From an uncultured delta proteobacterium (lineage in GTDB: Bacteria; Myxococcota_A; Polyangia; Fen-1088): 64,000 bases of DNA. The translations under genes and the position numbers were made by a program. The notes under the pieces were generated by a model. It saw only the letters and a list, made by a program, of their open reading frames with translations, made no database searches and had not been told where the DNA came from. This document shows positions 1 through 64,000 of this stretch, in pieces. The DNA lies in assembly GCA_963737265.1 (NCBI GenBank), contig CAVTRY010000011.1, positions 1,024,001-1,088,000 of the forward strand, written 5' to 3'. How positions within the stretch are numbered: the stretch's first letter is position 1; the number at the start of each line of letters is the position of its first letter.

Positions 1-254
1 CATCATCTACGGCGCGCGGGTTTTTGATGTCTGAAGTGGACCCCTTTGGTAGGACCAGAAATGGCCCGAGCTAAGAGAGAGTCCGCGTGGGTTTGTTTGT
101 AGATCCGGGTGAGCCTCGCCGGCAAGGAAATTGTTGAGAGCGGAGGCATGCTGATGGCTGCTGTCCACGGATGCAATGCGCGCACGGCCCCACAGAAGCA
201 GGTGAACGCGTTGCAGTTGTGGGCAGCGTGCCATCAGCATGATGCAGCGGCGAT

Positions 255-1091
255 TTAGGCGGCCTCTTTCATCGCCGACTTCTTTAGTTCGAATTCGTAA
301 AACGCTACGGGTGTCTGAAATCCAAGGGTTTGGTGAGGCCGCCTGTGGTTGTACTTGTCCAGGTAGATCGCGATGCCACTGCGGGCGTCGGCCACGTCTC
401 GGTAGTCGTTCAAGTAGACCTCCTCGCATTTGACAGACCGCCATAGACGCTCGACGAAGATGTTGTCCATGAATCGGCCGCGACCGTCCATGCTGACCTT
501 TACGCCCTTGTCCAGCAAAACCGATGTGAAGTTGTCGTCGGTAAACTGCGACCCCTGGTCGGTGTTGAAGATCTCCGGCAAGCCGAAGTTCGCAAGAGCT
601 TCTTCCACGACCTCGATGCAAAAACGGCTGTCCATCGTGTTTGAAATGCGCCAGGACAGAACCCGGCGCGTGTACCAATCCATCACGGCGACCAGGTAGC
701 AATGCCCCTGTCTCGTCGGGATGTACGTGATATCCGAGGCCCACACCTGATTGGGCCGAATGATCGCGAGATGGCGCAGCAAGTACGGGAATTTCGTATG
801 TTCCGGCGCGGGGACGGTCGTCCGTGGTTTGGGCGCCAGCGCTTCGATGCCCATGATTCGCATCAGTCTCTGCACCCGTTTGCGATTCACCGTCTGCCCC
901 TGTGCCTTTAGCAACCGTGACAGCTTCCGGCTGCCGAATGCTGGCAATTCGAGATGCAGCTTGTCCAGCTCCTTGCAGATGGCCAGATCTTCCTCTGCCA
1001 TCGGCATCGGCTCCCAGTAGATGCCCGATCTCGCAAGATTCAGCAGCTCGCACTGCCGACGGACAGATAGGTCGTTGTGGGGCTCGATCAT
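255..1091 (-). CDS. IS3 transposase OrfB (rve/DDE domain)
   Basis: WASDITYI, FNTDQGSQFT, DNIFVERLWRSVK motifs. Confidence 0.95.
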   Translation of the reverse strand: MIEPHNDLSVRRQCELLNLARSGIYWEPMPMAEEDLAICKELDKLHLELPAFGSRKLSRLLKAQGQTVNRKRVQRLMRIMGIEALAPKPRTTVPAPEHTKFPYLLRHLAIIRPNQVWASDITYIPTRQGHCYLVAVMDWYTRRVLSWRISNTMDSRFCIEVVEEALANFGLPEIFNTDQGSQFTDDNFTSVLLDKGVKVSMDGRGRFMDNIFVERLWRSVKCEEVYLNDYRDVADARSGIAIYLDKYNHRRPHQTLGFQTPVAFYEFELKKSAMKEAA

Positions 1092-1105
1092 GGCGCGCTT
1101 CTCCG

Positions 1106-1399
1106 TCAGCGAATGCGCGCGAGCCCGCGTGCTAAAAAATCATTCTCCAGCGTCAGCTGCCCCACCTTGCGCAGCAATTCCGATTCGCGTTCGGCGTTCG
1201 CCGATTCCTCTGCATTTGCATGGCCTGGTTCGAAAACCATGGCCAGCCGTGTGACGGCTTCCTTCTTCCACTTGTGAACCAGGTTCGGGTTGATCTTGTA
1301 TCGGCGCCCGATCTCCACAACCGTTGCCTGCTCCCGCATGGCTTCGAGAGCTACCTGCGCCTTGAAGAGTGCTGTGTGCTTTTGGCGGTTCGTTTTCAT
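1106..1399 (-). CDS. IS3 transposase OrfA (HTH); -1 frameshift into OrfB
   Basis: HTH-like FKAQVALEAM..INPNLVHKWKK; slippery T-TTT-TTA near the 3' end, whose -1 frame runs without a stop into orfB. Confidence 0.93.
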   Translation of the reverse strand: MKTNRQKHTALFKAQVALEAMREQATVVEIGRRYKINPNLVHKWKKEAVTRLAMVFEPGHANAEESANAERESELLRKVGQLTLENDFLARGLARIR

Positions 1400-1641
1400 C
1401 GTGTCCTGCCTCGTTGTTGAGGCGGACTACACCTTAGCTCCTGGTCCCATTTTTGGGGTCCACTTCAGTCTACTCGTACAACCCCATTACCTTTCTTCTC
1501 ACCCTCGCGGCCCGCGCCACCCACATCGACATCCCGTGGCCGCGCGACACCCTCCTCGACGCAAACATGGAGCCGCGGCGCCTTTCCATCCTATATTTTG
1601 GAAGTGGCGACAAGCAGGGTCATGCCGATCATGCCGGCGGA

Positions 1642-2001
1642 CTAGTCGAAGGTGACTGTGCGATCGCACCCTGCCGCGGTGGCAGTGCGCTCGACCAGGC
1701 AATCGGCAAAGTCCGCCTTTCCGTGCTCGAAAAGGCGAAGTGCCTGCCAGACGGTTTCCGCTTCTTGTACGATCAGTTGGCGCGTTTCCAGGATGCGACG
1801 GATGATCTTGCACTGCTCGTCTCGCGAAGCGGAATAGCAGCTCGCGGCCACCCACACGACCTCGGCTGGCACGACAAGTCCAACGAAGCCGGGATTGGAC
1901 TCGCTGCACTCGCGCTCGATGAGGGCCGTGGCCCTTCGCGATTGGACAGGATCATCTTGGGCGATGTAGCGAACGAGCACATTGGTTTCGATCCCGATCA
2001 A
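1642..2001 (-). CDS. vapC: VapC/PIN-domain toxin, probably shortened by a premature amber stop
   Basis: IETNVLVRY, EVVWV, ADFADCL, TFD motifs; overlaps upstream AbrB-type gene. Confidence 0.85.
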   Translation of the reverse strand: MIGIETNVLVRYIAQDDPVQSRRATALIERECSESNPGFVGLVVPAEVVWVAASCYSASRDEQCKIIRRILETRQLIVQEAETVWQALRLFEHGKADFADCLVERTATAAGCDRTVTFD

Positions 2002-2237
2002 CGTCCTGCCCCCCGCAGGCGAATCAATTTCTTCATGTCCTCGATAGACACGGGCTTAGCCGGCTTGCGCAGGAGCCCCTTGAGGGATCGCACATCCGCG
2101 ACCGCAGGCCGGATGAGGAACTCACCGTTCGTGGCTTCGACGAACTCGATTCGGGTCCCAGCCTCCAGGTTCAAACGTTCTCGCACATCCAAAGGAATGG
2201 TGACTTGTCCCTTGCTAGTGAGCGTCGCCGTGGCCAT
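1998..2237 (-). CDS. AbrB/MazE/SpoVT-family antitoxin
   Basis: LTSKGQVTIPLDVRERLNL signature; coupled to PIN gene. Confidence 0.9.
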   Translation of the reverse strand: MATATLTSKGQVTIPLDVRERLNLEAGTRIEFVEATNGEFLIRPAVADVRSLKGLLRKPAKPVSIEDMKKLIRLRGAGR

Positions 2238-2560
2238 GGATGTTCTCCTTAGGCCCCACCTTGTTCAACCGCCTGAACGCTCTTTCCAGCTCCACGTGCC
2301 TTGAGCGCTAAGTTGAGCTGGAACTGGGTCGGAACATTCTGGGTGAGCCGGTACTCGAAACCCGAGGTCACGGCCCGCTGGGCCCGATGAGCAGCGAGAG
2401 ACCAGCCGCTGCAAATGAGAACCACGACCAAGCCCGCCACGTCCTTCGCCGACGAGCTCAAGCTCCCGCCGCTTATCGGAACCGACCTCAAACCCAAACG
2501 GCGCGACCAGATTCCGCTCATCGAGCTGCCGCCAACGAATCAGAGGTAGAAGCAGAAGTT

Positions 2561-3496
2561 TCAGCGCGCGCCGAAGACGGCCAGCACCTCGGCCAGCGAC
2601 GCCCCGCCGGAGGCGAGAAGCTGGCACTGGGCCGGCGTAAGTGCACCTACGGCCTTCTCGCTGGCGGCGGTGTTGGTGGTGTGCAGAGGCCAAAAGCGCG
2701 ATCCCTTGTGCTCGGGGTTCGCCAGGTACGCCAGCATCAGGGGCGGCGCCGGACCGAGGGCGACCAGCATGCGGGTCGCGGTCCAGACGAGCGACGGCGT
2801 GGGGGCGACTGGACCTAGGCGTCGGCGGATAAGCTCGAGCCAGAAGGCGCGCATGCCGTCGGTCGGCGTGGGACATTCCACGATCACGGTTTGCTTGGGC
2901 GACTCGGGCACCTTGGAGCAGACTTGGTCGCAGGCGGTCATGAGCGTGCTAAGGGCGTAGCCGCCGCCCTCGTTCAAGTCACCGATGGCGACCCGCAGCT
3001 CGAAGAAGCTCGATGCCGCCAGCAGCGCATCGAGCGGAAGCGCGGGCGCGTTCTGATCGAGCGTTTGTTTGAGCCAGTCGACCTGGGTGGCCAAATCCTG
3101 GGCGGACAGGTCGCGCGCCGCCTCCGCCACCACGGTCGCCGCCTCGAAGAAGGGCGCAAAGATCGACGGTACGAGCGGCACGGTATCGATGAGATTGCGG
3201 ATTTCGAGCGGCACCGAGATGACCAAGGGGAAACGGCGGCCGACCCCATCTTCTCCGGGAACGAAGACGCCCACGAAGGCGCCGCCCGACGGAGACACCA
3301 AGAGAAAATGCGCGGCCTCCGCCGGCAAGACGGTGTGCTCGGCGTGCAGGCATTCAACCCCCTGCTGAAACCAGAGATCGAGTCCGGCCTGTTGAAAGTC
3401 CCCGGCATTCACGCGCACGAAATCCCGTTCGGCGAGGATCTTTCCGTAAAGACCCACCGCGGGTTCCTTTATGCGCGACAGCGAATCACTCGACAT
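2561..3496 (-). CDS. tagF: Type VI secretion-associated protein TagF
   Basis: GLYGK...RDFV and PGEDGVGRRFPL motifs; directly after tssM; start set to ATG 3496. Confidence 0.85.
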   Translation of the reverse strand: MSSDSLSRIKEPAVGLYGKILAERDFVRVNAGDFQQAGLDLWFQQGVECLHAEHTVLPAEAAHFLLVSPSGGAFVGVFVPGEDGVGRRFPLVISVPLEIRNLIDTVPLVPSIFAPFFEAATVVAEAARDLSAQDLATQVDWLKQTLDQNAPALPLDALLAASSFFELRVAIGDLNEGGGYALSTLMTACDQVCSKVPESPKQTVIVECPTPTDGMRAFWLELIRRRLGPVAPTPSLVWTATRMLVALGPAPPLMLAYLANPEHKGSRFWPLHTTNTAASEKAVGALTPAQCQLLASGGASLAEVLAVFGAR

Positions 3497-3507
3497 GGTG
3501 GTCCCGC

Positions 3508-6500
3508 CTAATTTCGGCAGCTTCCGCCGCTGGTGGTGGCGCTCCTGGGCAGCGCGAATTTCTGGAAGATCTCGCGGATGTTCTCCGGCTTGAAATCGAT
3601 CTGGATCTTGTTTTGCCCGTTGGCGGGCGAGAACGTCAGCGACACGTAGTCGCCGTTCTTCGACGGATTCGCGGCTTGCCCTAGCAAGTAAAACAGAGCC
3701 CACTCACTCTCGTCGCGAGGGCCGAATGATTCAACCTCATCGCTCCTCACGAACAGGCGGATGTTGGCGCGACGTACCGGCCACACGAATTCGTCCCAGC
3801 GATCGACCGCATTGAGCCCGGTAATCCTCTTGACGCCAAGATCCAGGATGATCTTCGAATACTGCGTCGACGGCCGAATATGAACAGCGACCGGCATGCC
3901 GACCTTGGATGGCTCCCTGGCGAAAAGGCGCGTGGTCAGATCCTGCGCATGCGAGAGAAACTTGAGAAAATCGTCGCGGTAGTGGACGGCGGCGCCGTCC
4001 TTCATGCGAAAAATCGAGCCCACACGTTCGATGTCGGCTGCGAGCGAATCGTTGAAGTACTGCCATAGCGTCCCGGTGGCAGGTTGAAAAAACTTCTCGA
4101 TGTCGGCGATCTTGGCCTCGCCCGAGGTCCTGACGGTGGCAAAGGGATACTTTCCCGCCAGCAGTTGGTCGAAGGCCACGAACACGGTCTCGCACCATTT
4201 CCGATTGGCCGAATCCGCGCTAGCCCCGACGATCGCGACCTCGCCGCCGCGCAACGGGGGCATGAGGATCTTCTCCAGCATGCCCTGTTCCCAGCCCTGG
4301 TCGTTGTAGCGTGCGATGAGGTTGGACAGGTTCGTCCGCTGGGTCTTGATCGCGTTCTGAAAGGCCTTGCCGTCCGGCATCCCTTGATCGCCCATGGCGG
4401 CCGCGACCTCGGTGAGAATCTGGCCGTACTGCTCGAACCCGGTCGGCTTGACCGAACCGAAACGCAGGAGACCCTCGAACGCGGTGGCCACCTGCTTCGC
4501 GCCCGGATCCCGGTCGTCGTCGCTGGTTTCAGGCTTGGCCGGCCGTGGATCGTTGATTCCCTTCTCCGCCGCCTTGTCTCTCATCATCCCCAGCGCCCGG
4601 TCCGCCAGCGATGCTTCATCCTTGAGGGTCAGGTTCTCGCTGACATTCTTCCAGATCGCCTCGAACGGTTTGTCGGCGTTGAGCTTCTTGAACAGCGCGC
4701 GCGACTCGTCGAGCGACGCCGGCTCGTGCATGGCGAGCGTGAGGAGGAATCGCTTCCAAGCGTTGATGTACTGGACGAAGTAGTCCGCCTTGATTTTGGC
4801 GATGGCGCGCGCGTCCTTGGCCTTACGTTCCTTGCCCAAAATCCACGCGCCTTCGTCGTCGTCCTGGTCCTTTTGAAGTTGGGCCAGCCGTTTCTTGACG
4901 GCGATGTAGCCGGCGGGCGTGAAGGCGCCGCGAACCGCGGCCTCTTTCTTGGCCTTGCCTTCCTGAGGCGGCGTGAAGAACACCACCGCGCTACCAAGGA
5001 GATCGATGGCCTTCAAATCGCGTGGCATGCCCGGGTCGTTGACGATTTCGGCCAGCGGGTCATCACCCGAGCCAATCAGGACCATGCGAGCATAGTTCAC
5101 GAACTTCTTGTCGCGGTCGATCATGTCGGCGGGATCCGCGATCCCGTTGGCGTAGAACTTGACCAGGTTTTCCAGCACGCGCGGCGCTCGCCCAGCCGCC
5201 GCCTGATTGGTCAGGCTCACCCAGCGGGCGGACGCCTTTTCGGATGCCAGCTTGACCGCGTCTTGCCAACGGTCGGTGCGCGGCGTGGGCTCGTCGGGCT
5301 GTTTCTCTTGCGTCAGCAGCAGGTGAAGCACCAGCGCATCCATCAACTCGGAAGCCCCGAGGCCGCCCGCGGCCTTGACCAGATCGGCGCGCAGAATGGG
5401 TCGCACGACTAGGCGTTCGACCGCGACTTGCAACTGCCTCGTCACGGCGGCGCGCGGAAACAGCACCGAGCTGCTGCCCCCCTCCGACAGCGACTTGGCC
5501 AGGTCTTCCACCGATTCAAGCCCCGCGGCCGTTACCAGGCCGGTCGCTTCCCGGCTGGACTTGGTGGCCGCGAGCCTGTCGATCCCTCGTAGCGCGTCCT
5601 TGGCGTAAGTCGAGTTCGCGCTGTACGACTGCAGCGGAATCAGAAGAAATCCAGCCGCCAGAAGAAACGCGCAGGCGGCGATGGCGATCTGACGAATGCG
5701 CTGCTGACGGATCACGCGCGTACTGCGAACCGCGGCCTGTTGATCGGGGAAGACGACCGAGGTGAAAACCTCGCGCAAGAAGTAGCTTTTGGGCCTACTG
5801 ACCGCGACGGCCGCGGCGGCTTTACTCGACACGCCGAAGGCCGCGGCCATGTTCTGCATGATGCGATCGATGGGGCGGCCTTCTTGCGTACCGCTGGTGA
5901 AGTACACGCCGCGCAGGATGGGGGCATCCTGATAGACATTCTCGGCGAAAAGGTCGGCCACCAAGGCGGACAGGTTCCGGCCAACGGCGCCGAGCTGCTG
6001 CGAGAATTCCGAAGATCTTGAAGCGCGCGTCCACGCGCCGCTCTTCGGAAAGCCGCGTGAACGCCCGCTGCCCAGCCACGTCGACCAGCTCCTCCAAGTG
6101 CTCGTTGAACAGATCGGCGCGCTCGTCGGGGCTGGCCATAAGCGGCAAAGTGAGTCCCCAAATCTGGCCGCGCTCCTTGTCGCGCAGATCGCCGAACATC
6201 TCGACGAAACCGGGCACGAGGTCGCTCTTGGTGACGAGCAAATACACCGGCACCACCATGTCGAGGCGGCCGGTGACTTCGTCGAGTCGATCGCGCAGGG
6301 CCTTGGAGAGCGCCGCGATTCCGTCTTCGCCGCCTTCGAGATCGAGCAAGCTGACCGCGAGCAGGATGCCGTTGACCGGCTTTCCCGGACGCGTCTTGCG
6401 CAAAAGATCCAAGAACGCCAGCCATTCATCGTGATCGTCGTTCTGGGTCGACCAGCGGCCCGCGGTGTCGAGGATGATGGCTTCGTTGGTGAGCCACCAG

Positions 6501-6964
6501 TCGCAGTTGCGGGTGCCGCCCACGCCCTTGACCTTGCCGCCCTTGGCGTACGGAAATTGTAGACCCGAGCTGCGCAGGGCCGTGGTCTTGCCCGACCCTG
6601 GTGGACCGATGATGATGTACCAGGGAAGGATGCCTAGGGCGTCGCGGCCCTTGTGCCCGAGGCGAGACGACTTGAGCCCCTGGATGGCCTTCTGAAACTC
6701 GACCTGCATGGCGACGATTTCCGCCTGCTGATCGGGTCGCGTGCTGCCGGCCGACCGGCCCGCGAGATCGCCCAGTCCATTTTCGAGGGCGCCGGCCGAT
6801 CGCCGCCCGGCGAGCGCGCGGTAGATGGCCAAGGCCGCCAGGCCGAGAACGATGACCACCGTCAAAACGATCGCCGCCAAGAACAGCAGCGAAACACCGT
6901 GAAAGACCAGCGCCGCCGCCCACGCCAATGCGATGAAAATGGCCCCAAAAATGTACTTGAGCAC
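3508..6964 (-). CDS. tssM: T6SS membrane subunit TssM/IcmF, split by one +1 frameshift near 6010
   Basis: N-terminal TM helices, LPWYIIIGPPGSGKTT, NCDWW, LDTAGRW, then LRGVYFTSGTQEG in the next frame; removing one base gives RFKIFEFSQQL. Confidence 0.9.
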
Positions 6965-6974
6965 GGTGTGACCT

Positions 6975-7643
6975 CTAGTGCGCCAGCTTTTCGACTCGAG
7001 AAGTAACGTCGGCCACTTGACCATCGAACGACAGGCGAAGGCCGACGAAAACACCGAGCGCGAGGGCGAAAACGCCGAGCGAAACCCACAGCAGTAGATT
7101 GCTGTTCGCCCGCCGCACCAGCGGTTCGTCGGGCGGCTCGCCCGCGGGAGAAAGCGCATCCGGCACTTCGATGCTCCGTTCGAGCTGATTTCGCACGCCA
7201 TCCGTGATTCGCAAAAGCTCGACATTGCCGCCGGGGAAGCCGTACTTGCCTTGGAATCCGAACAGCAGGCAGAGGTGATACACGCGCAAGACTTCGATGC
7301 GACGCCCGTCGCTCAAGAGCGCCTGCAAGCGAGCGAAGAAGCCTTCGCCTGCCACGTTTTCGCCGAAGTAATGCAGTTGCAGCGGCTGACTCATCCAATA
7401 GGATCGCAACGGCTCGGGCGTGGTCAGCGCGATCTCGTCGGTAAGCGCTACAATGGCGTACACGATGTCCTGCGTGTCCTTGTCGGGAATTCCGCGTATG
7501 CGCGCGCGTTCCTTCAGCGCCTCGATGGAGGCGCGTACGCGCGCATGCGCCGCCTCGGGCGACGGCACAGGACCGTCGAGCTCACGCAAGCGCGCGATGG
7601 CGCCGAAACATTCCCCGGTCAGATCTTGAACCAAGTCAGCCAT
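6975..7643 (-). CDS. tssL: T6SS TssL/DotU
   Basis: YAIVALTDE, PLQLHYFGENVAGEGFF, YHLCLLFGFQGKY, C-terminal TM helix. Confidence 0.93.
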   Translation of the reverse strand: MADLVQDLTGECFGAIARLRELDGPVPSPEAAHARVRASIEALKERARIRGIPDKDTQDIVYAIVALTDEIALTTPEPLRSYWMSQPLQLHYFGENVAGEGFFARLQALLSDGRRIEVLRVYHLCLLFGFQGKYGFPGGNVELLRITDGVRNQLERSIEVPDALSPAGEPPDEPLVRRANSNLLLWVSLGVFALALGVFVGLRLSFDGQVADVTSRVEKLAH

Positions 7644-7655
7644 GATTTCGCCGCC

Positions 7656-9044
7656 TCAGCCTTTGCTCGGGATGCCATACAACTCAATCTTCACCTGGGA
7701 GGGATCGAATGGCGGAGGTGCGTAGATCGCCACCTTGCGCTCGCTAAGAACGTGCCGCCAGTGATCGATGGTGGTGTCCATCAGGAAATAGACGATACCC
7801 GGCCGGACGGGAATTTCGGCCGGCGGCCGGTGGGTTACGTGCAGCGGAACCCCGCGAGTCGCCGCTCGCATAAGGAAGGGCAACTGGGTCAGCGACGCAA
7901 TCTTGGCCCGACCGGCAAGCTCGCGCGCGAGCTGTTCGATGGGCATGCTTGACTGCGCGCCGAGGACGAACTGCTGGCACTTGAGAATACGCTCGTCGCT
8001 CAAGTTGCCGATATGGATGCCCTCGCGAATCTCCATCGGCACGCGCACGCACAGCTCGCGCAGGTTCGCGCGCAGAAGGCCGGTCAGAAGCGCGAACAGC
8101 TCCTCGAAGGTCGACCGTAGGTCGGTAAAAACGAAGGGCGGGAAGGCCGACGGATCGGTGTCGGTGGCGAAGGTCGAGAGCTGCCCCGCGCTTTGCACGA
8201 GAAAGATGTAGAGCTCGCGCGGACTCACCTCGCCGTTGCGGCCCGCGTGCACGAGGTAGGGAATGGTCGCGTTCAAAGCCGCGAGCTGCAGGTAGCGAGT
8301 GACGTCGTTGGCGCCGAACTCGATTGAGGCCGAGTCGCGTTGCTGCCTTTCGGCGGAGAGTTGGCGCTGCTTGGCCACCATCAAGGCGAGCAGGCGCTGC
8401 ACGCCGCCCATCAGAAATGACGATGCTGAAATGGTCAGCACCGACGGAATGAAGGCGTCGCTGACGAGGAGAGCACCGCCCGCGTCGCGCACCACCTCGG
8501 CGATCTTGATGGAATCGTAGTCGTCGCGCGCGTCGTTGCCGAACAGCACGGTCACGTTGCGCTGGGCGAAAGCCATGGTCAGGTCGGCGGCCTCCCCCGT
8601 CATGTCCACGATCTTCTGGCTGGCGCTGCGAAAACGTGTCCGAATGGCGGTCTTACCCGCAGGTACCTTGGCGTCGCCGGTGGTTTCCGCCGCCACCGAA
8701 GGCACACCGTCGCGTTCTTTCGGCACCGCCAAGAAAACTTCGAGGGCCGACAGCTGCGGCGGAAAGTTCGCACCAATCGGACGCGCCGCGGGAGCCTCCG
8801 GATCTCCGGCTTTGAAATTGAGAGCAAGTCCATCGGGCAGGATGCCGGAGAACTTGGTCACCACCAACTGATCGGCCGCGAGCGCGCCCGTGTCGATCTC
8901 GATGTTGGTAATGCCCCAACTCAGCGTCGCGGTGGCGGCAAAGCGCCAATCGAGCAACCGTTCGTGGTACAGGTCCGCCTGCTGCATGTGCTGGGGCGAC
9001 ACCAGCATGCCTTCCGACCAAACGACTCGCTGAATACCCTTCAT
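7656..9044 (-). CDS. tssK: T6SS baseplate subunit TssK
   Basis: RVVWSEGMLVSPQHMQQ N-terminus; position between tssJ and tssL. Confidence 0.93.
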   Translation of the reverse strand: MKGIQRVVWSEGMLVSPQHMQQADLYHERLLDWRFAATATLSWGITNIEIDTGALAADQLVVTKFSGILPDGLALNFKAGDPEAPAARPIGANFPPQLSALEVFLAVPKERDGVPSVAAETTGDAKVPAGKTAIRTRFRSASQKIVDMTGEAADLTMAFAQRNVTVLFGNDARDDYDSIKIAEVVRDAGGALLVSDAFIPSVLTISASSFLMGGVQRLLALMVAKQRQLSAERQQRDSASIEFGANDVTRYLQLAALNATIPYLVHAGRNGEVSPRELYIFLVQSAGQLSTFATDTDPSAFPPFVFTDLRSTFEELFALLTGLLRANLRELCVRVPMEIREGIHIGNLSDERILKCQQFVLGAQSSMPIEQLARELAGRAKIASLTQLPFLMRAATRGVPLHVTHRPPAEIPVRPGIVYFLMDTTIDHWRHVLSERKVAIYAPPPFDPSQVKIELYGIPSKG

Positions 9045-9054
9045 GGTGTGAACC

Positions 9055-9585
9055 TCATCGCATCTCCACTCGGCTATCATCTAAGGTGAACTTCAGTATC
9101 GATGCCGCCAGCGCCGCCGGGGTCGTCCCGTGACAGTGCTGGGAATCTGGGGCCGGAAGCTTCCTGACAGCTCGCCACGACGGCCCGAGCGGGCGGCGAA
9201 AGAACGCCACGACCGCCAGGCTGGTCGCGCCCTCGCCACGCACCATGGCCGGCGAGGCTTTCTCACCTGGGTAGAGAGTAATCTCTTGCGCCGACACGAA
9301 GTCCTCGCCTAAGACAGCCCGGTCGCCGTCGAGGATTCGATCCAGTGTGGACTCGATCAGCTTGCCGGTATCCTTGAGCTGATAGAGGCGCACCGTGGTG
9401 GCGAGGGATTCGCCATTTTCACCGGGGTTCAAGTGTTGGGAGGCGGTCAAGGTCACACGCAGCGGCTCCGGCGTCGTGCATGGCGAAGGCGGCGGCGGCG
9501 GCGGTGGCGGTGGCGCGTGCCCGCAAGAAGCCAAAATCGCGACCGCGCTGGCCAACACGGCGGACTTCAAACAGTTTTTGGTCAT
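9055..9585 (-). CDS. tssJ: T6SS lipoprotein TssJ
   Basis: Lipobox LASC, LNPGENG, VRLYQLKD, VVAFFRRP, WR motifs. Confidence 0.9.
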   Translation of the reverse strand: MTKNCLKSAVLASAVAILASCGHAPPPPPPPPPSPCTTPEPLRVTLTASQHLNPGENGESLATTVRLYQLKDTGKLIESTLDRILDGDRAVLGEDFVSAQEITLYPGEKASPAMVRGEGATSLAVVAFFRRPLGPSWRAVRKLPAPDSQHCHGTTPAALAASILKFTLDDSRVEMR

Positions 9586-9654
9586 GGTCGGAAGGCTTGC
9601 AGCTTGCCAGCATCACGTGTCACACGCAACAACAGAGCGGAACCCGGTGTCATG

Positions 9655-9835
9655 GGGCTTCAGGGCGTCGGGCTCCAGGCGTCGGGCTTCAGGCTTCAGG
9701 CTAAGTGCAGACTCGTGAGTCGAGATCCAGCAAAGCTCAAGGTCGTCGTGATCGCCGCTCTCGACCAGACAACCTGCAGCCTGAAGCCTGCAGCCTGCAG
9801 CCTGAAGCCTTGGGTTAGCTAGCCTGAAGCCTTGG
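9655..9835. repeat. Two facing arrays of degenerate 7-nt tandem repeats
   Basis: GGCTTCA/GGCGTCG/GGCTCCA units at 9655-9702; complementary GCCTGAA/GCCTGCA units at 9773-9835. Confidence 0.85.
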
Positions 9836-9921
9836 GCCGGCAGCAATCGGCGAGAGGCCGATCGATCTTGACAACCTCCGTTACGTGAGACATGTGTCTA
9901 TCTATACAGACGTCACCAAGG

Positions 9922-10956
9922 ATGACTCCTCCAATGATCACAAAACCGACCACAAGATCGACACTGGCTTTGTTTGTCCTGTCCGCCCTGCTCTGGGAGG
10001 CGCCGGCCACCGCGAAAGACATCACGCTTCTCAACGTTTCCTACGACCCCACCCGCGAGCTGTACCACGATTTCAACGCCGCGTTCGCAAAGTTCTGGAA
10101 GGGCAAGACTGGCGATGACGTGAAGGTGAATCAGTCGCACGGCGGCTCCGGCAAGCAGGCCCGCGCTGTCATCGACGGCCTCGATGCCGACGTGGTAACT
10201 CTGGCGCTGGCCTACGACATCGATGCCATTGCCGAAAACGGCGGCAAGTTGCCCAAGGACTGGCAGAAGAAGCTGCCGAACAACGCCTCGCCTTACACGT
10301 CCACCATCGTATTCGTCGTGCGCAAGGGCAACGCCAAGGGCATCAAGACCTGGGACGACCTGACCCGCCCCGATGTGAAGGTCATTACGCCCAACCCCAA
10401 GACCTCGGGCGGCGCACGCTGGAACTATCTGGCCGCCTGGGGATATGCCGCCCAAAAGTTCGGTGGAGACGAGTCCAAGATTCGAGACTTCGTGTCCAGA
10501 CTTTACAAAAACGTGCCGGTGCTCGACTCTGGCGCGCGCGGCTCGACCACGACCTTCGCCCAGCGCGGTCTAGGCGACGTTCTCATCGCCTGGGAAAACG
10601 AGGCATTTCTGCTCGTCGACGAGCTCGGCAAGGACAAGTTCGAGATCGTCGCGCCCGCCATCAGCATACTGGCCGAGCCTCCGGTGGCCGTGGTCGAGAC
10701 GAACGCGGCCAAGCACGGCACCGGCGACGTGGCGCGCGCCTATCTCGAATACCTCTATTCGGACGAGGGCCAAGAGGTCGCGACTCGCAATCACTACCGA
10801 CCGCGCAACGCCGCTGTGGCCGCCAAATACGCCAAGGGCTTCCCGACGATTCAGCTCTTTACAGTCGACGAAAAATTTGGCGGGTGGCAGAAGGCACAGA
10901 AGACCCACTTCGCCGACAACGGCACGTTTGACCAGCTCTATTCGGCCGGGAAGTAG
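9922..10956 (+). CDS. sbp: Sulfate ABC transporter substrate-binding protein
   Basis: [35 protein letters not shown]; start could be 9922 or 9934. Confidence 0.95.
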
Positions 10957-11802
10957 ATGGCGAAGACCAGACGCACCTGGGCTGCGGGGGCGCTGCCGGG
11001 CTTCCGGATTACCTTGGGCTTCACCCTGCTCTACCTCAGCATCATGGTCATCCTGCCGTTGGCGGCTCTCATTCTGAAGACCACCGGCCTGACGTGGTCC
11101 GAATTCTGGGCCACCGTCGCGTCGTCGCGAGCGATCGCGGCGTACAAGCTCAGCTTTGGCGGCGCCTTCCTCGCCGCCGGAATCAACGCCGTGGCCGGCT
11201 TGCTCCTGTCGTGGGTGCTCGTCCGCTATCGGTTTTTCGGTCGCGACATCGTCGACGCGATCATCGATCTTCCGCTTGCCCTGCCCACGGCCGTGGCCGG
11301 TATCGCGCTCACCGCCGTGTACGCCCCGAACGGCGCCGTGGGGGCGTTTCTCGAACGGCACGGAATTACGGTCGCGTTTTCCTATCCGGGCGTGGTCTTG
11401 GCCATGGTCTTCGTCGGCCTGCCCTTTGCCGTGCGTTCGGTGCAGCCCGTGTTGATGGAGCTGGATCCACAGATCGAAGAGGCCGCCGCCGTGCTCGGCG
11501 CGTCGCGTTTGCGCACCTTCCTGCGCGTGATTTTTCCCCTGCTCACCCCGTCGGTGATCACGGGTTTCACCCTGGCCTTTGCCCGCGCCGTCGGCGAATA
11601 CGGTTCGATCGTCTTCATCTCGGGCAACATGCCCGGCAAGACCGAAATCGTGCCTCTTCTCATCGTGACCAAGCTCGAACAATTCCAATACCGTGAAGCC
11701 ACCGCGCTGGCGGTGGTCATGTTGGCGGGTTCGCTGCTGACCTTGCTGGCCGTGAATTTCCTGCAATCTTGGAATCGCAAGTGGGCAGCGAATGATTTCT
11801 GA
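10957..11802 (+). CDS. cysT: Sulfate ABC transporter permease CysT
   Basis: DLPLALPTAVAGI, EEAAAVLGAS EAA loop, operon position. Confidence 0.95.
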   Translation: MAKTRRTWAAGALPGFRITLGFTLLYLSIMVILPLAALILKTTGLTWSEFWATVASSRAIAAYKLSFGGAFLAAGINAVAGLLLSWVLVRYRFFGRDIVDAIIDLPLALPTAVAGIALTAVYAPNGAVGAFLERHGITVAFSYPGVVLAMVFVGLPFAVRSVQPVLMELDPQIEEAAAVLGASRLRTFLRVIFPLLTPSVITGFTLAFARAVGEYGSIVFISGNMPGKTEIVPLLIVTKLEQFQYREATALAVVMLAGSLLTLLAVNFLQSWNRKWAANDF

Positions 11803-12664
11803 CACTACCGCAATCCCTGCGCGTCGGGCCGACGTCAGCGCTCGTTCCGAGTCGCTTCCCGTCCGGCTCGTCCTTCTGGGCTTGGCATTTTCCTTCTTGA
11901 CCTTCGTCGTGATCTTGCCGCTAATCGCCGTTTTCACGCAGGCTTTCGCCAATGGCCTGCGTGGCTATTTCGCCGCCTTAGCGCAGCCAGAGACCGCCGC
12001 GGCCATCAAGCTGACCCTTCTCACGGCGGCGATCGCGGTTCCCCTCAACACCGTGTTTGGCGTGACCGCCGCATGGCTGATCGCCAAATATCGCTTCCCG
12101 GGTCGCAACATCCTCGTCACCCTCATCGACCTGCCGTTCACGGTTTCGCCGGTCATTTCGGGCCTCGTGTTTGTCCTGCTTTTCGGCACCCGCGGCATCT
12201 TCGGCACCTGGCTCGGCGCACACGACATCAAGATCGTTTTCGCCACGCCCGGCATCGTGCTCGCCACCATCTTCGTGACCTTTCCCTTCGTGGCGCGCGA
12301 GGTTTTACCGGCCTTGCAGGCGGCCGGAAACTCGTCGGAAGAGGCCGCGCTCACCCTCGGATCGGGCAGCCTGCGTATTCTGTTCAGGGTGACTCTTCCC
12401 AAGATCAAGTGGGCACTGATCTACGCAGTCATCCTGTGCAACGCCCGCGCCATGGGCGAATTCGGAGCCGTTTCGGTCGTATCCGGCCGCATCCGCGGCG
12501 TGACCAACACCGTGCCGTTGCAGGTCGAGATCCTTTACAACGAATACGACTTCGTCGGCGCCTTCGCCGTGGCTTCGCTGCTTACCGTGCTAGCGCTTGC
12601 CACCTTGGTCATCAAGAAAATCGTCGAGCGCCGTCGGACGAGACTCGGCGTGGGAGCAGCCTGA
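11792..12664 (+). CDS. cysW: Sulfate ABC transporter permease CysW
   Basis: DLPFTVSPVISG, NARAMGEFGAVSVVSG. Confidence 0.95.
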   Translation: MISDTTAIPARRADVSARSESLPVRLVLLGLAFSFLTFVVILPLIAVFTQAFANGLRGYFAALAQPETAAAIKLTLLTAAIAVPLNTVFGVTAAWLIAKYRFPGRNILVTLIDLPFTVSPVISGLVFVLLFGTRGIFGTWLGAHDIKIVFATPGIVLATIFVTFPFVAREVLPALQAAGNSSEEAALTLGSGSLRILFRVTLPKIKWALIYAVILCNARAMGEFGAVSVVSGRIRGVTNTVPLQVEILYNEYDFVGAFAVASLLTVLALATLVIKKIVERRRTRLGVGAA

Positions 12665-13740
12665 TGAATGTCCGTGTCGATCGGTTGACCAAACGTTTCG
12701 TGGCGGAGGGCGCGCCGGCCGTGCGCGGCGCCAGCTTCGAGGCACCGGCGGGCAGGATCACCACCCTGCTCGGACCGTCGGGCTCGGGCAAGACCACCAT
12801 CCTGCGCATCATCGCGGGGCTGGAATCCGCGGACGAGGGCAAAGTCGTTGTGGGCGAAGAGGACATCACGCAGATCCCCGTGCGCAAGCGCGGTTTTGGC
12901 TTCGTGTTTCAGAACTTCGCCCTCTTCGCCCACATGACGATCCGAGAAAACATCGCCTTCGGGTTGCGCGTGCGCCATGCCGCCAAGGCCGACATCCAAT
13001 CGCGCGTGGAAGAGCTTCTTGGTTTGGTGCAGCTGGAAGGTTACGGCGACCGCTATCCGTCGCAGCTTTCCGGCGGCCAGCGCCAGCGGGTGGGATTTGC
13101 GCGGGCCTTAGCTCCGCGCCCGAAGCTCCTGCTGCTCGATGAACCCTTCGGCGCCCTCGACGCCCGTGTGCGCGTCGAGCTGCGCGAATGGCTGCGCCGA
13201 CTGCACGAGCTGACCCACCTGACGACCCTCATGGTCACCCACGACCAAGAAGAAGCGCTGGATCTGTCGGATCGCCTGGTGGTGATGGATCAGGGAAAGG
13301 TTCATCAGGTGGGAACGCCGAAGGAGGTCTACGAGTCTCCGGCGTCGTCCTTCGTTGCATCCTTCGTTGGTTCCGCCAATGTTTTGCATGGACACGTCCT
13401 CGAAGGCCGCGCCCAGATCGCGGCCACGTCCCTTGACGTCCCCCTCAACACCACCGACGGTGCCCAGGTACGTGCCATCGTGCGCCCCCACGACGTCCGC
13501 ATCGAGCGTCCGACGACGGAAACGTCGGACTCGCCGGAGCCCCATCGGGCGAGCGGCCGCATCCGCCGCATCGTCGACCTCGGTACCCACGTCAAATTGG
13601 ATCTCGGCCTCACCACTCAGGAAATTGTCACGGTTCATGTCTCGCGCAAGGAATTCGGGATCCTCGCTCTCAAGGAGGGCGAATCGGTCCTCGTGGACCT
13701 GGACAGCGCCCGCGTGTTCGTCGAAGACTACGCCATCTGA
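12664..13740 (+). CDS. cysA: Sulfate ABC transporter ATP-binding protein CysA
   Basis: Walker A GPSGSGKT, LSGGQRQR, LLLDEPFGALD, TOBE-like tail; TGATG overlap with cysW. Confidence 0.95.
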   Translation: MNVRVDRLTKRFVAEGAPAVRGASFEAPAGRITTLLGPSGSGKTTILRIIAGLESADEGKVVVGEEDITQIPVRKRGFGFVFQNFALFAHMTIRENIAFGLRVRHAAKADIQSRVEELLGLVQLEGYGDRYPSQLSGGQRQRVGFARALAPRPKLLLLDEPFGALDARVRVELREWLRRLHELTHLTTLMVTHDQEEALDLSDRLVVMDQGKVHQVGTPKEVYESPASSFVASFVGSANVLHGHVLEGRAQIAATSLDVPLNTTDGAQVRAIVRPHDVRIERPTTETSDSPEPHRASGRIRRIVDLGTHVKLDLGLTTQEIVTVHVSRKEFGILALKEGESVLVDLDSARVFVEDYAI

Positions 13741-13795
13741 TGATCTGCTACGTCCGATATTCTTCGCGTGGCTCCGCTCTCTATAGCCTGTAGCC

Positions 13796-13812
13796 TGCGG
13801 CCGAAGGCCGCG
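13796..13812. repeat. Short GC hairpin GCGGCCGAAGGCCGC after cysA (REP-like or terminator-like)
   Basis: Perfect stem GCGGCC/GGCCGC with a 3-nt loop, preceded by GCCTGTA-type heptamers; no U-tract. Confidence 0.4.
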
Positions 13813-13871
13813 CCATAAGCGTTTCGGACCTTGTTCCTTGGCCCACGAACGGGTTACCTTGGTCCCCCTCG

Positions 13872-16331
13872 ATGAGTCCTTCGCAAGAGTCCTGGTCCGC
13901 CCGTTATTGCCGTTTCGTTTCACGCCGCGCGGGCACGATTCTCGTCGCGATTGCACTGCTGTTCGCCGGATCGGGCTTTCTCGCCTCGAAGCTGGCGCTC
14001 AAGACTGCCCTGTCCGAGCTGCTCCCCAGCGACGACCCGGGTGTGGTCACGCTCGAGAAGACGCAGAAGCGCATGGGGGACATGTCGCTCTTGCTCATTG
14101 GCATTCGGTCGCCCGATCGCGAGGCGAATCTTCGCTACGCCGAAATGCTGACCCAGAAGATGCAGCAGCTGCCAAAGAACGTCGTGGCGATGGCCACATA
14201 CCATATTCGCGACCTCAAAAGCTTCTTCGAGCGCAATAAGTGGCTCTACATCGCCGAGGACGATCTCGTCGCGATTCGCGACCGGCTGCGCACGGAAATC
14301 ACGAAGCGCAAGAACCCACTGCTCGTCGATCTGTCGGACGACGACCAGGAGTCGGTCGATGCCATGCGCGACCGGCTGACCAAGCAGGACCATCTCGGCG
14401 GGCGTTTTCCCGACGGCGTCTTCAGCAACGAGAACGGCAGCTATGTCTGGATTGCCGCGCTCCCACCCGGTGGCATTTTCGGCGAGCACGGTGGCGAAGA
14501 AATCTACCGGGCGGCCCACCGCCTGGTGATCGAGAACGATCCGCACGCCTTCCACCCGCAGATGACCGCCTACGTGGGTGGCCCCATCGCCACTGGGATC
14601 GCCAGTCGGCAGGCAGTGGAACGGGACATCCTGTGGGTCACGGTCACCTGTCTCGTCATCGTCGCGATCTCCATCGGCGTCTACTTTCGGCGCTTGCGTT
14701 CCCTGCCGCTTGTGGCTACGTCCGGCGTGATCGGCACCGTGATGGCGTTCGCGGTGGCCGAGCTGGCCTTCGGCTACGTCAATTCGTCGACCGCGTTCCT
14801 GGGCTCCATCATTCTCGGCAACGGGATCAACTACGCCATCATCCTCATGTCGCGCTACGAGGAGTACCGCGCATCGGGCGACGCAAGCTACGTCGCCATG
14901 GAGCGCGCGATTGGCGGCGTCACGCGCGGAACGGGCGTGGCGGCGATCTGCGCGTCGGCAGCCTACGCGACCCTGATGCTGACCAAGTTTCGCGGCTTCT
15001 ACCAGTTCGGCGTTATGGCTGCGTTCGGCGTCTTGTTCTGCTGGGCGCTTACCTTCACCGCTCTTCCCGCCATCTTGTTCATCATGGACCGGCGGGTTCG
15101 GGGCAAGAGCCCATCAACACGTGCCCCGCTCAACCTGGCCCCGCTCGGGCGGCTGCTGGGCAAGAGCCCTGGAGCCATCGCCATCGTGGCGGCCGCCCTG
15201 ACAGTGTTCTGCAGCGTCAGCTTGCTCCATTTCGCTGGCGCTCCCTTCGAGTACGACTTTCGCAAGCTCAACGCCGATCTGCAAAGCACCGACGACGCCA
15301 AGCAATTCAATCGCAGCCTGGACAAGCTGTTTGGCCGCTGGCCGTCGCCCACCATCGTGCTCGCCGATCGCCTCGAAGAGGTAGAACCGATCCGAAACGC
15401 CATCTGGCGGCAAAACCACGCCGATCCCGTCATCGGCAACGTCGTCACCATCAACGACGTGCTGCCAGGAAGCACGGACGTGCAGAACCGAAAGATTGGG
15501 CTCCTCGCCGAGATTCGCAAGCTCGCCCACGATCCAGCGGTTGAGGCCCTAGACGAAAAGAAGCGCAAGCAGATCGCCGATCTCGACGTCCCGGAAAGCT
15601 TGCGCGTCCTTCTACCTACGGATGTACCAGGCCTGGCACGCCGGCCCTTCACCGAGGCGGACGGAACCATCGGTCGGGTTCTCCTCGTCTATCCCACCGA
15701 GGAACATCTTTCGGTCTACAACGGTAAGGACCTTCTGCGCATCGCCAACGTCCTGCAGTACCTGCACATCCCCGAAGAGAACAAGACCATCGAGACCTCG
15801 GGAAGCGCGGTGGTCTTCGCCGCGATGATTCGCTCCATCGTGCATGACGCTCCTCGGGCAACGGTGGCATCGCTGCTGGTTGTCGTCCTCTTTTCTTACC
15901 TGATTATGCGTCCCCGTTCGGCCGCCCTTGGCGCCATTGCAACCCTCCTGGTCGGCGTGACTTGGATGGTGGGGATTGCTGGCGCCGCCGAAGTGAAGAT
16001 TACGTTTATCAATTTCATCGCCTTGCCCATCACCTTTGGCATTGGCGCCGAGTACGGGCTGAACGTGGCCCAGCGCTATCGCGACGATCGAGACATGATC
16101 CGCGCCGTCGTCTCCACCGGTGGCGCTGTGGCGCTGTGCTCATGGACCACCATCGTCGGCTACGGCTCGCTGCTGGCGGCGTCCAGTCGAGCCCTCAAGG
16201 GATTCGGAATGATGGCCATTCTCGGGGAAATTTCCTGTCTCGCCGCCGCCCTGCTTGCGCTGCCTGCCTTCATCCTTTGGCAAGAACGCCGACGTCGGCT
16301 GGCCAAGTCAGCGCCGACCGACGCTGCGTAG
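13872..16331 (+). CDS. MMPL/RND-family lipid exporter
   Basis: Two repeats of TM + periplasmic loop + TM bundle; GNGINYAI and GIGAEYG motifs. Confidence 0.88.
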   Translation: MSPSQESWSARYCRFVSRRAGTILVAIALLFAGSGFLASKLALKTALSELLPSDDPGVVTLEKTQKRMGDMSLLLIGIRSPDREANLRYAEMLTQKMQQLPKNVVAMATYHIRDLKSFFERNKWLYIAEDDLVAIRDRLRTEITKRKNPLLVDLSDDDQESVDAMRDRLTKQDHLGGRFPDGVFSNENGSYVWIAALPPGGIFGEHGGEEIYRAAHRLVIENDPHAFHPQMTAYVGGPIATGIASRQAVERDILWVTVTCLVIVAISIGVYFRRLRSLPLVATSGVIGTVMAFAVAELAFGYVNSSTAFLGSIILGNGINYAIILMSRYEEYRASGDASYVAMERAIGGVTRGTGVAAICASAAYATLMLTKFRGFYQFGVMAAFGVLFCWALTFTALPAILFIMDRRVRGKSPSTRAPLNLAPLGRLLGKSPGAIAIVAAALTVFCSVSLLHFAGAPFEYDFRKLNADLQSTDDAKQFNRSLDKLFGRWPSPTIVLADRLEEVEPIRNAIWRQNHADPVIGNVVTINDVLPGSTDVQNRKIGLLAEIRKLAHDPAVEALDEKKRKQIADLDVPESLRVLLPTDVPGLARRPFTEADGTIGRVLLVYPTEEHLSVYNGKDLLRIANVLQYLHIPEENKTIETSGSAVVFAAMIRSIVHDAPRATVASLLVVVLFSYLIMRPRSAALGAIATLLVGVTWMVGIAGAAEVKITFINFIALPITFGIGAEYGLNVAQRYRDDRDMIRAVVSTGGAVALCSWTTIVGYGSLLAASSRALKGFGMMAILGEISCLAAALLALPAFILWQERRRRLAKSAPTDAA

Positions 16332-16341
16332 ATTTGTCGTT

Positions 16342-18108
16342 GTGGCACCCATCCCAGTCGCCCAATCGTCGCAGCCGCCGGCAAGGCACAAGGCCGGCGC
16401 CAGACTAATCCCGGGTGCCTGGTGGTGGTCGGCGCTGGCTACCAACGCGGGAGGCCTGGCCCTGGTACTGGCGTTTCGCGCACTCTACCTCGTTCGCTTC
16501 GGCGGCGATCCGTGCGGGATGAACATCAACTTTCTCCTTGAAGCAAAGGCTGCGCGCTTTGGCTACGAGGTCGAGCTGCGCATGCCGCTCGTGCGACTGC
16601 TGCTGGCGGCGATGCGGAACGCGGGAGCCAGCTCGGCCGTCGCCCTGGGCACCATTTACCTGACCGCCCACGCGCTGCTGGCACTCGGCATCTTCTCGCT
16701 CGCGCGCACCGCCCTCGGCGTCAGGCCAAGAATTCAGGCCAGCGTGGCGATAGCGGTCGCGGTTCTGCCCGCGCTGGCGACCGACTCTGGATACCGAAAC
16801 ATCTCGTGCACCCTGGCTGCGGCCCTCTTTGCCGCACTCGCGGCGCTTCTCGTCGATGGCCGTGTCCGCTTTGCCCGCATGGCAGCGGCATTCGTTCTCG
16901 CGGTTGGCGCCGCAAGCTGCCGCCCCGAATCGGCTCTTTGCGTGGCCGGCTTGGCCTGCGCCCTTGCCCTGCTGGGTGATCGAATCGGTGCCGGTCGCGC
17001 CGGGGCAGCGGTCGCGGGCGCGGGTTTCGTGACCGCTCTCGCGCTTGCATCAAGCAACGCATTCGGCACCGCGCACGGGCCTTCAGCACGGATGTGGGGA
17101 TCATACTCGTTTTATGCCTTCTACAATGCGAGCCCCTATCTGCTGCGGCTCGCGTCGTACCTGCGCCATCCCGGCTCGACCGCAACGGAGTACCTGCGGT
17201 ACCTGGAGACGGTTCGCCTCTTCGGCGGATTCGAGGAGAACGGCGGCAGCCTTCTACATGCACTGCTACATCACCCTGGAAAAGCCGCGATCTGGTTCGC
17301 GGCCAAGCCTGTCGATCTGTTGATTACGATTGTGCTGCGCGATTCGTTTACGTTGCTCGTCGTACCGATGTTCTTGCTAGCCGCGCGCCGCGCTTACCGG
17401 GAGGGCTGGCGAAACGCATCGGCTCGGTGGATGCCCATGCTGGGAGCTTTCGCTGCGCCGCTGGCCTACGCCGTTGTCTGGTCGCAGGGCGGACACGCAC
17501 CCTACCTTTTGTTCGTTGCGCCCTTACTTCTGCTTGCAGCGCTGTGGGGAATCGAGCCCTGGATCGAGAGCGCGCCGGCAGTCTACCTGCGACTCCTCGC
17601 CACGGCGACGATCGCCATCGCTGCTCTATTCGTGGCGCTCGCCGGCCACCACAGCCCCGCAACGTCGCCACCCTTGACAGAGGCCGCGCACTGGCTCGAA
17701 GCACGCTGTGGTGGCAGCGGCTGCCTGGTCAACGCGCTGCCAGAGGTGCTCGACGCGCAGTCCTGGGCCAATTTGCAGGCCGGCGCGCCCCTGCCTGCCA
17801 AGGACAAGCGCGCCGAGTGGTTCGTTCTTCGGCACTACCCTGCGTCTTACGTCGAGCAAGTGCGCTGGTCCCAGCGTCTCGCCAGCGCTCGTGCGCGCGG
17901 CTGGCGTGGACCTACCTTCTACGTTCGGCCCAAGACGCGGTCGGTGCAAAGTTTCAACGACGACTTCGATCCCGAACACCGCCTCGAGGGCGTGCCCAAT
18001 CTCACCGGCATGACCCGAGCCGTGACCCTCCGGGACGATGCGGATCTGGTCGAGATATTCGACGTATCGGCAACGCCACGCGAGGTGCACCGATCTTTCG
18101 GGTTTTAG
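16342..18108 (+). CDS. Multi-pass membrane protein, possible GT-C-type glycosyltransferase
   Basis: Many hydrophobic segments, SCRPES motif, soluble C-terminal domain; start uncertain (GTG 16342 chosen). Confidence 0.55.
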   Translation: MAPIPVAQSSQPPARHKAGARLIPGAWWWSALATNAGGLALVLAFRALYLVRFGGDPCGMNINFLLEAKAARFGYEVELRMPLVRLLLAAMRNAGASSAVALGTIYLTAHALLALGIFSLARTALGVRPRIQASVAIAVAVLPALATDSGYRNISCTLAAALFAALAALLVDGRVRFARMAAAFVLAVGAASCRPESALCVAGLACALALLGDRIGAGRAGAAVAGAGFVTALALASSNAFGTAHGPSARMWGSYSFYAFYNASPYLLRLASYLRHPGSTATEYLRYLETVRLFGGFEENGGSLLHALLHHPGKAAIWFAAKPVDLLITIVLRDSFTLLVVPMFLLAARRAYREGWRNASARWMPMLGAFAAPLAYAVVWSQGGHAPYLLFVAPLLLLAALWGIEPWIESAPAVYLRLLATATIAIAALFVALAGHHSPATSPPLTEAAHWLEARCGGSGCLVNALPEVLDAQSWANLQAGAPLPAKDKRAEWFVLRHYPASYVEQVRWSQRLASARARGWRGPTFYVRPKTRSVQSFNDDFDPEHRLEGVPNLTGMTRAVTLRDDADLVEIFDVSATPREVHRSFGF

Positions 18109-18117
18109 ATTGCTGGT

Positions 18118-19806
18118 CTAGCCAATCCTCGACCTGATCCGCGACGCGCACCCCGACACCCGACGCAGCGCCTTGCGAATCAGGTCGCGTTCCTCACCGC
18201 CCAGACCGAGTGCCAGCATGACGAGCACATAGCCGGCCGAAACGACGATGGCCCGGAAGACGAAAAGCCAGAGCGATGGCAGCCCCGCCGCGCCGAGGCC
18301 AAATTCCGCTAGGACAAGCACGACGGCGCCGGCCGAGAGCGCCTTCCAGAACCCGCGCGAAAAAGGGTGCACGCGATAGAGCACGGCGACCTCGACGACC
18401 TGCAGGGTCTGCATGAGAGTCACGGATGAAGCTGATGAAAGTGCGGCGCCGAGCACGCCGAGGCGTGGAATGAGTAGACAGCAAAGCACTATGTTGACGG
18501 TGGCCGAGACGAGGTTGTTGACGAGAACCATGCGCGAGTGCCCACCCATGACCACGACCCAGCCGGTGAGCCCCAGTGCGCCGTTGACGAGATGGCCGAG
18601 GAGCAACACCACCAGCACGTTGCCCGCCGCGAGAAAACCCTGGGGGAACAGGCGCAGAAGCTCACCCCGAAACACGATCATCGCCACCAGCAGAGGCACC
18701 GTGATCATCGTCGTCCAGCGGGTCATGAGGCGCAGGTTGTAGCGCAGCCTCGCCATGTCCTTGAGACGCAAGGCTTCGGCCAGCACGGGCGACGCCACCG
18801 GATCGAAGGCGTAGCGAATGTTGGAAGCGACGCGGCTGATGGCCTCGGCGCCAGCGTAGACACCCAGGGTTTCCGGTCCGGCGAGGAAGGCAATAAGGAT
18901 GATATCGGTCCGTTGCAGGACGGAATTCAAGAACTCGGAAATCCCGATCACGACCGAGAAGCGAACCATCTCGCCGTGAAAGAATGGCCTGTGCTCACCG
19001 GCGGGCGCTGCTGCCGGCCATAGCGCCCGACGCAAAGGCATCGCCGCGAACACGCGCCCGGCGGCCCAGAACGCCAGCCCGACGGTCAGTCCCATGGCCA
19101 GCAGATGCGCCAGGCAAAGGCCCCCAAGCGTGGGATAAAAGGCGCCGATCAAGACCGCCAGCAGCAACAACGACAGCGGCTGCGCAATGCCGCGAACGAT
19201 CAGGTTGTAGCGCATCTTCTTTGCGCCCATCGTGGCGGAGATGAGCACGAGGATGAGCGCGGAGCAGGGCAGGCTCGGCGCCAAAAAGCGAATCGCGGTG
19301 CGAACCTCGGGTTTGCCTTGCAGGCTGGCCAACGGCCCGGCGAACACCAACGCGAGCAAGGCCAGCAAGGAGCTGGCCCCAAGGGTGAGCCAAAAGGCAG
19401 TGCGCAGGGATCGCTTTTCCAGATCGGCCTCGCCTGCAACGCGATGAGAGGCGAGGTGGCGAATCACGCCCTTGTCCGTGCCGAGGGGGCTTAGACGCAG
19501 GAGAGGTTCGGCGCTGCTGATACCCCAACGGTAAAGGCCATAAAGCGAGGTACCGAAGAGATGCGCCGCCAGGGGGTGAAAGGTCGCTTCGGACAAGCCA
19601 GCCAGGATGGCCAGGAAGTTCGTGCCCGCGCCCACGCTGGCGTGCCGAACATCCTGCCGTCGATCGGGAGCCGGAGGCTCGACAGGGCCAACCCTGGCGG
19701 GCGTGGCCAGCGCGGACGAGGTCGCCCCTGTCAGCGTGCTTGCGGAGGATCCCCCGGAAACGCCGCCGTCAGGAGCCGTGTTGTCGGTGCGTTCTTCAGC
19801 GGCCAT
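18118..19806 (-). CDS. Wzx-type oligosaccharide flippase
   Basis: About 12-14 TM segments, RTDIILIAFLAG..LGVY motif, glycan-cluster context. Confidence 0.85.
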   Translation of the reverse strand: MAAEERTDNTAPDGGVSGGSSASTLTGATSSALATPARVGPVEPPAPDRRQDVRHASVGAGTNFLAILAGLSEATFHPLAAHLFGTSLYGLYRWGISSAEPLLRLSPLGTDKGVIRHLASHRVAGEADLEKRSLRTAFWLTLGASSLLALLALVFAGPLASLQGKPEVRTAIRFLAPSLPCSALILVLISATMGAKKMRYNLIVRGIAQPLSLLLLAVLIGAFYPTLGGLCLAHLLAMGLTVGLAFWAAGRVFAAMPLRRALWPAAAPAGEHRPFFHGEMVRFSVVIGISEFLNSVLQRTDIILIAFLAGPETLGVYAGAEAISRVASNIRYAFDPVASPVLAEALRLKDMARLRYNLRLMTRWTTMITVPLLVAMIVFRGELLRLFPQGFLAAGNVLVVLLLGHLVNGALGLTGWVVVMGGHSRMVLVNNLVSATVNIVLCCLLIPRLGVLGAALSSASSVTLMQTLQVVEVAVLYRVHPFSRGFWKALSAGAVVLVLAEFGLGAAGLPSLWLFVFRAIVVSAGYVLVMLALGLGGEERDLIRKALRRVSGCASRIRSRIG

Positions 19807-19957
19807 GGTTCTCTTCTGGACTCACGTTTCAGAGCGACTTTCGCACTATGCCATCATTGGTTTGGAACGGCTCGTGGCCGGGCGGAAGATTTCCGTTCCG
19901 CGGCATCGCTGTCGGGATAGAAGGAATCTGTCTTACACGAATCGGGGAAGAACAAGC

Positions 19958-20807
19958 GTGAGCAGCTCGGCATACGATCTGGAGGTCAAGCAGGGAGACC
20001 GCTTCGAATTCGGCAAGAATTGGAGCCGGTTTCTCGCCGTCCTCGACGACGAGCGCGTCGCCGAGGCGTGCCGGTCGCTCGATCGCATGCTCGGACCAGG
20101 TTTCCTTGTCGGCAAGGCCTTTCTCGACGTCGGCAGCGGCAGCGGTTTGTTCTCCCTGGCGGCCATGAGGCTCGGCGCCGCGCGCGTGCACTCCCTCGAC
20201 TACGATCCCAACTGTGTCCGTTGTACAGCCGAGCTCAAACGCCGCTTCTTTCCCGAGACCGCGCACTGGGTGGTCGAGCAAGGCAGCGTGCTCGACGCCG
20301 CCTACATGTTCGAGCCTCGGAGAGTTCGACGTGGTGTACTCGTGGGGCGTGCTTCACCACACCGGCCGAATGTGGCAGGCGCTCGACCAGGTCGCCCATG
20401 CAGTTCCGTCGCAGGGACGACTGTTCATTGCCCTTTACCGAGATCAGCGCTGGCTCAGCCATACGTGGTGGCAGGTCAAGCGGCTGTACAACAGCGGCTG
20501 GCTCGGACGATCCCTCGTGTGTGGCGTCTTTTGCCCATACTACGCGGTCAGCGGTTTCCTCGCCGATATCGTGCGCCTGAAGAACCCGTTGCGGCGCTAC
20601 GCCGAATACAAACGCAGCCGCGGCATGTCTCGCGTTCACGATTGGATAGACTGGCTCGGCGGCTTTCCCTTCGAGGTTTCCACGCCCGAAGCGATTCGCC
20701 GCTTCTACGAGGAACGTGGATTCCAGCTGGAACGGGACAAGCTTCTGCCGAGCGGCCACGGCTGCAACGAATTCGTGTTCGTCAAAAGGCCAACGCCGGC
20801 GGTGTAA
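19958..20807 (+). CDS. Class I SAM-dependent methyltransferase, +1 frameshift near 20309
   Basis: RFEFGKNW, FLDVGSGSGLFS in one frame, FDVVYSWGVLHHTG and DWLGGFPFE in the next. Confidence 0.88.
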
Positions 20808-20836
20808 GGCCGTGCCCCTGTGGATTCCGCGAAAAA

Positions 20837-22726
20837 TCATTCGGGGCGCCGGTCGATGAAGGTGCGAAACCACATCTCCAGCATCATCAGATTCCAGATC
20901 TGATGGCCGTGCGGCTCGCCGCGTGCGTGGGCCTCAAGCAGGGCCTCCACCGCGGCTGGTGCGAAAAGACCGCGTGCGCGCGCGGTGCCATCGAGCAAGG
21001 TGTCGCGCGCCATGGCGGCGAGCTCGCCCCGCATCCAGCGGTGGATGGGCAAACCGAAGCCACGCTTGGCTCGGCCAAGGACAGTCGCCGGCACCAGATC
21101 CTTGGCCATTTCCCGCAGCAGCACCTTGGAGCTGAAGCCGCGCAGCTTCAGATCGGTCGGCAGCGAAGCGGAGAAGCGCATGAATTCTCGGTCGAGCAGC
21201 GGCGCGCGCACTTCCAGAGCGTGGGCCATCGAAGCAATGTCCACCTTTACCAGGATGTCATCGGGCAAATAGGTTTCGCTGTCGAGCTCCATCAGCCGCC
21301 CGACAGCATCCGCCGCGCTTCCGCCCGTGATGGTTTCGTCGAAGCGAGCGCTCACCGTATCGCGAGCAAACCGTGCCTGGTAGTCGGGATGGTAGATGGC
21401 CAGGCGCTCGCGATGTTCGAAGTGGCCGATCCAGCCCTCATAGCGCTCGGCCTCGCTCTGATGCAATCGCAGTCCCGTGTTGCGCAGCGGCTGCAGCGAC
21501 GGAAAGGGAAGGTTGCGCAGGCCAGTGGACAGAACGGCGCGCAGCGGTCGCGGCAACTTCATGAGCCGATGCAGGAGGCGGGCGATGCGGTAGCGATTGT
21601 AGCCGCCGAACATTTCGTCGCCGCCGTCGCCGGACAGGGCCACCGTAACGTGGCGTTTGGTGGCCTCCGCCAGATACCATGTCGGCACCGCCGACGCATC
21701 GGCGAACGGCTCACCATAGTGCCACACCAGCTTGGGCACGATCGAGACCATATCGGGCTCGACCATGATCTCGTGGTGCTCGGTCCCGTAGCGTTCCGCA
21801 ACCATTTTCGCATACGGCAGCTCGCTCAAGTCCTGCTCGGGAAATCCCACCGAAAAGGTCTTCACCGGCCGGCTGGACAGCCCCGCCATGAGCGCCACGA
21901 TCAACGACGAGTCGAGGCCGCCAGAAAGAAATGCGCCGAGCGGAACGTCCGCGACCATGCGCAGACGAACGCTTTCTTCCAACTGCCGCCGCAGCTCGGC
22001 CGCGAGGGCGCGTCGATCGCGGGGCAAATCCGTGCGAGGACGAAAATCCAGGCGATGGTAACGCGCAACGGTGGGCGCCTGCCCGACGGTGCACGATACC
22101 CAGCATCCTGGCGGCAACTTGCGTACGCCACGAAAAGCGCATTGCGGAGACGGCACGTATTGCAGTCCGAGATACGCGTCGATGGCATCCAGATCCGGCT
22201 CGGCGGCAATAAGACGCGAGCCCATGAGCGCTTGCACCTCGGATGCGAACAACAGTCCGTGCTGCCCGTGGTGATAGAAGAGAGGCTTCTTGCCCACTGG
22301 GTCTCGCGCCAGAATCAGCCGGCGCTGTTTGCCGTCCCAAAGCGCCAGCGCGAACATCCCGCGCAGACGGCCAAGAAAATCCGGCCCCAGCTCCTCATAC
22401 AGATGAAGGGTCACCTCAGAGTCGGAATGCGAGCGAAAACGATGTCCCTTGGCCTCCAGCTCCGCGCGCAGCTCGGCAAAGTTGTAGATCTCGCCGTTGA
22501 CCACGACCTGGACGCTGCCATCCTCGTTGGCCATTGGCTGCGCGCCTTCCGGCGACAGGTCGATGATGGACAGGCGCCGGTGGCCCAGGCAGACCGCACC
22601 GTCGACGGAAAATCCGTGCATGTCCGGTCCCCGGTGCGCCAGGCGCTCGCACATGCGGACCACCGGCTCGCGCAGCGAGGTCTCGTCGATGGACTTGGAC
22701 GAGAGAAATCCAGCGATTCCACACAT
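20837..22726 (-). CDS. asnB: Asparagine synthase-like glutamine amidotransferase, paralog 1
   Basis: MCGIAG, HRGPD, NGEIYN, LSGGLDSS, SGDGGDE. Confidence 0.95.
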   Translation of the reverse strand: MCGIAGFLSSKSIDETSLREPVVRMCERLAHRGPDMHGFSVDGAVCLGHRRLSIIDLSPEGAQPMANEDGSVQVVVNGEIYNFAELRAELEAKGHRFRSHSDSEVTLHLYEELGPDFLGRLRGMFALALWDGKQRRLILARDPVGKKPLFYHHGQHGLLFASEVQALMGSRLIAAEPDLDAIDAYLGLQYVPSPQCAFRGVRKLPPGCWVSCTVGQAPTVARYHRLDFRPRTDLPRDRRALAAELRRQLEESVRLRMVADVPLGAFLSGGLDSSLIVALMAGLSSRPVKTFSVGFPEQDLSELPYAKMVAERYGTEHHEIMVEPDMVSIVPKLVWHYGEPFADASAVPTWYLAEATKRHVTVALSGDGGDEMFGGYNRYRIARLLHRLMKLPRPLRAVLSTGLRNLPFPSLQPLRNTGLRLHQSEAERYEGWIGHFEHRERLAIYHPDYQARFARDTVSARFDETITGGSAADAVGRLMELDSETYLPDDILVKVDIASMAHALEVRAPLLDREFMRFSASLPTDLKLRGFSSKVLLREMAKDLVPATVLGRAKRGFGLPIHRWMRGELAAMARDTLLDGTARARGLFAPAAVEALLEAHARGEPHGHQIWNLMMLEMWFRTFIDRRPE

Positions 22727-22736
22727 GGGTTCGATC

Positions 22737-23942
22737 CTATCCGATCCTTTGCGGCAGCAGCTCGTCGTACAGAGCGACGAGATCCTTCATGACCCGTTCG
22801 TTGCCAAATCGTTCCATGACACGCTGGCGGCCGGCACGCCCCATGGCCCGGGCATCGTCGACCGGGGTGACGAGCGCGCGCCGGATGGCCTCGGCCATGG
22901 GCTCGATATGGCCGGAACGGAATTCAAACCCGGTCTCGCCGTCGGCCATGATTCCGTCGAGGTTGGCGGCATGTGAAAGCAGGAGCGGCCGCTCGCAGGC
23001 GTGGCCCTCCAGCGCGGCGTTGGGCAAGCCCTCCCACAGCGAGGGCAGAATCACCCAGTCGGCCGCCGCATAGATTTCCTCGATGCCCGTCACCGGGCCA
23101 AGAAAGCGTACCTGCTCGTCGAGACCGTTCCGACGCACGAAAAGGCGAAAGAGGCGGCTCGTCCATCCCTGCGACACGCGGCCGGCAAACAAGAACCTAG
23201 CCGCCGGCGGGAGCTGCCCGCGCCGCTTGAGCCGACCCAGCGCCATGGCCAGGCCGAGTTGGTGTTTCATGATACTGAGCCGGCCCGGCATGAAGAACAC
23301 CGGACCGTCGAGGCCGTGCTGCGAGCGAGCTCGCTGGCGGACATCCTCGGAAAGCGGCCGAAAGCGTTCGAAGTCCACGACATTGCCGATGCGCCGGATC
23401 TTGCTCGCCGGCACCCTTTGCCAGCGAACCAGCTCGCGCTCGATCCCGACGCTGTTGACCACCACCGCGTGACACCGCCGAGCCAACAGCTTTTCGACCA
23501 GCGCGAACCGTGGTCGCATGAACCGGCATCGCACCGACGAAACAACGATGGGCCGCCCCACGCCGGGAGCGATAAGGCGGTTCCAAAAATTGGATGGGTC
23601 GAGAAAGCTGTGGACCACATCCGGCTTCTCTTCGCGCAAAAAGGCCCGAAGCCTCCGTGCGATCGCGAGCGGATTCTTGGTCCCGATCGCGTGGCGCCGC
23701 AGCGTTGGCGGCAGAAGGTGTCCGTAGGCCAGGTCGGCGCGGAGCGTGCACAGCACGGTGTGGAAGCCAAGGCTGGGCAGCCGGCGCGCCAGCTCCAGGG
23801 CCTGGCGTTCGGCTCCACCTTGGGCCAGTGAATCAACTAACACGACGACTTTGGCGCGCGGGCCAGCGGCGACAGACGCGCTCACCGTGGCACTCGAAGC
23901 AAATGGGGAGGAACAGGAAGAAGGTGGGGTTGGATGATTCAC
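22737..23942 (-). CDS. Glycosyltransferase family 4, paralog 1
   Basis: GGAERQ, LPSLWEGLPNAALEG; start uncertain. Confidence 0.9.
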   Translation of the reverse strand: MNHPTPPSSCSSPFASSATVSASVAAGPRAKVVVLVDSLAQGGAERQALELARRLPSLGFHTVLCTLRADLAYGHLLPPTLRRHAIGTKNPLAIARRLRAFLREEKPDVVHSFLDPSNFWNRLIAPGVGRPIVVSSVRCRFMRPRFALVEKLLARRCHAVVVNSVGIERELVRWQRVPASKIRRIGNVVDFERFRPLSEDVRQRARSQHGLDGPVFFMPGRLSIMKHQLGLAMALGRLKRRGQLPPAARFLFAGRVSQGWTSRLFRLFVRRNGLDEQVRFLGPVTGIEEIYAAADWVILPSLWEGLPNAALEGHACERPLLLSHAANLDGIMADGETGFEFRSGHIEPMAEAIRRALVTPVDDARAMGRAGRQRVMERFGNERVMKDLVALYDELLPQRIG

Positions 23943-24165
23943 GGACAGACTCGAATGACCGCGACATGCTAGCAGTCCGACGCGGGCGGTGCGAATTGCC
24001 GAATGCAAGAGAAGCGCCCGGCCAGCGAAGAACGCGAAGCAGCCACTTCCGCACGTGAAAAGAACATCGAATCGGCCGAAGCAACCGAGCAGGTGGTGAG
24101 TCTTCACCACTTGCCGACCGTTTCGTTGAAAGTTCGCCGCCGTGGACTTCGGCCCGCGCGAAGCG

Positions 24166-25161
24166 TTAGTCGTAGCCTCGGTCGGACCGCATGTAACCGA
24201 GGGCCAGATACAGGATCCGCTTCTGTTCCAAGCGGCCGCGCGCCACGCCGTCGAGGATCAGGCCACACCCAAGCGAGAGCCCGGCCAAGAGCATGAGTCC
24301 GGTTGCCAGAATGGCGGTGGGAAAACGGGGCACGAGGCCGGTTTCCAAATAGGTCGAAAACAGGGGTAGTGCCAGTAGCACTGCGGTGAGGCTGAAAAAC
24401 GCGGCAAATAGGCCGAAGAACAGACCTGGTCGAATCTCCTTGAACAGATGAACGATGGTGCTGAGGATGCGGAAGGAATCGCGAAAGGTATGCAGCTTGC
24501 TGGTCGAGCCCGCGGACCGCGCGCCGTACTCGGTCTCGATCTCGACGATGGGCATGCGCAGTTGACTGGCATGAACCGACATTTCGGTTTCAATTTCGAA
24601 ACCGCTGGAAATGGCGGGGAAGCTCTTGACGAACCGTCGCGAGAACGCGCGATAACCCGAAAAGATGTCGGTGAAATCGGGGCCAATGAGGCGCCGATAG
24701 ATCTGATTGAACAGCCGGTTGCCGAAACCGTGTCCCTTGCGATGGGCGTCGGAGTACACGTCCTTCCGCTTGCCGACGACCATGTCCGCGTGATCCGAGA
24801 GCAAGCGCGCGACCATGGTGGGTGCCGCCTCGGCATCGTAGGTCCCGTCACCGTCGGCCATCAGATAGACGTCGGCGTCGATGTCGGCAAACATCCGGCG
24901 CACGACATTGCCCTTGCCCGGCCAGGGCTCGTGGCGAACCACGGCCCCTGCTTCTTGCGCGCACGCGGCAGTGCCGTCGGTGGATCGGTTGTCGTATACG
25001 AATACCGTGGCGGCGGGCAAGGCAGCGCGAAAGCTTGCGACCACCTGGGCGATGGTCAGCGCTTCGTTGTAGCAAGGAAGCAAGACCGCGAGCCGCGGTG
25101 CCGGCTGGGATACGGACGGGTGCGTCGGCGATTGCGAGGGTGAAGAGGCTTTGTCGATCAT
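24166..25161 (-). CDS. Glycosyltransferase family 2 (polyprenyl-phosphate/DPM1-like)
   Basis: LPCYNE, YDNRSTD, GKGNVV, ADGDGTY, two C-terminal TM helices. Confidence 0.92.
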   Translation of the reverse strand: MIDKASSPSQSPTHPSVSQPAPRLAVLLPCYNEALTIAQVVASFRAALPAATVFVYDNRSTDGTAACAQEAGAVVRHEPWPGKGNVVRRMFADIDADVYLMADGDGTYDAEAAPTMVARLLSDHADMVVGKRKDVYSDAHRKGHGFGNRLFNQIYRRLIGPDFTDIFSGYRAFSRRFVKSFPAISSGFEIETEMSVHASQLRMPIVEIETEYGARSAGSTSKLHTFRDSFRILSTIVHLFKEIRPGLFFGLFAAFFSLTAVLLALPLFSTYLETGLVPRFPTAILATGLMLLAGLSLGCGLILDGVARGRLEQKRILYLALGYMRSDRGYD

Positions 25162-25388
25162 GACCGAGGGTGCCGCGTAGGGTTCACGTGCTGGTGCCTC
25201 GGAACAGTAAAGCAGAAACCGTGAAGTCTGACCACCGCCCTGCCCAGCTCTTCCCTACTCGCGCATTTTCGCGAACCCGGTGACTTGATATAGAGTGCCG
25301 TCGTGTTCGCGACCGGTCAGACACGAGCGCTGGTGGTTCTCGGCCCCAACTTGATTTCCGTCTTGGCAGCTCTTGGCAGCGTGAGCTG

Positions 25389-27032
25389 ATGAGCGCACGG
25401 TGGGCCGGTTCTCTGCTCGTCGCCTTGGCCTTGCTCGGGTTCGGCGCCGATGTGATGCGAAGATCGTCGACGCAACTCTGTCCGCGCTACGACGAGGTTT
25501 CCTACCTCGCCATCGCACGCGACTATGCCCGCGAGGGTGGCATCCTGCCCACCATCCGCTGCCATCTCGAAGGGCGTTGTCGCGAGGACAATCGCCCGCC
25601 GCTATTCGAATTCATGCTGGAGACGGTTGTGGACGACGCTCCTGCGGCGTTTGCCCGCGCCAAGCTGGTCACCTTGGGAACCGCGCTGCTCCTGTTCGCC
25701 GTGGTGTTCGTGACCATCCGCCGCGCGTTTTCGTCGCGCGTGGCGGTGGGCTCGGTCGTGGCCTTGGCTCTGATGCCGGCCTTGTCCGACTATAGCTCGC
25801 ACGTCCAGCACGACCCGCTCTACGCCGCGATCACCTTCGCGGTGGTGTTCGCCGTGGCCGCTTGGCAGGATCGAGGCTGGCCGTGGTGGATGCTGGCCGG
25901 GGCGCTGGTGGGACTCGCCTTTCTCACCAAGGGCAGCGGTCACCTGCTGCTGCTTCCGCTGCTCGGCGTATCCTTCTACCGTCATCGTCTTGCCATCCTG
26001 CGAAAGCCCATCGTCTACGCCACGGTCTGCGGTTTCGTCGCGGTATCGTTCTTTCTCCTCTGGCGCAACCTCAAGCTGGCGGGCAGCCCGTTCTTCAACG
26101 TCAACGGCCGCGGCATCTGGCTCGATCGCTGGCAAGATGTGTGGGCTATGCAGCTCGATCCGGAATGGAATCAGGTGGGGCTGGGTTGGTATTTGCAGCG
26201 GCATTCGCTCTGGCAGTTGGCCTTCAAGATCCTGCGCGGTCTCGGCCTCACCATCGGCGTTGGTATCTACGCGGCGGGAGTCGGCTTCGCCAACCCCGTG
26301 CTGCGAGCCACGACCGGCGCGGCCGTCCTGGTGCTGGCGGGTCTGGGCGTGCGCCGACGATGGCGAGCCGGCCACCGCGTCGAGGTTCTGGCGGTTCTTT
26401 CGACCGTGGCGCTCTTCGGGGCGGCCCTGACACTCGCGACTTCGGGCGGGCCGGGACCGCAGGCACGTTATTGCTTTCCCTATGTCCTGGTGCTGGTGCC
26501 TGGTTTTGTGGTGGAGCTTCTCGATGGAGTCTGGCCGGCCATGCATGCCTGGCTTTCGCGACGCTGGCCAAATGTTCGGCCGGCACGGCTGGGACTTGCC
26601 GGGCTGACTGTCCTTTTGGCAATCCGGCTAGTCTCGGCGTCGCCGCTGACGACCACAAGTCCGCTCGCGCTCTTTGCGGTCGATCCCCATTGGCACGAAA
26701 CCTCGCTGTGGCTTTCGCAGGCGCTTGCTCCCGACGAAAGATTTGCCCTGCCTTACCAGAGCCTGTACTCGACCTGGGATGTGCCCCGACCGCAGACCGA
26801 TCCGCGCTGGAACTTCTGGTTCGGGATGCCAAGCGTCGACTTGCGACGTTACATGGAAGGGTCGCACATCCATCACGTCCTCATCGATACCGCAAGCGCC
26901 GGATACGCCGAGTATGCCGACAAGTTGTCGACGGCAAAAGACGCCCACGGACCGCTCGCATTCCTCGACTGGCCACGCTGCTTCGCGGATGGCGCGCAGC
27001 CCAGCCGCTTTCTCATCTACTGTTGTCCTTGA
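25389..27032 (+). CDS. ArnT/PMT-like (GT-C) membrane glycosyltransferase
   Basis: YDEVSYLAIAR after TM1, RPPLF, GLAFLTKG, many TM segments. Confidence 0.75.
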   Translation: MSARWAGSLLVALALLGFGADVMRRSSTQLCPRYDEVSYLAIARDYAREGGILPTIRCHLEGRCREDNRPPLFEFMLETVVDDAPAAFARAKLVTLGTALLLFAVVFVTIRRAFSSRVAVGSVVALALMPALSDYSSHVQHDPLYAAITFAVVFAVAAWQDRGWPWWMLAGALVGLAFLTKGSGHLLLLPLLGVSFYRHRLAILRKPIVYATVCGFVAVSFFLLWRNLKLAGSPFFNVNGRGIWLDRWQDVWAMQLDPEWNQVGLGWYLQRHSLWQLAFKILRGLGLTIGVGIYAAGVGFANPVLRATTGAAVLVLAGLGVRRRWRAGHRVEVLAVLSTVALFGAALTLATSGGPGPQARYCFPYVLVLVPGFVVELLDGVWPAMHAWLSRRWPNVRPARLGLAGLTVLLAIRLVSASPLTTTSPLALFAVDPHWHETSLWLSQALAPDERFALPYQSLYSTWDVPRPQTDPRWNFWFGMPSVDLRRYMEGSHIHHVLIDTASAGYAEYADKLSTAKDAHGPLAFLDWPRCFADGAQPSRFLIYCCP

Positions 27033-27047
27033 TTGGTGTCGGCCCTG

Positions 27048-28202
27048 ATGTCCGAACGGCGCTACAAGATTCTCTTCTTCATTCCCAACCTGCAGCAAGG
27101 CGGGGCCGAACGGCAGATTCTTGAGCTGGTGACGAGGCTTCCGCCGCGTTTCGAGCCGGTCCTGTGCGTGTGGAAGAACCTCGTCCATTACTCCGAGTAC
27201 CTGCCCCCCAATCTCCGACTGCACGTGCTGGGGGTCGACCGAATGGGGCACACGGGACTCGGCAGGTTGGTCGATGTTTTGCGGCTGGAACGGCCCGACA
27301 TCCTGCATTCCTACCGAGACAAGGCGAATCTGTGGGCACGGCTGGCCGTTCGCCGGGTGGCCGTGCCCATCGTGCTCACCGGCGTACGCAACCGCGCCAT
27401 TGGGCTGCCCTACCTGGCCACCGAATGGTACCTATCGCGTGGTACGGATCGCGTGCTGACCAACTCGGAAGGCGTGCGCCGCGAGCTGGTTCATTGGGCG
27501 CGCGTCAGTCCCGCCAAGGTTCAGGTCATCCACAATTTCATCGATGGCGAACGTTTTCGACCACCCTCGCCCGAGGAGCGCATCGCCGCGCGGGCGCATC
27601 TCAAGCTGGCCGACGACGATCTCGCCATCTTGGTTCCCGGTCGGGTGAGCCTGCAAAAACACCAGATGGGCCTCGCACGCGCGTTGGCGCGCATGAAAAA
27701 ACGCGGTCGCCTTGCCGCCAACGTGCGCGTGCTGCTGGCTGGCCGCGAACGCGATCGCCTCTATTCGTGGCTGTTTCCGCGCTGGGCGTCCTGGCTCGGT
27801 GTGAAGCAAAGTCTGGTGCGTCTCGGAACGGTCAAGGACATGCCGACGCTGTATCACGCTGCCGATGTGTTGGTATTGCCGTCGCTGTGGGAAGGGCTGC
27901 CCAACGCCGTGCTGGAGGGCCAGGCCAGCGCTTTGCCGGCGGTGGTGTCGCACGCGGCGAACGTGGACAAGATTGTGCTCAACGGCGTCACCGGCTTCGA
28001 GGTGCCGACCTTCGACGCGCCGGCGTTGGCCAACGCACTGGAGCGAATCATTGACCTCGGGAGCGAAGCGCGGCAGGACATGGGAAAGAAGGGTCGCGAG
28101 CACGTAATGGCCGCTTTCAGCCCCGAGCGCGTGCTGCGGGAGACCGTCGCCCTTTACGACTCTCTCATCGCCGAAAAAGGACTTTTGTCATGTGCGGAAT
28201 AG
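27048..28202 (+). CDS. Glycosyltransferase family 4, paralog 2
   Basis: GGAERQ, LPSLWEGLPNAVLEG, SHAANVD. Confidence 0.92.
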   Translation: MSERRYKILFFIPNLQQGGAERQILELVTRLPPRFEPVLCVWKNLVHYSEYLPPNLRLHVLGVDRMGHTGLGRLVDVLRLERPDILHSYRDKANLWARLAVRRVAVPIVLTGVRNRAIGLPYLATEWYLSRGTDRVLTNSEGVRRELVHWARVSPAKVQVIHNFIDGERFRPPSPEERIAARAHLKLADDDLAILVPGRVSLQKHQMGLARALARMKKRGRLAANVRVLLAGRERDRLYSWLFPRWASWLGVKQSLVRLGTVKDMPTLYHAADVLVLPSLWEGLPNAVLEGQASALPAVVSHAANVDKIVLNGVTGFEVPTFDAPALANALERIIDLGSEARQDMGKKGREHVMAAFSPERVLRETVALYDSLIAEKGLLSCAE

Positions 28203-30148
28203 CCGGCCACCTCGCCCAGCAAAGCGACGCCACACCTGATCCCATGGTGGTGAGGCGCTTGGCAGCGGCGATGATCCACCGCGGCCCCGATGGCGCCGGC
28301 TTCCTGTTCAAGGGTCCGGTGGCCTTGGCGCACCGTCGGTTGTCGATCATCGACCTTTCGAACGCCGGTTTGCAGCCCATGACCAACGAAGACGGACGCA
28401 TCGCCATCCTGGTCAACGGCGAGATCTACAACCACCAGGAGCTGCGCACCGAGCTGGAAAAGAAGGGCCATCGTTTCCGCAGCCACAGCGATTCCGAGGT
28501 GGTGGCGCACCTTTACGAAGACGTGGGCGACCGCGTGCCCGAGCGCTTGCACGGCATGTTCGCGCTCGCCATCTACGACGCCGACAAGCACAGGCTGCTC
28601 CTGGCCCGCGACCGGTTCGGCGAAAAACCGCTGTACTACGCCACCCGTCCGGACGGCTTTGTCTTTGCGTCCGAATTGGCCGCGCTGCTGGCCGATCCGG
28701 GCACGCATGCCGAAGTCTCCCCGGCGGCGATCGATCTTTACTGTTCCCTTCAGTATGTGCCCGCCCCTGGCACCATATTTGGCAACGTCCACAAGCTACC
28801 CGCCGGATGTCTGTTGCAAGTCACCTGCGGTGGCGAGCCGCACACGCGGCGTTACTACGATATCGACTACACGCCGAAGCTCGACAACCTGAGCGAGGAC
28901 GAAGCGGCCCGCAGGGTGCGCGACACGGTGGAAGAAGCCGTGCGCGTGCGACTGATGTCGGACGTTCCCTTGGGCGCTTTTCTGTCGGGCGGGCTCAACT
29001 CGTCCATCGTGGTCGCCTGCATGGCCAGCGCTTCGAGCAAGCCGGTGCAAACCTTCTCGGTGGGCTTCACCGGCGGCGAAGTGGACGAGCTGCCCTTCGC
29101 GCGCCTCATCGCCGAACGGTACAAGACCAATCACCACGAGCTGGTCGTCGAGCCCAACATGACCGAGCTGTTGCCGAGCATCGTTCGCCATCACGGCGAG
29201 CCCTTCGGCGACACGTCGACCTTGCCCACGCGCTACCTGTGCGAGATGACCCGCCGCCATGTCACGGTGGCGCTGTCCGGCGACGGCGGCGACGAGGCTT
29301 TCGGCGGCTACCGCCGCTACATGTGGGCCAACCTCGCCGCGCGCTTGACCGCCTTGCCACGTCCGCTGCCCTTTCTGGCGCGCAAGATTCTCGCATCGCT
29401 CCCTGGCTCGGGCCAATACGCAATTCGCGATTTTGGCGCCCGCCTGGCCGAGGATGAGGCCGCGCGCTACTTGAGTTTGATCCATCACTTTTCCTTCGCG
29501 GAACGTAGCGCCCTGTACGGCCCTGCCCTTCGCGCGCAACTTGGAACCGACGCGGCCCTCGGCGAATTCCGCCGCCGTCTCGCGGTCGCCACGGCCCGCG
29601 ACGATGTCAGCCGCTGGTGCGAGCTCGACGCCCACACCTATTTGCCCGAGGACATCTTCTTCAAAGTCGACATCGCCAGCATGACCCACAGCCTGGAAGC
29701 GCGCGCCCCTTTCGTGGATCACCGGGTGATGGAGCTCGGCGCCGCACTGCCAGGTCGGCTCAAGCTGCGCGCCCGCAAGGGCAAGTACATTTTGAAAAAG
29801 GCCTTTGCCGACATGGTTCCCGTGGAAATCCGCGAGCGATGCAAAAGGGGCTTTGCCTCGCCCATGCGCAATTGGTTCGCCGGCCCCTTGCGCGGCTTCG
29901 CCCGCGATCTCCTGCTATCGCCCGAGGCGCGCGCCCGCGGGCTCTTCCAACCCCCAGCCATCGAACGCCTGCTCGATCGCCACCAAGCCGGCGAGGATCA
30001 CGGCGAGCGCATCTGGAATCTGGTGATCCTCGAACAATGGCACCGCGAGCTCGTCGATGGACGACAGCGCTTCATGCGCGAAGTGGAAGCTCTGGCGCAA
30101 AAGCTAGCCGGCGACGAAGCAGCCCAGGCTTCCGCCGCCGCGACGTAG
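28190..30148 (+). CDS. asnB: Asparagine synthase-like glutamine amidotransferase, paralog 2
   Basis: MCGIAG, HRGPD, NGEIYN, SGDGGDE; PP-loop reads SGGLNS. Confidence 0.93.
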   Translation: MCGIAGHLAQQSDATPDPMVVRRLAAAMIHRGPDGAGFLFKGPVALAHRRLSIIDLSNAGLQPMTNEDGRIAILVNGEIYNHQELRTELEKKGHRFRSHSDSEVVAHLYEDVGDRVPERLHGMFALAIYDADKHRLLLARDRFGEKPLYYATRPDGFVFASELAALLADPGTHAEVSPAAIDLYCSLQYVPAPGTIFGNVHKLPAGCLLQVTCGGEPHTRRYYDIDYTPKLDNLSEDEAARRVRDTVEEAVRVRLMSDVPLGAFLSGGLNSSIVVACMASASSKPVQTFSVGFTGGEVDELPFARLIAERYKTNHHELVVEPNMTELLPSIVRHHGEPFGDTSTLPTRYLCEMTRRHVTVALSGDGGDEAFGGYRRYMWANLAARLTALPRPLPFLARKILASLPGSGQYAIRDFGARLAEDEAARYLSLIHHFSFAERSALYGPALRAQLGTDAALGEFRRRLAVATARDDVSRWCELDAHTYLPEDIFFKVDIASMTHSLEARAPFVDHRVMELGAALPGRLKLRARKGKYILKKAFADMVPVEIRERCKRGFASPMRNWFAGPLRGFARDLLLSPEARARGLFQPPAIERLLDRHQAGEDHGERIWNLVILEQWHRELVDGRQRFMREVEALAQKLAGDEAAQASAAAT

Positions 30149-30318
30149 CTCCCCGTCGCGCCGCTCGACCGATAGGGTCGCTGCTCCGAGGTTCCGCATC
30201 CCTCCCGTTTCGGGAAACCGACGCACGGACGTAGTGGAAACATTTAGCAAGCCTGTAGGTACGAAGGGGTGAACGCAGCGATCCTCCGAGCTTGGCATCA
30301 AGACCGCAGGACAAGTTC

Positions 30319-30346
30319 TTGCGCGAAAAGACGCCCTCGCTATCAT
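30319..30346 (+). promoter_or_regulatory. Candidate sigma70 promoter, leaderless
   Basis: TTGCGC-N16-TATCAT, then 7 nt to the GTG start at 30354. Confidence 0.5.
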
Positions 30347-30353
30347 AACCAAC

Positions 30354-30638
30354 GTGAATTGCAGCGCCCTCATCTTCACCGGCCACGCATTCGCCCGGAT
30401 GTTCGCCAGGGCCATGGCACCAGCCGAGGTGCGGGCGGTCGTCGATCATGGCGAAACGATAGCGGAATACCCCGACGACAAGCCGTATCCAAGTGCGCTT
30501 CTCCTTGGGACCATCAGCGGGCGGGTCCTCCATGTCGTGGTCGGACATGACGTCGAGGCCGAACGGTGCTACGTAGTAACCGTGTATGAGCCTGCCCCGG
30601 AGAAGTGGGATCGTGACTTCAGAAGGAGGAAGCCTTGA
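30354..30638 (+). CDS. DUF4258-like putative toxin
   Basis: FTGHAFARM, IAEYPDDKPYPSALLLG, LHVV, VVTVYEP. Confidence 0.8.
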   Translation: MNCSALIFTGHAFARMFARAMAPAEVRAVVDHGETIAEYPDDKPYPSALLLGTISGRVLHVVVGHDVEAERCYVVTVYEPAPEKWDRDFRRRKP

Positions 30639-30862
30639 TGACTTGCCCAATTTGCAAGCACGGTGAAATCGCGCCCGGGTTCACGACCATCGCTATTCAA
30701 CGCGGAGAAGCCACCATCGTCATCAAGGGCGTTCCTGCCGGCATCTGCGACAACTGCGAGGAATATCACCTGTCGGAGGAAGTGGCTCTGAAGGTCTACG
30801 CCGTGGCCGACGCGGCCGTGCGCTCCGGCGCCGAAGTCGAGATCCTGCGCTTCGCCGCGTAG
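30635..30862 (+). CDS. YgiT/MqsA-type zinc-finger protein (putative antitoxin)
   Basis: CPIC...VIKGVPAGICDNCEE; overlaps upstream gene. Confidence 0.85.
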   Translation: MMTCPICKHGEIAPGFTTIAIQRGEATIVIKGVPAGICDNCEEYHLSEEVALKVYAVADAAVRSGAEVEILRFAA

Positions 30863-30967
30863 CCAGCCGCATTCCTGTCGGATGGTATTGGGGGAGGACG
30901 GATGCGACCCCGGACATCTCGGCGATACCGGCCTTCGCGACACCGTCAGCATGGGACTTGGGACTGT

Positions 30968-31125
30968 CTACCTTCTCGGCTCGTACCGCATCGCCACCGC
31001 GCCCGAGGCGTACTCCAGCCGGCTCACGAGCTTCAAGTCGACATGCTTCGGTAGGCCCGCGAACAAGGTCGGCCCGACGCCCGCTAGCCTGGGATGCACC
31101 ACGAACTCGTACGCATCGATCAATC
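30968..31125 (-). pseudogene. 3' fragment of a DHFR/RibD-C family gene
   Basis: LIDAYEFVVHPRLAGVGPTLF...RYEPRR nearly identical to the C-terminus of 34303-34863. Confidence 0.85.
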
Positions 31126-31262
31126 CGGGTACCCTGTCCGAGGGTACTTTGGGACAACCGAAGAGATTCTTCGAACGGTGGATGCGTCCGAATTCCGGAC
31201 GTTGGGATACGCAGGCCAAGTTCGAGCTTGTGCGGCGACGGGTCGGGTGCAAGGATTGCCGT

Positions 31263-31488
31263 GTGATTGAGAGAATCCTGCGTGTGGCCCACAGCTTCGA
31301 GGAGGTCGAAGAATTCGACCGCCAGGACATGGCTCGCTTGAGTCTCGAAGAGCGCGTCTCCGCGGTTGAACAATTGAGGAGGATTTGGTTCGGTGAAGCT
31401 AAAGCTCAATCCCGACTGGACCGAATTCTTGTCGCTACTAATCTCGAAGCGCGTTCGCTTCGTGCTGGTGGGGGGCCACGCGGTGGCA
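31263..31488 (+). pseudogene. Small protein plus truncated nucleotidyltransferase 5' end (TA-like remnant)
   Basis: SFEEVEEFDRQDMARLSLEERVSAVEQLRR, followed from 31393 by LNPDWTEFLSLLISKRVRFVLVGGHAVA, which then breaks off. Confidence 0.55.
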
Positions 31489-31489
31489 C

Positions 31490-31741
31490 TGTCGCCGCAC
31501 GGTGGTCAGAAGTAGTTGGAAGCTGGTGCCTTCGCTGCCAAGGCGGCGCTGCAAGGTGCGCTCGCTTACGCCCAGCTCCCGCGCCACCGCCGGAATGTCA
31601 GGCCGCCCCCCACCCAGATGGTGGACCAGCAACCACCTAACCGTGTCGCCAAACGAGTGGGGGCGCTGCTGCTCGGCGAGCGCCTGGTCGAGGGCCGCAG
31701 TCAATAGGTCCAGCAGCTCGGTGTTATAGGCGGTGAAGGCA
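31490..31741 (-). pseudogene. Internal fragment of an AraC-family regulator
   Basis: PDIPAVARELGVSERTLQRRLGSEGTSFQLLL (first HTH); cut at the IS21 end and lacking the second HTH. Confidence 0.8.
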
Positions 31742-31853
31742 TGCTGAGCGACAATTACATCTCCCCAAAGACGACAGCTACGTCGCCCCGCTTTGAGGCG
31801 CGACGGTGACCGTGAGGTAGACCTCCAAGCCCGCAAGCGGGCAGGAGGCACCT

Positions 31854-33353
31854 TTGAAGCCGGTCACCGACGCCCAAGTGAGGCGTTTGATGGAAGAGAT
31901 GAGCAAGATTGGAAAAGTAGGCCAGGCCGCCATGAAGGCGGGCATGGACCGGAAGACAGGGCGGCGATACATCGCCGCGGGCAAGCTACCGTCGGAGCTA
32001 CGGCAGCCGCGGTGGTGGCGGACGCGCCCTGACGCGTTCGCCGAGGACTGGCCAGCCGTGGCCAAGTTGCTGGAGGAAACGCCTGGGCTGGAGGCTCAGA
32101 CGGTGCTGGAGCTGCTGGAGGCGAAGCAGCCAGGGCGGTACAACGAGAGCCATCTTCGGACAATGCAGCGGCGAATCCGTCGCTGGCGGGCCGAGCATGG
32201 TCCTGCGCGTGAGATTTGGTTCACGCAGGCGCATCGGCCCGGTGAAGCCGCGCAAACCGACTTCACGTCGACGGCGGAGCTTGGTGTGACGATCGTGGGC
32301 CAGCTATTTGTGCACCTTTTGTGCGTGACGGTGCTGCCGTACTCGAACTGGCAATGGGCGACCGCGTGTCTGTCGGAGTCTCTGGCAGCGCTTCGGCGAG
32401 GGATCCAGTCGGCGCTGTTCCAGCTTGGGCGGGTGCCGCGATACCACCAAACCGACCACTCGACGGCGGCGACACATCAGATCGCTCGCGATGCGGAAGA
32501 TCGCACTTTCAACGATGAATACAAGGCGGTCATGCGGCACCTCGGAATGGAGCCACGAACTACAGCCGTCGGGGCCAAGGAACAAAACGGCGATGTGGAG
32601 GCCAGCAACGGCGCGCTCAAGCGTCGGCTTGAACAAGCGTTGCTGGTGCGTGGCAGCCGCGACTTCGCGGACCAAGACGACTACGAACGCTTCGTAGCCA
32701 AGGTGGTCCGCAAAGCCAACGCTTCGCGAGGCCCGCGCGTCGCCGAGGAGATCGAAGCCATGCGGCCGCTGGTGGTGGAGCGTTTGCCGGAGTACGCAGA
32801 AATGACGGCACCTGTGGCGTCGACGAGCACCATCCGGGTCAAGTCGTGCGCCTACTCGGTGCCGTCGAGGCTGATCGGCGCACGGGTGAGAGTCCGCGTG
32901 TTCGAGCACCGAATCGAGGTGTACTACGCCGACAACTTGGAATTGGCCTGCGACAGGCTGCGAGGCAAGACCGCGCGCATCGACTACCGGCACGTCATCT
33001 GGTCTTTGGTGCGCAAGCCGGGCGCGTTTTCTCGCTACGTCTACCGAGAAGAGCTGTTTCCAAGCGTGACTTTCAGGCGGGCATACGACGCGATCCAGGC
33101 GACCAAGCCTGGAATCAAAGGCGACGTTGAATACCTGCGCATTCTTCACCTGGCCGCCAGCACGATGGAAGCCGATGTCGAGCAAGCGCTCACGACTCTG
33201 CTTGCCGATGGGACCATCTTGACGGCGGATGCAACCAAGAAGAGATGCACACAGGCGACGGACAGTACCTATCCACCGAGCGTCCCCGCGCTCGAAGCAC
33301 CGCTGGTCGATCTCGCGTCCTACGACCTGCTCCTCGAACAGGTGGCATCATGA
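31854..33353 (+). CDS. istA: IS21 transposase IstA
   Basis: HRPGEAAQTDFT, QTDHSTAA, EQNGDVEASN (DDE), YSVPSRLIG. Confidence 0.93.
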   Translation: MKPVTDAQVRRLMEEMSKIGKVGQAAMKAGMDRKTGRRYIAAGKLPSELRQPRWWRTRPDAFAEDWPAVAKLLEETPGLEAQTVLELLEAKQPGRYNESHLRTMQRRIRRWRAEHGPAREIWFTQAHRPGEAAQTDFTSTAELGVTIVGQLFVHLLCVTVLPYSNWQWATACLSESLAALRRGIQSALFQLGRVPRYHQTDHSTAATHQIARDAEDRTFNDEYKAVMRHLGMEPRTTAVGAKEQNGDVEASNGALKRRLEQALLVRGSRDFADQDDYERFVAKVVRKANASRGPRVAEEIEAMRPLVVERLPEYAEMTAPVASTSTIRVKSCAYSVPSRLIGARVRVRVFEHRIEVYYADNLELACDRLRGKTARIDYRHVIWSLVRKPGAFSRYVYREELFPSVTFRRAYDAIQATKPGIKGDVEYLRILHLAASTMEADVEQALTTLLADGTILTADATKKRCTQATDSTYPPSVPALEAPLVDLASYDLLLEQVAS

Positions 33354-34198
33354 CCAACGTCTCCGTAGACACGGTCAAGCCGAGCGCGCTCGACGCTCTG
33401 CTGGTGCTTCTGCGCGCGCTCAAGCTGCCTGCCTTCACCCGGCACGCCGAGGAGATCGCGATCAAGGCCAGCCGCGAGGGGTGGACCTTCAGCCAATACC
33501 TCCAGCACCTGGCCGAACTGGAAATCGAAGAGCGCCGAACCCGTCGCATCGATCGCGCGCTTCGCGATTCGGACCTTCCCACGGAGAAAACCCTGGCCAC
33601 CCTGGAACGTGGTCGGCTGTCACCCAAGGTGATGAAGCAGATGGCGAGCCTGTGTGAGGGTGGCTTTGTCGAACGTGGGGAGAACCTGCTCGTCTTCGGA
33701 CTGCCCGGCCGAGGCAAAAGTCACGTTGTGGCTGCCATCGGCCACGAACTCATCCGGCGCGGCTACCGGGTCCTCTTCACGCCGACCTTCGCGCTTGTCC
33801 AGAGGCTGCTGGCCGCCAAGCGCGACCTTCGCCTGGAACGAGAACTGGCCGCGCTCGACATCTATCACGCCGTGATCCTCGACGACATCGGCTACGTCCA
33901 GCAGAGCCGCGATGAAATGGAGGTCCTTTTCACCTTCCTGGCCGAGCGGTACGAACGCAAGAGCGTCCTCATCACCAGCAACCTGGTCTTCAGCGATTGG
34001 ATCCGCATTTTCAAGGATCCCATGACCACCGCCGCCGCCATCGACCGACTGGTCCACCACGCGGTCATCCTTGAGATGACCGGCCCCAGCTACCGCAGCG
34101 AAGAAGCACGAAAGAGAGGCGTCACCACCCCAGCGACAACTACGACAACTACCGATCAACCAACGACAACTACCCCCGACAACAATGGGGCGATGTAA
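33350..34198 (+). CDS. istB: IS21 helper ATPase IstB
   Basis: GLPGRGKSH, ILDDIGY, ITSNL, AAIDRLVHH; ATGA overlap with istA. Confidence 0.95.
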   Translation: MTNVSVDTVKPSALDALLVLLRALKLPAFTRHAEEIAIKASREGWTFSQYLQHLAELEIEERRTRRIDRALRDSDLPTEKTLATLERGRLSPKVMKQMASLCEGGFVERGENLLVFGLPGRGKSHVVAAIGHELIRRGYRVLFTPTFALVQRLLAAKRDLRLERELAALDIYHAVILDDIGYVQQSRDEMEVLFTFLAERYERKSVLITSNLVFSDWIRIFKDPMTTAAAIDRLVHHAVILEMTGPSYRSEEARKRGVTTPATTTTTTDQPTTTTPDNNGAM

Positions 34199-34302
34199 TT
34201 GACGTCACCGGGTGAATGTAGTTGACGTCCAGCACGGCACCAGATCTACAGAGCGCGGCTGTCCATTTCCACCGTGCTGCTGGGCGCGGACAAGCCCCAT
34301 GG

Positions 34303-34863
<561 letters not shown>

Positions 34864-34867
34864 GACG

Positions 34868-35233
34868 CTACTCTTGCCTGACGATGTCGACCGAGATCTC
34901 CACCGCCGGAATCGTTCCTCTGTTCTCGAGCCAGTGCGTGGTGTTCCTATCCTCGGGCCAACCGACACCCGGCCCGTAATCCGTGGCAACTCCATTTCGG
35001 TGGTCCGTGATCGTTCCTTGCAGGATGTAGACGGTGCCTGGCCTACCTTTGTGGTCGTGAATCGGACCGAAGACGCCTCCAGGCTCCATGGTCACTATAC
35101 GCATTCGAAGTTGGCGCCCCGCCATGCCCTCGATCTCAGGGCCAAGGTCAACCGTGGCGAGTAACTTCACCGAAATAGCTTTCGTTTCAGGTGCCACCTG
35201 TTCGTTGCTCATCAACGTCTGCGTGTTCGACAT
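34868..35233 (-). CDS. Cupin-domain protein
   Basis: PIHDHKGRPGTVYILQG, HWLENRG. Confidence 0.88.
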   Translation of the reverse strand: MSNTQTLMSNEQVAPETKAISVKLLATVDLGPEIEGMAGRQLRMRIVTMEPGGVFGPIHDHKGRPGTVYILQGTITDHRNGVATDYGPGVGWPEDRNTTHWLENRGTIPAVEISVDIVRQE

Positions 35234-35378
35234 GAATCCTCCGGAGTACCTATGTGTACTTTACGAATAGATGCATGAAATGCTGTTGAGGCTCGCAGAA
35301 ACAGGATGCTGCTCCACCTGTCCACCCGCTCAGCGCTCCCTTCCTGGTATAGAGCACTGCAAGGTCGATCAGCCGCCG

Positions 35379-35780
35379 TCACCAGATCGTATCGAGATCC
35401 GCGGCGCGGATCTTTCTGTCCCTGGTCACGAGAGGAAGACCCAGGTGGAGCGCTGTCGCTGCGATGATTCTGTCGGGCATGTCGGGGACGCTATCCCGGT
35501 CAACCCTTGCCACGGCGTCAGCCACGCCGCGGTCAATCGCCGCCAGCACGAGTCCCGACGCAGGATCGTCGATCAGGCTGGTCACGCGCGCTCTTGCAGC
35601 CTCGGGTAGACGCCCCTTCTCCACGAGGTAGGTCAACTCGATCAAGCTGACAGCCGGCACATGCAGCGGCTCACCCGCAGCAAGGGCGGCGTCGAGTCGA
35701 TTTCGCGCGGTAACCGAAAGGCGCGGCGAACCGAGCAGATACCAGACGAGTGCGTGGGTATCGACAACCATGCCTGCCAT
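35379..35780 (-). CDS. vapC: VapC/PIN-domain toxin
   Basis: VDTHALVW, SLIE, DMPDRIIAATA, LVTRD. Confidence 0.92.
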   Translation of the reverse strand: MAGMVVDTHALVWYLLGSPRLSVTARNRLDAALAAGEPLHVPAVSLIELTYLVEKGRLPEAARARVTSLIDDPASGLVLAAIDRGVADAVARVDRDSVPDMPDRIIAATALHLGLPLVTRDRKIRAADLDTIW

Positions 35781-36004
35781 TAGAGATCCCGGCGTGGAAA
35801 TTCGGCCCAGGCCTCGCGCCTGGCTTGGTTGATGTCCTCGGCCGACAGATCGACGCCCAGATCAGCCAACGCGCCGGACAAGCTCTTGTGTGGCGTGCCC
35901 CGGCCCAAGCGAGTCTCGAGGAACTCGACGAAGTCCAGCACCTCGCGCTGCCCCTCTGGCGGCAGCGCCTTGGCTTTGGCCACAAGGATCTCCATGGTCG
36001 TCAT
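35780..36004 (-). CDS. DUF2281-like antitoxin
   Basis: LPPEGQREVLDFVEFL; coupled to PIN gene; TATCAT 6 nt upstream of the ATG. Confidence 0.8.
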   Translation of the reverse strand: MTTMEILVAKAKALPPEGQREVLDFVEFLETRLGRGTPHKSLSGALADLGVDLSAEDINQARREAWAEFPRRDL

Positions 36005-36088
36005 GCCCCTATGATACCCGAGCCGTGAGGAAGGAAAACCCCGAAGTCCGAAACCGCCCTCGGCCGGGGTTCGCCCATCCGTGCTAAC

Positions 36089-36988
36089 GTGCTTTGCAAT
36101 GACCTCCCACGCTTCATTGCCAAGGGCAGTCAGCTGGTGGATCCTGCCCGAGCGAGCCTGGCCCTTTGCCTTGCACTCGGCTGCGTATTCAATGTCGCGT
36201 GCGCATCCACGCTGCCGGCATACCCAGGCCCACGCAGGCCAACCCAGACAGTGGCTCGTCTGCACGCCCGAGACGTCGACATCGAGGAGGTCGATGGCTA
36301 CCGAGGAGGATGGACCGCCTCGGACTTCGAAATCGCCCCCGGAACGCATTCGGCTCTGGTGCGAATCGTGGGCAGACGGGAGCATGTGGCAGTCTCATCC
36401 GGGGTGTTGCGGGTCTGTTTCGTCTCCGAGGCGGGCCACACCTACGCGGTCATTCCCCGGATGGCCGCAACCGGTGTTGGGCAGGGGCCGTGGCTCCCCC
36501 GTATCGCGGATGAAACGGTGAATGCCTGGGTGCCATCGAAGTCCCTCAACGCCGAGGAGACCGCGTGCTCCGAGCAATCGATGGAGCCAGTCTTCCGTAT
36601 CGCCTGGCCCCTTGGGATCGGGAACATCCGTTCGAATGCGATGGAGCAACGGAAAGGCTACTTCCAACAGGTCAAAGCGCATGTCGAGCCGCAGTGGAGG
36701 CCCATCGAGGAGTATGCCCGAAGAAACCCCACTGATCCCGATCTGGGCATGCGCAAGTGGGCGACGGTGCTGCATGTCCAGTTGCGCGCCGACGGCTCGC
36801 TCATGAATGTGCAGATCGCGGTGCCGTCGGGCTCCCCTGTGCTGGACGAAATCGCTGTCTCTGCCGTGCAACAAGCCCAACCTTTCCCGGCACCATCCCC
36901 CGATCTGGTCAAGCCAACCGGCATGACGACCATCCCACTGGCCTTCGAAATCAACGGGGCTGGAAAGTCGGCGATGGCCAATCCATAG
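36089..36988 (+). CDS. Putative lipoprotein with C-terminal TonB/TolA-like domain
   Basis: Hydrophobic N-terminus ending in VAC; YFQQVKAHV..W, SGSPVLDEIAVSAVQQAQPFPAP; start uncertain. Confidence 0.7.
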   Translation: MLCNDLPRFIAKGSQLVDPARASLALCLALGCVFNVACASTLPAYPGPRRPTQTVARLHARDVDIEEVDGYRGGWTASDFEIAPGTHSALVRIVGRREHVAVSSGVLRVCFVSEAGHTYAVIPRMAATGVGQGPWLPRIADETVNAWVPSKSLNAEETACSEQSMEPVFRIAWPLGIGNIRSNAMEQRKGYFQQVKAHVEPQWRPIEEYARRNPTDPDLGMRKWATVLHVQLRADGSLMNVQIAVPSGSPVLDEIAVSAVQQAQPFPAPSPDLVKPTGMTTIPLAFEINGAGKSAMANP

Positions 36989-37017
36989 CTGTGGCAGGAG
37001 GGCGGCCAGCCGCGGTC

Positions 37018-37129
37018 ACAATCAGGCCTCGCTCCTGTCCCCGCCAGCGGCCGAAACGCTGCCTCCATCATTTCGCAAGTCACAGCACCCGTCCGAGGTG
37101 ACGTTGATGGAATACCGAAGGGGGCGCAT
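37018..37129 (-). pseudogene. 5' fragment of a DHFR/RibD-C family gene with an internal deletion
   Basis: MRPLRYSINVTSDGCC joined directly to EMMEAAFRPLAGTGA, matching two separate parts of 34303-34863. Confidence 0.8.
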
Positions 37130-37693
37130 TACGTGACGCCGACGGGGTGGACCAGCAAGGTTAGCCCGTGGGACGTCACCCAGCTTCTTGCCCCCGGTGA
37201 TACAATGCCGCCACCGATGCATCCTTGTGCTCACCGACCCCAAAGGCTGAACCATGGCGAAAACTAGCGACAAGGCCGCGAAGCCCAAGGTCGCCGCCAA
37301 GGAATCCCCGCAGTCGGGCGCCAACCTCGGGTTCGAGGCCAAGCTGTGGCTGACCGCCGATAAGCTTCGCAACAACATGGACGCGGCGGAATACAAGCAC
37401 GTCGTCCTCGGCCTCATCTTCCTCAAGTACATCTCGGACACCTTCGACGAACATCACGCCAAGCTGGTCGCGGGCAAGGGCGACTACGCGGGCGCCAACC
37501 CCGAGGACAAGGACGAGTACAAAGCCGAGAACGTCTTCTGGGTGCCCAAGGAAGCGCGCTGGGCGTACCTGCAGGCCAGCGCAAAGCAGCCTACCGTCGG
37601 CAAGGTGGTGGACGACGCCATGGTCTGAAGTGGACCCCAAAAATGGGACCAGGAGCTAAGGTGTAGTCCGCCTCAACAACGAGGCAGGACACG

Positions 37694-37987
37694 ATGAAAA
37701 CGAACCGCCAAAAGCACACAGCACTCTTCAAGGCGCAGGTAGCTCTCGAAGCCATGCGGGAGCAGGCAACGGTTGTGGAGATCGGGCGCCGATACAAGAT
37801 CAACCCGAACCTGGTTCACAAGTGGAAGAAGGAAGCCGTCACACGGCTGGCCATGGTTTTCGAACCAGGCCATGCAAATGCAGAGGAATCGGCGAACGCC
37901 GAACGCGAATCGGAATTGCTGCGCAAGGTGGGGCAGCTGACGCTGGAGAATGATTTTTTAGCACGCGGGCTCGCGCGCATTCGCTGA
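37694..37987 (+). CDS. IS3 transposase OrfA
   Basis: Protein identical to 1106-1399. Confidence 0.93.
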   Translation: MKTNRQKHTALFKAQVALEAMREQATVVEIGRRYKINPNLVHKWKKEAVTRLAMVFEPGHANAEESANAERESELLRKVGQLTLENDFLARGLARIR

Positions 37988-38001
37988 CGGAGAAGCGCGC
38001 C

Positions 38002-38838
38002 ATGATCGAGCCCCACAACGACCTATCTGTCCGTCGGCAGTGCGAGCTGCTGAATCTTGCGAGATCGGGCATCTACTGGGAGCCGATGCCGATGGCAGAG
38101 GAAGATCTGGCCATCTGCAAGGAGCTGGACAAGCTGCATCTCGAATTGCCAGCATTCGGCAGCCGGAAGCTGTCACGGTTGCTAAAGGCACAGGGGCAGA
38201 CGGTGAATCGCAAACGGGTGCAGAGACTGATGCGAATCATGGGCATCGAAGCGCTGGCGCCCAAACCGCGGACGACCGTGCCCGCGCCGGAACATACGAA
38301 ATTCCCGTACTTGCTGCGCCATCTCGCGATCATTCGGCCCAATCAGGTGTGGGCCTCGGATATCACGTACATCCCGACGAGACAGGGGCATTGCTACCTG
38401 GTCGCCGTGATGGATTGGTACACGCGCCGGGTTCTGTCCTGGCGCATTTCAAACACGATGGACAGCCGTTTTTGCATCGAGGTCGTGGAAGAAGCTCTTG
38501 CGAACTTCGGCTTGCCGGAGATCTTCAACACCGACCAGGGGTCGCAGTTTACCGACGACAACTTCACATCGGTTTTGCTGGACAAGGGCGTAAAGGTCAG
38601 CATGGACGGTCGCGGCCGATTCATGGACAACATCTTCGTCGAGCGTCTATGGCGGTCTGTCAAATGCGAGGAGGTCTACTTGAACGACTACCGAGACGTG
38701 GCCGACGCCCGCAGTGGCATCGCGATCTACCTGGACAAGTACAACCACAGGCGGCCTCACCAAACCCTTGGATTTCAGACACCCGTAGCGTTTTACGAAT
38801 TCGAACTAAAGAAGTCGGCGATGAAAGAGGCCGCCTAA
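38002..38838 (+). CDS. IS3 transposase OrfB
   Basis: Protein identical to 255-1091. Confidence 0.95.
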   Translation: MIEPHNDLSVRRQCELLNLARSGIYWEPMPMAEEDLAICKELDKLHLELPAFGSRKLSRLLKAQGQTVNRKRVQRLMRIMGIEALAPKPRTTVPAPEHTKFPYLLRHLAIIRPNQVWASDITYIPTRQGHCYLVAVMDWYTRRVLSWRISNTMDSRFCIEVVEEALANFGLPEIFNTDQGSQFTDDNFTSVLLDKGVKVSMDGRGRFMDNIFVERLWRSVKCEEVYLNDYRDVADARSGIAIYLDKYNHRRPHQTLGFQTPVAFYEFELKKSAMKEAA

Positions 38839-39346
38839 ATCGCCGCTGCATCATGCTGATGGCACGCTGCCCACAACTGCAACGCGTTCACCTGCTTCTG
38901 TGGGGCCGTGCGCGCATTGCATCCGTGGACAGCAGCCATCAGCATGCCTCCGCTCTCAACAATTTCCTTGCCGGCGAGGCTCACCCGGATCTACAAACAA
39001 ACCCACGCGGACTCTCTCTTAGCTCGGGCCATTTCTGGTCCTACCAAAGGGGTCCACTTCAGTCGCCATCGAGCGCGACAACCCGCGCCTCAAGGGCGTC
39101 CTGCCCAAAGAGTACGCCCGCCCCGGCCTCGACAAGCACCGCCTGGGCGAGCTCATCGACCTCATCGGCACCATCGGACTCGGCGACCGCGAGAACCGCG
39201 CCAAGGACATCCTGGGCCGTGCGTACGAATACTTCCTTACCCAGTTCGCCAGCGCCGAGGGCAAGAACGGCGGCCAGTTCTACACCCCGTCCTGTGTCGT
39301 GCGCTGCCTGGTCGCCATGCTCGCGCCATACAAGGGCCGAATCTAC

Positions 39347-39382
<36 letters not shown>

Positions 39383-39762
39383 TCCGAGAAGTTCGTGGAA
39401 GCCCACGGCGGCAAGCTGGGCGACATCAGCATCTACGGCCAAGAGAGCAACGCCACCACCCGCCGCCTGGCCGTGATGAACCTTGCCCTGCGTGGCATCG
39501 AAGCCGACTTCGGCCCCGAGCACGCCGACACCTTCCGCCGCGACCTGCACCCCGACCTGCGCGCCGACTACGTCCCGGCCAATCCGCCCTTCAACGACTC
39601 GGACTGGTTCCGCAAGGACGACGACGTGCGCTGGCAGTTCGGCAGCCCGCCCAAGGGCACCACCACGTCGGCGCGGAGGAAGTGGAAGATGATGGCGAGC
39701 CGTTTGGCGAGAAGATGGCGAGACTGGTAGCTGAGCTAAGCGGGCAATTCGCCGAGGGAGCC

Positions 39763-39816
39763 AAGCTGGAGAAGGCCATCAAGGCGAACCTGAAGGGGCT
39801 GGGGTATGGAGGCTAA
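39763..39816 (+). repeat. hsdM 3'-end segment, copy A of a 54-bp direct repeat
   Basis: About 46/54 identical by eye to 40969-41022. Confidence 0.85.
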
Positions 39817-39831
39817 CGTCCGGAGATTCCG

Positions 39832-39886
39832 CCTCGCCCCGCGCAGCGGGGAGAGGCCGACGCGCGAAGCGCGGCGGGTGAGGGGC
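39832..39886. repeat. REP-like palindromic element
   Basis: Reverse complement GCCCCTCACCCGCC...CCTCTCCCCGC...GCGGGGCGAGG matches 53203-53269. Confidence 0.75.
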
Positions 39887-39939
39887 ACAGGCACGTGCTG
39901 TCATCCCGGCAAGGATTTCTCGTGACGCAATCATTTTTC

Positions 39940-39968
39940 TTGCGCGAGAAATACACCATGGGTACTTT
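39940..39968 (+). promoter_or_regulatory. Candidate sigma70 promoter of the abi leader
   Basis: TTGCGC-N17-TACTTT with T-rich sequence upstream; predicted +1 near 39975. Confidence 0.65.
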
Positions 39969-39974
39969 TGGAGA

Positions 39975-40035
39975 CAGCAAACCCGCCGGGCCTCTATCGC
40001 AAGATATGCTCTCTCTCGGCGGGTGTTTCTTTTTC
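39975..40035 (+). ncRNA. Candidate abiF-like structured RNA (antitoxin/leader)
   Basis: Outer stem ACCCGCCG/CGGCGGGT, inner TATC-GCAA-GATA GNRA hairpin, U-rich tail, directly before the Abi gene. Confidence 0.6.
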
Positions 40036-40049
40036 AGGGTGAGGATGTC

Positions 40050-40967
40050 GTGAGGTTCACGAAGCCACCCCTGAGTGTCGAACAGCAGGTCGACCTCTTG
40101 CTGACTCGGGGAATACAAGGCGATCGCGGCGAAATGCTCCAGCGCCTGACCGCCGTCAGCTACTACCGCCTTAGCGGCTACTGGTTCCACCGCAAGCTGG
40201 CCGACAACACCTTTCAGCCCGGAACCCATTTCCAGGTGGTTTGGGACCAGTACGTCTTCGATCGCAAGCTGCGGATCGTGTTCATGGACGCTATCGAACG
40301 GATCGGGGTGGGTCTGCGGACGTTCCTATCGCTTCATCACGCCCATGCGCACGGTCCCTTCGGATACACAGATGACCCGGCCTCGCTTCCCAAGTTAGAT
40401 CCATCGAGACGTGCCGACCTTCTGAAACGCATCACCGATGAGGTGCAGCGAAACCGGAAGCGGGAGCTTTTCGTGAAGCACTTCTTCGACACCTACGGCG
40501 ACCACCACACCTTGCCGCCGATCTGGGTCGCCACCGAGGTGATGAGCTTGGGTTGCGTGCTCAGCCTTTGGCAGGCCACGACCAAGAAGGTGAAGAACGA
40601 AGTTGCCCGGATGTTCAAGGTCAGCGACGAGGTGTTGAAGACGTGGCTGTGGTCGCTAAACGAAGTTCGCAACATTTGCGCCCACCATGGTCGCCTGTGG
40701 AACCGCGATTTGGGGAACAAGCCGACCATTCCACACGCCAAGCATCATCCCGACTGGCATGCACCCGTCGCCATCCCCAACCACCGGGTCTTCGCTGTCT
40801 TGACGGTTTGCGCGCATTCGTTGACGCTGCTCGCGCCCCATAGCCATTGGCAACGTCGACTGCGGGGCTTGCTGAATCAGCATCCCAAGGTGCCCATCAA
40901 GAACATGGGCTTCCCAGAGAATTGGCTCGATTGTCCGATCTGGAAAGGTACCGCCGATGCTGCTTAG
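40050..40967 (+). CDS. Abi_2 (AbiD/AbiF-like) HEPN-domain abortive infection protein
   Basis: KPPLSVEQQV, YYRLSGY, FDRKLR, PPIWVATE, HEPN motif RNICAH, RLWNR. Confidence 0.9.
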   Translation: MRFTKPPLSVEQQVDLLLTRGIQGDRGEMLQRLTAVSYYRLSGYWFHRKLADNTFQPGTHFQVVWDQYVFDRKLRIVFMDAIERIGVGLRTFLSLHHAHAHGPFGYTDDPASLPKLDPSRRADLLKRITDEVQRNRKRELFVKHFFDTYGDHHTLPPIWVATEVMSLGCVLSLWQATTKKVKNEVARMFKVSDEVLKTWLWSLNEVRNICAHHGRLWNRDLGNKPTIPHAKHHPDWHAPVAIPNHRVFAVLTVCAHSLTLLAPHSHWQRRLRGLLNQHPKVPIKNMGFPENWLDCPIWKGTADAA

Positions 40968-40968
40968 G

Positions 40969-41022
40969 AAGCTGGAGAAAGCCATCAAGGGGAATTTGAA
41001 AGGACTGGGGTATGGCGGATAA
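40969..41022 (+). repeat. hsdM 3'-end segment, copy B (contains the hsdS start)
   Basis: Encodes [17 protein letters not shown] and overlaps the ATG at 41012. Confidence 0.85.
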
Positions 41023-42328
41023 GTGGACACGGGTTCGCGTTGACGAAATCGCGCAGCGGACGGCGACCGGTCCGTTTGGCTCTGCGATTAGCTCGAAGCA
41101 CTTTTGTGATTCCGGTGTTCCCGTCATTCGCGGCAGCAATCTGAGTCAGAAAACGGGCATTCGGTTGGTTGACGAGGGTTTGACGTTCGTCTCGGAGGAG
41201 AAGGCCAGGGAGTTCGCTCGCTCGGAAGCTCGGCCTGGGGACTTGGTATTCACTTGCTGGGGAACAATCGACCAAGTCGGACTCATCGACCGCCGCGCAC
41301 GCCACAAGCGCTACATCGTGTCGAACAAGCAAATGCTGTTCACCCCGGATGCGTCGCGGGCAGACAGCCTCTTTCTGTACTACACGTTCCGTTCACCGGA
41401 GAATCGTTCGGCGATACTGAACCAAGGAATTGGCAGCTCAGTTCCCGGTTTCAACCTGGGGCAGCTCCGCTCATTTGAGATCGACCTTCCGCCCCTCGCT
41501 GTACAGAAGGCAATCGCGGCGGTGCTTGGCGCGCTGGACGACAAGATCGAGTTGAACCGGCGGATGAACTCGACTCTGGATGCGATGGCGCGGGCGCTGT
41601 TCCAGAGCTGGTTCGTGGATTTCGATCCCGTCCGCGCCAAACTCGACGGCCGCAAACCCGAATGCCTCGACAAAGCCACCGCCGCCCTGTTCCCCGCCGC
41701 CTTCGAAGACTCCCCGCTGGGTCTCATCCCACGCGGTTGGGAAACGCGCAGCCTTGACAAGACCGCCAACTACCTGAACGGGCTCGCCCTCCAAAACTAT
41801 CCGGCGGGCGATGGCGATGATCTTCCCGTGATCAAGATTGCCCAGCTCCGCAAGGGCGACACCGATGGAGCAGACCGGTGCAGCGCCGACCTGTCACCCG
41901 AGTACATCGTTCAGGACGGCGATGTACTATTCTCGTGGTCGGGCAGCCTGGAGGTCCAGCTGTGGTGTGGCGGCCCAGGCGCGCTGAACCAGCACCTATT
42001 CAAGGTCACCTCGGCCGAGTTCCCGAAATGGTTCTGCTACCTCTGGACGTTGCACCACCTCGACGAGTTCCGCCTCATCGCAGCTGGCAAGGCGACTACC
42101 ATGGGGCACATCCAGCGCGGCCACTTGACAGCAGCCAAGGTCATCATTCCACCCCAGCCGTTGCTCAAAGCGATGACCCGCGTCTTAGCGCCGCTTGTCG
42201 ACCAAATCATCTCCAACCGCATCCAGTCGCGCACCCTCGCCACCCTGCGCGACACCCTGCTGCCAAAACTGCTGAGCGGGGAGCTGAGCGTAGACGGCCC
42301 GCGAGCCCTTCTTGAAGCGAACCCATGA
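41012..42328 (+). CDS. hsdS: Type I R-M specificity subunit
   Basis: Two TRDs with conserved regions PPLAVQKAIAAVLGALDDKIELN, ALFQSWFVDFDPV, LGLIPRGW, LATLRDTLLPKLLSGEL. Confidence 0.95.
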   Translation: MADKWTRVRVDEIAQRTATGPFGSAISSKHFCDSGVPVIRGSNLSQKTGIRLVDEGLTFVSEEKAREFARSEARPGDLVFTCWGTIDQVGLIDRRARHKRYIVSNKQMLFTPDASRADSLFLYYTFRSPENRSAILNQGIGSSVPGFNLGQLRSFEIDLPPLAVQKAIAAVLGALDDKIELNRRMNSTLDAMARALFQSWFVDFDPVRAKLDGRKPECLDKATAALFPAAFEDSPLGLIPRGWETRSLDKTANYLNGLALQNYPAGDGDDLPVIKIAQLRKGDTDGADRCSADLSPEYIVQDGDVLFSWSGSLEVQLWCGGPGALNQHLFKVTSAEFPKWFCYLWTLHHLDEFRLIAAGKATTMGHIQRGHLTAAKVIIPPQPLLKAMTRVLAPLVDQIISNRIQSRTLATLRDTLLPKLLSGELSVDGPRALLEANP

Positions 42329-42637
42329 ACGGCAACAAGCGCCTCCGAAGGGTCTTTTCTGTGAAGGAGGAACTCCTCAAGAAGTCCCGCGAGGCGGCGC
42401 TCGCTGCGGTGCAGATATTCAACAACCCAAACGTCACGTTCAAATCCGAGACGTACGTTATCCTCATGATTGTCTCGTGGACGTACCTCCTGCACGCTTA
42501 CTACCGGGGCCAAAGGATCGACTATCGCTACTACGCCCAGGGCGACAGACGAAGGCGATTCGACCGAACGAAGGGCGAGTATGCACTTCACAACACCAGC
42601 GGAAACCACAAAAACCTACACCTGACAGCCTGCTAGC

Positions 42638-42799
42638 CTAGCCCTTCGGCTTGGCCGGCGGCGGGTCGGCTGGCGTAGGCTCTTCCGGCCCCAGGGGCTT
42701 CGGTGGCTCGCCCCCGAGCACCTGCCCCATGATGCGGTCAAACTCGTCTGCCGGCATTCGTAGCTCCTCGTCCTTGCCCGTGGGCTTCTGTGGCTTCAC
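42638..42799 (-). CDS. Small 53-aa hypothetical protein
   Basis: GTGA overlap with the relE stop; EELRMPADEFDRIMGQVL followed by a Pro-rich tail. Confidence 0.55.
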   Translation of the reverse strand: MKPQKPTGKDEELRMPADEFDRIMGQVLGGEPPKPLGPEEPTPADPPPAKPKG

Positions 42800-43068
42800 C
42801 TGTACACGTCCTTTCGGTGGTCGATGTCGAGCACGCATACGATCACGCCTCGCACGCAATAGAGAATTCGGTAGTCACCTGAGCGGATACGGTAGATCCG
42901 CTCCGCCCCGTCTGCCATGCCCTGTACGATCTTGGCAGTTGTTGGATGTGGATTGGCGGCGAGTTGCTGGATCTTGGTGACGATTTGCCGACGCGGCTTC
43001 TTGTCGAGCGTCTTGAGGTAGTCAAGGCAGCACCGCGCATAGGCAAAGCCGTAGTATGGAGATGGCAT
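42796..43068 (-). CDS. relE: RelE/StbE-family toxin
   Basis: IQQLAANPHP, YRIRSGDYRILY, HRKDVYR; TGATG overlap with the upstream R-M gene. Confidence 0.92.
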   Translation of the reverse strand: MPSPYYGFAYARCCLDYLKTLDKKPRRQIVTKIQQLAANPHPTTAKIVQGMADGAERIYRIRSGDYRILYCVRGVIVCVLDIDHRKDVYR

Positions 43069-45803
43069 CAGGAGAGTAGCTCATCTAGTTCCGCCTCTAG
43101 CTCCGCGCCCTGCACCATGCTGTCCTTATTCTTTCGAATGCCAGCAAGCCTCGATGCGGCGATGGCCGCGTCGCGCTCATCCTCGGTCAGCGAGGATTCG
43201 TCATCGTCGCCTTCTGGTTCGTCATGCAGTCCTTCTATCTGCTTCGTGAGGAGTGTTGCCCGGTTCCGAAGGGCGACCCTTGTCTCAATGATGTGCCTAG
43301 TTTCGTCAATGATGCGCTTGCGCTCCTTGTCAGACTTCGGCACAGCGACCTTCAACTCAAGGACGCGCTTGCCTAGTGTGTCGATAATGTCCTGTGTGAA
43401 CTGCTTGGAACGAATCTGCCTTTTCACAACAGAGGTGTTTAGGCACGCGAAAAGTAGCCATGGATCAATTATCTTTGGATCTTCGACACGCAACCGGAAA
43501 ATGTGACTCTGGAATAGCATCGGAAGGTCGCTTTCCGTCACCATTGCGCACGTGCCTATGAGGTAGGTGCCGTCGCGAACGATCAAGATGTCCCCAGCAC
43601 GCGCATCCGAGCCAGAAGCATACTCTCCGTATATCGCCCTGCTCACTCCATGCTTGAAATCGGCTCGAATTTCCCACCCAGAAAGGTCCGATGATCGGAT
43701 GAATGGTATTTTGCCGGTTCCATATGCCATCTTCCCTGGCTCGACTCCCGTGGAGAACGAAACGGCTCCAGCATCAACCAGCTCTCCGATCTGCATCAGT
43801 TCGTGCGTCTTCAACAGTGAAACGAGATAATGGTCCAATTCGGGATTGTAATACTTCGGGACAAAGATATTGTTGCGAATCTCATTGGATTTGATGAGGA
43901 ACCCTAGGTGATCCCACTGGTCAGGTGCTCGGCGATTCGTCGTGCGGAAGCGTTCGCCGATCACGGGTACATCATCCAACAGTTCCGATGGTCCGCCCTT
44001 GAGGTTCTTCCGGATAGTAGGGTTACCCCGGCTATCGTGGCCACACCACTTGGCGTCGGCCATGAAGATGTTGTATGGCTGCCTCGGCGGTGTCCCCTTC
44101 TTGAGAAGCATGACACACACCTTGGTGTGAGTTCCGCCTTTGCCGCTTGTCTTAAAAAGAGCTTCCGGCATCGTGACTACGGCACGGATGGTTGTCCGGG
44201 CGAGCAAGAATCCGATCACGTAGGCATAGGACGGATTGCCCAGGATGCTTTCTGGAAGCACGATGCCGACCGATCCGCCCTCTTTGGCCAACTGTAGGCA
44301 GCGCTCCAAAAACAGCAGTTGGGGGACCTGATCATCGCGCACGTCAGTCTTATCAAATTCCAGGTCGCCCCCGTCTGCATTCTCGCGCCATTTGTGGCCA
44401 AGGGCGTACTGCACCAGGGTTTCCTTGGTATCGATCTTGAGCTTCGCACCAAAGGGAGGATTCGCTACGACAACCTGAAAGGTTCCCAGCTTGATTGCGT
44501 GGCGCGGTACAGGGTCCCACTGGTCGTGTGGGAGTAGACTGTTCAGGGAGAAGACTCCGCCACGACCATCACCCATTATGGCCATGTATGCCTTCGTCAC
44601 CTTGGCAAGGAAGGAGTCCTTGTCGATTCCTCGGAAACACTGCGATGCTACGCGGATCTTCTTTTGCTCCAACTGCGAAGCTGACCATGCCTTGCGCTTT
44701 CCCTCAGCTTCCAGCTTCCGCCAGACGTTTTCCAGCGCACCAATCAGGAAGCCGCCCGAACCGCACGCTGGGTCTACTATCCAGTCCCCCGGCACGACAT
44801 CGATCATGTCCATGAGCATTTGGACCACGTTGCGAGGTGTAAAGAATTGGCCATCTGCTCCTCGCAGAGCGGGACCAATGAACGTCTCGAACGCGTCCCC
44901 TATGGCATCGCGGCTCGCCCTCGTGAGACAGTAGTTTTGCAGCTCTCCGACAACGTAGGCGACGCTTGGGGCATCAAGCGAAATACTTTCGTGCTCGTCG
45001 AAAACGTCCGCATACTCTGCTTTCACTTTATCATTGAAGATTTCGAGTATTCTTTCTTTGGTGTCGGCTGGTTCCTCGTCGATTCCAGTGTGGAATGACA
45101 CTGCCTCGTCCGGTTCGGTATTCAGTTCGTCGTATAGCTTGCAGAAGAGAATGTTGATGATCTCTTTTGCCACCGCTTCGTCGCGCGTGGTCCCCTGGGT
45201 CAACTGGGCCAGATGGTTGCGTATGTCGCGAAACACAGCTCGAATGTTCGACGGCGGAACCAAATCGCGACGCTTGAACAGTCCGACATCTTCAATGCGC
45301 TGGCCACGCCTAGGGATCGAAGAGATATTCTCATAGTTGCGTTTCCCGTTGCGAAAGACCTTGCGAATGTAGAGGTGCTCGTCGCCGTTGAACCACACTC
45401 CTATGTCGGCCGGCGACATGTCCAGGTAAAGCTTCAATTGAGCAAGGCCATCCTTGCTCGTCTTCTTTTTACACTCAACCACCATGAACAGGTGGTCTTC
45501 TATCTTCTCGGCGTCCTTAAAGACGGCGATGTCGACCGGATACGCCCTTGCCTCGTCCGACGGGCGACTGCGAACCCTGAACTGTGGCCGCGTCTGAATC
45601 TGCGCCTTGTGATAACCGAAATCCTCTACCAGTCTCCTGGCAAAGACCTGTACAGCTTCGTATTCTTCACGAGTAGCTCTGACGGGAAGCTCGCTGATGA
45701 AGTCAATGAGCGTCCCCTCGGCGGGAATTTCGCTCAATTCCGATCCTGCGGGATCGTTGGGTCCGCTTGATGGCGTTTCCTGTCGCTTGGCCAACTTTGC
45801 CAT
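43068..45803 (-). CDS. Single-chain Type IIG-like R-M enzyme (nuclease + N6-MTase + TRD) with antitoxin-like C-terminal tail
   Basis: PVDIAVF...VECKK PD-(D/E)xK; GQFFTP, DPACGSGGF, NPPF; HsdS-like TRD (PFIRSSD, GDILIVRDG); acidic linker plus 40-aa helical tail. Confidence 0.88.
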   Translation of the reverse strand: MAKLAKRQETPSSGPNDPAGSELSEIPAEGTLIDFISELPVRATREEYEAVQVFARRLVEDFGYHKAQIQTRPQFRVRSRPSDEARAYPVDIAVFKDAEKIEDHLFMVVECKKKTSKDGLAQLKLYLDMSPADIGVWFNGDEHLYIRKVFRNGKRNYENISSIPRRGQRIEDVGLFKRRDLVPPSNIRAVFRDIRNHLAQLTQGTTRDEAVAKEIINILFCKLYDELNTEPDEAVSFHTGIDEEPADTKERILEIFNDKVKAEYADVFDEHESISLDAPSVAYVVGELQNYCLTRASRDAIGDAFETFIGPALRGADGQFFTPRNVVQMLMDMIDVVPGDWIVDPACGSGGFLIGALENVWRKLEAEGKRKAWSASQLEQKKIRVASQCFRGIDKDSFLAKVTKAYMAIMGDGRGGVFSLNSLLPHDQWDPVPRHAIKLGTFQVVVANPPFGAKLKIDTKETLVQYALGHKWRENADGGDLEFDKTDVRDDQVPQLLFLERCLQLAKEGGSVGIVLPESILGNPSYAYVIGFLLARTTIRAVVTMPEALFKTSGKGGTHTKVCVMLLKKGTPPRQPYNIFMADAKWCGHDSRGNPTIRKNLKGGPSELLDDVPVIGERFRTTNRRAPDQWDHLGFLIKSNEIRNNIFVPKYYNPELDHYLVSLLKTHELMQIGELVDAGAVSFSTGVEPGKMAYGTGKIPFIRSSDLSGWEIRADFKHGVSRAIYGEYASGSDARAGDILIVRDGTYLIGTCAMVTESDLPMLFQSHIFRLRVEDPKIIDPWLLFACLNTSVVKRQIRSKQFTQDIIDTLGKRVLELKVAVPKSDKERKRIIDETRHIIETRVALRNRATLLTKQIEGLHDEPEGDDDESSLTEDERDAAIAASRLAGIRKNKDSMVQGAELEAELDELLS

Positions 45804-45806
45804 GGT

Positions 45807-46775
45807 CTAGCTCGCCTTCCGTTGCGGAGAATGGAGCATGAGGCGCTTGCCTTCCATGCGGAGGATGCCGACCACGGTGCGCTCGCCGTCGGTCATCTTG
45901 CGGGTGTTGTACTTGTGGTCAAGCTCGGCGAAGTAGAGGTGCGTGTGCTTGTAGCTGATGCTGTGGTGGGTGCCGTCAATGCTGCGCTTGGAGTTTCCGA
46001 AGAAGCCCTCGGCGGTGTTCGTGGTCACGCGCACGCCATCTTCTGCCGTGCGCGCGTACTCCTCGATGCTGTGGTTGACGGTCTCGTGTGAAGAGAAGTC
46101 CTTGCCGACCTTTGTGTAGAGCGGGGATTCGTCGGTGTGCAGACTGGCTTCCTCGTTGACGTGTTCCTTCAAGAGCTTCGTGATCGCTTCGCCGGTCACG
46201 TGGTCGACCACGCGGGAGCGCACTCGGCCTCCGCGTTCAATGAGCGATACGACTGGCGTCTTGTTTCCCACGTAGCCCCGGCCTCGACCGCGCATCTTAC
46301 CACCCAGGTAGGTCTCGTCAGCTTCCACGATCCCGGTGAGCTGGTCCGACGGGAAGATGTCGGCGAGGGCGAAGCGGATGCGATGGCAGAGGAACAGGGC
46401 GCTGTGGTAGGAGCCAATCTCAAGCTGGCGTTGAAGCTGAAGCGCCGAGACCTGCGTCTTGCTCGCGCACATCATGTAGAAAGCGATCAGCCACTTGTTC
46501 AACGGAATGTGGCTGTCTTCCATGACCGTTCCGACGGTGACGGTGAAGGTGTCCTGGCACTCGGCGCACTTGTACATGCCCTGTCGGATCTTCGCGGCGC
46601 GGTTCGCGGTCAGCGCGTAGATCCTGAACTCATCGGCGTTTCCACAGTGCGGGCAGCTTCGGCCGTTGGCCCAGCGCACGCCCTCGAAGTACGCGCGCGC
46701 GGCTTCTTCCGTTGAGAAGCGAGCCATCACAGTCATCAGCGTGAGGTCGGAGCCGGTTGCGTTCTTCGTTGCCAT
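45807..46775 (-). CDS. IS1595-family transposase (Zn ribbon + ISXO2-like DDE)
   Basis: CPHC..CAEC, VEADETYLGG, LHTDE, VNHS, TTNTAEGFF. Confidence 0.95.
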   Translation of the reverse strand: MATKNATGSDLTLMTVMARFSTEEAARAYFEGVRWANGRSCPHCGNADEFRIYALTANRAAKIRQGMYKCAECQDTFTVTVGTVMEDSHIPLNKWLIAFYMMCASKTQVSALQLQRQLEIGSYHSALFLCHRIRFALADIFPSDQLTGIVEADETYLGGKMRGRGRGYVGNKTPVVSLIERGGRVRSRVVDHVTGEAITKLLKEHVNEEASLHTDESPLYTKVGKDFSSHETVNHSIEEYARTAEDGVRVTTNTAEGFFGNSKRSIDGTHHSISYKHTHLYFAELDHKYNTRKMTDGERTVVGILRMEGKRLMLHSPQRKAS

Positions 46776-46781
46776 GATCTG

Positions 46782-46810
46782 AAGATAGTATGATCTGAAT
46801 TATGGCGCAA
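46782..46810 (-). promoter_or_regulatory. Candidate leaderless promoter of the transposase operon
   Basis: TTGCGC-N17-TATCTT-N6-ATG; TTCAGATCAT repeated twice across it. Confidence 0.65.
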
Positions 46811-46816
46811 CCAAAA

Positions 46817-47047
46817 TCAACCTGTGTCTGTCGATTCTGTAGGATGCGTTAAACGCACAGCAGCCTCAACCGCCCATCTGCGAACACAGACCGAGTGGTC
46901 TTGCTCAAGAAAACGAGCTGCTGCCAGGATGGTGGCGCGTTCTTCGTCGGTAAGCGTCACATGAATCGTGTTCTGCTTGCGCCGTGGGTTTGGGGTGCGC
47001 GGGCGACCACGGCGGCGTTGGCTTTGTTCTGGCTGGGTTGAGTCCAT
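46817..47047 (-). CDS. Small DNA-binding protein (AT-hook-like GRPR + ribbon-helix-helix-like)
   Basis: RRRGRPR then IHVTLTDEERATILAAA; inside the transposon with its own promoter. Confidence 0.65.
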   Translation of the reverse strand: MDSTQPEQSQRRRGRPRTPNPRRKQNTIHVTLTDEERATILAAARFLEQDHSVCVRRWAVEAAVRLTHPTESTDTG

Positions 47048-47053
47048 GCACAC

Positions 47054-47082
47054 AACCTACCAGCACACTAATTTAAGCGCAA
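47054..47082 (-). promoter_or_regulatory. Candidate leaderless promoter of the RHH-like gene
   Basis: TTGCGC-N17-TAGGTT-N6-ATG. Confidence 0.6.
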
Positions 47083-47976
47083 CTAAATCATCCTAGGGTT
47101 TGACGTTCCGTGAACTAGGGCGTCACGTCGGGCGGTGTTGTGAAGTGCATACTCGCCGAACGAAGCATGGCGCCTTCAAGCACTGGGAGCTGGAGAGATG
47201 CCTCGATGAGAAGACCTGTCCGCTCCAGCGCGAGGTGGTTCAAAACCCGAAGTTCCTAACTGGACTCCGCCACGAAATCGAACACCAGATGACCACGCGT
47301 ATTGATGACCTTCTCAGTGCGCGTTTCCAAGCCTGCTGCATCAACTACCACGATGCCAGTGTGGCGCTCTTTGGCGAGGACCACGGCATCGCGAAGCACC
47401 TCGCTGTCAGCTTGCAGTTCGCATCTCTTGGTGCTGAGCAGATCGAGACCCTGGACCAACATCCGGGACTTCCGGGGTACGTAAGGCGATACATCGAGGG
47501 CTTCGATGGCGCACTGACTGCCGACGACTACACGAGCCCGAAGTTCGCCTACCGGGTCATCTTCGTCCCGAAGACGGTGAATCATCCGAGCCAGGCCGAC
47601 CAGGTCATCAAATTCGTCAAGGCTGACTCAGCGGTCGCCCAGCAAGTCAATGCCACCTACGCGGTCGTAAAGGAAACCGAGAAGCCCAAATGTCTTCCGT
47701 CGGAAATCGTCAGGAAGATGAAAGAGGAGGGTTTCCCTCGATTCGGCATGCACCAGCATACGGAACTCTGGAAAAGTATAGACGCCAAGGACATGGGCAA
47801 GGGCTTTGGCGTCTCCATCGGCAAGACCTGGTACTGGTACGACCCATGGCTGGATGAGGTTCGCAAGCATTGCAGGGACAAGAAGGAGAAGTACCAATGA
47901 CTTCAGGGTCCGGTGCGCGTGAAAGAACTTTGGCCTTCACCCTCAATTCCCTGGGCTTTACGAAGGAACTCGTGCC

Positions 47977-48297
47977 ATGAACCAGGCCGATTTTGAAGGA
48001 CTCCTGAACGACACGACCAAGCGCGTGATCGGCGATGTCACATGGGCGGTTGACGAGGACCGCTCGCCGGCCGTGGAGTTCCGCGTGGATCACAACCCCA
48101 CTTGCACGAACACCGGCGAGAAGCACAAGCACCGCTGGCGCAAGCCGGTGCGGGACAAGGAAGCGTACGTCCCTGATGACATCACCGCGCCACCGACCGA
48201 TCCTGTTTCCGTCTGGCGCCAGTTCTGCGCTGAGGCCAAGATTAACCACGACGGCGTCATGCACCCGCCGCCGCCAGTTCAGATGGAGCTGCTATGA
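47977..48297 (+). CDS. Hypothetical protein (DUF6978-like), possibly internally deleted
   Basis: HNP..GEKHKHRW..DKEAYVP..WRQFCAEAKI; ATGA overlap with the next gene. Confidence 0.55.
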   Translation: MNQADFEGLLNDTTKRVIGDVTWAVDEDRSPAVEFRVDHNPTCTNTGEKHKHRWRKPVRDKEAYVPDDITAPPTDPVSVWRQFCAEAKINHDGVMHPPPPVQMELL

Positions 48298-49078
48298 GCC
48301 TAGCCGCTAGCGACATTCTCACCGACAAGTTGGGCCCGCTGTTTTCGTATGACCAGGTGAATGGCTTCACCCGGATACGGACGCCGTTCCTCTATCCGGA
48401 TGGCGACGTGATCGACCTCTTCCTTCAGGAGCAGTCCGGCTCGATGACAGTCACCGACTTGGGCGAGACCATGCGCTGGCTGCGCGGCCAGTGCATCTCT
48501 CCCCGTAGGTCGCCGAAGCAAAGAGCCTTGATCGAGGATGTCTGCCTGAATCATGGGATCGAGTTCTTCCGGGGCATGCTGGTCGCGCGGGTGAAGCCCG
48601 GCGACAACGTCGCGGCGGTCGTCATGCGTGCCGCGCAGGCGTGCCTTCGCGCGGCCGACGTGTGGTTCACCATGCGAACGCGGTCGGTGGAAAGTGTCAC
48701 CGACGAGGTGGAGGTCTTCCTGGGTTTGAACGCAGCCAGCCGTTGGTCGGTCGGTCGGGGAGGACCTGGCGACCCGACTTTCATACGCGCACGCCCAAAC
48801 GCAGCTCGCTGGTCTGCGTCCTGAGCACGGGTAGCAGGGCCGCGGCCAAGAACGTCACCGAACATGTGCTGGCCGCTTGGTACGACCTCAACGTCCTCGC
48901 GATTGGCCCCGAAGGTTTGCAGTTCGTCTCGCTGTTCGACGACACCATGGACGTCTGGAGTGACCAGGACTTCAACCTTCTGAAGGACATTTCCACCCTC
49001 ACGCGTTGGTCGCAGCCCGAGGGATTCATCGAAGCGTTGGCAGCCACCCCTATTGAAATGGCGGCTCGAACGACGTAG
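48294..49078 (+). pseudogene. DUF1828-like protein, frameshifted near 48725
   Basis: RIRTPFLYPDGDVIDLF, VTDLGETM; continuation GRSGRTWRPDFH..LSTGS..SLFDDT in another frame. Confidence 0.7.
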
Positions 49079-49083
49079 AGAAC

Positions 49084-49635
49084 ATGGAGCAGATGCGATC
49101 CCTGTCGCCGCCCGATATCGAGTCCGAGCTGAGCTATGCCTACCTGCACGCGGTGGCATCCAAGGCAGGTATGTCCTGTCGCTGTGGCAATCGGCATGAA
49201 GACAACAGCGGGACCGACGCCATCGTGACCGCGTGGTTGCCGCCCGTAGACCCCTCGACCCTGACGGAGGTGACCATCAACGTCCAGCTCAAGGCCACCG
49301 TCAAGAACCCCGGCGAGGATGGCGTGAACCTCTCGTATTTCCTCGGCGAACCCAAGCGCTACCACGATCTGCGCTCAGAGACGGTCGCCGTGCCGAGGAT
49401 TCTGGTGGTTCTGTTTCTGCCGCACGATGCCTCCGAGTGGCTGCATCATTCGCCTGAACAGCTCGCGCTCCGTCGCTGCGCCTACTGGGAGAGCCTCCGA
49501 GGAGCGCCGGAAATCACGACGACCTCTGGCACCACCGTCAAGCTGCCTAAGACTCACGTCTTTTCCCCTGAAGGGCTGACCCATCTCACTACACGTCTGT
49601 CGCGTAGGGACTTTCCTCGCTACGGTGTTGCATGA
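49084..49635 (+). CDS. DUF4365-like PD-(D/E)xK-fold protein
   Basis: ELSYAYLHAVA, DNSGTDA, NVQLKAT, PRILVV, CAYWESL. Confidence 0.8.
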   Translation: MEQMRSLSPPDIESELSYAYLHAVASKAGMSCRCGNRHEDNSGTDAIVTAWLPPVDPSTLTEVTINVQLKATVKNPGEDGVNLSYFLGEPKRYHDLRSETVAVPRILVVLFLPHDASEWLHHSPEQLALRRCAYWESLRGAPEITTTSGTTVKLPKTHVFSPEGLTHLTTRLSRRDFPRYGVA

Positions 49636-50768
49636 ACCTGGAAACCCTCATTCCGCCCACGGACCTACGCGACTACGCCAAGGAGCGAGGTTGGGTCTTG
49701 GTCAAGGAAGCCGCGAAGGATCGACTCTGCGTCATGAACCATCCGCGCTTCGAGAGGAGGCAGTTGGTGTTCCCGATGGACACCACGGCTCCAGACTACT
49801 CTGAGGCCGTGATGCTGGTTCTGGAAAAGCTAGCGATCATCGAAGGGCGCAGCAGGGAGGACGTCTTCAAGAACGTCGTAGAGGCGGGTGATGACGCCAT
49901 CGCCTTCCGGGTGACCACACCTCGGCTCGACGATCGTTCCGTGCCACTTGCCTATGCCGGATCGCTGCTGGCCGGCGCACAGCAGTTGCTCTTAGCGTCG
50001 GCGTGTACCGTGCTCAAGCCACAGCTACATCATCCAAGACTCAGCAGAGTGGAAGCGCAGCAGTTCCTGGACACGGCCAGGTTCCGCCATACCCAGCCGG
50101 GAAGCTTCGTGCTCAACATTTCCTGCCCGGTGCGAGCCATGGATGTGCAGTCCGCGCTACTGCCCGAGGAGACCGATGCGCCATTCGTTCGCAGGGCCAC
50201 GGTGGCCCTACGAAAGGGCGTCGGGCAGCTGGTCACAGCGATCGAGACCGACTCGTTGGACGACTTCGTAGATTCCGCCAGGAAGGCGCCGAGCCCGGTC
50301 GTATCGTCAAACCTTTGCGAGGCGCTCACGCACTTCGAGGACTCGTCGCTCAAGAGCTCGGTCGAGATCGGGATTACGTGGGCGGCCTTGCTCCCGAGGC
50401 CCGTCAATGAAGGGTATGTGTCTGTGGTGCGGGTCCAACACGACTATTTTCCACGCATCGAGGAGGTTCGCCGGGAGCTGCGGGCAACCGAAGCACATCT
50501 CGAAGATGTCTTCCCCGGAACCGTCGAGCGGCTGGACGGCGAGATGGGGACGGACAGCAGGCGTTCTGGCGAGGTGATCCTGTCGCTTCTGACGGCGGAC
50601 GGCGAGCAGGTACGAGCGCGCGCGAGCCTCGATGCGGACCAATACGAGCAGGCTGACAAGGCCCACATGACGGACGGGGCATTCGTAAAGGTCAAAGGCA
50701 AGTTGCATCCCGGTCGCCAGCCGAGGCACCTGAGCGACATCCAAGCGTTCGAGCTGCTGATCAAGTAG
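49632..50768 (+). CDS. Hypothetical protein coupled to the DUF4365-like gene
   Basis: 378-aa ORF, ATGA overlap; TQPGSFV, VSSNLCEAL, OB-fold-like C-terminus. Confidence 0.75.
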   Translation: MNLETLIPPTDLRDYAKERGWVLVKEAAKDRLCVMNHPRFERRQLVFPMDTTAPDYSEAVMLVLEKLAIIEGRSREDVFKNVVEAGDDAIAFRVTTPRLDDRSVPLAYAGSLLAGAQQLLLASACTVLKPQLHHPRLSRVEAQQFLDTARFRHTQPGSFVLNISCPVRAMDVQSALLPEETDAPFVRRATVALRKGVGQLVTAIETDSLDDFVDSARKAPSPVVSSNLCEALTHFEDSSLKSSVEIGITWAALLPRPVNEGYVSVVRVQHDYFPRIEEVRRELRATEAHLEDVFPGTVERLDGEMGTDSRRSGEVILSLLTADGEQVRARASLDADQYEQADKAHMTDGAFVKVKGKLHPGRQPRHLSDIQAFELLIK

Positions 50769-50879
50769 GCGAATCCCAGGCGAGACGGCATTGCCCGCGG
50801 GCCGTTGACCACGCGTTCGACAATCCAAGGGTCGGGTCAAATTGGGCTACAATGGCTGGGACGATGACTGCACAAGCAA

Positions 50880-51394
50880 AGCGCCTTGTCGAAGTCGTCC
50901 ATGACTTGCGCCTTGACCTTGGCCGCGGCCGGTTGGGTGTCGAGGCGTTCGCGCAAGGCCACGGCCGACGCTACCTGCGATGGACCGATGGGGCGCAGCT
51001 CGGCGTCGAGGCCATCTGGGAACAGCGCCTTGAACGCCGGTCCGCCGGTGGCGCTGTTGTCCGTCGCGTGGGCGAGCAGGGCGACCTGCCGGATGGTGCG
51101 CTCGAGCGCATGCTCGGAGAAGTCGCGTGAGTGACGGTGGGCTTTGCCCAACGTCACTCGCCGCGGGAGTTGGTAAGAACCCTTTGAGGGTTCTTACTCA
51201 AGGTCAACGCGCAGATCGGTCATCGCCTGCTCCGCCTCCACGCGCGCCGTTGCCGCTACTCGCAGGGCATCCTGCACGGGCTGAAACGCGCTGGCCAATG
51301 CTTTTGTTCCTTCACTCTGTGCCAGCGCGGCCAGGTGATAGCGCCCCAGGTCCAACATCGACTCCGAGGCCATTGCGGGTTTCACACTACGCAT
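50880..51394 (-). pseudogene. Degenerate hypothetical gene, copy 1 (3'-truncated, hairpin-element insertion)
   Basis: Direct repeat of about 52785-53309; reading frame broken at 51120-51199. Confidence 0.75.
51120..51199 (-). repeat. ~80-bp two-hairpin element, copy A
   Basis: GTAAGAACCCT-CAA-AGGGTTCTTAC and GAGTGACG...CGTCACTC stems. Confidence 0.8.
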
Positions 51395-51436
51395 GGGTTC
51401 CTCCAGTCCCGCCTCCGTGGCGGGCAAGTGACACGG

Positions 51437-51465
51437 ATTGTTGCCGGACATGCGGGGCGTGTCAA
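51437..51465 (-). promoter_or_regulatory. Candidate sigma70 promoter, gene copy 1
   Basis: TTGACA-N17-AACAAT; both boxes conserved and spacer diverged in copy 2 (53352-53380). Confidence 0.55.
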
Positions 51466-51484
51466 GAGGGGCGAATGCGGCCGG

Positions 51485-51871
51485 CTACCAAATCAGCTTC
51501 GTTCCGTAGAGCCCGAACACGGGGTCTAGGGTAACGAGCGGCAAGTCCTCGGCCTGCGATTGCGCTATCAGTACCCGGTCAAAAGGATCGCGATGCGGAC
51601 CTGGCAAGCCGCCAGCGCGCTGGGCATGGTCGACCGTGATGGGCAGGGGCAGGAAGCCCTGACTATCGAGGCATGCCATCACATCGGTAGCTACCGTTGC
51701 CGCTCCGGGCAGTTTGCCAAGGCGGAACTTGGTGCAGATCTCCCAGGCCGACGCCGCGCTGACCAGCACCGTGGTTTCGTCGTTGCCGATGAGGCGCCGT
51801 GCGCGTTGGGAAAGGCGCGGGTCACCATCCAGCCACCAAAGCAAGGTGTGCGTGTCGAGCAGCACCCTCAC
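51485..51871 (-). CDS. vapC: VapC/PIN-domain toxin
   Basis: LLDTHTLLWW, SAWEI, HRDPFDRVLIAQ, LVTLD. Confidence 0.93.
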   Translation of the reverse strand: MRVLLDTHTLLWWLDGDPRLSQRARRLIGNDETTVLVSAASAWEICTKFRLGKLPGAATVATDVMACLDSQGFLPLPITVDHAQRAGGLPGPHRDPFDRVLIAQSQAEDLPLVTLDPVFGLYGTKLIW

Positions 51872-51874
51872 GCG

Positions 51875-52105
51875 CTACTTCTCCCAGACCTTGAGTTCGC
51901 TGGCCGGAAGCGGCTCGAAGAACGCAGCCGTGGTGCGCGCCTTGCCCTTGAGAGCGCCGAACCTGCGCTTGCGTACCGGCATTTCCACGGGAACCAAACG
52001 GACCACGGGCGTGTCACCCCTGGCGATCACAATTTCCTCGCCAGCACATGCCTTCTTGATGAGCCGCGAGAGATCCGTCTTGGCTGCATGGATAGTCGTA
52101 CGCAC
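51875..52105 (-). CDS. Phd/YefM-family antitoxin
   Basis: IHAAKTDLSRLI, GEEIVIARGDTPVVRLVP. Confidence 0.92.
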   Translation of the reverse strand: MRTTIHAAKTDLSRLIKKACAGEEIVIARGDTPVVRLVPVEMPVRKRRFGALKGKARTTAAFFEPLPASELKVWEK

Positions 52106-52111
52106 AACACT

Positions 52112-52140
52112 AGACTAGCTAAGCTGCCTTGGCTAATCAA
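52112..52140 (-). promoter_or_regulatory. Candidate leaderless promoter/operator of phd-vapC
   Basis: TTGATT-N17-TAGTCT-N6-GTG, overlapped by TTAGCCAA/TTAGCTAG repeats. Confidence 0.6.
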
Positions 52141-52390
52141 GCCGGTAGTGCCCTGAAGGCCAATCTTCTTCCGACACTGGCGTGGTGGGATCCTCATGGA
52201 ATACGATGGGCCCCAAAGCCGGGTTTGGACGAAAACGCGAGGCGAAGGTCGTGTCGGCAGGCTGGGGCGTGACCACGGATGAGCTGGAGAGCACGATCAC
52301 CTCGGCGTCGCCAGCGGGCACTTCCGCGGGAACTTCGATCATGACCTTGTGGTCTTCGGGAATGGTGACGTGCACTCGGTGGGCTTGCAT
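52133..52390 (-). CDS. Small hypothetical protein (antitoxin-like, no partner)
   Basis: MQAHRVHVTIPEDHKVMIEVPAEVPAGDAEVIVL; GGAG RBS. Confidence 0.6.
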   Translation of the reverse strand: MQAHRVHVTIPEDHKVMIEVPAEVPAGDAEVIVLSSSSVVTPQPADTTFASRFRPNPALGPIVFHEDPTTPVSEEDWPSGHYRLD

Positions 52391-53028
52391 GTTCGTCTCC
52401 GAGAGATTCTGCCAGGGCTGCCGTGGGTGCGCCTGCCCGATGGTCGATAGTGCCACCTCCTCCCGGTTTCGCCAGGAGGAGGTGGTTTCCACGTTTTTCG
52501 GGCCGTGATGGGCGGAATTACTTGTCCTTCTTGTCGGTGGTCGGCGTGGGTGGGGTCGGCGTGTCGCCGCCTCCGCCGTTGTCCGAGGCGTGGTTGGGGG
52601 CGATTTCGCCTTTGTTCCGGTCTTGCTGGGCGCGGTCGCGCGGGAAGATCTGCCTGATGGCGCCGATGTCGCTGTCATAGGCAGAGACGAAGCGCTCGCG
52701 CGCGCCGGATTCGGTGGCACGGGCTTGGCTGACTTTGGTGTCGCCGGCTTGGCGATTGTCGATGGCCGACTTGAATAGGGCGAGTGCCTTGTCGAAGTCG
52801 TCCATGACTTGCGCCTTGACCTTGGCCGCGGCCGGTTGGGTGTCGAGGCGCTCGCGCAAGGCCACGGCCGACGCTACCTGCGATGGACCGATGGGGCGCA
52901 GCTCGCCGTCGAGGCCATTCGGGAACAGCGCCTTGAACGCCGGCCCGCCGGTGGCGCTGTTGTCCGTCGCGTGGGCGAGCAGCGCCACCTGCCGGATCGC
53001 ACGCTCGAGCGCATGCTCGGAGAAGCGG

Positions 53029-53108
53029 AAGTCGCGTGAATGACGGCGGGCTTCGCCCGACGTTACTCATCGCGGGAGTTGGTAAGAACCCTTTGAGGGT
53101 TCTTACTC
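53029..53108 (-). repeat. ~80-bp two-hairpin element, copy B
   Basis: Same site and structure as copy A. Confidence 0.8.
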
Positions 53109-53202
53109 AAAGCCAACGCGCAGATCGGTCATTGCCTGCTCCGCCTCCACGCGCGCCGTTGCCGCTACTCGCAGGGCATCCTGCACGGGCTGAAACGCGC
53201 TG

Positions 53203-53269
53203 GCCCCTCACCCGCCTCGCTGCGCTCGGCGACCTCTCCCCGCCGTGCGGTCCGCCGTGCGGGGCGAGG
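53203..53269. repeat. REP-like palindromic element
   Basis: Homologous, in inverted orientation, to 39832-39886. Confidence 0.75.
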
Positions 53270-53647
53270 TGGTTTTAGGCGAGGCCATTGCGGGTTTTAC
53301 ACTACGCATGGGTTCCTCCAGTCCCGCCTCCGTGGCGGGCAAGTGACACGGATTGTTGTCCGAGAGGTGGGGCGTGTCAACAGGGGGCTAGGATGGGCTT
53401 GCTTGATGCCGGCGAGGGCAAGCGAGGCACCCATGCAACGAGGTATCCCCTTCCCGCATGCACGGGCGCGAAGGGGCTGCATTTTCTGAACCCTTTCTTC
53501 CCGGCTGCAATCCAAAGCACACTATCTGAACAAGGAAACACGAATGCACGGGCTCGCACCGTTTTGCGCAGGTGCAATTGGGCGAAGGCAAAATGGCGCT
53601 TGTTCGGACTGTGCTGTCGAGCCCGCATTCACCAGCTTGGAGAAACG

Positions 53648-54343
53648 ATGCTTAGATCAGGGTTATGGTTGTCGATGATTGGTCTTCTTTCTCTTGCCGG
53701 ATGCGGCAGTTCCAGCAGCGGAGGTGCGCCGGGTGCGGGTGGTAGTGGGGGAAGCACTGCGGGCGCGGGCGGCAGCCTGGGTGCCGGCGGTAGCGCTGGG
53801 GGGATGACGGGCGCGGGCGGGGCTGGCACGGGTGGCAGTGTGGGGACTGGCGGCACGACGGGTGCGTGCGGGATTGGCTCGGGAACGAGCACCGGCGACA
53901 CCTGCAACTCAGTCGCCCTCAACGGCCCCTGCGTGACGCCTCAACTGTCGACGGGCACCGTGCCCACGGGGATGGGCGGACCGATCAGCAACGGGACCTT
54001 TGTCCTGACCGCAGAGACGCTCTATGCCGACCCGGATGCAGGCATCACTTTCACGGACGCAGGCCTGACCCAGGCAGACCGTCAACAGACGTTCGTCTTG
54101 TCGAATGCAACCTCGGCGTCGTTCACCCTTGACCAGGTGTCGATCACTGGGACACGCACGGACCGATCGCACGGGACAGTGGCGGTCGCGGGCGTGATGT
54201 TTACATTCACGCCTACTTGCCCGCCACCGACGGACGGGGGCGATGATGGCAACACCGGCAGCTTCACGGCCACTTTGACGACGATCACGCTGATCCAGTC
54301 CGCCGCCGCGGGGACCGTGGTCAGCGTGTACACGAAATCCTAG
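53648..54343 (+). CDS. Gly-rich lipoprotein
   Basis: Lipobox LAGC, G/S/A/T-rich linker, Cys-containing beta-rich C-terminal domain. Confidence 0.8.
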   Translation: MLRSGLWLSMIGLLSLAGCGSSSSGGAPGAGGSGGSTAGAGGSLGAGGSAGGMTGAGGAGTGGSVGTGGTTGACGIGSGTSTGDTCNSVALNGPCVTPQLSTGTVPTGMGGPISNGTFVLTAETLYADPDAGITFTDAGLTQADRQQTFVLSNATSASFTLDQVSITGTRTDRSHGTVAVAGVMFTFTPTCPPPTDGGDDGNTGSFTATLTTITLIQSAAAGTVVSVYTKS

Positions 54344-54400
54344 GTACGCATCGCCCGGCCCACTTCTGCGCAAGGCGTAGGGCAGCGAGAGCACGTACTC

Positions 54401-54583
54401 CTAATCCTCGTCGTCCTCCTCGCCGCCCTTGCGGCGGGGCGACTTGAAATCGAAATCGAGTTCCTCGGCGAACATGGTGTCGACTACTTCGTCCATCGAG
54501 CCACCAAGGCCGTCTGACCTGCGCAACTCTTCGCGCTCGAACTCTTCAAAGGTCCGGTAGATTCTCTCGTCGCCATACTTCAT
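54401..54583 (-). CDS. Small acidic hypothetical protein
   Basis: 60 aa, AAGGAG RBS, divergent from parA. Confidence 0.7.
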   Translation of the reverse strand: MKYGDERIYRTFEEFEREELRRSDGLGGSMDEVVDTMFAEELDFDFKSPRRKGGEEDDED

Positions 54584-54794
54584 GTCTTGGTTCTCCTTGG
54601 GTTGCAGGGAAACGGACTACATGTAGGTATAAGTAGTACGTAAACCGTGCGTTCGGTCAAAATTTTCGATCTCTTTTCTTTGCGCCCGGCGGCCCCTGCA
54701 TCGAGCACGCGACGAACAAGCGGTCCGACAATGTTGAAAACTGCCAGCCATTGATGCTAGGAGGATGCACCCCAACGCCTGGGCGACGACACTT

Positions 54795-55595
54795 ATGGGC
54801 CGGGTCATCGCGGTAGCGAACCAGAAAGGTGGCGTCGGAAAGACGACCACCGCAGTCAACTTATCGGCCTCACTGGCCGTGGCCGAGAAGCGCATCCTGC
54901 TCGTGGATATGGATCCGCAGGGCAACGCCACTTCGGGGCTTGGACACGCCCGCCAGGCAGCCGGCGGCGAAGGCGGCAGCGTGTACGACGTGCTCATCGG
55001 CCGAAAGTCCATCGCCGAGGTCACGCGCGCGACCGAGCTGCCCTATCTGAAAATCGTGCCCTCGGGCCAAGATCTGGCGGGTGCCGAAATCGAGCTGGTA
55101 TCGCAGCCTTCCCGCGAGATGAAACTGCGCGATCCGCTGCGCCTGGCGGTGCCCGACTACGACTTCATTATCGTTGATACGCCTCCGTCGCTGGGCTTGC
55201 TGACGCTGAACGCGCTTTGCGCCGCGGACGGCGTCCTCGTGCCGCTGCAATGCGAGTACTACGCGCTCGAGGGCCTGTCGGACCTGCGCGCCACGGTCGG
55301 GCTGGTGGGTCGGTCGCTCAATCCCGGCCTCGACATCGAAGGTATTCTTCTGTGCATGGTCGACATGCGCCAGAACCTGGCCGAACAGGTCGCGAGCGAA
55401 GTTCGCAACCACTTCGGCGACAAGGTGTACCAAACGCCGATCCCGCGCAACGTGCGTCTGTCCGAGGCGCCGTCGTTCGGCAAGCCCATCCTGCTCTACG
55501 ATGTGGCTTCGAAGGGCGCCAAAAGCTACATGGAAGCCGCGCGCGAATTTCTCGCACGCCATGCCCGCGGCGCCGAAGGGGGCAAAACCTCGTGA
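54795..55595 (+). CDS. parA: Chromosome partitioning ATPase ParA/Soj
   Basis: NQKGGVGKTT, DMDPQGNAT, DTPPSLGLL, PLQCEYYALEG, IPRNVRLSEAPS. Confidence 0.96.
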   Translation: MGRVIAVANQKGGVGKTTTAVNLSASLAVAEKRILLVDMDPQGNATSGLGHARQAAGGEGGSVYDVLIGRKSIAEVTRATELPYLKIVPSGQDLAGAEIELVSQPSREMKLRDPLRLAVPDYDFIIVDTPPSLGLLTLNALCAADGVLVPLQCEYYALEGLSDLRATVGLVGRSLNPGLDIEGILLCMVDMRQNLAEQVASEVRNHFGDKVYQTPIPRNVRLSEAPSFGKPILLYDVASKGAKSYMEAAREFLARHARGAEGGKTS

Positions 55596-56489
55596 GCGCG
55601 GGCGGCGGCAAACGACAGGCTTTGGGCCGAGGTTTGGCGGCGCTGATTCCTGGCGCGTCGGACCCTGCGCCGGAAGCTGGCCAGGGTGCGCATACCTCGG
55701 CGGGCAGCGGACTGCGCACCCTCGACATCGAGGCCATCCATCCCTCGCCCAGGCAGCCGCGCAAGCATTTCGACGACGGCCACCTCGACGAGCTCGCGGA
55801 ATCCATCCGCAGCCAGGGCATCATCCAGCCCCTGGTGGTGCGCGTGCGCGAGGGTGGCGGCTTCGAGCTGGTGGCGGGCGAGCGCCGCTGGCGCGCGGCT
55901 CAGCGCGCGGGCCTGCATCAGGTGCCGGCGGTGGTGCGCGACGTGGCCGAGTCGCAGGCCTTCGAGCTAGCGCTGGTGGAAAACCTGCAGCGCGAGGATC
56001 TCGAATCCCATCGAAGAGGCCGAGGGATACCAGCGCCTCGTCGCCGAGTTCGGCTACACCCAGGAATCGCTGTCGGCGCGGGTGGGCAAGGATCGCAGCA
56101 CCGTCGCCAATGCGCTCCGCCTGCTCAAGCTGCCACCGTCGGTGCGGACCATGGTAATCGAAGGCCAACTGAACATGGGGCACGCCCGCGCCCTGCTCGG
56201 GCTGGAAAGCGACCAGGCCATCGAACGACTGGCCCGCCAGGCCGCGAGCCGGGGACTTTCGGTCCGACAGGTCGAGGGGCTGGTCAAGCGCGAGCGGGAC
56301 AACGGCAATCGCCCCGTCCCGCCGCCCACCGGCCCATCCCCCGCCGCCCGCGACTTGGTCCACCGCCTCGAACAGGCGCTGGCGACGCGGGTGAAGCTGA
56401 CCGAGAGCAGCCCCAAGAGCGGCCATCTCGAAATTTACTACAGCTCCCTCGACGAGCTCGACGCCGTACTGGCCAAGATTTTGCGCTAG
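55592..56489 (+). CDS. parB: Chromosome partitioning protein ParB/Spo0J, +1 frameshift near 56003
   Basis: ALGRGLAALI, QPRKHF, AGERRWRA, ENLQREDL then NPIEEA..GKDRSTVANALRLL in the next frame. Confidence 0.93.
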
Positions 56490-56582
56490 CCCGCACTATT
56501 CACGAACATCGCGCCACCGACGAGCGCCATCAAGAAACAGTCTGCGCCAGCCTCGCGAAGGACGGCGGGCTAGCCCGATTTT

Positions 56583-56661
56583 AATGGGAACCCTGAGAGG
56601 GTTCCCAAACCCTCCCGCGACGCCTCGCTGCCGGCACAGCCGACAGGCTCCGCACGCGCTT
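56583..56661 (+). repeat. ~80-bp two-hairpin element, divergent copy C
   Basis: GGGAACCCT-GAG-AGGGTTCCC, CTCCCGCG linker, CGGC-ACA-GCCG, CACGCGCTT end. Confidence 0.65.
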
Positions 56662-56710
56662 GCTCAGCCCGCACAGACACCGATTTGGTACAGCTCATGA
56701 AAAATGCGGG

Positions 56711-57436
56711 CTAGCTTGTCGCGTCCGTGGCGCGCAAACGCTTGGCATGCTCGACCATCAGGGCGTGGAACTCCTGGTAGCTCGCCAGCGAGCGCGGGAG
56801 CTGCCGCTCGCACAGGCGTTTGGCGCGCTCATAGTCGATAGGCGGCCTGCAATACCGGTGGCGGCACAGCACGCGCAACGTATACGCGTCGACCATCATC
56901 TCCGTTTCCTTGTAGGCGTAAAGGCGCATGCTGTCGGCGGTTTCCGACCCTATGCCCCAAACGCCAAGCAACTCGTCCCGCGTGGGTGTTCGCCCATCCT
57001 GGCGCAGGTAGAATTCCGAAAACACGCGCAGCTTTTTCGCCTTGGCGCGAAAGTACCCCGACGCGTGAACGGCCGCCTCGAGCGCGGCATCGGCCGCGGA
57101 CAAAATAGCTTCCGGGGAAAGCAGCGCTTGCTGGTTCAAGCGGCCAAGCGCCCGTTCGACGTTGGTCCAGGCTGTGTTCTGGGTGAGGATCGCGCCGCAG
57201 CAGATCTCGAAACGCTCGGCATCGGTGCTTGGCAGGGAATAGTCGCCGGGATGGTAGCCCGTCAATCGGCCGGTCAGGGTCGGATTGCTTCCCGCGTGAG
57301 AGAGCAGCGGCCACCAGCCTTGCGGGCCATAGGCATCGAGCAAGTCTGACGCGAAAACGTCAAGCGTCGTTCCACGCGACGGAACGAAAGGTCGACCGTC
57401 CTGCGTTTGGGTGATTCGGGTTGCGGCTTCAGGCAT
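56711..57436 (-). CDS. HhH-GPD (endonuclease III-related) DNA glycosylase
   Basis: YGPQGWWP, GAILTQNTAWTNVE, VWGIGSETADS, VDAYT, EFHALMVEHAK; start uncertain. Confidence 0.88.
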   Translation of the reverse strand: MPEAATRITQTQDGRPFVPSRGTTLDVFASDLLDAYGPQGWWPLLSHAGSNPTLTGRLTGYHPGDYSLPSTDAERFEICCGAILTQNTAWTNVERALGRLNQQALLSPEAILSAADAALEAAVHASGYFRAKAKKLRVFSEFYLRQDGRTPTRDELLGVWGIGSETADSMRLYAYKETEMMVDAYTLRVLCRHRYCRPPIDYERAKRLCERQLPRSLASYQEFHALMVEHAKRLRATDATS

Positions 57437-57527
57437 ACCATGGACGATGATGATCTCTTGAAACCGCTCCGACAAGAATTGATGATGCAAGCGTGTCCAG
57501 GCACCACGACCCAACCCGAGCGATGAC

Positions 57528-58658
57528 ATGAAGCTGGGCGAAATCCTCCTTCAGCTCGGCATGCTCACGTCCGAGCAGCTCGAAGGAGCTCTGCGCGATC
57601 GCAGTTCGCCCGGGGCAAAGCTGGGCACGAGGCTGGCAGAGCGCGGCCTCCTCACTTTGGATCAGGTCTCCGAAGCCCTTGGCCGTCAGATGGGCGTGCC
57701 CGCGGCCTCACAACGGCACTTCGACAGGGCCGATCCCGCGATCGTCGCCATGCTCAAGCCGAACCTGGCGGCCCGCTATCTGGCTGTGCCGCTGGTGGCG
57801 GCCCGCAGCGGGCCCAAACGCATCGTGGTAGCGATGGCGACGCCGCTCGATGTGCTGGCCGTGGACGACGTTTCCTTCGCCCTAGGCGCACGGGTCGAGC
57901 CGATGGTCGCGGCGGAGCTCGCCATCGCGAGGAGCCTCAAGCGCTTTCACAACATCGATCTCAAGCTGGAGCGCCCCGCCGTTCACGACGCCTTGGACGC
58001 GACGGCGAGCGCGCCGGCCTCTCGCGAAATTCCAGTCCTAGCGACAGCGTCGACCAGTCCCACCCGGCGGACGTTCTCTTCGATGGCCGCGGTGGCTACC
58101 GAGCCGGCTCGAACATTGGCCGCGCCTGCCACGGTCGACGTCTCGCTCGAAGACGCCATTCATCGCCTTTCGGTCGCCGAGCATCGCGAGCAGCTTGCCG
58201 ACATCTTGATTGACTTTATGCAGCCCCGTTTCGGCTGCGGACTCGTCCTCCTCCTGCGCGGCGTGAACGCCCACGTGTGGCGGGGTTTTGCCCCCAGCGT
58301 CGAGTCGCGCGCGATCGAGACCATCGCCTTTCCCATGGCCATGCCGTCGATTTTTCGCACCGCCAAGGAGCGCGTGGCCACCTTCCGCGGACCGCCGCCG
58401 GCCGAAGGCATGCATTTGCAGGCTCAAATCTGGAAGTACCTGCGTTGTCCCGTGCCAACCGACGTGGTCGTAATTCCCATCGCCATTCGCAACCGAATCA
58501 TCAACCTCGTATACGCGCACGGCCGCGACAGCCGCGGTTTGTCCGACGCCTTCGTTCACGAGTTGCAAGCCGTCTGCGCGGCGATCGCCAGCTCGTTCGT
58601 TCGGCTCATTCGCCAGGCGAAGGATGGCCGGCAGGCGACCTTCCCGCCACCGCGCTGA
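57528..58658 (+). CDS. MshEN/GspE N-terminal domain protein without ATPase domain
   Basis: Tandem KLGEILLQLGML..QLEGAL / KLGTRLAERGLL..QVSEALGRQ; VVAMATP; no Walker A. Confidence 0.8.
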   Translation: MKLGEILLQLGMLTSEQLEGALRDRSSPGAKLGTRLAERGLLTLDQVSEALGRQMGVPAASQRHFDRADPAIVAMLKPNLAARYLAVPLVAARSGPKRIVVAMATPLDVLAVDDVSFALGARVEPMVAAELAIARSLKRFHNIDLKLERPAVHDALDATASAPASREIPVLATASTSPTRRTFSSMAAVATEPARTLAAPATVDVSLEDAIHRLSVAEHREQLADILIDFMQPRFGCGLVLLLRGVNAHVWRGFAPSVESRAIETIAFPMAMPSIFRTAKERVATFRGPPPAEGMHLQAQIWKYLRCPVPTDVVVIPIAIRNRIINLVYAHGRDSRGLSDAFVHELQAVCAAIASSFVRLIRQAKDGRQATFPPPR

Positions 58659-58667
58659 GGACTGCCG

Positions 58668-59804
58668 TCAGCCCTCCCGGCGCAACATCAGCATGTGCTC
58701 GCGCCGCGGGTGGCCGGCAAAGATTTCGCTGAGACGCCGGTCGCGAGGCGGCCGCGACTGGGAGGCTCCCGCCACGGGCAAGAGCCCCGCCTTGGGCGCT
58801 TCGAACTGAATCGCCTCGGCTGCGTCTTCGGCGCGCCCGCCCACCACACCGTCGCCGGCGACCAGAACCACGGCTGCACCCGGCCGAACCACGCGCGCCA
58901 TCTCGCCCAGCCAGCGCCGCCTGTCTCTTTGCCAGCGCTTCTCCGCCGAACCGAGTCCCTCGGAACGGGCCCCGACCTGAATGCGGTCGAGGTTTTCACG
59001 CGGCAGACCGAGCCACAGAAATCGCACGTCGTGGTGCTCGGCGTAGTCATAGGTACCGGCATAGGGCGGCGAGGACAGCACCAAGTCGAATCCACGATCC
59101 GGCAGGTTTCCCAAATTGCACGCGTCGCCGAGCCGAATCACCGGTGCCGGTGTTCCCGCTGGCGTGCGCTGCGCGAGGGAGGCGAGCGACATCGACAGCT
59201 CCTTGGCACGACCCGCGAAGAAGCGCGAGGGCACGCTGCGGCCGATGCGCTGACGGCCTTCTTCGCTCGACTCCAGCTCGGGCGCACGCATGAACTTCAC
59301 CAAGATCGACGAAAAGCAGGCGCGCAGGGCCTGTCCGACGTCATCCTCGGCGGTCTTGCCGAGCAGCTCGCGCAGGCCGAGCAATTCGAGCGCGACGTGG
59401 GGAGAAAAGCGCTCCTTCTCGCGGCTCGCCCAGACCGGAATCATCGGACGAATGCGTTTGCGGGCGCGCTCGGCGGCCTCAGTTGCGATTTCCTCCGCGG
59501 CCATGACCAGCCGCTCGCGGGCAGCCTCGTCAAGCAGCGTCGAGCGAACCTTCGCGATGAGCACGGCCAGCGGGCTGGCATCGCCCCCCGTGGCGTGCCG
59601 GCCGGCAGCCATGGCCTCGACCAAGACCGTGCCGCTGCCGCAAAATGGATCGAGAATGCGTTGTCCGGGCGTCGACAGCGCCGCGATCGCCACGCGAGCC
59701 GTCGACGGATGCATGCGCCCAGCGTAGCTGTGAAACCCGTGGGTGAGGGCACGCGAAAGCCCGCGGTCGATCTCGAACAGCGACCCCATGAGACGAGCCG
59801 CCAC
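58668..59804 (-). CDS. Orphan amino-methyltransferase (N4-C/N6-A DNA MTase-like)
   Basis: HGFHSYAGRMHP, LDPFCGSGT, SSPPY; true start may be ~60 nt upstream. Confidence 0.78.
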   Translation of the reverse strand: MAARLMGSLFEIDRGLSRALTHGFHSYAGRMHPSTARVAIAALSTPGQRILDPFCGSGTVLVEAMAAGRHATGGDASPLAVLIAKVRSTLLDEAARERLVMAAEEIATEAAERARKRIRPMIPVWASREKERFSPHVALELLGLRELLGKTAEDDVGQALRACFSSILVKFMRAPELESSEEGRQRIGRSVPSRFFAGRAKELSMSLASLAQRTPAGTPAPVIRLGDACNLGNLPDRGFDLVLSSPPYAGTYDYAEHHDVRFLWLGLPRENLDRIQVGARSEGLGSAEKRWQRDRRRWLGEMARVVRPGAAVVLVAGDGVVGGRAEDAAEAIQFEAPKAGLLPVAGASQSRPPRDRRLSEIFAGHPRREHMLMLRREG

Positions 59805-59873
59805 GGGCTCGCCCCAGGTTTCGACCGGACCACCCAGAACAGAGAATGCCTGACGTCGCCGAGGTATCAGCGG

Positions 59874-61563
59874 CTACTCCTCGGGAGGCGCGTCGGCGGG
59901 CGGCGGTTGATCGGACGCCGGCTCGTTGCCGACTTCTCCTTCGTCGTCGCCTACCGGCTTCGCGGGACCGGCCTTGCCACCAAATGCGAGCTGCGCTGAC
60001 AGCACGCCCTCGACCGCGACGCCAAAATCGCCGAGCCCACTCAGGACACGAGCATCGAGCGCAAGGGCGAAATGGCGAGAGACGTGATAGATGAAGCCGC
60101 CGCTGACGCCAAACAGGACCGGCCCGATCGGACGCGTGTCTGTCTTGGCGATGAATTTGTCGTTGTTCGGAGTCCCGTCGGGGTTGGTTATCAGGGGTGT
60201 CGGTTTCACGGGAAGACGAACGTACCCGCCGCCGAGATCGCCCGACAATGAAAGCTGAAAATTCCCCCCATCGGACAGATCCGTGTAGTGGATGCCCCGG
60301 ACAAGCGCGGCGAAAGCCATGGAGGTCGGGGCCCCGGAACGACCGCTCGAAACACCAGATATCTGTTGCTGGCTGATGAATTCCCATCTCACCTGGACGG
60401 CCATCGCGAACGTGTCGGAAAACATGTAACCGAACTCGGGCAAAAGACTAAACAGACCCGTCGGCGCGGTTAGAGCGGTTATTTTGATGTTCGTCTCCCA
60501 CTCCAAAGATCCTGCAGGCGCATAACCCCACCCGACGCCGCCACCCAGGCCGAACCAAATCGCGCCTTCGCGGCGGCGGTGCAGCCCAGCTTCGTAGGCC
60601 TCAGCCTTTTGCTGGTCGCGAATCTTCTTCATCGGATCCTCGTCCTCGCCACCGGCAGAACCGCGCGCAGCGCCTTTCTTCCGGATCTCGATGATCGAGG
60701 GGCTGTCGATCTGGCCATTACTGGCTAGCACGTTGTCGCCGGCACCTTGGGCGTCGAAGTAGACTTGCAGGCTCTTGCCTTTGACCATGGGACCGGGCAG
60801 GATCGCCAGATACCAACCCTTGGGGGTTCGTTTCATGGGAAGGACTTGAAACGACTCTCCGCCTTCGACCCGGTAGTGGAGCTGGACGAGTTTGGCGTTG
60901 ATGCCTGGCTTCAAGGCACAGCGGATGGCCAACTCCTTGCCGGCACGCGCGTCCTCGGGCACCGCACACATGAGCGGGGCGGACATGGTGTCCGGCAGAT
61001 CCGGCTCGCCCTCCTCCTCCGGACCGCTGGTGAGCGACGGCGCGGCAGGAGCGGACGGCCGAGCGGCGGGCTTGACCGGCCGGCTCGAACGACGATGCCG
61101 CCTCGGGCACGGGGCTGGGTTCGGCATCGACAGCGGCAAGCTCGAAAATTGTTCGCAGATCGGGGGTCTCGATGGCAGGCGTCAGTTGGATGTCGGGGCG
61201 AATCTTTTTGGCGAGCGCGAAGTTCTGAACCGCCGTCGCCTGGTCCTGGAAGCCAACCCAGTAAACCGCACCGAGGTGGATATAGGTGCGCGCCGTCATC
61301 TTGTCGTCTTCCAGGCCGGACTGTTTGGCTTCCTTGAGCGCTTTGTTAAGAAGGGTCTTGGCGGTCTCGAAGTCCTTGGCCTGGTAGGAAAGGATGGCTT
61401 GCTTGTTCAGATCGACGATCTTGGCGCGCGCCTTGTTTGCATCGGCGGCATGAACCAAGCGGGGTGACAACGCAAGCACGACGCCGGAAAACCCCAGCGC
61501 GAGTGCGAGACATCGAGCCGCAAACAACTGCTTGGCCGATCGCCCGTGTACCTTTGTGCCCAT
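59874..61563 (-). CDS. Exported protein with TPR-like N-terminus and beta-strand-rich C-terminus, frameshift near 61088
   Basis: Signal peptide, ARTYIHLGAVY TPR-like helices (ORF 60718-61563), continuing in ORF 59874-61139. Confidence 0.7.
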
Positions 61564-61578
61564 GGTCGCGATTCCTTC

Positions 61579-62598
61579 CTATTGCTCGGTAATCATGAAT
61601 TCGACGCGGCGATTGCGCTCGCGGCCCGCCGCTGTTTTGTTGCTGTCGATGGGTCGATCGGGACCATAGCCCTTTGCCTCCATCCGATCACTACCGATTC
61701 CTTTGCCAACCAAGTAAGCCTTTACCGAATCGGCGCGAGACTGGGATAAGCGAAGGTTGTAGGTGTGGGCGCCTCGGCTGTCGGTATGGCCCTCGATGCG
61801 GACTTGCATCGTTGGTCGTCCGAGCAGAACCGCGGCGACTTCGTCGAGTAAGCCGTAGCTCTTGCTCATAATAACAGCCTTGGCCGTCTGGAAAAAGATC
61901 GACTGTTTGAGTTCGATCTTCTCCGGGGTGACGTTGATGAAGGTCGAACTTTACCGGGCAACCGTCGTTCGAGGCTGGACCAGGCTCGTTCGGACAGCGG
62001 TCGCTTGCGTCGGGGACGCCGTCCTTGTCGTTGTCGGGGTCGGGGCACCCGTCTTCGTCCTCGAACCCATCGAAATCCTCGGGTTCGTTTGGACACTTGT
62101 CGTTGACGTCCAGGATGCCGTCCTTGTCGTTGTCGGGATCGGGACATCCGTCTTCATCTTCAAACCCGTCTTTGTCTTCCGGCTCGGTCGGACACGGTCC
62201 TGGAGGTCTGGAATGCCATCGCCATCGCTGTCGGCCAGAGGATCGGGCGCAGGGTTCGGGGCGATGCGGACGAGCCACCGGCTTCGGACCTTCGGGCACA
62301 ACCGCTCATCCGAAGACAGGCGCAGGGCGGCCTTGGCCGAAGCTTGCGCGGACTCCAGATAGTCCTTGGCGGCAAAGTACTCGCCCGCGTCAAATTCCCT
62401 CTCGGCGAATTCGGCATTCGACTCGCCAGCGGCCAGTTCCCTAGGAGCGCAACGATAGGCACCTTGGCTGCGCGCGATCGCGAGATCCTGGCGCACATCG
62501 CCCAGCCGAAGCGCCAAATCGGATCCCGCACAGCTAACAACACTCGCCAGCGCGAGCGACAAAACGGGCAGGCGAAGGCACCACGGCGCCACGCTCAA
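61579..62598 (-). CDS. OmpA-family protein with DUF4398-like N-terminus and TSP3-like Asp-rich repeats; at least two frameshifts
   Basis: DGFEDEDGCPDPDNDKDG repeats; IEGHTD, NLRLSQSRA, NRRVEF; frame breaks near 62195 and 61948. Confidence 0.88.
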
Positions 62599-62940
62599 AG
62601 CTCCCCGCAACTCTGGTTTGGTCTGGGAAGTTCCCCGGTGTGCTTGGCCTGCGCGGATCTGGCCAAGGCCGATGCCCGGGCCGAACAGTCCTGGCTGCGG
62701 CGGCCCCAATCGATGGCATTCTGAAAATGGGCGCGGCCCGCGTCTTCGCGTGCCTTGTCGTAGTACAAGCTGGCTTTGGTGAACTCGTACGGGCGCAAAT
62801 TTCTCCGCTCCGTCGGACTTCGCTTGCGCCAACGCCGTGGCCGCACTGCCACTCACTTCTTTCAAATACGCCACGGGCCCGCAGCCGAGGAAGAATAGAA
62901 ATCCCAGCGCGAGCGCGCGAACGTGGCGACGGGGCGGCAC
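62595..62940 (-). CDS. DUF4398-like lipoprotein, frameshift near 62790
   Basis: FLGC lipobox, AEKFAP|YEFTKASLYYDKARE; upstream of ompA. Confidence 0.75.
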
Positions 62941-63191
62941 GACTTGGACGGTAGAAAAATCTTGGAAATCAGTCAAGAAGTCGATGGTCTGTGGTGCGTT
63001 TTGGCCGGGTGAAAAGCGTGGGCTGTCTTTCCGCCGCGGCCCCAAACCGGACAGACTGGGGCGCGAAGTAGGCGAGTGTCGGTGTGTCGCGCACAAATCG
63101 TCTCTTGGGTCGAGCAATCACCTTGATTTGTGCTGCGTTTTCGAGGTATTAGCAAGGTTTCGCTCTTCAATTTCAGTAGCCGGAGGTTCCT

Positions 63192-63446
63192 GTGAAACAG
63201 CTCATCGCCTTTCTCCTTGACCACGCGATGCTCGATTTTTCGGGCGAGCTTACGATCGATATGGTCAAGGACTTCCTTCGCGATGAGGACACCCGCGAGG
63301 CACGCGCCCTCCTCAACAAGATAATGCAAGACGGCGGCGTCGAGGACATGCAAATCACCCTCGCAGACTGCCTGCAAGACAGTCTGCGCACCGGATTGAC
63401 CGAGAACGTCGTCGGCGAGCAGTTGAAGCTCTACGCGGAAAGCTAA
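63192..63446 (+). CDS. Small acidic hypothetical protein
   Basis: 84 aa, GGAGG RBS before GTG, host-like codon usage. Confidence 0.75.
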   Translation: MKQLIAFLLDHAMLDFSGELTIDMVKDFLRDEDTREARALLNKIMQDGGVEDMQITLADCLQDSLRTGLTENVVGEQLKLYAES

Positions 63447-63509
63447 GGCCCGCACCGTCGGCACGTCGCGTCATGAGAGCCCCCGCGAGAGTCATCTGGC
63501 CGCGTGCGC

Positions 63510-64000
63510 TCACGGTTGGCAGCCGAGCGCGCAGGAAAGGCTGATTTCTCCCAATTTCCCTACCGTCACGGTGACGGATCCATCGTGATCCGTTCGCAGC
63601 ACACGGATCCCCCGCCGCGCATAGCGTGCGATGGCAATGGGATTGGGAAGGTTGAACCGGTTGTATCTGCCCGCCGAAACTACCGCCAAACCCGGCGAGA
63701 TCGCGTCGACAAATTCGGGGCTCGAAGCGTATCGGCTTCCGTGATGGGGCATCTTCAGGATGTCGCAGGAGAGCTCCAGTCCGCCAGAACGTTGCCCAAG
63801 AAGCTCAGCTTCTCCGTCCGCGCCAATGTCGCCGGTGAACAAGATTCGGCGCCCAGCATAAGACAACCGGACAACCAAGGATGCGTCGTTTGCCCCGAGC
63901 CCTGGCGGCACGCCGATGACATTGCCCACCCGTGGCCCGAGCGCCTCGACGACAAGACCTGAGCTGGCGAACGACCCCGGCGATGGCGCCGGGACGCCGC
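63510..64000 (-). CDS. comEC: ComEC/Rec2 competence protein, C-terminal metallo-beta-lactamase part (runs off window)
   Basis: NDASLV, LFTGDI, LKMPHHGS, RTDHDG. Confidence 0.85.
   Translation of the reverse strand, partial: GVPAPSPGSFASSGLVVEALGPRVGNVIGVPPGLGANDASLVVRLSYAGRRILFTGDIGADGEAELLGQRSGGLELSCDILKMPHHGSRYASSPEFVDAISPGLAVVSAGRYNRFNLPNPIAIARYARRGIRVLRTDHDGSVTVTVGKLGEISLSCALGCQP

Follow-up and report, generated by a model that had tools for sequence, protein, structure and literature searches.

An IS1595-family transposon carrying a restriction-modification enzyme with an antitoxin-like tail and a RelE-type toxin

In an uncultured delta proteobacterium a predicted single-chain restriction-modification (R-M) enzyme, carried as cargo by an IS1595-family transposon, ends in a conserved tail of 40 residues and is followed immediately by the gene for a RelE-type toxin. 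The enzyme probably carries a RelE-neutralising peptide in cis, the whole serving as an addiction module, built on a tethered antitoxin, for the transposon and the R-M gene that it carries. We infer that the tail neutralises RelE, that the antidote is labile and that the module has a role in addiction. The DNA analysed, referred to here as the window, is a stretch of 64,000 nt (Myxococcota_A; Polyangia; Fen-1088; assembly GCA_963737265.1, contig CAVTRY010000011.1, positions 1,024,001-1,088,000), and all coordinates are positions within it.

Organisation of the locus

The features of the element and of the gene that it interrupts are as follows.

42325..42573, plus strand: 5' part of a host DUF3644 / PDC-S19 gene split by the insertion (DUF3644 profile positions 1-75)
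42574..47157: IS1595-family transposon with passenger genes, 4,584 bp (inverted repeats, target duplication, transposase domains)
42574..42597: terminal inverted repeat on the small-ORF side, 24 nt, 100% complementary to 47134-47157
42638..42799, minus strand: conserved small ORF, 53 aa, GTG start at 42799 (alignment of 16 sequences)
42796..43068, minus strand: RelE-type toxin, 90 aa, intact (ParE_toxin match)
43068-45803, minus strand: fused R-M enzyme, 911 aa, predicted nuclease, N6-methyltransferase and TRD, then acidic linker and 40-aa tail
43071-43190, minus strand: antitoxin-like tail LTEDERDAAIAASRLAGIRKNKDSMVQGAELEAELDELLS, residues 872-911, predicted RelE-binding peptide
43191..43226, minus strand: acidic linker HDEPEGDDDESS, residues 860-871 (read from the ORF and the DNA)
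43227..45803, minus strand: body of the fused enzyme, residues 1-859 (Pfam, NCBIfam and PADLOC matches)
45807..46775, minus strand: IS1595-family transposase, 322 aa (DDE_Tnp_IS1595 and Zn_ribbon_IS1595)
46817..47053, minus strand: doubtful ORF of 78 aa between the transposase and the inverted repeat
47134..47157: terminal inverted repeat on the transposase side, 24 nt, perfect
47158-47900: 3' part of the host DUF3644 / PDC-S19 gene (DUF3644 positions 60-180; PDC-S19 1.4e-111)

The original prediction for this DNA described an R-M gene whose stop overlaps the ATG of an intact-looking RelE, an acidic linker and tail beyond an HsdS-like helix, and the lack of a separate antitoxin gene upstream, and on each of these points it was correct. 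The junction reads TGATG, with base 43068 common to the R-M stop and the RelE start; the C-terminus of the enzyme runs from ...IEGL into the linker HDEPEGDDDESS and then the tail LTEDERDAAIAASRLAGIRKNKDSMVQGAELEAELDELLS; and the gene that precedes the R-M gene, 3 nt away, is that of the IS1595 transposase. At the far end of the toxin gene the RelE stop overlaps, within GTGA, the GTG with which the 53-aa ORF begins. In ordinary type II systems the neutralising part is the C-terminus of a small antitoxin. The tail is not a small separate antitoxin, being residues 872-911 of a 911-aa enzyme, but it occupies the position of a type II antitoxin, immediately upstream of the toxin and linked to it by TGATG, and the same adjacency is found in 24 elements.

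The gene for the tailed enzyme, RelE and the small ORF are all cargo of an IS1595-family transposable element, present as a single copy in this genome (one match) and flanked by an 8-bp direct target duplication, GAACGAAG, at 42566-42573 and 47158-47165; duplications of 8 bp are typical of the family. Excising the element with one copy of GAACGAAG restores the DUF3644 gene. The transposase has an N-terminal zinc ribbon and matches DDE_Tnp_IS1595 (1.2e-33) and Zn_ribbon_IS1595 (6.6e-13) in Pfam, and homologues 64-83% identical to it lie directly upstream of a tail-bearing R-M gene at 13 of 13 related loci (L048-L060). Related repeat ends were found downstream of the small ORF at 11 of these 13 loci, with 1-6 mismatches, and just 5' of the transposase, with 2-3 mismatches, in all five extended loci (L079-L083). 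The 78-aa ORF has no family match in Pfam, NCBIfam or PADLOC, and in five related elements ~25-80 nt separate the repeat from the transposase, too short a distance for such an ORF. The transposon context of the R-M/RelE unit is absent from the original prediction.

The enzyme and its tail

The body of the enzyme has an HSDR_N_2 domain at residues 52-164 (1.5e-11), in which the D...ExK pattern expected of a PD-(D/E)xK-type domain can be seen, and an N6_Mtase domain at 297-586 (3.1e-28) (both Pfam), whose translation contains DPACGSGGF and NPPFG, which we take to be methyltransferase motifs I and IV. These are followed by an S-subunit-like TRD, placed at 641-842 by the MAD5 S-subunit model of NCBIfam or at 663-857 by Specificity_I of PADLOC. 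The enzyme thus has the make-up of a single-chain R-M protein (Type IIG/IIB-like), with a predicted nuclease, N6-adenine methyltransferase and TRD in one polypeptide, an arrangement that it has in common with MAD2/MAD5. Membership of MADS was rejected, as the MAD2 score was 344.4 bits against a cut-off of 720 and the element contains no other MADS gene. Among its relatives the lack of a tail is the rule: tail-less homologues of the body, 48-67% identical, were found in 126 loci. All 47 of the homologues from genomes (48-65% identical) end 0-33 residues past the last aligned residue of the ...EVEG helix region, close to the position of the linker, and because they all stop there the tail appears to be an add-on; the comparison supports a distinct conserved module that is not the normal end of this R-M family. 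None of the 47 is accompanied by tail, RelE, small ORF or this transposase, and the same is true of 79 of 80 metagenome homologues, the exception (L092, 74% identical) having the transposase, an in-frame tail, an overlapping RelE and the small ORF.

An alignment of 13 sequences gave the conserved tail motif AEDxxDxxIARxRLxxIxxxPxxxVSGxxLxxRLxxL, and the profile built on it matched 324 proteins at E<=0.001 among 1.84 billion representatives, so that the tail is no product of chance. It is also borne by an RHH protein (P0062). Homology of the tail to RelB-type antitoxins, to whose pattern the original prediction likened it, found no firm support in the profile searches. The tail of the window alone had no Pfam or NCBIfam match at E<=1, and its profile found nothing significant among PDB sequences (best E 0.48). 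What similarity there is points weakly to Unstab_antitox (PF09720), which 29 of 150 tail-family proteins match at E<=0.1 (best 5.2e-05), on model positions ~26-53 in all four that were inspected, whereas every other family was matched by at most two of the 150. Alignment of the tail with six bona fide Unstab_antitox proteins by hhalign covered 37 columns on their C-terminal half with E 0.0016 and a probability of only 16%, and of two free-standing antitoxins one aligned with E 0.0041 at 8% probability and the other not at all. The tail HMM found nothing below E 1 in 1,651 segments, which included the free-standing antitoxins beside more distant RelE genes and the genome's own Unstab_antitox proteins; it missed six bona fide members. 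The tail was consequently not accepted as a significant member of that family, as it does not match the family model.

Related elements

The original prediction had asked whether, among R-M homologues, the tail goes with relE. Both are present in 24 related elements, each consisting of a transposase, an R-M protein with the tail, RelE and usually the small ORF, and both are lacking from 129 loci with tail-less homologues of three body classes. At all 13 loci with close RelE homologues a protein ending in the tail adjoins RelE, namely a large methyltransferase-type protein or, in L059, a separate S-like subunit encoded just before RelE; a relative of L059, the two-gene system L091, has neither tail nor RelE. 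Fourteen of 16 class-D loci have both, and the two without the tail (L185, L187) also lack RelE. In the two decayed elements that have no R-M gene (L062, L070) RelE is found only in truncated form. The R-M bodies fall into at least six classes with no more than 32% identity between them, while the transposases are 64-83% and the RelE proteins 42-69% identical; judged by these identities the bodies are swapped under a conserved transposon backbone. In soil-metagenome contigs the same tailed R-M gene meets unlike sequence 9 nt past its stop, and a copy without this RelE may therefore exist. As all the tail-bearing R-M genes found belong to one transposon family, the co-occurrence of tail and RelE could partly reflect common descent.

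The toxin and its predicted complex with the tail

The toxin matches Pfam PF05016 ParE_toxin with 33.6 bits against a cut-off of 23 (E 6.2e-08) and falls below the cut-off of NCBIfam TIGR02385 RelE_StbE (20.8 bits against 27.9, E 4.2e-04). Its sequence profile matches the solved RelE toxins 1wmi (1.7e-05) and 4fxe (2.9e-04). AlphaFold modelled the RelE part of a 56%-identical relative (L051) with a pLDDT of ~90, and with this model Foldseek returned RelE toxins in all of its top 10 places (1wmi TM 0.75, E 2.8e-06), ParE first appearing at rank 11. The modelled fold is thus nearer to RelE than to ParE structures and places the toxin in the RelE branch of the RelE/ParE superfamily. A PrrC/RloC-type ATPase-anticodon nuclease was rejected as a candidate, the toxin being of RelE fold. 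An alignment of 14 sequences has 27 invariant columns, including R60, R62, H84, R85, K86 and Y89; the protein is a putative toxin with ribosome-dependent mRNA cleavage.

The original prediction had called for the tail to be co-folded with RelE, and in the models the tail is predicted to wrap the toxin, with ipSAE values of 0.64, 0.66 and 0.67 (0.66 against 0.02 for the best of three controls), at least 91% of contacts in common between runs and a partner pLDDT of at least 73. The mark applied is one reached by 58 of 80 solved complexes and by 2 of 110 mismatched pairs, and since RelE-RelB complexes have already been solved the pass may reflect likeness and not binding of this particular copy. 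The predicted interface comprises E11, D15, A19, R22, L23, G36 and L39 of the tail, which are all seven of its invariant or nearly invariant columns, and R60, R67, D81, D83 and K86 of RelE. The tail is net acidic in 11 of 13 sequences and RelE net basic in 14 of 14.

Proposed mechanism and alternatives

The three cargo genes, for the enzyme, RelE and a small conserved peptide, would form a single operon together with the transposase gene. The 40-residue tail, attached to the enzyme through the acidic linker, would be the RelE-neutralising peptide, and the enzyme itself would therefore hold RelE inactive, the helix-strand-helix of the tail wrapping over the conserved basic face of the toxin. 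Because RelE starts on the stop codon of the enzyme its translation is probably coupled, and the toxin would not exceed the tail. Cells that lost the element, or production of the full-length enzyme, would keep RelE without its antidote, and the resulting addiction would stabilise the transposon together with a single-chain R-M gene that could not enforce its own retention. The original prediction that the R-M enzyme is itself the antitoxin stands to the extent that the tail is a conserved module that goes with relE and is predicted to wrap it; as to homology with RelB-type antitoxins, there is a weak link to Unstab_antitox. Several points count against the tethered-antitoxin reading: coupled translation would weaken a "nonsense-mutation lock", lability is not an obvious property of a folded carrier of 870 aa, a DNA-binding antitoxin domain that could provide autoregulation is lacking, and the conserved third gene could be the true antitoxin or a second one.

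A doubtful but credible alternative, in essence the guard idea of the original prediction, is that the enzyme is both sensor and antitoxin in an abortive-infection system, the tail freeing RelE when the enzyme is bound by a phage anti-restriction protein, degraded or engaged with unmodified DNA. RelE might then be a latent second line of defence, let go once a phage DNA mimic blocks the enzyme, or once the enzyme is clipped or cut short by a mutation, and by stopping translation it might conceivably carry on the defence when restriction is blocked. The same predicted binding would serve this explanation, the element sits in defence-type genes, as its relatives are annotated to do, and R-M "guardians" such as PrrC and PARIS are described as an established concept in a section of PMC12707154, while parts of PMC10440598 document PanA antitoxins in which short neutralising elements are attached to sensory accessory domains. 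However, with a flexible acidic linker and no predicted contact between tail and body, allosteric coupling is not evident, at least six unrelated bodies fit a generic tether better than a tuned sensor, and the strict transposon context suggests selfish maintenance. Were it true, one polypeptide would restrict DNA, back this up with abortive infection and lock in the integrity of its own gene, and the unit of tail, RelE and peptide would be a portable "plug" attached by transposons to at least six unrelated R-M enzymes.

It is unlikely that, as in the alternative given by the original prediction, the antitoxin proper is encoded by the small ORF, in which case the toxin gene would come first, as it does in higBA, and the tail would serve as a docking site for RelE or in some other role; but this would fit the constancy of the ORF, which overlaps the RelE stop and occurs in the window, at 13 of 13 loci L048-L060, in L092 and in 13 of 14 class-D elements. 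Its 270 database relatives are found only with this RelE subfamily, and two distant RelE relatives (L064, L065) have directly downstream an ORF judged by eye to be an HTH antitoxin. The product consists of a short helix motif, E(L/M)RMxxxEFDxIMxxAL in 16 sequences, followed by a proline-rich tail that is lysine-rich in most relatives; it has no family match in Pfam, NCBIfam or PADLOC and no recognisable DNA-binding or antitoxin domain, and like RelE it is mostly net basic. In 70 of the best 120 of the 270 relatives it is carried in frame by the RelE C-terminus, which would be unusual for a labile antidote, and AlphaFold gives the helix (105-116) of this part in a natural fusion a pLDDT below 60, where the alignment is thin, and does not dock it with confidence. 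Decayed elements keep the ORF beside a broken RelE, which also argues against an antidote. The ORF is a conserved third component that was missed as such in the earlier reading.

A function of the tail in the R-M enzyme itself, such as oligomerisation, with its place next to RelE due only to a common transposon lineage, is very improbable. Every tail-bearing R-M gene found does belong to one transposon family, the similarity to known antitoxins is weak, and the motif also occurs within MerR, DUF3489 and phage-like proteins; but the homologues in the 129 tail-less loci manage without it, it is attached to unrelated bodies and once to a separate S-like subunit, in every case to the product of the gene that immediately precedes RelE, and the charges are complementary and the contrast of the co-fold with its controls large. 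That the joining of a separate small antitoxin ORF to the R-M gene is an artefact of sequencing or assembly, as the different frame of the tail in one relative (L053) might suggest, is extremely improbable, since contigs from four sequencing runs span 43059-46134 at >=99% identity without a single insertion or deletion, the reading frame runs through the fusion in 12 of 13 genome loci (L048-L060), in L092 and in further class-D loci, and in the window there is no in-frame start codon between linker and motif.

Relation to known systems

Among the known systems nearest to the locus are RelBE-like type II pairs, in particular those of RelE/ParE toxins with Unstab_antitox (PF09720), RHH or Phd antitoxins. 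The toxin is again of RelE fold, the putative neutralising element lies directly upstream with a stop/start overlap, an acidic peptide is predicted to wrap the toxin, and the tail has weak profile similarity to the C-terminal half of Unstab_antitox. The locus has, however, neither a separate antitoxin gene nor an N-terminal domain for DNA binding or dimerisation; instead the peptide extends the C-terminus of an enzyme of ~870 aa, and a third conserved small gene follows the toxin.

In PrrC-EcoprrI, and in RloC, the toxin is kept latent by the R-M complex and is encoded within the R-M locus or beside it, as outlined in a section of PMC12707154, and the likeness is that a translation-blocking toxin would here too be held by an R-M protein encoded beside it. 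PrrC, though, is a tRNA anticodon nuclease unrelated to RelE that binds a multi-subunit Type Ic enzyme by way of no recognisable antitoxin motif, and its activation by Stp of phage T4 has been demonstrated whereas the trigger of a guard is here only proposed. According to parts of the NetFlax study (PMC10440598), the Phd-C antitoxins on Panacea/PanA neutralise by a short C-terminal element, the large domain being an accessory or possible sensor. The tail would be such an element, but here the accessory domain is a complete R-M enzyme and the toxin is RelE.

The concept of IS1595 "transporter IS" with passenger genes is credited in a passage of PMC3129680 to Siguier et al. 2009. The present element agrees with it in its zinc-ribbon IS1595 transposase, terminal repeats, 8-bp duplication and extra genes inside the repeats, but its passenger set of tailed R-M gene, RelE and small ORF was not found on record in the literature searched. 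Excerpts of PMC7157771 describe Tn3-family transposons with an integral toxin-antitoxin (TA) module beside the transposition genes, a likeness that extends to the present element; the Tn3-family cases described there are ordinary two-gene pairs, whereas here the element is of the IS1595 family and the proposed antitoxin is fused to a cargo enzyme. No description of an R-M protein with an antitoxin tail next to RelE was found in the literature searched, and the original prediction likewise knew of none.

The usual picture of a type II antitoxin is that of a small, labile protein that binds DNA, and in the present case the neutralising peptide seems to have been transferred to a large enzyme, and this repeatedly and to enzymes that are unrelated. 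Should binding be confirmed, this would be a natural case of a protein made "addictive" by a tag of 40 residues, would show how a single-chain R-M gene and a transposon can enforce their own retention, and would connect restriction with growth arrest by a toxin in a way that is open to direct test. Since public records label such proteins only "N-6 DNA methylase" or "hypothetical", the TA content of these elements is missed by annotation. Cultured carriers include Bradyrhizobium yuanmingense ALSPC2050, Erythrobacter cryptus DSM 12079 and alpha proteobacterium BAL199.

A transposon with a restriction-modification enzyme and a RelE toxin as cargo

The ORF listing agrees with the coordinates and sequences in the original prediction for the R-M/RelE region, which proves to be the cargo of a transposon, a context absent from that prediction. 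The element extends over 4,584 bp (42574-47157) and carries the R-M gene, relE and a small ORF. This assignment follows from an IS1595-family transposase 3 bases upstream of the R-M gene (DDE_Tnp_IS1595, 1.2e-33; zinc ribbon, 6.6e-13), from perfect inverted repeats, from the identical 8 bases, GAACGAAG, that flank each repeat and from the two flanks being the halves of a single DUF3644 / PDC-S19 gene. The window's genome holds one copy.

Features of the transposon and its surroundings (window positions)
40023-40967: AbiD-like gene in the host defence island
41012-42328: Type I specificity subunit in the host defence island, beside the split DUF3644 / PDC-S19 gene
42574-42597 and 47134-47157: inverted repeats, 24 nt, perfect
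42638-42799, minus strand: small ORF, 53 aa
42796..43068, minus strand: RelE toxin, 90 aa (ORF listing)
43068..45803, minus strand: R-M enzyme, 911 aa (ORF listing)

The insertion site is a host defence island (40023-42573 and 47158-47900) in which the transposon split a candidate defence gene, the DUF3644 / PDC-S19 gene, with the 8-bp duplication marking the exact insertion point. The transposase is separated from the inverted repeat by an extra stretch of ~280 bp with an ORF of 78 aa (46817-47053, minus strand), ribbon-helix-helix-like by eye, that matched no family. Five related elements leave no space for such an ORF, which may be a regulator peculiar to the window's copy, or no gene. In G403, the genome with the homologous locus L051, the R-M/RelE element is present once, and another IS1595-family transposase (35% identity to that of the window) is present in many identical copies.

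The R-M enzyme combines a nuclease-type HSDR_N_2 domain (residues 52-164, E 1.5e-11), an N6_Mtase domain (297-586, E 3.1e-28) and an S-subunit-like recognition domain placed at 641-842 or 663-857 according to the model used. Its last conserved helix (...TKQIEGL) is followed by an acidic stretch, HDEPEGDDDESS, and then by 40 residues, here called the tail (872-911; 43071-43190). Membership of MADS was ruled out, the score being below the cut-off. The junction with relE reads TGATG in the window sequence, so that the R-M stop and the relE ATG have base 43068 in common. The 90-aa product is a RelE/ParE-superfamily toxin: ParE_toxin scored 33.6 bits against a cut-off of 23 and RelE_StbE slightly below its model's cut-off, the RelE profile recovered solved RelE toxins, and for the AlphaFold model of a 56%-identical relative RelE structures ranked first and ParE only from rank 11. 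A promoter scan of the whole element found no promoter-like sites, a terminator scan no more sites than chance, and no RNA data were listed among the sequencing runs matched.

The tail accompanies RelE across unrelated enzymes

When RelE was used as the query, the 13 closest loci (L048-L060, 42-69% identity) all had a large protein ending in a similar tail directly upstream of RelE, in frame in 12 of them and out of frame in L053, and in all 13 this protein was preceded by a transposase 64-83% identical to the window's. Related terminal repeats follow the small ORF in 11 of the 13 and precede the transposase in all five loci that were extended. Seven of eight large tail proteins scanned contain N6_Mtase; the eighth, from L059, is an S-like subunit encoded apart in a two-gene system, and L091, its tail-less relative, has no RelE. 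The tail-bearing proteins fall into at least six classes, and because these share no more than 32% identity with one another the body of the window's enzyme (without linker and tail) resembles tail-less chromosomal homologues far more than it does other tail-bearing enzymes.

These tail-less homologues were found at 47 genome loci (48-65% identity). No match extends into the tail, and all 47 proteins, some with a second recognition domain before their end, terminate 0-33 residues beyond the end of the alignment in the shared ...EVEG helix region. Neither RelE, tail, small ORF nor window-type transposase was present at any of the 47 within the flanks retrieved, some of which end at contig ends, and the same four features were missing from 79 of 80 metagenome loci. 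The exception, L092, is the closest body relative (74% identity), and its 3.7-kb contig holds a transposase, a 906-aa enzyme with a clear terminal tail, an overlapping RelE and the small ORF. The tail is thus an add-on to the window's R-M family. In a third body class (class D), transposase, tail and RelE occur together at 14 of 16 loci; RelE is missing from the two where the tail is. The check named in the original prediction, whether homologous enzymes bear the tail only where relE follows, gave a supporting result: tail and RelE adjoin in 24 elements (the window, L092, the 13 loci of the RelE search and nine more class-D loci) and 129 body-homologue loci have neither.

Two decayed elements (L062:2268-3356 and L070:2212-3367) have no R-M gene, the transposase running into a truncated RelE remnant, and still possess the small ORF and terminal repeat. 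The simplest history would be one in which a conserved backbone (transposase ... tail-RelE-small ORF) received different R-M genes by recombination, selection holding the tail in frame after each exchange. The tail profile found only the window's genome among 401 genomes of its phylum, and two genomes, seed included, among 401 from G403's class. Contigs of ~4.0-4.8 kb, near the size of the whole element, carry many of the database entries for the tail-bearing methylase family. Contigs of about element size are the usual assembler product for repeated mobile DNA.

Is the tail an antitoxin peptide?

A common motif, AEDxxDxxIARxRLxxIxxxPxxxVSGxxLxxRLxxL, runs through the 13 tails, with D15, R22, G36 and L39 invariant (alignment A1), and the net charge of the tail is acidic in 11 of the 13, that of RelE basic in 14 of 14. 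Co-folding of RelE with the tail, each with its own alignment, gave the predicted binding that the original prediction had anticipated, with ipSAE values of 0.64, 0.66 and 0.67, the highest of three controls scoring 0.02; the mark applied is one that 58 of 80 solved complexes attain, as do 2 of 110 mismatched pairs. Between runs, at least 91% of contacts agreed, the pLDDT of the partner was at least 73, and the predicted interface takes in each of the seven tail positions that are invariant or nearly so, together with the conserved basic residues R60, R67 and K86 of RelE. The contact list suggests that the tail would form a helix, a short strand against the N-terminal strand of RelE, and a further helix. 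Since RelB-RelE complexes have already been solved, the result indicates likeness to them and is no proof for the window's copy.

Profile comparison with antitoxin families gave a divided answer. The window's own tail matched no Pfam or NCBIfam family at E<=1, but of the best 150 among the 324 proteins that the tail profile found in 1.84 billion, 29 matched Unstab_antitox (PF09720) at E<=0.1 (best 5.2e-05), any other family being matched by at most two. The match covers the C-terminal half of the PF09720 model in all four tail-family proteins inspected, and hhalign aligned the tail with the C-terminal half of six bona fide Unstab_antitox members (E 0.0016, probability 16%). One small RHH protein (P0062) bears the tail. 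The tail profile gave nothing significant against PDB sequences (best E 0.48), hhalign against two single free-standing antitoxins gave E 0.0041 at 8% probability for one and nothing for the other, and the tail HMM found nothing below E 1, either among ordinary antitoxins beside more distant RelE genes or among Unstab_antitox proteins of the window's genome. Sequence support for homology to known antitoxins is thus weak; taken with the co-fold, the similarity suggests that the tail acts like the toxin-binding end of an antitoxin, though the tail itself is not assigned to PF09720.

The motif also occurs outside R-M enzymes (P0016, P0048, P0052, P0072, P0023, P0066 and P0090), where it precedes a MerR domain, follows DUF3489 domains, terminates an N6_N4 methylase or lies in the middle of large proteins of phage-like appearance. 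No relatives of the phage-like P0090 were found in viral contigs. Proteins of this kind could represent further tethered antitoxins, or mimics of antitoxins encoded by phages.

Tethered antitoxin or guard?

It is rather probable that the R-M enzyme carries a tethered antitoxin, its tail binding and silencing RelE, and that the module makes the transposon hard to lose. Translation of RelE would be coupled to the end of the R-M ORF, the predicted binding by the tail would neutralise the toxin, and a tail that is presumably labile would give an addiction effect by which the transposon and its single-chain R-M gene resist loss. The original prediction proposed in addition that loss or proteolysis of the enzyme, or its binding by a phage anti-restriction protein, would free RelE and cause abortive infection. 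That guard reading draws on the same predicted binding, and it would have analogues in PrrC-EcoprrI and PARIS (PMC12707154) and a parallel in sensory accessory domains bearing short neutralising elements (PMC10440598). However, the bodies are freely exchanged, and for this reason a generic tether is favoured and a guard function seems unlikely.

One observation speaks against a simple pairing of the R-M::tail protein with RelE. The stretch 43059-46134 (R-M::tail and the 3' third of the transposase) recurs at >=99% identity in contigs of four soil-metagenome runs (X1-X4) from one study, with unlike sequence at both ends, beginning 9 nt past the R-M stop. This unlike context has greater depth than the window-like flanks, and the 30-nt end of its flank matched nothing in 171 loci or the genome contigs. 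It may represent a mosaic element whose toxin allele differs, or a copy that lacks RelE.

Each part is of a known kind: the toxin is a RelE, the peptide is antitoxin-like, the enzyme is Type IIG/IIB-like, and the element is an IS1595 'transporter IS', a concept cited in PMC3129680. TA pairs inside transposons are known as well (PMC7157771). Fusion of an antitoxin peptide to an R-M enzyme was not found described in the literature searched, supplementary tables not included, and the database names of tail-bearing proteins give no hint of it. Within that search the combination is new: a putatively neutralising peptide fused to an R-M enzyme, conserved although the enzymes are unrelated, and accompanied by a third gene for a peptide.

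The third gene

The small ORF, which the original prediction had named as the alternative antitoxin, starts at a GTG overlapping the stop codon of relE (GTGA). It matched no family. It is conserved, the motif E(L/M)RMxxxEFDxIMxxAL leading into a stretch rich in proline and, mostly, in lysine. Its database relatives number 270 and are named only 'hypothetical' or RelE/ParE toxin, and the clusters of one homologue (P0157) are only 'hypothetical protein'. Among the best 120 of the 270, 70 are of at least 130 aa and fused to the RelE C-terminus, and 49 are free-standing. The fusion characterises one clade (L051, L054, L056, L057, L058, ~2998-3440; 70 database proteins), in which RelE and the peptide form a single protein of 137-152 aa, ...DVYR passing directly into MPKTK...; in the window and in other clades the two have separate ORFs that overlap by 4 nt. 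When a natural RelE::small-peptide fusion was modelled with AlphaFold, the peptide region had low confidence (pLDDT 45-59), with a disordered linker parting its helix from RelE. The small ORF may modulate RelE or be a second inhibitor.
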